Source: an uncultured archaeon
GTDB lineage: Archaea > Asgardarchaeota > Lokiarchaeia > Sigyniarchaeales > SOKP01
Length of the DNA stretch: 19,689 bases
Direction of reading: 5' to 3'
Assembly: GCA_964493715.1 (NCBI GenBank)
Contig: CAZBPC010000065.1
Span: 1 to 19,689, forward strand
Numbering within the stretch: the stretch's first letter is position 1; every line of letters begins with the position of its first letter. The notes beneath the pieces were generated by a model that saw only the letters and a list, made by a program, of their open reading frames with translations, ran no database searches and was not told the origin of the DNA. This document shows, one piece after another, positions 1 through 19,689 of this stretch. The translations under genes were made by a program, and so were the position numbers.

Positions 1-1260
1 GCTGTTGTTGGTACTCCTTGTCAGATTCAAGCTTTAAGAAAACTCCAAAATCATCCTATCTTTGATTTTGAAGCTTTTGATTTAGTTTCATTCACAATAG
101 GTACGTTTTGCACTGGGACTTTTTATAACAAAGCTTTAACTGAGATATTTAAGGAAAATGGTCTTCAAAAAGAAGAAATTCAAAAAATTGAAACCGACCA
201 TAATAATTTCAAATTGAAAGTTATAACCAATTCAAAAACTCTAGAAATTCCATTAAATCATCTTTATGATAGGGCTATAAGAAAAGCTTGTTTTACATGT
301 TCTGACTATACTGCTTCTTTTGCTGATATATCTGTTGGAAATTTTGGAAGCGAAGAAGGTTGGGATACGTTCATAATAAGAACAGAGAAGGGTAAGCAAA
401 TATATGATTTAGCGGTTGATAAAGGAATTTTAGAATCAAAATCTCTTGATAAAGATAATGAGGAACTAATTTTAGACATCACCAGAGCTAAAACTGACTT
501 AGTAAGGATTGAGTCCATTACAGAACATTCACCGAAGATTAAGAGCTTTTGGGTAAGGAATCAAAGAATTGCTAAAGCATACAAACCCGGAATGTTTGTG
601 GTTCTCTGGGTTCCTGATATTGATTTCATGCCGATGTCCATTTCAAGAGTCGAAGGAAACCAAATAGAAATTACCGTCGAAAAGGTAGGAGAAGGTACGT
701 CCGCAATGTTCAATTTATCTAAAGGGGATTGTATTGGTATCAGGGGTCCATATGGAAATTCCTGGAATTATGAGGATGCAACAAACATACTTATTGTGGG
801 GGGAGGTATGGGGATTGCAGCAGTAACTAGCTTAATAGAACCATTAAAAACAAATAAGAAAAACGTGTTTGCAGCAATCGGGGCAAAGGATAATATATCA
901 CTAATTTTTGCAGATAGACTTATAGAACTAATCCCAAATACACTTTGTACAACAGATGATGGTTCTATTGGGAAAAAATGTTATGTAACTGATACAATTG
1001 AAGATATTATTAAGGAAAAGGAAATTGATCTTATCATAACATGTGGTCCCGAAGTGATGATGAAAAAAGTGTTGGATATTGCAGAATCACGTAAAATTCC
1101 TATTCAAGCAAGTTTAGAAAGAAAAATGAAGTGTGGAGTTGGATTATGTGGATCTTGTTGTGTAGGAAAGGATAACAATATCACAGTTTGTAAAGAAGGA
1201 CCAATTTTTACCTCTAAACAAATAAAGCAATTTCCCCAATTTGGAAATTATATTAAATAG
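1..1260 (+). CDS. Fusion of a coenzyme F420 hydrogenase/dehydrogenase beta-subunit C-terminal domain (FrhB/FdhB-C) and a PyrK-type FAD/NAD(P)/2Fe-2S electron-transfer domain; 5'-truncated by the window edge
   Basis: Frame 1 is open from base 1 (AVVGTPCQIQALRK...IGTFCTGTF), so the 214 start in the track is an artefact. FrhB-C motifs are GTPCQ, IGxFC and CxxCxDYTAxxADISVGxxGSxxGW. They are followed by PyrK/FNR motifs PGMF, PMSIS, RGPYGN, GGGMGIA, TDDGS, CGPEVMM and ERKMKCGVGLCGSC...VCKEGPIF. Confidence 0.85.
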   Translation, partial: AVVGTPCQIQALRKLQNHPIFDFEAFDLVSFTIGTFCTGTFYNKALTEIFKENGLQKEEIQKIETDHNNFKLKVITNSKTLEIPLNHLYDRAIRKACFTCSDYTASFADISVGNFGSEEGWDTFIIRTEKGKQIYDLAVDKGILESKSLDKDNEELILDITRAKTDLVRIESITEHSPKIKSFWVRNQRIAKAYKPGMFVVLWVPDIDFMPMSISRVEGNQIEITVEKVGEGTSAMFNLSKGDCIGIRGPYGNSWNYEDATNILIVGGGMGIAAVTSLIEPLKTNKKNVFAAIGAKDNISLIFADRLIELIPNTLCTTDDGSIGKKCYVTDTIEDIIKEKEIDLIITCGPEVMMKKVLDIAESRKIPIQASLERKMKCGVGLCGSCCVGKDNNITVCKEGPIFTSKQIKQFPQFGNYIK

Positions 1261-1364
1261 TTTTTCTCCTTTATTATTACATGCTTTAAATTAAATTGTT
1301 ATAGCAAGCAAGCATTTTAATTCTTTTAACTATTCTCTATCTAAATTTTTCTTTTGTATTTTTT

Positions 1365-2309
1365 ATGGATAATTACAACTTTAAGAAAGGGTTATTATAT
1401 AGCGTTATAGGGGCTTTTCTTATTGGATTACAGCCCGTTATTGCAAATTCTAGGCCTGCGAGTATTGATGCTTATATTTTTGGAGCAGTAACAGCTCTTT
1501 TTGAAGCTATTATATTTCTTCCCATTTATTTATTTGAGAGAAAAAAGTATAAATCTTTATTTAAAAATTCACAAGACAATGAAAAATATTATCTTTTACT
1601 TCATGGATGGAAAAAGAAAAGAAATCTGATTTTATTCATCATAATTGGAATCGGTTTTACATTTATTCCAGTATTTTTATATATTGGGTATGCATTAGCA
1701 GGTGCCATTAATAGCTCTCTTGCATCAAAATCTGAGATAATCTTTGCCTTAGTCTTTGGATATTTTGCTTTTAAAGAAAGAATTAATAAACTTCAAATAC
1801 TTTTTTTCTTTTTACTATTTTTTGGCTTGATATTAGCAGTAACTCAGGGCTCTTTTGATATACTTCACTTAAATTTGGGGATTATTATGATAATCTTCAC
1901 AGTAGTGTTATTTACATTTATTCATATTTTAACAAAAATTAGTTTAGATAAAAATGAGATTTTCTCTTCTCAAGTGGTATTTATTCGTAATATTTTCAGT
2001 GGAATTCTATTAATCTCAACATATTTCATCTTTTATCCCTTAGATAATTTAAATATCTTGTTAACCCCTATAAATTATGTTTATTTTACATTTATGAGTT
2101 TAGATTATGGATTTTCATTGTATACATGGTATAAAGCACTTACTTATTTCCAGATTGGTAAGACAACAATTGTGGGTTCATTGACACCAATAGTCACCGC
2201 TTTCTTCTCTTTTTTATTTTTAAACGGAATTTTTACAATTTATCATTTAATTGGTACAATTATCATTATTTTTGCAATTTTCTTAATTATACGAGAAAAG
2301 CCAGAATAA
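1365..2309 (+). CDS. EamA/DMT family transporter
   Basis: About 10 hydrophobic segments in two repeats. EamA-like motifs FGYFAFKERINK and LTPIVTAFFSFLFL...IYHLIG. Confidence 0.85.
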   Translation: MDNYNFKKGLLYSVIGAFLIGLQPVIANSRPASIDAYIFGAVTALFEAIIFLPIYLFERKKYKSLFKNSQDNEKYYLLLHGWKKKRNLILFIIIGIGFTFIPVFLYIGYALAGAINSSLASKSEIIFALVFGYFAFKERINKLQILFFFLLFFGLILAVTQGSFDILHLNLGIIMIIFTVVLFTFIHILTKISLDKNEIFSSQVVFIRNIFSGILLISTYFIFYPLDNLNILLTPINYVYFTFMSLDYGFSLYTWYKALTYFQIGKTTIVGSLTPIVTAFFSFLFLNGIFTIYHLIGTIIIIFAIFLIIREKPE

Positions 2310-2376
2310 GAGTCAAAATGATTATGACATGCATAAAAATAACGTTTTTATGCCTTATGGGTTTTTCTTTAATATA

Positions 2377-3330
2377 TTGGATAACACAAAAAAAGGTATC
2401 ATCTTTGGTATATTTGGGACTTTTTTGGTTGGGTTTCAGCCTATTATAGCAATATCACGCCCATCTGTTTTAGATGCACATCTTTTTGCTGCAATGACTT
2501 GTATAATCGAAGCTTTTATATTTCTTCCTTTGGTTCTTGGAGAAATCTATTTCCCAAAAGGGAAAAAGGATAACAATTTTAGGAGAAAAGAAAAAGTAAA
2601 GATAATTTTAAATAATTGGAAATCAAATTTTAAAACACTGATATTCATAGGGTTTATTTTTGGGCTTAATCAATTGCTATATTTCATTGGGTATGACTTT
2701 TCCGGAGCAATAAATGGCTCATTAACCCAGAAAACCACTGTTTTTTTTGGTTTAATCTTTGGTTATGCAATCTTAAAAGAGAAAGTGAATAGCCGCCAAA
2801 TTCTATTTTCAATAATTCTTTTTATAGGATTAATAATAGCAATTACTCAGGGGAAATTTTTTTCATTTGACTTGGATACTTTAGTTGGAGTGCTAATTTT
2901 ATTATTTATAACATGCTTATGGATGTATGGTCATACGATTACAAAACCCATTTTTAATAGAAGAGAAGCTACACCTACTCAGATGGTATTTTTACGTAAT
3001 TTATTAAGCGGGATTATTTTGATAGCAACATATTTCTTATTCTTCCCTTTCAGTAATTTATCTTTATTTTCAGCACCTTTAAATCAAATATATTTTGTAA
3101 GCATGGGTGTAGTTTATGGATTTGGACTCTTTTGTTGGTATAAAACACTTTCCTATTTAGATGTCTCAAAGGCAACAATTATATTTTCCCCTACACCTAT
3201 TGTCACAGCAATTTTTGCATATTTTCTACTTGGTAGAATATTTACGATTTTTCATTTAATCGGAACAATTATTGTTATTACTTCAATAATCATCATTTTA
3301 TTTAATAAGGATAAAGTTAAATCCACCTAA
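2377..3330 (+). CDS. EamA/DMT family transporter, paralog of the preceding gene
   Basis: Same architecture (GFQPIIAISRP vs GLQPVIANSRP; LKEKV; PTPIVTAIF). The in-frame TTG at 2377 (LDNTKKG) aligns with the MDNYNFKKG start of the paralog. ATG at 2329 or 2350 are alternative starts. Confidence 0.8.
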   Translation: MDNTKKGIIFGIFGTFLVGFQPIIAISRPSVLDAHLFAAMTCIIEAFIFLPLVLGEIYFPKGKKDNNFRRKEKVKIILNNWKSNFKTLIFIGFIFGLNQLLYFIGYDFSGAINGSLTQKTTVFFGLIFGYAILKEKVNSRQILFSIILFIGLIIAITQGKFFSFDLDTLVGVLILLFITCLWMYGHTITKPIFNRREATPTQMVFLRNLLSGIILIATYFLFFPFSNLSLFSAPLNQIYFVSMGVVYGFGLFCWYKTLSYLDVSKATIIFSPTPIVTAIFAYFLLGRIFTIFHLIGTIIVITSIIIILFNKDKVKST

Positions 3331-3417
3331 GTTTTAAATGACTCATTATTATTGAAAATATAGCAATTATTCACTAAATTATTAATCTAATTGAGCAAAA
3401 AGAGGTCTTAAAAAAGA

Positions 3418-4452
3418 ATGTTAAAAACGAATATTACTGAAATGTTTAATATAAAACACCCTATCTTTGCAGCACCAATGGGTCCTTTTTATACGAAGGA
3501 GTTAACTGTTGCGGTCTCTGAAGCAGGTGGTATGGGAGTTATAAGTCATACCAACCTTTTGGGGAAGGAGAGTTTTAAGGTTATGAAAGAGGATATGGAA
3601 TATGTAGTTGAACATACTGACAAACCATTTGGTTTTAATATTAGGACGGGTCGAATGCAATTTGATGCAAAAAAACTTTGTAGACAAATTCCAAAATTCA
3701 TTTTGGAGAATCAGAAAGTAAAGGAACAATGTGTTTATGCTTTAACAAGCGCGGGTTCTTCGAAAATGTTACCATTAAGCAAAAGTTTTCAAGCATTGAA
3801 GGAGAAGAGTGATATAAAACACTTTCATGTTGCTCCAGCAGCTTGGTTAGCTGATAAGTGTGTTGCATCGGGAGTTGATGGCATGGTGGTCACTGGAAGT
3901 GAAGGTGGTGGACATCAATCTTATGAAAAAACAGGCACGTTAGTGTTACTACAACAAGTATTAGAAAAACATCCTGATTTTCCTATCATTGCCTGTGGAG
4001 CTTTTGGAAATGGATATGGCCTAGCAGCAGCATTAGCAATGGGAGCAGGTGCTATTGCAATGGGTTCAAGGTTCATTGCTTCTCAAGAAAGTGAATTTCA
4101 TCAAAAATACAAGGATATTGTTCCCCCTGCAAACCCTCAAGATACTGTTTTGGTTACTGGCTTTTTGGGTCCTATTAGGTTATGGAAAAATGATTATGCT
4201 TTACACCACGGACTCATAGATAGTAAGGAGGAAAAAATGGCTGATGAAGATGGATTTACAATGGAAATGTTACTTGAAGATGGTAAGCATTATGAATCAG
4301 TATATTTAGAGGGGGACCTAAAAACTGGAGCGATACCTTTAGGTCAAAGTTGTGGATTAGTATATAGTTTAGAAAGAGTTCCAGATATAATAGATTCAAT
4401 TGTAAAAATTGCTAAAGAAAGACTTAAAAAAGCTTCTATAATCCTTCAATAA
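3418..4452 (+). CDS. Nitronate monooxygenase / FabK-like FMN-dependent enoyl reductase family protein
   Basis: Motifs LKTxITEMFNIKHPIxxAPMG, AVSEAGGMG, KPFGFN, GSEGGGH, AAALAMGA, MGSRFIASQES and GQSCGL. Confidence 0.88.
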   Translation: MLKTNITEMFNIKHPIFAAPMGPFYTKELTVAVSEAGGMGVISHTNLLGKESFKVMKEDMEYVVEHTDKPFGFNIRTGRMQFDAKKLCRQIPKFILENQKVKEQCVYALTSAGSSKMLPLSKSFQALKEKSDIKHFHVAPAAWLADKCVASGVDGMVVTGSEGGGHQSYEKTGTLVLLQQVLEKHPDFPIIACGAFGNGYGLAAALAMGAGAIAMGSRFIASQESEFHQKYKDIVPPANPQDTVLVTGFLGPIRLWKNDYALHHGLIDSKEEKMADEDGFTMEMLLEDGKHYESVYLEGDLKTGAIPLGQSCGLVYSLERVPDIIDSIVKIAKERLKKASIILQ

Positions 4453-4531
4453 TATTCAAACAAACAAAAAAATTTTTCTGAAAAGAAAGCCCGAGACACA
4501 GGACCCGTGTTCTTTAGGTTCATTAATAACC

Positions 4532-4539
4532 TTTAAATA
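4532..4539 (+). promoter_or_regulatory. Candidate archaeal TATA box upstream of the ABC operon
   Basis: TTTAAATA directly after the inverted repeat AGGTT-N7-AACCT. Other TATA-like words follow at about 4553-4570, so the assignment is ambiguous. Confidence 0.3.
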
Positions 4540-4624
4540 TACTATCAGATAATTAAATATATAAATATATAATATGATATATACAATAAATCAATTCTCT
4601 TTAAAATAAAGATGTAGGATAATT

Positions 4625-5422
4625 ATGACGAATAATGAAATGATTTCAGTTAAAAATTTGAAGAAATTCTTCGGTGAAGTTAAAGCTGTAAATGGTATTT
4701 CTTTTAACGTAAATAAAGGCGAAATTTTTGGATTGTTAGGACCTAATGGTGCAGGTAAAACTACAACCATTAAATTACTTTTAGGTCTTCTTGAATCGGA
4801 TGAAGGTGAATTAGAAGTGCTTGGGATGGATCCTGAAAGGGATGAGATTCAAATTAAAACCCATATTGGTTATGTATCTGAAGAACCACTTATATTTAAG
4901 TCTTTAACTCCTAAGGATTTATTCAATTTTGTAGCATCCATAAGAGGGATGGATCCTGAAGAAGCAACTGAGAGAGCTCAGCAATTTATGGAGATTTTAG
5001 GAGCTTCAGAATATTACAATCAACTTATCGCAACATTATCTCATGGAAACAAACAAAAAATACAGATCATTGCTGCAATATTACACGAACCGGATTTACT
5101 CATTTTAGATGAACCATTGTCAGGTCTAGATGCTAAATCCGTAAAAGTCATGAAAGAAATATTAGATTTACATTTAGAAAAAGGAGGAGCAGTTTTATTT
5201 TCCACGCATATAATGGAAATAGCTGAGGAGTTATGTGATAGAATCGGGATCATTAATAAAGGTAAAATTGTAGGGATCGGAACCATAGAACAATTAAACG
5301 AACAATCCCACAAAATTGGAGCTCGATTGGAAGATGTATTCTTAAGACTAACAGAAGAAGATGCATCAGTAGAAGAAATCGTGAAAAAACTACGAAAATC
5401 CTTCATTAATAAAAATGGATGA
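4625..5422 (+). CDS. ABC-2 type transporter ATP-binding protein (copy 1)
   Basis: Walker A GPNGAGKTT, signature LSHGNKQK, Walker B LILDEP and H-loop STH. Confidence 0.95.
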   Translation: MTNNEMISVKNLKKFFGEVKAVNGISFNVNKGEIFGLLGPNGAGKTTTIKLLLGLLESDEGELEVLGMDPERDEIQIKTHIGYVSEEPLIFKSLTPKDLFNFVASIRGMDPEEATERAQQFMEILGASEYYNQLIATLSHGNKQKIQIIAAILHEPDLLILDEPLSGLDAKSVKVMKEILDLHLEKGGAVLFSTHIMEIAEELCDRIGIINKGKIVGIGTIEQLNEQSHKIGARLEDVFLRLTEEDASVEEIVKKLRKSFINKNG

Positions 5423-5428
5423 GATTAA

Positions 5429-8044
5429 ATGACCGATCAAAAAATTAGTTTATATAAATTAGCGAAGTATACGAATCTTGAGATTGTAATGGAAGCTCAA
5501 GTACAATCTACTGGAGCAAATCAATCCAAATTGATGGAAAGATATAAGAAAAATAAAAAATCAATAAAAAATCAAGCTATTGCATTAAAAGTATCATATG
5601 GATTTCTATTAGCATTAATTACAATTGTACCAATATTTAACTATTTAAACCTTATCGAATTTTTTGGAGGATCTAGTCCTAATCCAAATGCAGGTCTCTT
5701 AGCTGGTAGCTTAATATTATCTGTTTTTTTTGCTATGCAAATAGCATATTTGTTAATTTTAGGAATGATGAATATTTCAGCTTTAATGAATGGTGAAGCA
5801 TTCCGTTGGTTCGAAACTTTACCACTTTCAAAAGACCGTTTAAATAAATTAGGATTTGTGACGGCTTTTCGGAATGTCGATATTGGTTTGATTCTTATAT
5901 CACTTGCATTTCCTATTATAATGGTAATAATTACTCAAAATTTTCTATTATTCTTTGTGAGTCTCTTAGTATCATTAATTAATGCGGTATTAGCATTTAG
6001 CATTTTAGTGATTATATCTCAAAAACTTAGTCGAATATTTCGAATCCAAGAAATAAATACTAAAAGAGCAACAACGATACGACTCATTACAATGCTAGGA
6101 TATTTTATTCTTATCTTTAGCATGTCAATTATTCTAAACGTAGCAATATCGTCAATAGGTACTTTTTACATTATGGCAAATTCAATTGATAATGCAGAAA
6201 CACTAAATATCATTTTATCTTTGATTCCTTTCCCATTATCTCCTAGTTATTTACTAACGATGTGTATAGAGCCTACTAGATTTTCGAACCTTCAATGGAT
6301 AATCACTTTAATGGGAATATTCCTCTATGCAACCTTAACTTGGTTCTTATATCGTCGAGCAGTTAAAGCAATGAGATCTGTCACCTCCTCATCTTCGATA
6401 GAAAAAAAAAGTGGTAGGAAAGTAGAGGAAAAAATTGAAGTGAAAATAGAAAAGAGATCACCTATAATGGCTTACATACGCAAAGACCTATCAATGGCAA
6501 CAAAGGATATTCAAATGCTAATGTTTATTTTTATGCCCATAGTATTACCCTTTATTATGGTTCTAACCATTACGGGAGTAACCTCATCTGAAGGGTTAGT
6601 AGCGATGGCTCAAGATTTCTTGATACTTTGGAGTATAATTGTAATTTATTTCCCAATTATTGCAATCATGCTAGTATCCGGTTTATTGAATGTAGAAGAT
6701 TCTGGAGCATCAATCCTTGCTTCTTTACCGTTAAATCCTCGAGATCAAATGAAAGCTAAGTTAATTTTAATGATTGGTATTCAATTGATCTCGTACTTCT
6801 TGCCGATCTTTTTATTATTAATGAATCCTGCTTTCCTGCCGTTTATTGGATTGTTTATTGCGTGGTATCCTATAGTACTTGTATTTTTAATGGTCATGTT
6901 CCAAATGAAAGTAAGGTTATTCGGAAAGTGTAAGTACAAATATGTTCTCGAAGAAGTAAACATAAATCATAAAGTTTGGAAGTGGGTATTTTTAATATCA
7001 ACCCAGTTCCTAATTTGCATTAGTTTTATTGTTATAGGTTCTATGTTACTTGTCTTATACAACATGGTTGTCATGACTATAACATTATTGATAATGAGCC
7101 TAGCTTCTCTCTCCATTTTATTTGTGACGCTCAAATTAATGTTTCCAAAAGAATTTGGAAAAAGAAAAATGATTGGAATCAGAGCAACTTTTAGAAAACA
7201 TCCACTGTTAGGAACTATTATACTACTGATCACCTATTTTTGCTTTCTCAATATTCCAGATTTAATGTTATCACCATTTATTCTGTTACTTAACATGTTG
7301 CCAATAATAGTTAGTAAATTAATTGGGATGCTTGTAGCACTCGGAATTTTGGGTTTATTGTGGTTTTATATTGTTCCTAAAGGTTTTAGACTTCCAAATG
7401 ATGATGAGAAATTTACAGATTTTGCTAAATCTATACGCCTTACTACTGGAGGACATTTAATTCGAAATATCCTAATTGGGATAGGAGCTTCAATTATATT
7501 TTTCCTGAGTGTGTATATCTTTGGGAATATCTATGGAACTCATAATTGGGATTTAGATGTTCTTTTTGGAGTTCCTTTTGCCCCACCATTATATGGAATT
7601 GGATGGCTCTTATTCATTTACATGCTAATTCCAGGAATATATGAAGAAGTATCATTCAGGGGGGTTATTACATCTCTCAATGAAAAAAAGTATTCTCAAA
7701 AAATAACATTAGTGATCGTTTCAGTTTTATTTGGCCTGTTTCACTTAACCAACATATTATCGGGGATGCCACCAATAGTTGTAATCCCTCAAGCATTTTA
7801 TACAGCTCTTTTAGGATTAGTTTTAGGATACATGGTAATCCGAACCAACAGTATAATCCCAGCAATTTTAACTCATTATTTAATAAACTCAGTAGGAAAG
7901 TTCTTTTACTTTATCAATTATACTGATGATCTATCACGTGTGTGGTTTTTCATTATAGGGATGGGAATTGTACCAGCAATTCTTAGTTTGCTATTTATAC
8001 GGTTTGTAACTCCTTTGAAAAAGCGAGAAATAAATATTATTTAA
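5429..8044 (+). CDS. ABC-2-type permease fused to a C-terminal CPBP (Abi/Rce1-like) intramembrane glutamic endopeptidase (copy 1)
   Basis: The N-terminal ~570 aa contain two permease-like repeats (FETLPLS; YIRKDL...LASLPL). The C-terminus has CPBP motifs EEVSFRG, FGLFH and HYLIN. The gene starts 6 nt after the ATPase stop. Confidence 0.82.
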   Translation: MTDQKISLYKLAKYTNLEIVMEAQVQSTGANQSKLMERYKKNKKSIKNQAIALKVSYGFLLALITIVPIFNYLNLIEFFGGSSPNPNAGLLAGSLILSVFFAMQIAYLLILGMMNISALMNGEAFRWFETLPLSKDRLNKLGFVTAFRNVDIGLILISLAFPIIMVIITQNFLLFFVSLLVSLINAVLAFSILVIISQKLSRIFRIQEINTKRATTIRLITMLGYFILIFSMSIILNVAISSIGTFYIMANSIDNAETLNIILSLIPFPLSPSYLLTMCIEPTRFSNLQWIITLMGIFLYATLTWFLYRRAVKAMRSVTSSSSIEKKSGRKVEEKIEVKIEKRSPIMAYIRKDLSMATKDIQMLMFIFMPIVLPFIMVLTITGVTSSEGLVAMAQDFLILWSIIVIYFPIIAIMLVSGLLNVEDSGASILASLPLNPRDQMKAKLILMIGIQLISYFLPIFLLLMNPAFLPFIGLFIAWYPIVLVFLMVMFQMKVRLFGKCKYKYVLEEVNINHKVWKWVFLISTQFLICISFIVIGSMLLVLYNMVVMTITLLIMSLASLSILFVTLKLMFPKEFGKRKMIGIRATFRKHPLLGTIILLITYFCFLNIPDLMLSPFILLLNMLPIIVSKLIGMLVALGILGLLWFYIVPKGFRLPNDDEKFTDFAKSIRLTTGGHLIRNILIGIGASIIFFLSVYIFGNIYGTHNWDLDVLFGVPFAPPLYGIGWLLFIYMLIPGIYEEVSFRGVITSLNEKKYSQKITLVIVSVLFGLFHLTNILSGMPPIVVIPQAFYTALLGLVLGYMVIRTNSIIPAILTHYLINSVGKFFYFINYTDDLSRVWFFIIGMGIVPAILSLLFIRFVTPLKKREINII

Positions 8045-8060
8045 TTAAATTTTCAACATC

Positions 8061-8069
8061 TTTTTTTTT
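8061..8069 (+). terminator. Oligo-T archaeal terminator candidate
   Basis: T9 run 16 nt after the stop at 8044. Confidence 0.4.
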
Positions 8070-8113
8070 ATCCTTTAATAAAATATATTGATTATTTGAA
8101 AATGTGATTAATA

Positions 8114-8908
8114 TTGTTAGATAATTCCACGATTGAAGTAAACAGCCTTAAAAAGTACTTTGGAGATGTTAAAGCTGTAGATGGGATTAGTTTTGCTGTG
8201 AAAAAAGGGGAGGTCTTCGGACTTTTAGGCCCAAATGGTGCTGGTAAAACTACAACGATAAAACTATTGCTGGGTTTATTAGATCCAAATGAAGGAGAAA
8301 TGAAAGTATTAGGATTAAATCCTAATAAGGATGCTATTGAAATTAAAAGAAGAATTGGTTATGTGTCAGAAGATCCTTTAATTTTTAAATCTCTTACTCC
8401 AAAAGACTTGTTTAACCTAATTGCCTCAATTAGAGGGCTTGATCCAGAGTACGTGTTAGATCGTGCTCAAGTATACTTAGAAAGTGTAGGAGCACTAGAA
8501 TATTTTGAACAACTCATAGCCACATTATCTCATGGGAATAAACAAAAAATACAAGTGATTGCAGCTATTCTCCATGATCCTGAAATTCTCATTCTTGATG
8601 AGCCTCTTTCTGGTCTTGACGCAAAATCGGTAAAGGTTATTAAAGAAATTCTTGATCTACATACAGAAAGAGGTGGTTCGGTTTTATTTTCTACGCATAT
8701 AATGGAAATAGCTGAGGAAATATGTGATAGAATCGGGATCATTAATAAAGGTAAAATGGTAGGAATTGGAACAATTGAGGAGCTCAACACCCAATCAAAC
8801 AAAATTGGTGCTCGATTGGAAGATATCTTCTTAAAATTAACAGAGCAAGATAGTTCAATAGAAGAAATCGTGAAAAAATTACGAAAATCTTTTAAAGAAG
8901 GAATTTAG
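8114..8908 (+). CDS. ABC-2 type transporter ATP-binding protein (copy 2)
   Basis: TTG start. Same motifs as copy 1 (GPNGAGKTT, LSHGNKQK, LILDEP, STH) and colinear with it. Confidence 0.95.
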   Translation: MLDNSTIEVNSLKKYFGDVKAVDGISFAVKKGEVFGLLGPNGAGKTTTIKLLLGLLDPNEGEMKVLGLNPNKDAIEIKRRIGYVSEDPLIFKSLTPKDLFNLIASIRGLDPEYVLDRAQVYLESVGALEYFEQLIATLSHGNKQKIQVIAAILHDPEILILDEPLSGLDAKSVKVIKEILDLHTERGGSVLFSTHIMEIAEEICDRIGIINKGKMVGIGTIEELNTQSNKIGARLEDIFLKLTEQDSSIEEIVKKLRKSFKEGI

Positions 8909-8919
8909 GAGTATAGATA

Positions 8920-11532
8920 ATGGCACCAATTAAACATTTAAGTCTATATAAACTTGCGAAGTACACTAATTTAGAAATTGTTATGGAAGCTCAAGTTCAA
9001 TCATCGGGCGCAAATCAAGCGAAACTCATGGAAAAATATAAGAAGAATAGGAACAGTATCAAAAGTCAAGCTTTTGCAATGAGACTCGTTTATGGGGTAA
9101 TGTTGGCATTTTTAACAGTAATTCCTCTCTTTACAACTATTCGTTTAATAGAGTTTTTTAATAAACTTTTTGTTTCAACTGGTTCTATATTACTAACGGG
9201 TAGCCTTCTTTTCTCCACTTTCTTTGGAATACAGTTAATTTATCTGATGTTATTAGGAATGTTTAGTATTGGGGCGATGATGACTGGTGAAGCTTTTAAG
9301 TTCTTTGAAACTCTCCCGATTTCAAGAGAACAAAGAAGAAAACTCGGTTTTTTTACTGTATTACGAAACTTGGATGTTGGGTTAATAATAATGATGGTCG
9401 GCTTACCAACAATGATGATTATAATGACTCAAAACATTATTTTATCGATTATTAGCATTATAGTTTCAATAGGTGCAACTTTTCTAAGTTTTAGTGTACT
9501 AGTTCTTTTTGCATCTAAATTAAGTCAAATATTCAAGGTTGAAGAAGCAGGATCTAAAAAATCCACCATAATACGAATTATTACCATGCTGAGTTATCTA
9601 CTAATGGCTTTTTCATTGAGTTTTTTTCTGCAATGGGCTATAAATGCAGCTGATGATTTATTTATATTAGTTTCATCATTTGAAAATATAGATTTTTTGA
9701 ATTATATCATCTCAATTATACCATTCCCTTTTGCACCTAGTTATTTAATTACCATGCTTGTTGATCCTGCGCGATTTTTAATACTGCAGTGGATATTCAC
9801 TATTATTGGCAATATATTATTTGGTATTACAACATATTTACTATACAAGAAGGCAATTTCTTCAATGCGAATTGTAACCTCATCAGCAGCTATGGATAGC
9901 AAACAAATACTGAAAAAAAGAGCCTTCAAAAAAGTTACACAAACCGAAATAATCATTCATAAACCTATTATTGCATACTTCCGAAAAGATTTATCGACAG
10001 CTTCAAGAGATTTTCAAACACTCATGTTTGTGATAATGCCATTAATCCTCCCATTTGTATACGTATTTTCATTGTTAGTTAGCACCGGAGGAGATCTTTT
10101 TGTAGTGGGAATTGATATTCTCTGGATGATTTTAATATTTTATCAACCGATCATATCTCTGATGATTACTACTGGTTTTTTAAACTTGGAAGACTCCGGA
10201 GCGTCAATCTTGGCATCATTACCACTTCATCCTCGCGATCAAGCTAAAGCAAAACTCTTGTTACTGATCATCATTCAAACTTTATCATTTTTCTTACCTC
10301 TTTTAATGTATATTGGTTCCTCAAATTTCGTTCATTATTTATTCACATTCCTTGCTTGGTATCCAATCGATTTAATCTTCTTACTTAATGTGTTTTATTT
10401 TAAAATAAGGTTATTTGGACGGATGAAATATAAATTTGTTTTGGAAGAAATCAGAATAGAAAAAAAAATACTTAAGTGGATTGGAATAGGGATCCTCGAA
10501 TTTATAATTTGTTTTGGCTTTATTTTTATAGGGGTTATTCTACAATTAAATTTTGGTACCTCGTTGATGTTATTAATTTTATTATTGGTCGGTGTTCCGA
10601 TCTTAGGATTGTATGTTATTTCATTACAAAGAATATTTCCAAAAGAATTGGGAAAGAGAAAATTTATCAGTATAAGGGAAAATCTCAGAAAAAGACCAAT
10701 TTTAGGGACGATAATAATTTTATTATTATATTTCGGATTTCTGTTCTTACCCGATTTTATAGATATACTTTTCCTCCCTATTTATTTAATTCTTTCAGAC
10801 TTAGGTATTTTATTTATCAAATTTTTTATCGCTTTTGGATGTTTAACATTTTTATGGTTCTTGATAATACCGCGTAGTTTACATTTACCAAACGGAGATC
10901 AGAAATTCAAAGAGTATCTCAATCACATTAAATTAACAAGAGTAAAACCTATACTCAGAAACATTGTTGTAGGGATTGGATGCTCAGTGATATTTTTTGT
11001 TAGTACATTTTTAATAGCAAATTTGCTCGGAACTTTTACGTTTGATCTTAATCTTTTATTTGGAGTTCCAAGTCTTTTAGAAATTGGATGGTTTATTTTT
11101 ATTTTAATGCTTATTCCGGGTATTTGGGAAGAAGTAGCCTTTCGAGGAGTATTATTCCAACTAAATCTGAGAAAATACTCACGCAATGTTACACTGGTTC
11201 TCACTTCATTATTATTTGGTGCAGCTCATTTTCTCAATTTGATCACAGGTCAGCCTCTTAGTTCAACTATTTTGCAAGTGATATTTGCAGCATCATTAGG
11301 ATTTCTTTTTGGATACATGTACATTAAAACTAATAGTTTACTTCCTAGTATCATAACTCATTATTTAATTGACACAGTGGGAGCCTTATTTATGAATGTT
11401 GATTTTCCAGATTTCATAAGTTCAAGTATATTTTTTATCTTTGGAGTTGGATTAATACCAATGGTGTTTGGTCTACTATTTGTCAAATTGGTTATACCAA
11501 AATCGAAAAATGGAGAATTAAAAAGGAATTAA
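8920..11532 (+). CDS. ABC-2-type permease fused to a CPBP protease (copy 2)
   Basis: Colinear paralog of 5429-8044 with a shared SLYKLAKYTNLEIVMEAQVQS N-terminus. CPBP motifs EEVAFRG, FGAAH and HYLID. An AGGAG SD-like word lies just upstream. Confidence 0.82.
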   Translation: MAPIKHLSLYKLAKYTNLEIVMEAQVQSSGANQAKLMEKYKKNRNSIKSQAFAMRLVYGVMLAFLTVIPLFTTIRLIEFFNKLFVSTGSILLTGSLLFSTFFGIQLIYLMLLGMFSIGAMMTGEAFKFFETLPISREQRRKLGFFTVLRNLDVGLIIMMVGLPTMMIIMTQNIILSIISIIVSIGATFLSFSVLVLFASKLSQIFKVEEAGSKKSTIIRIITMLSYLLMAFSLSFFLQWAINAADDLFILVSSFENIDFLNYIISIIPFPFAPSYLITMLVDPARFLILQWIFTIIGNILFGITTYLLYKKAISSMRIVTSSAAMDSKQILKKRAFKKVTQTEIIIHKPIIAYFRKDLSTASRDFQTLMFVIMPLILPFVYVFSLLVSTGGDLFVVGIDILWMILIFYQPIISLMITTGFLNLEDSGASILASLPLHPRDQAKAKLLLLIIIQTLSFFLPLLMYIGSSNFVHYLFTFLAWYPIDLIFLLNVFYFKIRLFGRMKYKFVLEEIRIEKKILKWIGIGILEFIICFGFIFIGVILQLNFGTSLMLLILLLVGVPILGLYVISLQRIFPKELGKRKFISIRENLRKRPILGTIIILLLYFGFLFLPDFIDILFLPIYLILSDLGILFIKFFIAFGCLTFLWFLIIPRSLHLPNGDQKFKEYLNHIKLTRVKPILRNIVVGIGCSVIFFVSTFLIANLLGTFTFDLNLLFGVPSLLEIGWFIFILMLIPGIWEEVAFRGVLFQLNLRKYSRNVTLVLTSLLFGAAHFLNLITGQPLSSTILQVIFAASLGFLFGYMYIKTNSLLPSIITHYLIDTVGALFMNVDFPDFISSSIFFIFGVGLIPMVFGLLFVKLVIPKSKNGELKRN

Positions 11533-11607
11533 TTATTTTATGATCTAATTTTTCTTTATTAAGGTTTAATTTCAATAATAGATCAAACTTGAAAAATTGA
11601 AATTGAA

Positions 11608-12783
11608 ATGACTGAAAAACACTCTATTTGTAAGAATTGTATAATGGTAGAAGGTTTCTTGGGGATCGAGATTGATGATAATCAACTCTGCAATTTCTGT
11701 GCAGATCCTAATCATGTTAATCCTAATTGGTCCAAGAAAATAATTAGTGAGAAACAAAAAAAAGAGGATTTAGAAAATTGGAATAATACTGTACGAGAAA
11801 TGCAAAGATTTCACAATGGAAAGCATTACGATTGCATCATCGGATATTCGGGCGGAAAAGATTCCACCGCACTAGTTGATACATTTATAAACGAGTATCA
11901 TTTAAATCCATTACTGATAACCATTGATACGGGATTTATGACTGAAGTTGCTAAAGAAAATATGAATGAGACTCTCACTAAAATGGAACTATTTGATAAT
12001 CACGTCATAATTGAGGACTCAATTCCTATCTTTACCAAGTTGTATCATTATTTCTTCTTTTCTCATAATTCTCTTGAAAAGAGCTTAACTGTTGATGTTT
12101 GCCATAAGTGTACTGATTTGATTCACACAATCTCTTACAAGGTAGCATTAAGCAGGAATATTCCTTACTTGATAATCGGATTTTCCCCGGACCAGATCGC
12201 TCGCTATTTTTATGAAACGACCACTGAAGATATCATCAAAGATGGAACTCCAATTCCTGCATTACAAACCTTCTTGGGAGAAGACGATCGACAATGGTTT
12301 CTCACCCCGGAAGAGATTGAAAAAATGAATGATTTTTCCCCTAGGGTGCTCTATCCCTATCACGTGATAGATTATGATGAACATGAAATTATAAGCCGTT
12401 TGGAAACGAAAGGACTCATCCAAAGGGGAAAGGGAGATCCCGTTCTTACTAACTGCCACGTGGTAAAGGCAGCGCTCCTTCACGACTTATATCGTTATGG
12501 TGGAATAACCTATGCCTTGCAATACTCAGAATTGGTTCGTCAGGAAGAAGATCCCGAAAAACATCACCAAAGTCGGAAGAGTTGGCTACGCATGTACAAG
12601 CAAATCGGAAAGAGCATTCTCAACGGCACCTTCAACATGGAAGGAATGGAAGCATTTTTTGCGAATTTAGGAATTACAAAAGAAGAATTGATCCAAAGAA
12701 TTGAAGAAAAAAGGCATACTGATCCGAATGAAGATAAAATCCTCCAAAACATCGAACGAATCAAAACTAATAAACTTCGATGA
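11608..12783 (+). CDS. PP-loop (adenine nucleotide alpha-hydrolase) protein, N-acetyl sugar amidotransferase (WbpG/PseA)-like
   Basis: N-terminal CxxC...CxxC, the PP-loop YDCIIGYSGGKDST, an internal CHKC, and a TNC motif. Confidence 0.7.
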   Translation: MTEKHSICKNCIMVEGFLGIEIDDNQLCNFCADPNHVNPNWSKKIISEKQKKEDLENWNNTVREMQRFHNGKHYDCIIGYSGGKDSTALVDTFINEYHLNPLLITIDTGFMTEVAKENMNETLTKMELFDNHVIIEDSIPIFTKLYHYFFFSHNSLEKSLTVDVCHKCTDLIHTISYKVALSRNIPYLIIGFSPDQIARYFYETTTEDIIKDGTPIPALQTFLGEDDRQWFLTPEEIEKMNDFSPRVLYPYHVIDYDEHEIISRLETKGLIQRGKGDPVLTNCHVVKAALLHDLYRYGGITYALQYSELVRQEEDPEKHHQSRKSWLRMYKQIGKSILNGTFNMEGMEAFFANLGITKEELIQRIEEKRHTDPNEDKILQNIERIKTNKLR

Positions 12784-12812
12784 ATGAAAATCTAAGAAAA
12801 GAGAGAATAATT

Positions 12813-14108
12813 TTAATAATTATTTTTAATATAGTTAATTGAATTTATGCATAACTTCAATACTCGTTCTAATACGCCTTTTTCTATTTTATCGAGAGTA
12901 TCCGTAGATTGATGATAAAATTTAAGCATTTGCTTTAAATCCATTGCCACAATTGTAGCTGCTTTTAACCCGGCTTTTGAAAATGTAGTTGCATCCGTTC
13001 CACCTGTAACTTGACCGATTAATTTTTCAACAAAACTACTCCCCCCAAGAGAAAAATTTGATGCAGGCATGCCCAAATCTTTAGCGGATTGGGTTAAAAT
13101 TTTTACTACTTCGTCTGAATGCTTTGTTCTCGTTGTTGGCTCAAAATCAATTATGGCTATGTTTGGAAGACTTTGAATACCATCCATGTTAATACAGATT
13201 GCATTTTTTGTTTTCAATTCTTCTAAATGTTCTTCTACATATCTATAAGAACCTCTTAAACCAGCTTCCTCGCATCCAAAAGAAATCAAGCGTATTTCTG
13301 TGTTTTCAGGAATAATATTTGTATTAAATTTTAAATATTTACCTACTCCGAGCACTATTGCAACAGCACTAAGATTATCAACAGCACCAGGCACTTTATT
13401 TGCTTTTTCACCAAATGAAACGAAAAACCATAAGCCAATTAGTACGGGTATCCCTATAATAAATAAGATTAGAGCGAAAATCTGAAAAACAAGAAAGTCA
13501 GCAATTTTAAAACCAATGATAGATATAATGAATAAAATTGTGGAAATTACCATCCAAATTATTAAAATTAAGAGTCCAAGAAACACAATTATTGCATATC
13601 CTATTTTTAAATGAGTCAATAAATTAAATTGCAAAGCACTATCATGATGTCCCGAAAAAATGAGTATATTTTTCACTTCTTTTTTGCTCTCAAAAACTCC
13701 AATAACATTCTGAGAACTTTTTTTTTTAAAAAATGGATCGATAAATTCCCTATAATTAAAAAATTCATTCCAAATTATTAAAAAAGCTCCTAGATTTAAT
13801 GCAAATGAGATTCCCATAATTATTTGCTCTACTTGGAGAAATAAGTGTAATGTAGTAAGAAAATAACTTAAAAATGAAATGAGAATCATCAAAACCATCA
13901 CTTTTATATATCCAATAAAAGCTCTGGGGTGACATGTAAAGGGTTCTATATGGGAAGAATCACATACCTTTTCAAATTCAACTTTAATCAAATCAGCACT
14001 TTTTGCTTCTTGAGGACTACATGGCATTCTTGGGCCACATTCTTTAATTATTCTTTCAATGAAATTGTACATATAATCCGAATTTTCTTGAGAGAGTTCT
14101 ATTTCCAT
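12813..14108 (-). CDS. Membrane-embedded M28 family zinc peptidase
   Basis: Motifs GPRMPCS, SQNVIG, SGHHDS, PGAVDNLSAV, FGCEEAGLRGS, NMD, GGTDA and YHQSTD, with two pairs of inserted TM helices. Confidence 0.88.
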   Translation of the reverse strand: MEIELSQENSDYMYNFIERIIKECGPRMPCSPQEAKSADLIKVEFEKVCDSSHIEPFTCHPRAFIGYIKVMVLMILISFLSYFLTTLHLFLQVEQIIMGISFALNLGAFLIIWNEFFNYREFIDPFFKKKSSQNVIGVFESKKEVKNILIFSGHHDSALQFNLLTHLKIGYAIIVFLGLLILIIWMVISTILFIISIIGFKIADFLVFQIFALILFIIGIPVLIGLWFFVSFGEKANKVPGAVDNLSAVAIVLGVGKYLKFNTNIIPENTEIRLISFGCEEAGLRGSYRYVEEHLEELKTKNAICINMDGIQSLPNIAIIDFEPTTRTKHSDEVVKILTQSAKDLGMPASNFSLGGSSFVEKLIGQVTGGTDATTFSKAGLKAATIVAMDLKQMLKFYHQSTDTLDKIEKGVLERVLKLCINSINYIKNNY

Positions 14109-14281
14109 CTTAGATCCGAAAATATTATAATTATTATATATTTAGTTTGGCATTTTATAAATGTAGTTTTAATCAGATTCCTGAAATTATATACTAAAAA
14201 TAAAATAGGAATAATTTAAAATAGAAGTTCTTTTATGTGAAGAAACTAGAGAAAAAATTCTTAAAAATTAATGTTTTAATT

Positions 14282-15103
14282 ATGGATTCAAATAGAAATA
14301 TCGAAGTCACGTGTCCAGTTTGTAAGATTATTAAAAAAATTAGCATTCCTCAGAAAATATTTGACCAAAAAAGATTTGGTACAATAAAAGTTCAAGTTCC
14401 TCAAGGAGGTGTTTGCCTAGATCATCAATTCATCGTATTTATAGATATAAAGGGCATCATCAGAGGTTATGAAAAAATAGATCTAGTAATGAAAACTCCA
14501 ACTGAAACAAAAAAGTTTTCTCTCTATGGATTCATTAAAATGTTTGGATTATACGGGTTATTTTCCTTAATTCATGCTAAGATTTTTAATTATCTATCAT
14601 ACGTTATCAAAGATGAGGGTACAGAAGATCAATCAGAAATTATCAATATGCTTGGAGATAGTTTGCTTCCCGAAAAATATCGAGGGATGAACTTTATTAC
14701 ATTTATTGAAGATAGAGATTATAATAAAATAAAGAAAGACAAAAATATTCTCATAATAGATAGTCAAAAGAATATATTACAAACGCCTTGGAAAACAAAA
14801 TTGAAATTCGAAGAAGAAATCATTAAAAATGCACTTAAAATCTCAAATGAAGATGAACAACGTATTTCTATTCAAAATGAAATCGCTAAATTTATAAAAG
14901 AGGCTGAAATCTCGAAAATTATTGCCGAGAAAGAAGTGATCTATGAAACAGAGCTTATAGAAAAACTCTCAAGAGAATTAATGATCCCAAAAGTAAATTA
15001 TTATCGAATTTCACTAATTAAAGAGTTTATAGAAAGAAGAATTTCTGCAAAATTAGCCCAAAGGATTAAAAACAAAGTACATGAATTCCTCAAATCAATA
15101 TAG
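14282..15103 (+). CDS. Hypothetical protein with an N-terminal Zn-ribbon-like domain
   Basis: CPVC...VCLDHQF...IRGYEKID followed by a charged helical region. ATG 14282 is preferred over GTG 14237, whose extension is very AT-rich and promoter-like. Confidence 0.65.
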   Translation: MDSNRNIEVTCPVCKIIKKISIPQKIFDQKRFGTIKVQVPQGGVCLDHQFIVFIDIKGIIRGYEKIDLVMKTPTETKKFSLYGFIKMFGLYGLFSLIHAKIFNYLSYVIKDEGTEDQSEIINMLGDSLLPEKYRGMNFITFIEDRDYNKIKKDKNILIIDSQKNILQTPWKTKLKFEEEIIKNALKISNEDEQRISIQNEIAKFIKEAEISKIIAEKEVIYETELIEKLSRELMIPKVNYYRISLIKEFIERRISAKLAQRIKNKVHEFLKSI

Positions 15104-15205
15104 ATTAATCAAATACTATTTTTTTCAAAAAAAGTAAAATAAGACCAATTCTTTTTTAACTAAAATCAAATAAATTTGAATTACTAATCTAAAAGTGAAA
15201 TTTTT

Positions 15206-16053
15206 ATGCCCGATTGGGGAATGCAAAATCGTTTATCAAGAATTATTAAACCAAAATCTGGACATTGTGTAATGCTAGCGGTGGATCATGGTTATTTTGG
15301 GAATGTCCCGGGACAACTTAAATGTTTTGGAGATCTTAATCCTCTTTTTGAACATGCCGATGCATTGATGCTCACTCGAGGAATGTTAAGGAGTTGCGTT
15401 TCTCCCGATAGTGATATTCCCATAGTTTTAAGAGTATCAGCAGGAGCAAGCATGCTTAAAGAACTTTCGAACGAAGAAATAAATGTAACCATCGAAGATT
15501 GTATAAGATTAAATGTTTCTGCAATTACTTGCTCAATTTTCGTAGGGAGTGAGTTTGAAAAGCAGAGTTTATTGAATTTATCCAAACTTGTGAATTGGGG
15601 TCAAGAATATGGAATTCCATCTTTAGCAGTGACCGCCGTTGGTAGAGAAATGGTTCGAGATTATCGATATTTAGGAATGGCGAGTCGAATGGCAGCAGAA
15701 ATGGGTGCTTCTTTTGTTAAGACTTACTATTGTGAAGATTTTGAAAATGTTACGAGTATTTGCCCCGTTCCAATTGTCATAGCAGGCGGAAATATAGATT
15801 TGAAAGCCAAATTTATTCCGAAAAAGATTCCCGAAAGGGATGCCCTGCAGATGGCAAGGAATGCAATTGATAAGGGAGCTGTCGGTGTAGATTACGATTA
15901 TTTTTCATAATCGCAAGCAAAAACATGGGAAGAAATATCTTCCAATCAGACAGCCCAATTGGAATGATCAAAGCTGTTAGGGCAATCGTTCATGAGAATG
16001 CAACGGTTAATGACGCATTTGAGATATACCAGAATGGTCCAAAAGGTTTATAA
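15206..16053 (+). CDS. lsrF: LsrF-like 3-hydroxy-5-phosphonooxypentane-2,4-dione thiolase (DhnA-type class I aldolase fold). Predicted spliced CDS join(15206..15792,15823..15890,15923..16053), 261 aa
   Basis: LsrF-like motifs [38 protein letters not shown], catalytic KTYY and [10 protein letters not shown]. The missing C-terminus ([42 protein letters not shown]) lies in another frame at 15925-16053. Confidence 0.88.
15793..15822 (+). other. Putative BHB-type (HBh') mRNA intron 1, 30 nt, in frame
   Basis: Central helix CGGA(15787-90)/TCCG(15817-20), bulge AA^T, 9-bp intron stem ATAGATTTG/CAAATTTAT with one G-U, and 3' site AA^A. Ligation gives GGC GGA AAA AAG ATT CCC (GGKKIP). Confidence 0.8.
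15891..15922 (+). other. Putative relaxed BHB-type mRNA intron 2, 32 nt, frameshifting and containing a stop codon
   Basis: Central helix GTGT(15885-88)/GCAA(15917-20) with 3 of 4 pairs, bulge AG^A, intron stem TTaCGATTAT/ATAATCGcAA, and 3' site AA^A. Ligation gives GTA GAC ATG GGA AGA (VDMGR). Confidence 0.75.
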
Positions 16054-16057
16054 CAAA

Positions 16058-16068
16058 TTTTTTTTTTT
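16058..16068 (+). terminator. Oligo-T terminator candidate for lsrF
   Basis: T11 run 4 nt after TAA 16053, which supports this stop as the real gene end. Confidence 0.55.
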
Positions 16069-16282
16069 ATTCTTATTCTATTGATTCGTTTTACGTTTTC
16101 TTACTAGACCCTTTAAAAAACTACTCTTCATAAAAATAAAGGTTTTTTCATCTAAAAGTAATGAATATTGGGGAGAAGAAATTATAATTTCAAGCAAGAA
16201 TTACTAAAATATGTATATTCGTACTAGTGCTTTATTCACTGAAGCAACACCAGTCTTATTTCCAATACAAATAATAACAAAA

Positions 16283-16873
16283 TTATAAAGATAGCGATGG
16301 TTTTTCCAATATGATCACTTCTTCGTTTCTACTTATTTTTTCAATGGTTTGGACATCCAAATTCTTTTTTATTTTACTTCTCAAATTGTAAGATCCTCCC
16401 GCTTCCCCAGCTTCGAATTGGAAAACCTCATTATCTCTGGTAAAAATAATAAATATAACTTTAACTATTGTTTTCAACCTATAGATTACCTTAATTTTCG
16501 TGATATTCTCTATTTTATTTTGCTCGATAACATAGTTTGGTTCATTGTTTTTATCTTGAATGATTTTGATTATACCGATTCTCTTATTTGAAACGAACTT
16601 GAGTAAATCATTTCGCCTTACTCTTGAATATTCTCTTAGATCAACGATAAGCAAAGCTAACATTATAATTTGAGTAATAAAACCAACGATTGACATAAAG
16701 TAAAGATGGGGATCCACCATAACAAAAAAGACCACAAATAAAATAAAAATAAATATCACAATCCCTTCTATTATATGATGAGATCTATACTTTGCCTCCT
16801 GTAGTTTCCAAAATATTGTTTCATCGTTTTCGATGATTTGATTCAATATTTTTTTATAATTCTTGCTTTTCAA
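16283..16873 (-). CDS. Small 2-TM membrane protein with a probable bacterial-PH-like C-terminal domain
   Basis: ENDETIFWK, two TM helices, then FVSNKRI and a beta-rich region. The TTG start overlaps the upstream stop (TTGA). Confidence 0.6.
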   Translation of the reverse strand: MKSKNYKKILNQIIENDETIFWKLQEAKYRSHHIIEGIVIFIFILFVVFFVMVDPHLYFMSIVGFITQIIMLALLIVDLREYSRVRRNDLLKFVSNKRIGIIKIIQDKNNEPNYVIEQNKIENITKIKVIYRLKTIVKVIFIIFTRDNEVFQFEAGEAGGSYNLRSKIKKNLDVQTIEKISRNEEVIILEKPSLSL

Positions 16874-17511
16874 TTTTTACTCCTCACATTATGATTTTTA
16901 GATAAAAATTTTCTATACGTTATCTCAATATGATTTTGCCTAAGCATCTTAAAGAGATCCTCATGATCAGAAATATGGCATAATTGAAAACTGTTGATCG
17001 CTAGGTCGAGACGCCGAAGAACTTTAATATCTGATTTCTTGAAATAATGACCTGTCCAATCCAAGTGTCCCACACGTTTAAAATCTGGAATAATTTCAAC
17101 ATTTACATTTTTTTTAAAAGACAACAATACTGGTCGAACGTCAACATATTTAATATCAGTATAATTCAATGAATAATATTCATTATATTCGTTCCCATCT
17201 ATTTTTTTAATTATTTTTTCATTGGTCACAAGATAGGAGGTGTGAGATTGCTCGAATAAGTTAGATAACGCTAAGAATATTCCAGACCCGGATACGCCCG
17301 GAAAAATGATAAAAATTAAGTCCAAGGTAATCGCAAGAAGAAATCCGATGTATGTATTAGGAATTGGTAAATATTGAAAGATTAATACATCTATAATAAC
17401 ACCAAAAATTAAGATGATTAATGATATAAAGAAGAGGAATTTTTGTGGCTGTAAACTTATGCTGGATTGCCAAAGAATTTCTTCATCCTTTTCTAATATT
17501 TCTGCAAACAT
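16870..17511 (-). CDS. Small 2-TM membrane protein with a probable bacterial-PH-like (bPH_2/YdbS-like) domain
   Basis: LEKDEEILWQS, two TM helices, then YLVTNEKII...LNYTDIKYVDV. Confidence 0.65.
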   Translation of the reverse strand: MFAEILEKDEEILWQSSISLQPQKFLFFISLIILIFGVIIDVLIFQYLPIPNTYIGFLLAITLDLIFIIFPGVSGSGIFLALSNLFEQSHTSYLVTNEKIIKKIDGNEYNEYYSLNYTDIKYVDVRPVLLSFKKNVNVEIIPDFKRVGHLDWTGHYFKKSDIKVLRRLDLAINSFQLCHISDHEDLFKMLRQNHIEITYRKFLSKNHNVRSKN

Positions 17512-17544
17512 AATTTTCGTTAAGTCAAAAGGATTGTCAATTTT

Positions 17545-17892
17545 GTACCTCGCTAATAGAATATATTAAATTAATACTTAAAAGAATGTCGCTCCAATTG
17601 CAAAAATTAATGAGATTAAACTAATTGATTCTATTCATAATTTTGCCCATTATTTAATAGGGATAAACATTATAATTAAAATTAAAAATATTTTGGATAT
17701 TTCATTACTGAAAGATAGACAAATTAATATGAATTCTTAAAAATCATTACTAATATAGGAGTTTTAATAATAATTAATCCAAGATCTACCCTAATTTTTA
17801 TAGTAGATTATGGATTACCCTTCTATGAGTAATTAGTTTTACTTAAATTCCTCTTCTACTTTTCTCGTCCAGTCTTTGTTGGTCATTTTCAT
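17545..17892 (-). pseudogene. Possible decayed small membrane-protein gene
   Basis: A gene-sized gap. The minus frame from ATG 17892 reads MKMTNKDWTRKVEEEFK* and later gives hydrophobic stretches (ISKIFLILIIMFIPIK*, SISLISLIFAIGATFF*) broken by many stops. Confidence 0.3.
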
Positions 17893-17966
17893 CTTAATAT
17901 ACCGATAAGCATAATTTAATATTATCATTGTAACTATGCAAAATATTACTATTCCATAAATCAGAT

Positions 17967-18512
17967 CTAATTGACTCGTTGAAAAATTACCTCATTTTTG
18001 TTTGTTATTAAGTTGAAACCCAGTAATCCTTTCAAGACTTTGATCAGCGATAGATATTCTTTAACACCTTCAAATTTAATGATTTCGCTTGTTTTATCAT
18101 GAAATCGAAATTCGAATCCATAAATCGTTCTCCTTATAACGACTTTTTGAATGGCTTTTACTTCGATTTTTTTAATTATTGAATCTTCAGTGTTATTTGG
18201 AACACTGCTTTTTATAAGTGTATTAGAATTATTATGGATGCTTATCATTACATTATTTAAAGATACAAAATACCTCCATTTAAACTTGTCTTTCAACAAA
18301 ATCCTATAGAGAAAATAATGCACAATCAATAGAAATAATATATTGAAAACATAAATCACGACAATAAATAGAGAAGCTCCAGGAACAAGTATCGATTTCC
18401 CAAAAACACTATTAAATCCAATTATAAGCAATGTAGCAATTAAGAATAAGGAAATACTGTCTATAATTGGTGCATGGTTCTTACCTTTCCATAATACATT
18501 ATCAAATTTCAT
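17967..18512 (-). CDS. Small 2-TM membrane protein, same architecture as its two downstream neighbours
   Basis: DNVLWKGK, two TM helices, then RYFVSLNNV and a beta-rich tail (IQKVVI...IKFEGVKE). Confidence 0.6.
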   Translation of the reverse strand: MKFDNVLWKGKNHAPIIDSISLFLIATLLIIGFNSVFGKSILVPGASLFIVVIYVFNILFLLIVHYFLYRILLKDKFKWRYFVSLNNVMISIHNNSNTLIKSSVPNNTEDSIIKKIEVKAIQKVVIRRTIYGFEFRFHDKTSEIIKFEGVKEYLSLIKVLKGLLGFNLITNKNEVIFQRVN

Positions 18513-18571
18513 AATTCGATTCTTCCCACTTTTTATAATTAATTGTTAAAAAAAAATAAATATTTAGGTAT

Positions 18572-19689
18572 TTAAAATATTTTTATTTGTCCAGTAACCA
18601 AATATTGTATATATGTTATCAATGTGAAAATACCAAATGCAAAGCACATCCCACTATAAGCATATAATATATATTTTATTATAGAAGGAGTTTTAGTTTT
18701 TCCACCTGTATTTTCAACTTGGGGTTTTCCATAAAGGAAATATGTCATTAGTACTACTATAGGCATCATCGCTCCAATAAGAATATCTATTGTAGTAGCA
18801 ATTTTTTTAATAACTTCATCAGATACCCATACAGAAATTATGGCAAGTATGATACAAAGAATTACTTCAAATATCACCAATAATGGTATTTTACTCAAAC
18901 CTATTTTGATTTGAGTGAATTTAAATGCCCCCTTTGTTGCAGCGAGTGAAAATAATAATCCAGATAGGCATAATATGATACCAAGCGCCAAATAAGCTGA
19001 AGAAGGATCTGAGAATTTCGCAAATAAATAATTGAAGTCTTTTGCTCCACCGTTGATTAAAGGAATTAAGGTACTAATAGCATTAATACTAAATGCAGCA
19101 CCTGATGCAATACCAGCAATCACTAAAAGGAAAGCAATCCAAGCTTTTGAACTATCTGTTCTAAATATATATCCCGAGGCACTGAGTAAAACTGCTGGTA
19201 TACCAGTGATGAAAAGATACGACATATAACCCATTGTTTCAAAACTTTCTGTATCAAAAGTATGCTGAGTTGAATTAGAACCAAACCCATTGATTAAATC
19301 TTGTTCTATCTCTGCATCATCCTCTTCAGATCCTAGAAGAATTGGGGATTCCTTTCTCTGAATCAATGTGTTATTTAATAATATTGTATCTTCTACATAT
19401 GGTAAGGTTAAATCAAAATAACTTTCGTATTTCCAGATAATCTTATTTTCCATTTTAAGTGAATGAGTAAAAAAGTTAGCATCGATGAAGAATAATCCAG
19501 AATTCAGAGTGCCTCCAAGGCATAAGGTTAATATCAAAAAGAAAGGGATCATCGTTAAGAAAGAAACCGTAATTGATACAATAGCTAATGCGAGTAATAC
19601 ATATGTTAAAACTAGAATCGCAGCGCGAACTAAAAGCCATGCTAAGTGTGCTAGCCACGAGAGTATTGTCATTCCTATTGATTGAGCAT
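18572..19689 (-). CDS. C-terminal part of a larger multi-pass hydrophobic hypothetical protein; 5'-truncated by the window edge
   Basis: The frame is open to the edge (…AQSIGMTILSWL). It encodes a long hydrophobic stretch, an acidic linker (SEEDDAEIEQD) and about six Gly/Ala-rich hydrophobic helices. Confidence 0.65.
   Translation of the reverse strand, partial: AQSIGMTILSWLAHLAWLLVRAAILVLTYVLLALAIVSITVSFLTMIPFFLILTLCLGGTLNSGLFFIDANFFTHSLKMENKIIWKYESYFDLTLPYVEDTILLNNTLIQRKESPILLGSEEDDAEIEQDLINGFGSNSTQHTFDTESFETMGYMSYLFITGIPAVLLSASGYIFRTDSSKAWIAFLLVIAGIASGAAFSINAISTLIPLINGGAKDFNYLFAKFSDPSSAYLALGIILCLSGLLFSLAATKGAFKFTQIKIGLSKIPLLVIFEVILCIILAIISVWVSDEVIKKIATTIDILIGAMMPIVVLMTYFLYGKPQVENTGGKTKTPSIIKYILYAYSGMCFAFGIFTLITYIQYLVTGQIKIF

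Follow-up and report, generated by a model that had tools for sequence, protein, structure and literature searches.

An uncultured Asgard archaeon carries a gene for a predicted LsrF-type aldolase that is interrupted by two short structured insertions, and the best reading of these, to which we assign a probability of about 0.87, is that they are two tRNA-type introns that would be removed by mRNA splicing with the tRNA-splicing endonuclease EndA and the RNA ligase RtcB. At least six further genes in the source genome hold inserts of the same kind, and on this genomic evidence the organism probably splices several of its mRNAs with tRNA-splicing enzymes. The window, as we call the whole 19,689-nt stretch of DNA analyzed here, belongs to a Promethearchaeota (Asgard) MAG of 160 contigs with a completeness score of 100%, which agrees with the Asgard host suspected in an earlier note made from the letters of this DNA.

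Read literally, the locus yields one ORF of 234 aa (15206-15910) and, in another frame, one of 42 aa (15925-16053). We compared both with NCBIfam NF006081, a curated equivalog profile for the LsrF thiolase with a cut-off of 297 bits. The first ORF matches profile positions 33-252 (E 6e-92) and with 308 bits exceeds the cut-off alone, and the second, corresponding to the last exon, matches positions 252-288 (E 6e-13, 48.8 bits). Since these profile coordinates are adjacent, the two ORFs are colinear and nothing is missing between them. In the alignment with Escherichia coli LsrF (PDB 3gkf; E 1e-70), the sole gap, of 10 residues, sits at the first insert. The gene is accordingly named here as a predicted LsrF/DhnA-type class I aldolase (3-hydroxy-5-phosphonooxypentane-2,4-dione thiolase); no lsr neighbor genes were found within the window. 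Profile, PDB, and ortholog alignments together bear out the earlier description of a gene that follows LsrF except for inserts of 30 and 32 nt placed 68 nt apart, and the coding sequence does end just before a run of 11 T, likely an archaeal terminator signal if its function is as its sequence suggests. Coordinates of all features are collected in Table 1.

Table 1. Features of the interrupted lsrF gene and its two putative introns (window coordinates)
Feature	Position	Strand	Length or sequence	Remarks
lsrF, whole interrupted gene	15206-16053	+	848 nt with both inserts; 786 nt without	
lsrF exon 1	15206-15792	+	587 nt	ATG at 15206; ends after base 2 of a Lys codon; NF006081, PDB LsrF, and ortholog alignments
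Intron 1	15793-15822	+	30 nt	In frame, stop-free; 10 extra residues if translated
Intron 1 HBh′ motif	15787-15823	+		MFE fold gives exactly this shape; found by structural scan with H 4/4
Intron 1 H(a)	15787-15790	+	CGGA	
Intron 1 bulge	15791-15793	+	AAU	
Intron 1 stem	15794-15802 with 15808-15816	+	9 bp	
Intron 1 loop	15803-15807	+	5 nt	
Intron 1 H(b)	15817-15820	+	UCCG	
Intron 1 3-nt element	15821-15823	+	AAA	
lsrF exon 2	15823-15890	+	68 nt	Ortholog alignments
Intron 2	15891-15922	+	32 nt	Frameshift, TAA enters the exon 1/2 frame; equivalent placement 15892-15923
Intron 2 HBh′ motif	15885-15923	+		Fold, structural scan, covariation
Intron 2 H(a)	15885-15888	+	GUGU	
Intron 2 bulge	15889-15891	+	AGA	
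Intron 2 stem	15892-15901 with 15907-15916	+	10 bp	One A·C mismatch
Intron 2 loop	15902-15906	+	5 nt	
Intron 2 H(b)	15917-15920	+	GCAA	
Intron 2 3-nt element	15921-15923	+	AAA	
lsrF exon 3	15923-16053	+	131 nt	Includes TAA 16051-16053; conserved MGRNIFQ region; NF006081 252-288
Run of 11 T	16058-16068	+	11 nt	3′ of TAA; read directly from the sequence

By their predicted geometry, both inserts belong to the relaxed bulge-helix-bulge (BHB) class HBh′: a 3-nt bulge (AAU and AGA, respectively) separates helix H from an intron helix h′ of 9 or 10 bp. The outer exon-exon helix h of the canonical hBHBh′ form is missing from both. Because pairing stops at H, the motif is classed as HBh′ and not as canonical BHB, and the absence of h leaves the 3′ cut site outside any true bulge. 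The earlier note had drawn each insert as a 4-nt helix, a 3-nt bulge, a stem-loop, and a closing AAA. This picture holds in full for intron 1, whose helix H (CGGA/UCCG) pairs at 4/4 positions, all Watson-Crick, and only in part for intron 2, where GUGU/GCAA forms 3/4 pairs with a G·A mismatch; the same helix pairs 4/4 in the seven other copies at this site.

Cutting after base 2 of each 3-nt element gives the sequence of intronless orthologs at both sites and a CDS of 786 nt, so that the claim of an unadjusted cut rule stands for both introns. The intron 2 cut had originally been placed one base to the right of this register, a shift that yields the same product because there is an A on both sides. 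When the cuts were displaced by offsets of −8 to +8, the motif passed in the rule-conform register alone. Under a loose motif definition, 19,773 of 7,356,460 genome positions (0.27%) match, which represents the chance background.

We gathered lsrF orthologs from 113 loci, of which 104 hold full-length genes, representing 75 distinct sequences. The CDS is uninterrupted in 64 of these 75 and measures 786 nt in those measured, equal to the 848 nt of the window gene minus 62. Aligned at the DNA level with orthologs of the same genus, the window gene shows insertions of precisely 30 and 32 nt, and the ortholog comparison proposed in the earlier note thus places both inserts exactly. Site 2 is empty in 67 of the 75 distinct sequences and occupied in 8, with homologous 30- or 32-nt inserts in the seven sequences other than the window's and with stems that differ among them. 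A third position (site A) is occupied in five sequences from relatives, and one lsrF ortholog carries three introns. The three closest relatives have neither of the window's introns, and along the gene tree the presence pattern at one single site switches at least six times. The mini-introns thus come or go rapidly from one species to the next.

The copies at site 2 (eight, of which seven are distinct) were examined for covariation. Pairing is retained in 91.7% of cells, versus 29 to 41% with the partner slid, and 7 of the 14 pairs are altered on both sides, values reached by none of 500 shuffles. Within helix H (helix 1), 96.4% of cells are paired and one pair occurs as three Watson-Crick types; at columns 3/36, exon and intron pair as C-G (n = 3), A-U (n = 2), or U-A (n = 2). 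In h′, both-side changes are seen in 6/10 pairs. The folding energy of intron 2 is no better than that of shuffles (z = −0.64; 45/200 equally good), so that covariation, not energy, carries the argument for this intron.

For intron 1, the folding energy is significant (z = −3.04; 1/200 shuffles equally good). This insert is in frame and free of stops, so its removal is not demanded by sequence alone, and the 234-aa ORF reads straight through it. Translation of the 30 nt may instead add a loop of 10 residues behind the IAGG motif, or the gene may yield both forms, although we consider this unlikely: intron 1 has the best motif of all, in both helix pairing and folding energy, and the site is empty in 73/75 distinct orthologs. 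In addition, the sole other insert at site 1, a 36-nt sequence in the relative L082, contains an in-frame TAA and a compensatory helix H (AGGU/GCCU). Excision of intron 1 as well as intron 2 is thus the reading we prefer.

Downstream of the inserts, we observe dN/dS values of 0.04 to 0.26 for exon 3 among intron-bearing genes (13 of 15 pairs with computable dS), with zero indels and zero stops across the eight carriers. Judging from these ratios, exon 3 is under purifying selection, and neutral decay of the 3′ exon, which the earlier note had named as a way for its interpretation to fail, is excluded. That lsrF is a decaying pseudogene broken by small palindromic insertions is consequently very improbable, even though the literal frame stops at 15910, where annotation pipelines would end the gene, and the three closest relatives lack the introns. 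Besides the indel-free exon 3, compensatory changes in the insert structure speak against decay, as does the same insert class in the sole rtcB and in nadE and leuS of a genome scored as 100% complete. We regard an assembly or sequencing artefact, likewise raised earlier, as having almost negligible probability. The assembly is fragmented into 160 contigs and another frame break in it falls in a run of 7 T, but homologous inserts recur at the same sites in several independent MAG assemblies, and structured sequences of 30 and 32 nt are unlike homopolymer slips.

The source genome has two EndA paralogs, at C5:37733-38356 and C58:18440-19057. Paralog 1, of the catalytic type, is closest to chain 3p1z_B of the Aeropyrum pernix EndA, a carrier of the specificity loop (E 1e-36), and aligns gap-free over its K44-P45-R46, with the K-P-R of the loop kept. 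The catalytic residues of EndA are Tyr, His, and Lys, and in paralog 2 the His position is substituted. RtcB, in which the DINCG motif has a metal-binding role, is encoded by a single gene that is itself interrupted, and the proposed ligase would hence depend on its own product. These comparisons predict that the host encodes the RtcB ligase and an EndA of a type that can cleave relaxed motifs. In the accessible part of a published paper, Asgard EndA is described as an (αβ)2 enzyme with an L1 loop, and non-canonical motifs as being cut by such types only (PMC5829648).

We infer cleavage and ligation from the geometry, the covariation, and the two enzyme genes. Helix H would form in the transcript between four exon bases immediately before each 5′ splice site and the final four structured intron bases; the 3-nt bulge would part H from the 9- to 10-bp intron hairpin h′, and three unpaired bases would follow on the 3′ side of H. 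A two-subunit EndA would then cut after base 2 of each 3-nt element, in lsrF at the bonds 15792/15793, 15822/15823, 15890/15891, and 15922/15923, and RtcB would join the exons into the 786-nt frame encoding a full-length LsrF-type class I aldolase/thiolase.

The inserts could also be removed by another hairpin nuclease and ligase, or skipped by ribosome hopping (translational bypass), both of which we judge improbable. With the outer helix missing, the conserved part is chiefly a hairpin and a short flanking helix, and in animals, excision triggered by a hairpin and followed by RTCB ligation is reported (PMC12779559). However, a helix of always 4 bp, a 3-nt bulge, and a base-2 cut are the geometry of EndA and are common to the tRNA introns of the same genome, and a plain hairpin signal would not need covariation between exon and intron in helix H. 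As for bypassing, phage T4 gene 60 requires matched take-off and landing codons, whereas the GAU before intron 2 has no matching landing codon before the AUG, where AAC is found. Splicing by EndA and RtcB accordingly remains our favored account of lsrF.

Scanning the genome for further HBh′ inserts, a check that the earlier note had proposed, revealed that it had understated their extent. Inserts of 29 to 31 nt of the same kind interrupt leuS, nadE, two thiolase genes, an EF-2 paralog (twice), and rtcB. In each gene the family profile continues at adjacent coordinates across an insert: 1-76 then 77-172 in leuS, 5-155 then 156-260 in nadE, 215-299 then 301-398 in the thiolase, 1-54 then 57-148 in the thiolase-domain gene, 24-60 then 61-720 in the aEF-2 paralog, and 1-47 then 48-426 in RtcB. 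Together with lsrF, this makes at least nine introns in seven genes, a lower bound and not a census, since the scan filter missed rtcB, where the frame of the downstream part is by chance also open before the insert. Several inserts were found without recourse to the motif (lsrF site A in five sequences, rtcB in two genomes, and the 36-nt insert of L082), and the motif fits at 4/4 sites found in this way (lsrF site A, L082 site 1, rtcB, and the 5′ insert of the EF-2 paralog). The tRNA introns of the source genome are built alike, with CAGC-AGA-hairpin-GCUG-AAA in tRNA-Thr and a similar arrangement in tRNA-Gly. The lsrF introns would thus be part of a genome-wide population of 29- to 32-nt mini-introns that resembles these tRNA introns. 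The cbf5 gene of this genome is uninterrupted.

In the genome scan combining motif and ORF, the correct cut rule was not enriched (276 hits versus 245 to 300 under 14 wrong rules), and the ORF test cannot resolve the cut register. An excess of hits at lengths divisible by three was seen, and no convincing cases account for it. Scoring codon usage failed to distinguish genuine scan hits from false ones. When candidates were tested against family profiles, 5 of 11 were verified. Those set aside include a KorB-like candidate (C53:2033-2062) with no family match for exon 1, a VWA/CoxE-like candidate (C28:34412-34441) with none for exon 2, and candidates on contigs C49, C84, and C123 that resemble adjacent genes or gave no support. 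An MFS gene on contig C2 was rejected as an intron carrier, its frame break being the one that sits in a run of 7 T. Tentatively, and at slightly less than even odds, we propose that ~30-nt HBh′ mini-introns may be a mobile genome-wide class in this genus, invading protein genes as readily as tRNA genes, with routine mRNA splicing by the tRNA machinery.

A search of sequencing runs returned five RNA runs containing 0.04 to 0.08 of the sampled words. Reads of four RNA runs (X1, X2, X3, and X5) gave eight contigs that are 90 to 99% alike and were taken as coming from relatives. In one X3 contig, 76 other letters replace 138 nt of the window, the length of an intronless form; this contig is ~92% identical and belongs to another species, and so says nothing on splicing in the source organism.

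The original report of the cbf5 intron reportedly dates from 2002. Archaeal mRNAs spliced by the tRNA endonuclease comprise two genes only, cbf5 and HVO_1309, in the accessible text of a 2023 review (PMC10485636). The cbf5 pre-mRNA intron of Crenarchaeota (Desulfurococcales/Sulfolobales) is similar in interrupting a protein gene and in involving a relaxed BHB motif, an (αβ)2 EndA, and ligation, and related species are known to have gained and lost it (PMC2738675, PMC10485636). However, it represents one intron in one RNA-modification gene of thermophilic Thermoproteota, whereas lsrF is an Asgard metabolic gene with two introns, with three in one of its relatives and at least seven more in the six other genes here. 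The HVO_1309 mRNA of Haloferax volcanii is also cut by EndA at a BHB, reportedly with the spliced form predominating (PMC10485636, PMC7714728). In contrast to the uniform 29- to 32-nt HBh′ family described here, this example stands alone and involves a homodimeric α2-type enzyme and a canonical motif.

Motif type, size range, machinery, and repeated gains are shared with the non-canonical tRNA introns of Asgard archaea and Thermoproteales (bioRxiv 10.64898/2026.10.13.758758), although those sit in tRNA genes and the lsrF introns in a protein gene. In the accessible part of that preprint, protein-coding genes serve only as neighbors for locus matching, and a search of it for the term “mRNA” found nothing. 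Eukaryotic HAC1/XBP1 mRNA splicing, according to the accessible descriptions of it, likewise involves a short intron, an endonuclease and a tRNA ligase (RTCB in animals), and a change of frame, but its nuclease is Ire1, unlike the tRNA endonuclease, and it acts on paired stem-loops of a single mRNA, where it serves as a regulated stress switch. In the literature covered, which includes few subscription journals, we found BHB introns described in no protein gene of an Asgard archaeon.

New here are thus an Asgard metabolic gene with two such introns, orthologs with up to three, and a wider set in the same genome that extends to rtcB. If RNA data confirm the splicing, the lineage closest to eukaryotes would commonly have both interrupted protein genes and a protein-based splicing of mRNA, with a bearing on the origin of intron-tolerant gene expression. 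Gene callers would, in that case, be misannotating such genes of Asgard MAGs as truncated or as pseudogenes, and the rapid gain and loss at the same sites would provide a natural setting in which to study the spread of BHB introns. The rtcB intron raises the testable question of self-dependent expression: if it is a true intron in the sole rtcB gene, the ligase would be made only by cells already holding the ligase.

The lsrF gene is read in the window as two ORFs in different frames, which match the NCBIfam LsrF model NF006081 at profile positions 33 to 252 (E 6e-92; 308 bits, cut-off 297) and 252 to 288 (E 6e-13), respectively. The first ORF also aligns end-to-end with E. coli LsrF (PDB 3gkf; E 1e-70), with a single 10-residue gap directly after the IAGG motif. 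The two alignments agree with the claim of an earlier note that the gene is colinear with LsrF apart from two short additional pieces. In DNA alignments with orthologs, where most of those measured have an uninterrupted CDS of 786 nt, these pieces are confirmed as insertions of 30 and 32 nt spaced 68 nt apart.

Both inserts share an architecture. The earlier note described a 4-nt helix, a 3-nt bulge, a stem-loop, the helix partner, and AAA in each, which stands for both except that the helix of intron 2 pairs at only three of four positions. Archaeal pre-tRNA introns are organized around a 4-bp helix H at the center; the 5' cut falls in a bulge that separates H from the intron helix h', and the 3' cut lies immediately 3' of H. 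The lsrF inserts have this geometry. Since an outer exon-exon helix is absent, the motif belongs to the relaxed bulge-helix-bulge class, HBh'. Cleavage 3' of the second base in each 3-nt element, the rule proposed to restore conserved sequence, excises exactly 30 and 32 nt and does yield the ortholog sequence at both sites, with junctions AGG-KK (site 1) and GVD-MGR (site 2). For intron 2, the note's cut lay one base to the right of the rule register, with an identical product. When both cuts are shifted jointly by -8 to +8 nt, no alternative register passes. Removal of the inserts by another nuclease, or their skipping by ribosomal bypass, is improbable, as the geometry is specific for EndA, the tRNA-splicing endonuclease, and bypass would lack a matching landing codon.

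Coordinates of lsrF, its inserts, and other interrupted genes (C, contigs of the window's own genome; L, loci)
Feature	Position	Strand	Description
lsrF first ORF	window 15206-15910		234 aa
lsrF second ORF	window 15925-16053		42 aa; different frame from first ORF
lsrF intron 1	window 15793-15822		H(a) exon bases CGGA; bulge AAU; stem 9 bp; loop 5 nt; H(b) UCCG, 4/4 pairs; 3' element AAA
lsrF intron 2	window 15891-15922		H(a) exon bases GUGU; bulge AGA; stem 10 bp with one A.C mismatch; loop 5 nt; H(b) GCAA, 3/4 pairs (G.A at outer position); 3' element AAA
lsrF site A inserts	L082, L085, L086, L089, L093: 1576-1612		
Bacterial-type leuS	C44:26027-26056		30-nt HBh' insert, in-frame stop; profile 1-76, 77-172
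nadE	C39:8748-8777		30-nt HBh' insert, in-frame stop; profile 5-155, 156-260
Thiolase	C28:23007-23036		30-nt HBh' insert, in-frame stop; profile 215-299, 301-398
Thiolase-domain gene	C145:299-328	minus	30-nt HBh' insert, in-frame stop; profile 1-54, 57-148
aEF-2 paralog (L130)	C76:5334-5364 and 5211-5240	minus	31 nt and 30 nt; profile 24-60, 61-720 across the 30-nt insert
rtcB insert (L131)	C2:12136-12164	minus	29 nt; H UUGG/CCAA; bulge AUA; stem 8 bp; loop 6 nt; just before DINCG motif
tRNA-Thr(UGU)	C4:59401-59501		
tRNA-Gly(GCC)	C24:22458-22559		

We find lsrF in 26 of 41 relatives' genomes by protein search and in 38 of 41 genomes when all 41 of the genus are considered. A scan of a collection of genome contigs adds 80 loci, most of them titled Promethearchaeota or Promethearchaeia archaeon, so that the host, previously called a probable Asgard archaeon, is indeed one. 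From 113 loci (L003-L115), 104 with a full-length gene and >60% identity were kept and 9 partial or distant ones left out; they represent 75 distinct sequences, 64 of which are insert-free. Site 2 is filled in eight of the 75; the inserts there are 30 or 32 nt long, with similar ends and divergent stems. When these are aligned, standard pairs occupy 91.7% of cells, against 28.7 to 40.8% with the 3' partner slid by one to three columns; both-sided changes are seen in 7 of 14 pairs, and none of 500 shuffles reaches the observed values. Within helix H, the third base of an exon glycine codon covaries with an intron base (C-G, n = 3; A-U, n = 2; U-A, n = 2). A third site, A, located after the DHG motif, holds a 30-nt insert in five relatives (H CAUG/CAUG or CGUG) and is empty in the window. 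As such inserts recur in several independent assemblies, the chance that they are an artefact is very small.

Site 1 is filled a second time only in L082, a relative with introns at all three lsrF sites, where the 36-nt insert carries an in-frame TAA and H reads AGGU/GCCU instead of the CGGA/UCCG of the window. Intron 1 of the window lies in frame within the first ORF, and its translation is a partial alternative that we consider unlikely. For the part of the gene 3' of intron 2 (exon 3), dN/dS among six intron-2 carriers is 0.04 to 0.26 in 13 of 15 pairs, dS being saturated in the other two, and the spliced frame is free of indels and stops in all eight site-2 carriers. This excludes neutral decay, which the earlier note had named as a refuting outcome, and makes it very improbable that lsrF, despite its broken frame, is a pseudogene.

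On an lsrF tree computed from the 75 sequences after removal of the intron columns, at least six changes in presence are needed at site 2, and two each at sites A and 1; the window gene is sister to three intronless genes with 100% support. Either an old intron would have been lost precisely many times, or it may have spread between alleles; the tree does not separate gain from loss. No other lsr genes adjoin lsrF, and the window ORFs at 14237-15103, 11608-12783, 16283-16873 (minus), and 18572-19672 (minus) have no Pfam family; lacking lsr neighbors, lsrF may serve a function here other than the breakdown of autoinducer-2. Elsewhere in the window, a pair of genes is tandemly duplicated (4625-8044 and 8114-11532): the first codes for an ABC ATPase and the next for a membrane protein of 870 aa that has an Rce1-like CAAX protease domain.

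The genome encodes one copy of the RNA ligase gene rtcB and two EndA paralogs, on C5 and C58. The C58 paralog has a replacement at the position of the histidine of the EndA catalytic triad. The C5 paralog is closest to chain 3p1z_B (A. pernix EndA, which carries the specificity loop; E 1e-36) and aligns gap-free across K44-P45-R46 of the Crenarchaea-specific loop, which one study ties to broad substrate specificity (PMC3241643). The pair fits the (alpha-beta)2 type, as which Asgard EndA is described in another (PMC5829648). Geometry, covariation, selection, and the enzyme genes present lead us to infer cutting by EndA and ligation by RtcB, and together support the mRNA-splicing interpretation; the RNA runs found gave only sequences taken to come from relatives.

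A scan of the genome for further HBh' insertions, using the same motif and an ORF test, gives 276 hits under the correct rule and 245 to 300 under wrong rules; having no statistical power alone, it served as a source of candidates for independent testing. Family profiles support 5 of the 11 candidates tested (bacterial-type leuS, nadE, the thiolase, the thiolase-domain gene, and the aEF-2 paralog): each has a 30-nt insert that brings in an in-frame stop, and the profile coordinates on its two sides are adjacent. The remaining six stayed unconfirmed or were discarded. In the aEF-2 paralog, both inserts fall within the first 61 codons, the 31-nt one inside the G1 (AHID-HGKTT GTP-binding) motif. 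This insert and that of rtcB were found without use of the motif and fit the cut rule exactly, and the motif is present in all four insert sites found independently of it (lsrF site A, L082 site 1, rtcB, and the EF-2 5' insert). The total for the genome would thus be at least nine introns of this kind, spread over seven genes. As a second, uninterrupted EF-2 gene exists (C1:99085-101256) and the leuS model weakly matches further class I synthetase genes, we refrain from calling all of the interrupted genes essential. Plausible further cases are a KorB-like gene (C53:2033-2062, minus) and a VWA/CoxE-like gene (C28:34412-34441), each with a 30-nt insert and good motif and with one exon lacking a family match. 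An MFS transporter gene (C2, ~89120-89130; L133, ~620-630) was rejected, its frame change lying inside a 7-T run and being a homopolymer error or true frameshift. Introns of the same build (helix, 3-nt bulge, hairpin; 29-30 nt) occur in tRNA-Thr(UGU) and tRNA-Gly(GCC); 12 of the 27 tRNA genes called bear introns, and several tRNA genes were probably missed.

In a 2023 review, cbf5 and HVO_1309 are the only archaeal mRNAs listed as undergoing splicing by the tRNA endonuclease, with more expected (PMC10485636). Asgard tRNA introns are catalogued in a 2026 preprint, in which a term search gave no instance of "mRNA" (bioRxiv 10.64898/2026.10.13.758758). A full-text literature search, with most subscription journals and supplements outside its scope, returned no report of bulge-helix-bulge introns in Asgard protein genes. 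The mechanism proposed for lsrF is of the same class as that of cbf5, the classical case, which is uninterrupted in this genome; what is new is the lineage, the presence of more than one intron in a gene, the uniformity of mini-introns across many genes, their fast turnover, and an intron within the gene for the ligase. This last intron splits rtcB between RtcB profile positions 47 and 48 and is common to this genome and G001, a close relative; neither of the two closest intronless relatives compared has it. An unbroken match to the complete profile (1-426) is seen in 34 of the 41 genus genomes. The ligase required for splicing would thus itself require splicing.

Follow-up and report, generated by a model that had tools for sequence, protein, structure and literature searches.

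A putative in-frame BHB mini-intron in a Lokiarchaeal gene for an LsrF-like aldolase

Introduction

The coding sequence of an LsrF-like aldolase gene from a Lokiarchaeon contains 30 nt, at positions 15793-15822, that can be read through from a Gly-Gly to a Lys-Lys pair. The question raised by this locus is whether these nucleotides encode a ten-residue loop of the enzyme or represent an intron which happens to be translatable. A preliminary description, made from the letters of the DNA, had proposed the latter. Here the proposal is set against homologous proteins, orthologous loci, sequencing runs, and the splicing enzymes encoded in the same genome. The window is the whole stretch of DNA analysed (19,689 nt), and all features described below lie on its forward strand. 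From comparisons of DNA and protein sequences, we consider it highly likely that 15793-15822 is a relaxed HBh' archaeal BHB intron located in the coding sequence of the aldolase.

Gene structure

The gene spans positions 15206-16053 and is assigned to the LsrF-like class I aldolases (DeoC/LacD family) by Pfam, by a structure match, and by its orthologs. Its first ORF (15206-15910; 234 aa) matches the Pfam family PF01791 with an E-value of 4.6e-12, and the nearest solved structure is LsrF (3gkf; E 1.3e-70), which has a class I aldolase fold. The closest database relatives of this ORF are named as proteins of Promethearchaeota/Lokiarchaeota. The ORF terminates at 15908-15910, after the residues GVDYDYFS, and a 42-aa ORF at 15925-16053, in a different frame, carries on with MGRNIFQ. 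This stop, followed by a continuation in a second frame, indicates that the aldolase gene is interrupted at least once, independently of how the region 15787-15823 is read.

The gene can be resolved into three exons, located at 15206-15792, 15823-15890 and 15923-16053, with a spliced length of 783 nt, or 261 codons; orthologs without introns, such as P0003, have 261 aa. Outside the interruptions the exons are free of defects and are 89-95% identical to intact orthologs. Upstream of the aldolase gene there is a 288-aa ORF that matches no Pfam family. As a neighbour, no homing-endonuclease Pfam family was found among the ORFs of the window.

RNA structure of the insert

The predicted intron 1 (15793-15822) has 30 nt, is in frame and free of stop codons, and its ends are placed by two bulges. 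The 5' strand of the central helix H (CGGA, 15787-15790) is exonic and lies within the two Gly codons, while the 3' strand (UCCG, 15817-15820) is intronic, and the two form four Watson-Crick pairs. Between these strands are located the 5' bulge B1 (AAU, 15791-15793), with a predicted cut at 15792/15793, and the intron hairpin h' (15794-15816), folded with ViennaRNA, which consists of a 9-bp stem and a 5-nt loop. The 5' arm of h' is AUAGAUUUG (15794-15802), the loop is AAAGC (15803-15807), and the 3' arm is CAAAUUUAU (15808-15816); eight of the stem pairs are Watson-Crick and one is a G.U pair (G15797.U15813). The 3' bulge B2 (AAA, 15821-15823), with a predicted cut at 15822/15823, stands without a closing outer helix. 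In both bulges the cut was placed after the second nucleotide and before the third, which is the position given for archaeal pre-mRNA introns in an excerpt of PMC2738675.

The MFE and the centroid structures of 15780-15832 are both the fold described above, with -10.3 kcal/mol (ViennaRNA), while shuffled versions of this segment presented -5.09 ± 2.02 kcal/mol (z -2.58), and 4 of the 200 shuffles were equally good. The identical fold recurs within the 111-nt fold of 15760-15870 (z -4.78), the segment whose folding had been suggested in the preliminary description. The anatomy reported there for 15787-15823, with its 4-bp central helix, 3-nt bulge, 9-bp stem and AAAGC loop, is borne out by the sequence and by ViennaRNA.

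Since G15786 faces A15824 and no outer exon-exon helix is formed at B2, the motif belongs to the relaxed HBh' type, in agreement with the preliminary description. The strict hBHBh' arrangement is absent from intron 1, as well as from the equivalent inserts of the loci L033 and L029, in which H, B1 and h' are present and B2 is unclosed. The relaxed arrangement is present, with an intact B1 between the 4-bp helix H and h' and with the second cut site located 3' of H; relaxed BHB forms are defined in PMC5829648, as far as its excerpt goes. A long-range candidate for the outer helix, GCAGG/CCUGC, appears in the 111-nt fold, and it was not counted as helix h because it is built from conserved codons and is present in intron-free genes too.

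With 15793-15822 excised, the codons of the Gly pair are followed directly by those of the Lys pair (GG-KK). Left unspliced, the aldolase frame has ten extra residues between GG and KK and no stop, and in this respect translation agrees with the stop-free in-frame insert of 30 nt first described. Cuts after 15789, 15790, 15791 or 15792 yield identical proteins; one of these four protein-compatible registers forms the motif, and it is the one that excises exactly the 30 nt without counterpart in homologs. Group I or group II introns and inteins were also considered, and they were rejected for an insert of just 30 nt, or 10 codons. The ribozyme core of group I/II introns comprises hundreds of nucleotides, and an intein domain has more than 130 aa.

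The frequency of such motifs bears on how much can be concluded from the fold. Motifs with a 4/4 helix and a stem of 9 bp or more number 127 in the genome versus 117 in a Markov-1 simulation (per 1.5 Mb, both strands), and about 1-2 of these 4/4-helix motifs are expected by chance in each window. Taken bare, the HBh' motif is as frequent as expected at random. What goes beyond chance is the way its register coincides exactly with the insert: a motif of exact geometry occurs at one fixed position with a frequency of 59/7,344,940 (8e-6).

Comparison with homologs

The prediction that homologs would present GGKK without an insert was upheld. AGG-KK is contiguous in 27 of the 30 relatives aligned to the aldolase ORF, inserts of at least four residues are absent in 117 of the 120 best protein clusters, and the gap in the alignment with LsrF (3gkf) comprises exactly the ten insert residues. 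The exceptions are P0001 (99% identical), P0005 and P0045, each with exactly ten residues at the GG/KK site, and all of these proteins end early at the second interruption (intron 2). At DNA level, two of 80 species-representative loci have an insert between GG and KK, of 30 nt in L033 and of 36 nt in L029. Among 159 genomes searched across the class, 109 near-full-length ortholog matches were counted in 108 genomes; 20 rows with stops or odd spans were inspected, and the remaining spans were too short to hold 30 nt. The insert was found only in G000, G037 (= L029) and G153 (= L033), and it was absent from 105 of the 108 genomes. These three genomes belong to three genera, and most members of each genus are without the insert.

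Neither the species genomes nor a metagenome scan with P0005 as query, in which the best match was 85%, yielded the DNA encoding P0005 and P0045. At the protein level, both inserts are stop-free. The insert peptide of P0005 can be back-translated to a stem like that of L033, which is a matter of compatibility only, and the insert peptide of P0045 does not fit that register.

The inserts of L033 and L029 contain in-frame stop codons (TAA in L033; TAA, TGA and TAG in L029), and both genes are otherwise intact, with 80-82% identity in protein. Both inserts fold like that of the window. Helix H pairs CGGA with UCCG in the window, CGGA with GCCG in L033, where one A.G mismatch occurs, and AGGU with GCCU in L029; in these three sequences two of the four pairs have changed in both partners without loss of pairing (C-G into A-U, and A-U into U.G), and 91.7% of the helix H cells are paired, with one cell broken. 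In the true register 82% of the cells are paired versus 15-46% in slid-partner controls, and the pairing counts for h' are too low because MAFFT set the L029 stem out of register. Between the window and L033 the inserts agree at 24 of 30 positions, which indicates that they are homologous; the L029 insert is unrelated in sequence. With three independent DNA sequences for the site, a small sample, structure appears to be conserved over sequence at GG/KK, with compensatory changes. The opposite pattern, a conserved insert peptide with lost base pairing, had been named as the result that would speak against an intron, and it was not seen, since L033 and L029 have stops and keep the fold.

These comparisons also bear on a different reading, in which the 30 nt would simply be translated, as a lineage-specific loop insertion of ten residues, perhaps an exonized old intron, with the hairpin as a coincidence or as mRNA structure. 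We regard this as improbable. It is consistent with an insert that is in frame and without a stop, and that gene callers and three database clusters give as protein, yet the equivalents in L033 and L029 contain stops, and the insert peptides are unrelated or half alike next to flanks that are about 80% or more identical. BHB-like motifs this good do occur at the frequency of random sequences; in the case of intron 1, 13 of 13 pairs are intact in the register that excises exactly the insert, which directly follows the phosphate-binding Gly-Gly. In addition, each of the three proteins with the insert is truncated at intron 2, so that their genes need splicing anyway.

The predicted intron 2 (15891-15922) is located 68 nt downstream of intron 1. 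It has 32 nt, contains TAA and breaks the frame, and its removal links GVD to MGRNIFQ. Helix H of this intron (GUGU, 15885-15888, with GCAA, 15917-15920) has three of four pairs, and in relatives it occurs as GCGU/GCGC and further variants. It is accompanied by B1 (AGA, 15889-15891), by h' (15892-15916), which is a hairpin of 9-10 bp, and by B2 (AAA, 15921-15923). Among 12 distinct sequences of intron 2, 95.8% of the cells are paired and seven of 14 pairs have changed on both sides, a level of covariation reached by none of 500 shuffles. One of the H pairs makes use of the third base of a Gly codon, a synonymous position, being C-G, U-A or A-U. The covariation signal of intron 2 is much stronger than that of intron 1.

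Across species, aldolase genes present inserts of 30-36 nt at six sites, q10, q24, q26, q29, q195 and q219, among which q195 corresponds to the site of intron 1. The inserts at q10, q24, q26 and q29 have 30 nt and each contains an in-frame stop. We read the insert at q29 as a full hBHBh' motif in the register that restores DHG-YFG.

Genomic context and recombination

The two introns lie in a tract (15755-16137) that is about 99% identical, with four mismatches, to the metagenome locus L103, which carries both introns too. Immediately upstream, at 15505-15754, window and L103 differ at 37 positions in 250 nt (about 15%), and from 16138 onwards they are unalignable. Identity to the intron-free relatives L170, L126, L002 and L001 is 92-98% for exon 1 of the window and just 66-85% for the 3' tract. 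In the DNA run X4, one exon-1 unitig of the window type (depth 26.5) and one of the L103 type (depth 16.1) both end at 15784, and a single 3' unitig starts at 15755 with a depth of 47.6, close to 26.5 + 16.1. At 15951 and 16058 this 3' unitig departs from the window, as L103 does. The insert-bearing protein P0001 occurs on seven contigs. These sequences suggest that a recent recombination carried the 3' part of the aldolase gene, together with its two introns, from one lineage to another. A chimeric assembly is less likely, given that the junction is found in the seven P0001 contigs and that the unitig depths are additive.

The same data can be applied to the notion of a pseudogene in decay, or of an insert that is an artefact or chimera of assembly, which we find extremely improbable. 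The contig is metagenome-derived, and as a mosaic of two lineages the gene could in principle result from chimeric assembly; against this, P0001 is present on seven contigs, L103 was assembled independently, and the DNA unitigs of another sample (X4) agree, with depths that add up (47.6 vs 26.5 + 16.1). Two disruptions within 130 nt might be taken as decay, but both are exact BHB introns in exons otherwise sound and 89-95% identical to intact orthologs, and the essential genes leuS, nadE and rtcB of this genome are interrupted alike.

Other mini-introns and splicing machinery

Six further genes of the genome contain predicted introns of 29-31 nt that restore the frame under the same cut rule. 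Pfam was run on the separate exon halves of each candidate, and in these six the halves are contiguous in the profile: rtcB (1-46 and 48-426), nadE (3-143 and 144-242), a thiolase on C28 (14-49 and 52-143), a thiolase on C120 (1-48 and 51-143), leuS (tRNA-synt_1g, 4-46 and 48-135), and an acyl-CoA synthetase (AMP-binding, 9-208 and 223-312). Of the remaining candidates, C145:299-328 matches Thiolase_N weakly and on one side, and exon 2 of C28:34412-34441 matches no family. As judged from these sequences, the genome has at least eight predicted mini-introns in protein genes, intron 1 included.

Genome-wide scans with the motif gave less. The loose motif had 20,609 matches, with 5,545 per Mb versus 5,402 in a Markov simulation, and frame rescue with loose motifs presented no excess, with 49 at the true length vs 42-51, and a further test of this kind came out alike. 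For the strictest motif class, five sites restored a frame at the true length vs 0, 1, 0 and 1 at wrong lengths. The preliminary description had suggested that in-frame introns may be misread as protein; this stands for the present site, as seen in P0001, P0005 and P0045, while the motif scan singled out no others, since the 61 strict in-frame matches within open frames resembled ordinary coding sequence. Strict matches in open frames were in-frame and out-of-frame in the proportion 25:52, which is the chance expectation, and hidden in-frame introns are therefore unfindable by motif without comparison with homologs.

As for the enzymes, the genome has one rtcB locus, interrupted at profile position 47/48 by its BHB intron of 29 nt, and two EndA paralogs, and 12 of its 27 tRNAs have introns according to ARAGORN. 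EndA alpha, encoded at L081:1150-1773, has its best PDB match in the Aeropyrum chain 3p1z_B (E 1e-36), with which it shares the conserved Tyr, His and Lys; the alignment is ungapped across the Crenarchaea-specific loop, and the equivalents of K44 and R46 are kept. The second paralog, encoded at L082:1210-1827, has Ser at the position of a His in the M. jannaschii enzyme (1a79), which we take to be the catalytic His. With this presumed catalytic residue replaced, the second paralog is read as a non-catalytic, structural beta subunit. In PMC3241643, the Crenarchaea-type loop is said to give broad specificity and K44 to be required for the cutting of relaxed motifs, and an excerpt of PMC5829648 describes an (alpha-beta)2 EndA with the specificity loop in Asgard archaea. 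The genome thus encodes a predicted two-subunit EndA with a broad-specificity loop, together with RtcB.

We propose that, in the pre-mRNA, the exonic codons for the two Gly residues would pair with the last four intron-internal bases, which would leave a 3-nt bulge at each splice site. EndA alpha-beta, with its Crenarchaea-type loop, would cut after the second nucleotide of each bulge, and RtcB would ligate the exons, by which the phosphate-binding loop that follows strand beta-7 would regain its GG-KK. Intron 2 (15891-15922) would have to be removed as well, as otherwise the protein would stop before the GRN phosphate-binding loop. The length of intron 1, a multiple of three, and its freedom from stops would be an accident of its sequence and not a sign of translation. 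Cleavage and ligation of intron 1 are what we infer from these features, and an efficient cleavage of the unclosed relaxed motif is assumed from the type of enzyme.

In three RNA runs, 4-6% of the sampled words matched, and the matching sequence was 90-95% alike, which corresponds to relatives. One RNA contig of X24 skips 138 nt with 76 nt between, i.e. 62 nt fewer, the size of both inserts, and in one RNA contig of X22 GG runs directly into KK. Because relatives without the introns occur in DNA from a sample of that kind (X4 record 15), these contigs are no proof of splicing.

The junction peptides of the introns in other genes fall in well-known conserved motifs, which are presumably catalytic. 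In the aldolase, intron 1 is placed directly after Gly-Gly, intron 2 before M-G-R-N, and the q29 intron after D-H-G. LsrF contacts phosphate through the main chain of Gly226, Gly227 and Gly253, and through Arg254 and His58, according to an excerpt of PMC2728841. The GG pair corresponds to Gly226/Gly227, and this agrees with the original assignment of the site to the phosphate-binding loop.

This position also matters for the possibility of partial removal, in which a retained intron 1 would give a second isoform with a longer loop, amounting to simple alternative splicing or regulation. The stop-free frame would permit such a product, and an HBh' motif without outer helix might be cut less efficiently; a retained loop, on the other hand, would perturb the phosphate-binding site, and there is no sign of selection for an open frame, with stops in two of the three DNA-level equivalents. 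We consider this isoform very improbable, and return to intron 1 as a relaxed HBh' intron for the comparison with other systems.

Comparison with known introns

The small intron of XBP1/HAC1 in eukaryotes is a non-spliceosomal intron in a coding sequence, processed by cleavage at stem-loops and joined by an RtcB-type or tRNA ligase. It differs from intron 1 in being cut by IRE1 and in producing a regulatory, stress-responsive frame shift, and no common descent is claimed.

Non-canonical (HBh') tRNA introns were reportedly described by Marck and Grosjean in 2003. Those of Thermoproteota and Asgard archaea resemble intron 1 in motif, cut rule, and enzymes, and also in that the exon supplies part of the motif (excerpts of PMC5829648 and bioRxiv 10.64898/2026.10.13.758758); the same excerpts describe Asgard genomes as rich in non-canonical tRNA introns. 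The host of intron 1, in contrast, is an mRNA, so that the exonic share of the helix has to code for conserved residues as well, here with the two Gly codons. Mis-splicing alters a protein and not a tRNA.

A close parallel in protein-coding sequence is the intron of cbf5, the pseudouridine synthase gene, in Crenarchaeota (Watanabe 2002; Yoshinari 2006; Yokobori 2009, PMC2738675). As excerpted from PMC2738675, this intron is also short, mostly presents a relaxed BHB with cuts between the second and third bulge residues, is cleaved by a hetero-oligomeric EndA, and has a patchy distribution with gains and losses, as in the aldolase. It splits the codon of a catalytic Asp, and the aldolase introns adjoin phosphate-binding residues. 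The aldolase differs in being a metabolic enzyme of Lokiarchaeia, with two introns per gene, six sites across species, and a uniform intron size of 30-36 nt. Moreover, intron 1 is in frame, stop-free, and annotated as protein, and it is known from comparison of DNA, whereas splicing of cbf5 was demonstrated by cDNA (PMC2738675).

The BHB intron of Haloferax volcanii HVO_1309 is likewise an EndA substrate in an mRNA, but it lies in the untranslated 5' leader (5' UTR) and belongs to an organism with a homodimeric EndA (excerpt of PMC7714728), while intron 1 lies within coding sequence. Besides HVO_1309, the excerpt of PMC7714728 names cbf5 as the only further BHB intron known. No BHB intron in an Asgard protein-coding sequence was found reported in a full-text literature search of the main texts of openly accessible papers.

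Biological implications

A broader proposition can be drawn from these observations, and we find its chances evenly balanced: that protein genes of Lokiarchaeia harbour tRNA-type mini-introns of a uniform size of about 30 nt, with a preference for catalytic or ligand-binding sites, a fast turnover, and a spread between lineages by homologous recombination together with a few hundred bases of the flanking exon, some of them, in frame and stop-free as intron 1 is, being misannotated as protein. In-frame introns can be absorbed unnoticed by gene callers and protein databases as loop insertions, as in the three clusters found here. An Asgard archaeon of this kind would have to splice essential mRNAs, those of leuS, nadE and rtcB, with the enzymes of tRNA splicing, and with its sole rtcB interrupted the making of the ligase would depend on pre-existing ligase. 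The patchy distribution, the six sites, and the shared tract offer a testable model for the gain and loss of small introns in the prokaryotes nearest to eukaryotes. If the proposition is true, the closest archaeal relatives of eukaryotes would have mosaic protein genes, independent of a spliceosome, whose introns were gained by gene conversion.

Predicted second intron and mosaic structure of the aldolase gene

The LsrF-like aldolase gene contains a second predicted bulge-helix-bulge (BHB) intron of 32 nt (15891-15922), located 68 nt downstream of intron 1. Intron 2 carries an internal TAA and shifts the reading frame, and its removal joins GVD to MGRNIFQ. The comparison of 12 sequences revealed strong covariation for this intron.

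Both introns lie inside a tract (15755-16137) that is nearly identical to the metagenome locus L103, with 4 mismatches in 383 nt. The flanks of this tract are about 15% divergent upstream and unalignable downstream, and exon 1 of the window clusters with intron-free relatives, not with L103. Taken together, these sequence comparisons suggest that recombination carried both introns, along with the flanking exon, between lineages.

In the aldolase genes of other Lokiarchaeia, four further insert sites were found, at aligned positions q10, q24, q26 and q29, where the inserts are 30 nt long and contain stop codons (loci L029, L034, L035, L038, L043, L089, L107, L134 and L137-L145); the gene of L029 presents three predicted introns. 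The ortholog at locus L084 (the same as L076; genome G043, contig C144) has two in-frame TAA codons, aligned at q116 and q118, without any insert; this gene may be a pseudogene or subject to recoding, or the codons may stem from a sequencing error.

Neighbouring genes

Immediately upstream of the aldolase gene, a 288-aa ORF (14237-15103), for which a Pfam search found no family, also adjoins the aldolase gene in L103 and is conserved at 75-92% nucleotide identity. A tandem duplicate gene pair occupies 4625-8044 and 8114-11532. In each copy, the gene for an ABC-type ATPase (265 and 264 aa) precedes one for a membrane protein of about 870 aa that bears an Rce1-like CAAX-protease domain at its C-terminus.

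Predicted mini-introns in other genes of the source genome

Predicted BHB mini-introns of 30-31 nt are present in nadE (contig C39:8748-8777), leuS (C44:26027-26056), two thiolase genes (C28:23007-23036 and C120:4198-4228) and an acyl-CoA synthetase gene (C19:23103-23132), and in all of these the exon halves correspond to contiguous Pfam coordinates. Both thiolase genes are interrupted at almost the same codon, after HDCFT. The sites C145:299-328 and C28:34412-34441 are candidates only.

In this genome, which is rated 100% complete, a whole-genome ARAGORN search detected only 27 tRNA genes. Introns occur in 12 of these, and several are 29-30 nt long. Multiple or non-canonical introns probably conceal many tRNA genes from detection.

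The single copy of rtcB, which encodes the RNA-splicing ligase, is split at Pfam position 47/48 by a predicted 29-nt BHB intron (C2:12136-12164, minus strand; locus L183). Among the 40 genomes covered by a genus-level search, rtcB is uninterrupted in 34, and the split at 47/48 occurs only in the source genome and in genome G120. With its sole rtcB interrupted by this predicted intron, the source archaeon would require ligase already present for making new ligase.

Follow-up and report, generated by a model that had tools for sequence, protein, structure and literature searches.

A probable splicing-endonuclease intron and a candidate mobile cassette in an aldolase gene of Asgard archaea

Introduction

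Papers reportedly published by Watanabe in 2002 and Yoshinari in 2006 deal with the cbf5 pre-mRNA intron of Crenarchaeota. Splicing of crenarchaeotal cbf5 pre-mRNA has been reported (Yokobori 2009, PMC2738675, in part). As presented in that part of the source, the cbf5 intron resembles intron 2 of the aldolase gene analyzed here in being a short BHB-type intron in a protein gene, in its use of the tRNA-splicing endonuclease, and in its lineage-specific presence and absence. In contrast to cbf5, the gene here encodes an LsrF-type aldolase of a Lokiarchaeia-type Asgard archaeon and has two introns 68 nt apart. The cbf5 intron, as described there, shows vertical descent with rare loss, whereas the aldolase intron tracks a mobile endonuclease cassette whose substitute exon is recoded. 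Splicing is reported for cbf5, whereas for intron 2 of the aldolase gene it is predicted. In the literature searched, BHB introns of archaeal protein genes are documented just for cbf5 of Crenarchaeota, and the three cbf5 papers are all that a review from 2019 and a structure paper from 2025 cite for such introns.

In collaborative, or trans, homing of phages, a free-standing endonuclease mobilizes an intron that lacks an endonuclease (PMC2790892, in part). Going by that part of the source, the phage system and the aldolase locus both have an endonuclease gene beside an immobile intron and co-conversion of flanking markers, and in both, the insertion site coincides with an apparent break point; the displaced tail of the aldolase host starts there. 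The two differ in that the phage introns are self-splicing group I introns, whereas the aldolase gene, in an archaeon, has a BHB mini-intron of 30–32 nt that would be spliced by the host. Also unlike the phage system as described there, the aldolase cassette brings a 3′ exon that takes the place of the displaced native exon, and cleavage of its site is presumed.

Archaeal rRNA introns of the BHB type encode LAGLIDADG endonucleases, for example I-DmoI. These introns and the aldolase locus share the endonuclease family (profile E = 7e-7), splicing chemistry, and archaeal hosts. In the former, an rRNA gene has a long intron that itself contains the endonuclease gene, whereas at the aldolase locus its gene is free-standing and downstream, and the intron is tiny and has no ORF. 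The literature searched has no report of Asgard mRNA introns or of LAGLIDADG cassettes of the aldolase kind. In a 2026 preprint, which deals with tRNA introns of Asgard archaea, the arrival of intron sequences is named as the central open problem.

Results

The window (the whole 19,689-nt stretch analyzed) includes a twice-interrupted aldolase gene (table 1). Its two pieces together support membership in NCBIfam NF006081. The first scores 308 bits (curated cut-off, 297) and aligns to profile positions 33–252, the second aligns to positions 252–288, and the profile is continuous across the junction at 252. Left unspliced, the frame is an ORF (15206–15910) that terminates at a TAA within intron 2, which confirms a claim of an earlier note on this DNA that retention of the intron introduces an in-frame stop.

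Table 1. Features of the aldolase locus in the window
Feature	Position	Strand	Remark
Aldolase gene, LsrF/DhnA-type	15206–16053	+	Interrupted by introns 1 and 2
Exon 1, LsrF/DhnA-type aldolase (3-hydroxy-5-phosphonooxypentane-2,4-dione thiolase family)	15206–15792	+	Matches NCBIfam NF006081 and also Pfam DeoC
Intron 1 (predicted)	15793–15822	+	30 nt, in frame, without stop
Exon 2	15823–15890	+	68 nt, separates introns 1 and 2
Intron 2 (predicted)	15891–15922	+	32 nt, frameshifting, TAA at 15908–15910, relaxed BHB (HBh')
Central helix of intron 2, exon strand GUGU	15885–15888	+	Partner GCAA at 15917–15920
Hairpin h' of intron 2	15892–15916	+	15892–15901 with 15907–15916, loop 15902–15906
Exon 3, apparently imported and recoded substitute tail	15923–16053	+	42 codons and stop
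Insertion, from its start	16054–19689	.	Without counterpart in sister genomes; reaches contig end, resumes at C84:1–3624

Relative to same-genus orthologs, the gene has exactly 32 extra bases at the intron 2 site, with a 1-nt A/A ambiguity in the alignment. The insert is absent from 30 of 35 full-length same-genus orthologs, which read GVDMGRN, and excising 15891–15922 gives back GAVGVDMGRNIFQ. Cut positions set by the BHB rule yield the intron-less ortholog sequence. Rule and alignment both fit the junction that had been predicted from the sequence, G15890/A15923 with 1 nt of ambiguity. The insert is also present in DNA contigs from two other sequencing runs, which rules out a one-off assembly error.

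The central helix of intron 2, GUGU/GCAA, has one G.A mismatch followed by U-A, G-C, and U.G pairs. The 5′ bulge is A15889 G15890 / A15891 and the 3′ bulge is A15921 A15922 / A15923, that is, AG/A and AA/A (AC/A in the G042 type). The inner stem has 9 of 10 pairs, with a single A.C mismatch, and a UUUUC loop. Helix h' is 9–10 bp long, and the outer exon–exon helix h is 1 bp only (G-C or G.U); the motif departs from the strict hBHBh' form and is of the relaxed HBh' form. By itself, the 81-nt fold is not beyond chance in the host genome (z = −1.25). The significance of the motif derives from comparison, as six further loci have the same site filled and show compensatory changes.

Inserts of 30–32 nt are located at the intron 2 site in genus genomes G042, G051, G018, and G021 and in metagenome contigs L060 and L061. 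In an alignment (A2) of seven distinct rows from three lineages, 94.2% of cells pair, compared with 28–48% when partners are slid. Changes on both sides have occurred in 4 of 15 pairs overall and in 3 of 10 within hairpin h'. Pair 20–53 of the alignment, which belongs to the central helix, is CG in four rows, AU in two, and UA in one; on the exon side, it involves the third, synonymous position of a Gly codon. The covariation score is 0.263, versus 0.019–0.079 in slid controls, and was reached in 0 of 500 shuffles, a control inflated by the relatedness of rows within the three lineages.

Intron 2 is most likely a relaxed BHB (HBh') intron excised by the tRNA-splicing endonuclease together with RtcB. 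We infer the splicing step from structure and covariation. As had been proposed, the insert has the behavior of an endonuclease-type (BHB) intron, and the enzyme needs its removal to gain the C-terminal MGRNIFQ part. RNA contigs from two runs are 90–95% alike to the locus, derive from relatives, and stop short of the intron 2 junction; one is continuous without intron 1, like relatives whose DNA has no intron 1. Given this origin and coverage, the RNA contigs have no bearing on splicing.

Alternatively, the insert is retained and the enzyme is a split protein, in which a 234-residue N-terminal piece ending at TAA 15908 assembles with 42 residues translated from the ATG at 15925. This ATG is 2 nt past the insert in all carriers, and purifying selection on the tail requires merely that the tail be translated. 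However, the ATG is the native Met codon of GVDMGRN and is present in all non-carriers too, so it is no feature of the insert; as a native codon, it could still serve separate translation of the tail. It is not preceded by a purine run resembling a Shine-Dalgarno sequence (AAGCAAAAAC), and the break would fall within the conserved GVDMGRN motif. A split protein also leaves it unexplained why exon and insert should form a covarying 4-bp helix and why the two 3-nt bulges coincide exactly with the insert ends. We consider it improbable relative to excision of intron 2.

Intron 1 has a central CGGA/UCCG helix with all four pairs, bulges AA/U and AA/A, a 9-bp stem, and an AAAGC loop. Its boundaries are ambiguous across three positions inside A-runs. 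Intron 1 is missing from each of the 36 other rows with coverage at this position. Proteins P0125 and P0165 have 10-residue inserts at this site.

The host genome encodes two EndA paralogs (C5:38084 and C58:18731), each with N and C domains, as well as RtcB. Asgard archaea have an (alpha-beta)2 EndA with an L1 loop and broad specificity that cuts relaxed motifs (PMC5829648, in part). The single-pair outer helix makes the motif of intron 2 a relaxed one, and its cleavage would therefore need a broad-specificity enzyme. The two host paralogs and the Asgard type described in that part of the source are compatible with the suggestion that such an EndA could handle this motif. The rtcB gene, too, is interrupted by a 29-nt insert, a predicted intron. 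Neither a homing endonuclease gene near rtcB nor a displaced rtcB head was found in the host genome, and a 713-aa ORF inserted upstream of rtcB has only C2H2 zinc fingers. We also scanned the genome for BHB-like motifs (helix of 4 bp, stem of at least 5 bp) that would fuse two open frames, a design blind to in-frame introns and to introns with mismatches such as intron 2. Decoy and real helix counts were alike at every stringency (820 against 805 and 861 against 850), so the scan is unfit to list further introns. ARAGORN identified no tRNA in the window.

The earlier note had proposed that slow or conditional splicing of intron 2 acts as a switch that gates expression. In such a scenario, the intron is spliced, and slow cleavage of a weak motif would couple aldolase output to the activity of EndA and RtcB. 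The imperfect helix in the host genome is compatible with a switch, and the rtcB intron means that splicing capacity could feed back. The central helix, with three of four pairs in the host genome, is indeed weaker than that of intron 1, as the note had stated, but the weakness is specific to this allele and unconserved, given that six other loci have all four pairs. Furthermore, the 30 intron-less orthologs do without the intron, and its presence tracks a mobile cassette rather than clade or habitat. Nothing points to gating, and a conditional switch seems no better a prospect than a split protein. No regulatory role is needed to account for the presence of intron 2.

Exon 3 of carriers remains under selection. 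Between G051 and G018, which represent two cassette lineages, omega is 0.078 at dS 0.76, and between carriers and their nearest non-carriers, omega is 0.02–0.09 at dS of at least 1. The inserts aside, none of the seven carrier loci has a stop or frameshift. These values conflict with a dead or dying gene, in which the insert would be a scar of cassette insertion and carriers would make no aldolase. Loss of the enzyme might be tolerated because the host genome has two paralogous DhnA-type aldolases (contigs C121 and C23), and the host allele does have a mismatch in the central helix and a displaced original tail. Nevertheless, the structure of the insert is maintained by compensatory changes, and the same allele is found in protein cluster P0121, with 23 member sequences on seven contigs. 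A dead gene is, in our view, slightly less credible than the two preceding alternatives.

The insert occurs in two forms: the 32-nt form frameshifts, and the 30-nt form is in frame with a stop at the fourth codon. Excision accounts for both lengths, whereas frameshifting fails to explain both. Programmed frameshifting, or bypassing of the insert by the ribosome as in phage T4 gene 60, would suit a hairpin with a stop codon soon after the break but is very unlikely, since no matched take-off and landing codons surround the 32 nt and none are conserved in the seven rows, no slippery run is conserved (a U-run in the host, AAUUAUUAU in G051, a stop after three codons in G018), the in-frame 30-nt variant nonetheless contains a stop, and a frameshift would retain ∼10 extra residues within GVDMGRN.

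Truncation by gene callers is visible in public protein sets. Among the best 120 relatives, 11 of 12 protein clusters of no more than 236 aa end 2–7 residues past GAVGVD; these 11 truncated clusters point to more carriers and serve as a warning that gene callers truncate such genes.

The aldolase gene of the host genome is a mosaic from ∼15780 on. Host exon 1 is 88–98% identical to those of sister genomes G006, G022, and G001 until this position, and exon 3 is 73–84% identical. The imported tract begins ∼110 nt upstream of intron 2. Compared with G006, exon 2 has a dS of 1.43 against 0.28 for the 5′ part, which places exon 2 within the imported tract; exon 3 has a dS of 1.33 and an omega of 0.083. 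The gene is followed by an insertion that measures at least 7.3 kb and has no counterpart in the sisters. Synteny breaks off at 16053–16085 and picks up at C84:3625, and the end of contig C65 does not overlap the start of C84. The native tail and native flank are displaced to C84:3625–5142, beginning within 1–2 nt of the intron 2 site. A less favored alternative is integration of an integrase type, with the gene end copied in attP: the incompletely assembled insertion revealed no integrase, and the start of imported sequence precedes the duplication by ∼110 nt. The assembled part of the insertion also has no homing endonuclease gene; the sole host homolog of the cassette endonuclease described below is distant (36% identity, C2:83884–84651).

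In G018 and G042, inserts of 1.87 and 1.30 kb, respectively, lie past the aldolase stop codon, with the ends of the native tail duplicated. Their protein products, of 576 and 398 aa, are homologous to each other. Genes of this kind adjoin the intron-bearing aldolase gene in G018, G042, L060, and L061. All four endonuclease-bearing loci with a visible upstream gene have intron 2, and among 29 non-carrier loci whose downstream flank extends to 934 nt or more, none has the endonuclease gene. Pfam, PHROGs, and, with single sequences, the PDB gave no clear match to the cassette protein; in Pfam, the G042 protein reached just E = 0.015 for LAGLIDADG_3 and the G018 protein matched nothing, so the family is placed via its profile alone. 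The profile, built from 32 relatives, matches I-DmoI chains with E of 7e-7 to 4e-3 and covers both motifs. Among the 32 aligned members, 21 match LAGLIDADG_3 (PF14528) and two match PF00961. WLGFLWAEV and LLGFFDGDG, found by eye, are putative motifs. The profile assigns the cassette protein to the LAGLIDADG homing endonuclease family, as a putative member.

Genomes G021 and G051 have no endonuclease gene, and their tails are recombinants of substitute and native tails. Both appear to have lost the gene by recombination. Co-conversion and spread across lineages are seen in carriers as a foreign exon 3, an imported tract in the host genome, and at least three state changes. Exon 3 does not match the origin of the 5′ part in any carrier (dS of at least 1 vs. 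0.12–0.28 in the 5′ part), and the exon tree requires at least three changes of intron 2 state. The right ends of duplicated tails are located at the intron site in the host, ∼20 nt further in L062, and, for G018 and G042, 72–80 nt short of where the gene ends. Because these ends differ among loci, the cleavage site is left unfixed by these data. In a search for a donor, viral contigs yielded no relative of the aldolase and just distant LAGLIDADG relatives. The patchy distribution, recoded exon, adjacent LAGLIDADG gene, and displaced tail point to a selfish-element origin.

Discussion

We suggest that intron 2 is probably an HBh' splicing-endonuclease intron that also forms the front of a mobile cassette, which combines the intron, a substitute tail, and a LAGLIDADG gene. 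In the pre-mRNA, exon GUGU would pair with intron GCAA, the 3-nt bulges AG/A and AA/A would flank this helix, and the 10-bp hairpin would stack on it. A heteromeric EndA is predicted to cleave inside both bulges, and RtcB to ligate G15890 to A15923, giving ...GAVGV-D-MGRNIFQ... and an active aldolase.

The cassette would consist of the mini-intron, the recoded last 42 codons, and the gene of a free-standing LAGLIDADG homing endonuclease. It is predicted to invade intron-less alleles via break repair and to bring flanking exon sequence along; in the host genome, this co-carried flank would include intron 1. Recombination of the two tail copies could later remove the endonuclease gene and leave a remnant of intron and foreign tail, as proposed for G021, G051, and, with extra cargo, the host genome. 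By analogy to collaborative homing in phages, intron 2 may split the target of the endonuclease and so make carriers immune. An Asgard element in which a free-standing LAGLIDADG endonuclease takes along a BHB mini-intron, spliced by the host, together with a substitute exon that is recoded could well be of a kind that has not been described.

The locus extends such introns to a metabolic gene and to rtcB of a Lokiarchaeial genus. Gain and loss of introns are visible among species within one genus, and one intron is physically tied to a candidate homing endonuclease cassette, of which several stages of decay are seen. If our reading is true, ordinary metabolic mRNAs would require enzymatic splicing in the prokaryotes most closely related to eukaryotes. 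Homing of a cassette followed by loss of the endonuclease would be a concrete route that seeds tRNA-type introns into genes, and would bear on the question of the 2026 preprint of how intron sequences arrive. The locus supplies a testable mechanism for intron arrival and defined substrates for Asgard EndA.

The Insert in the Aldolase Gene

The aldolase gene of the focal genome (3.68 Mb, 31% G+C; the window is its contig C65) is divided between two ORFs that match NF006081, the LsrF-type 3-hydroxy-5-phosphonooxypentane-2,4-dione thiolase family of NCBIfam (table). Among all 41 genomes of the genus, an ortholog search was positive in 37. In the alignment, 30 of 35 full-length rows lack exactly 32 nt at the intron 2 site and read GGNGTNG^AYATGGG. 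The insert is real and precise: one contig of DNA run X4 spans 15755–16080 with both inserts present and one contig of run X3 matches 15870–16080 with zero differences. The earlier note's description of the bases between the two ORFs, a TAA, a hairpin, and an imperfect GUGU/GCAA helix, is borne out.

Features of the aldolase and rtcB loci (C84 and C2, contigs of focal genome G000; L049 and L053, locus numbers)
Feature	Location	Strand	Details
ORF, 5' part	15206–15910		234 aa; NF006081, 308 bits (cut-off 297), profile positions 33–252
Intron 1	about 15793–15822		30 nt, in frame, no stop, perfect 4-bp helix
Intron 2 hairpin	15892–15901 with 15907–15916
Intron 2 central helix			GUGU/GCAA, one G.A mismatch and one U.G pair
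Stop TAA	15908–15910		Inside intron 2
ORF, 3' part	15925–16053		42 codons, frame differs from the 5' ORF; profile positions 252–288
PIN-domain gene	C84 (L053) 2893–3324	minus	Upstream of displaced tail
MazE/AbrB-type antitoxin gene	C84 (L053) 3306–3548	minus	Upstream of displaced tail
653-aa ORF without family; membrane-like ORF	C84 (L053)		Before displaced tail
Displaced native aldolase tail	C84:3625–3756		Copy of last 44 codons, 91% identical to sister tail
rtcB intron	C2:12134–12162 (L049 about 1472–1500)	minus	29 nt, between Pfam positions 47 and 48

Structure and Covariation

Inserts at the intron 2 site also occur in four other genomes of the genus (32 nt in G042 and G051, 30 nt in G018 and G021) and in metagenome contigs L060 and L061. 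In every carrier, a helix joins four bases of the exon to four of the intron, the latter ending two bases short of the intron's 3' end; each junction lies in a 3-nt bulge, and the remainder forms a 9–10 bp hairpin. The outer exon–exon helix is a single pair, which makes this a relaxed HBh' motif. At its second position the 4-bp helix has U-A in the focal genome, C-G in carriers of the G042 type, and A-U in those of the G018 type, the exon base here being the third position of a Gly codon. Changes on both sides also occur at three pairs of the hairpin. Across the alignment 94.2% of cells pair versus 28–48% with slid partners; the shuffle control is inflated by the relatedness of rows, and only three lineages are involved. 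Covariation provides good but not overwhelming support for the predicted structure. In the focal genome alone, the motif has no significance (fold z-score of −1.25) and a genome-wide scan for BHB motifs with ORF fusion did not tell real helices from decoys, the two counts being equal.

Six of seven carrier rows share one sequence over the first 20 nt of exon 3, from which the focal genome departs at one base; noncarriers show synonymous-site variation across these positions. A local 6-bp hairpin, GGAAGA/UCUUCC (15928–15943), lies right after the 3' splice site.

Excision and Its Alternatives

The 32-nt forms shift the frame; the 30-nt form keeps it but runs into a stop at the fourth codon. Neither a slippery site nor a pair of matched codons is conserved among carriers. 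Exon 3 is under strong purifying selection in carriers, with an omega of 0.078 (dS 0.76) between G051 and G018 tails and of 0.02–0.09 between carriers and noncarriers. The tail may instead be translated separately from the native Met codon at 15925, which would leave the conserved geometry of the junctions unexplained. The reading of 15891–15922 as an intron, with splicing predicted, is well supported by comparison.

The focal genome encodes two EndA paralogs, both with N and C domains. In one, the pattern of the Tyr, His, and Lys triad is visible by eye; the other lacks the His. Asgard archaea are reported to have an (alpha-beta)2 EndA with an L1 loop, a type that cleaves relaxed motifs (PMC5829648). 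The cbf5 intron is the sole archaeal pre-mRNA BHB intron named in the passages of literature consulted, and those from papers on Asgard tRNA introns make no mention of mRNA introns. A 2026 preprint on Asgard tRNA introns states that the mode of intron arrival is unknown.

A Proposed Homing-Endonuclease Cassette

The five carrier genomes sit at three places on the exon tree; its starred branches force at least three intron-state changes and the best tree needs four. For every carrier, intron-less sisters are the closest match to the 5' portion of the gene (dS of 0.12–0.28), but exon 3 is foreign (dS of at least 1); in exon 3, the G042/G051 type is nearest to the G018/G021 type and vice versa. 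Relative to G021 and G051, genomes G018 and G042 have inserts of 1.87 and 1.30 kb directly after the stop codon, each with a second, native-type copy of the gene end (about 72–80 nt) on its 3' side. The proteins that they encode, of 576 and 398 aa, respectively, are 52% identical. Pfam LAGLIDADG_3 was found in 21 of 32 aligned relatives of these proteins, and a profile of the relatives matches I-DmoI (E = 7e-7).

The G051 tail is of the substitute type as far as the stop codon and native past it; in G021 the change falls mid-tail. By this pattern both tails are recombinants, the expected leftover of deletion of the endonuclease gene between two tail copies. All four endonuclease-bearing loci with a visible upstream gene have the intron (two were found via the endonuclease query), and the endonuclease gene is absent from all 29 intron-less loci for which 934 nt or more of downstream flank is available. 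The suggestion that intron 2 is a splicing-controlled on/off switch is not supported; a selfish cassette with a mini-intron that the host must splice is the better account.

In the cassette variant at 1199–3390 of metagenome contig L062, the endonuclease gene is separated from the displaced aldolase tail by two further genes, one for an AAA_15/AAA_21 ATPase and one of DUF4435, so the cassette seems able to pick up cargo. The same pairing occurs in anti-phage systems.

The Allele of the Focal Genome

Identity of the aldolase gene to sisters G006, G022, and G001 is 88–98% up to about 15780 and 73–84% between that point and the stop, where the gene is no closer to them than to the other genus members; both introns are inside this imported part. 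Synteny with the sisters stops at 16053–16085 and picks up again at C84:3625, where the displaced tail starts with GATATGGG, 1–2 nt from the intron 2 site, and gives way to 1.5 kb of native flank (86–90% identity). At least 7.3 kb of intervening DNA is assembled; it contains unknown ORFs as well as a PIN/MazE-type pair, and this assembled part has no recognizable endonuclease gene; the C84 genes ahead of the displaced tail appear to belong to the insertion. We infer that a break at the intron 2 site would have been repaired from an intron-bearing donor and that copying may have run on into donor DNA. Among phages, both collaborative and trans homing have been described (PMC2790892).

A 288-aa ORF (14237–15103) that matches nothing in Pfam or PHROGs separates the M28 peptidase gene from the aldolase. 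G007 and G021 also have this ORF; the three sisters lack it, and in them the gap between the two genes is about 76 nt.

Intron 1 and rtcB

Intron 1 is restricted to the focal genome (1 of 37 genus rows covering the site). Among the best 120 protein clusters related to the N-terminal piece, the 12 of 236 aa or less were examined. Eleven end 2–7 residues past GAVGVD, with varied insert-encoded residues; two of them (P0125 and P0165) have differing 10-residue inserts at the intron 1 codon, always with the intron 2-type truncation. The twelfth, P0223, loses frame at the intron 1 site.

ARAGORN finds only 27 tRNA genes, 12 with introns, in the focal genome, which is rated 100% complete; many tRNA genes are probably hidden by noncanonical introns. 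A 713-aa ORF with C2H2 zinc fingers (C2:12642–14783; L068:443–2584, minus) lies within a stretch of roughly 2.3 kb, absent from G022, between rtcB and its usual upstream neighbor. G001 has a tract of about 300 nt like that of the focal genome just upstream of its rtcB intron.

RtcB matches occur in 40 of 41 genus genomes and are split only in the focal genome and G001, whose inserts are identical except at 1 of 29 bases. In the focal genome the UUGG/CCAA helix of the insert is perfect, the bulges are AU^A and AG^A, the stem has 9 bp, and removal of the insert restores GGVGYDINCGVR. The ligase required for splicing would itself require splicing.
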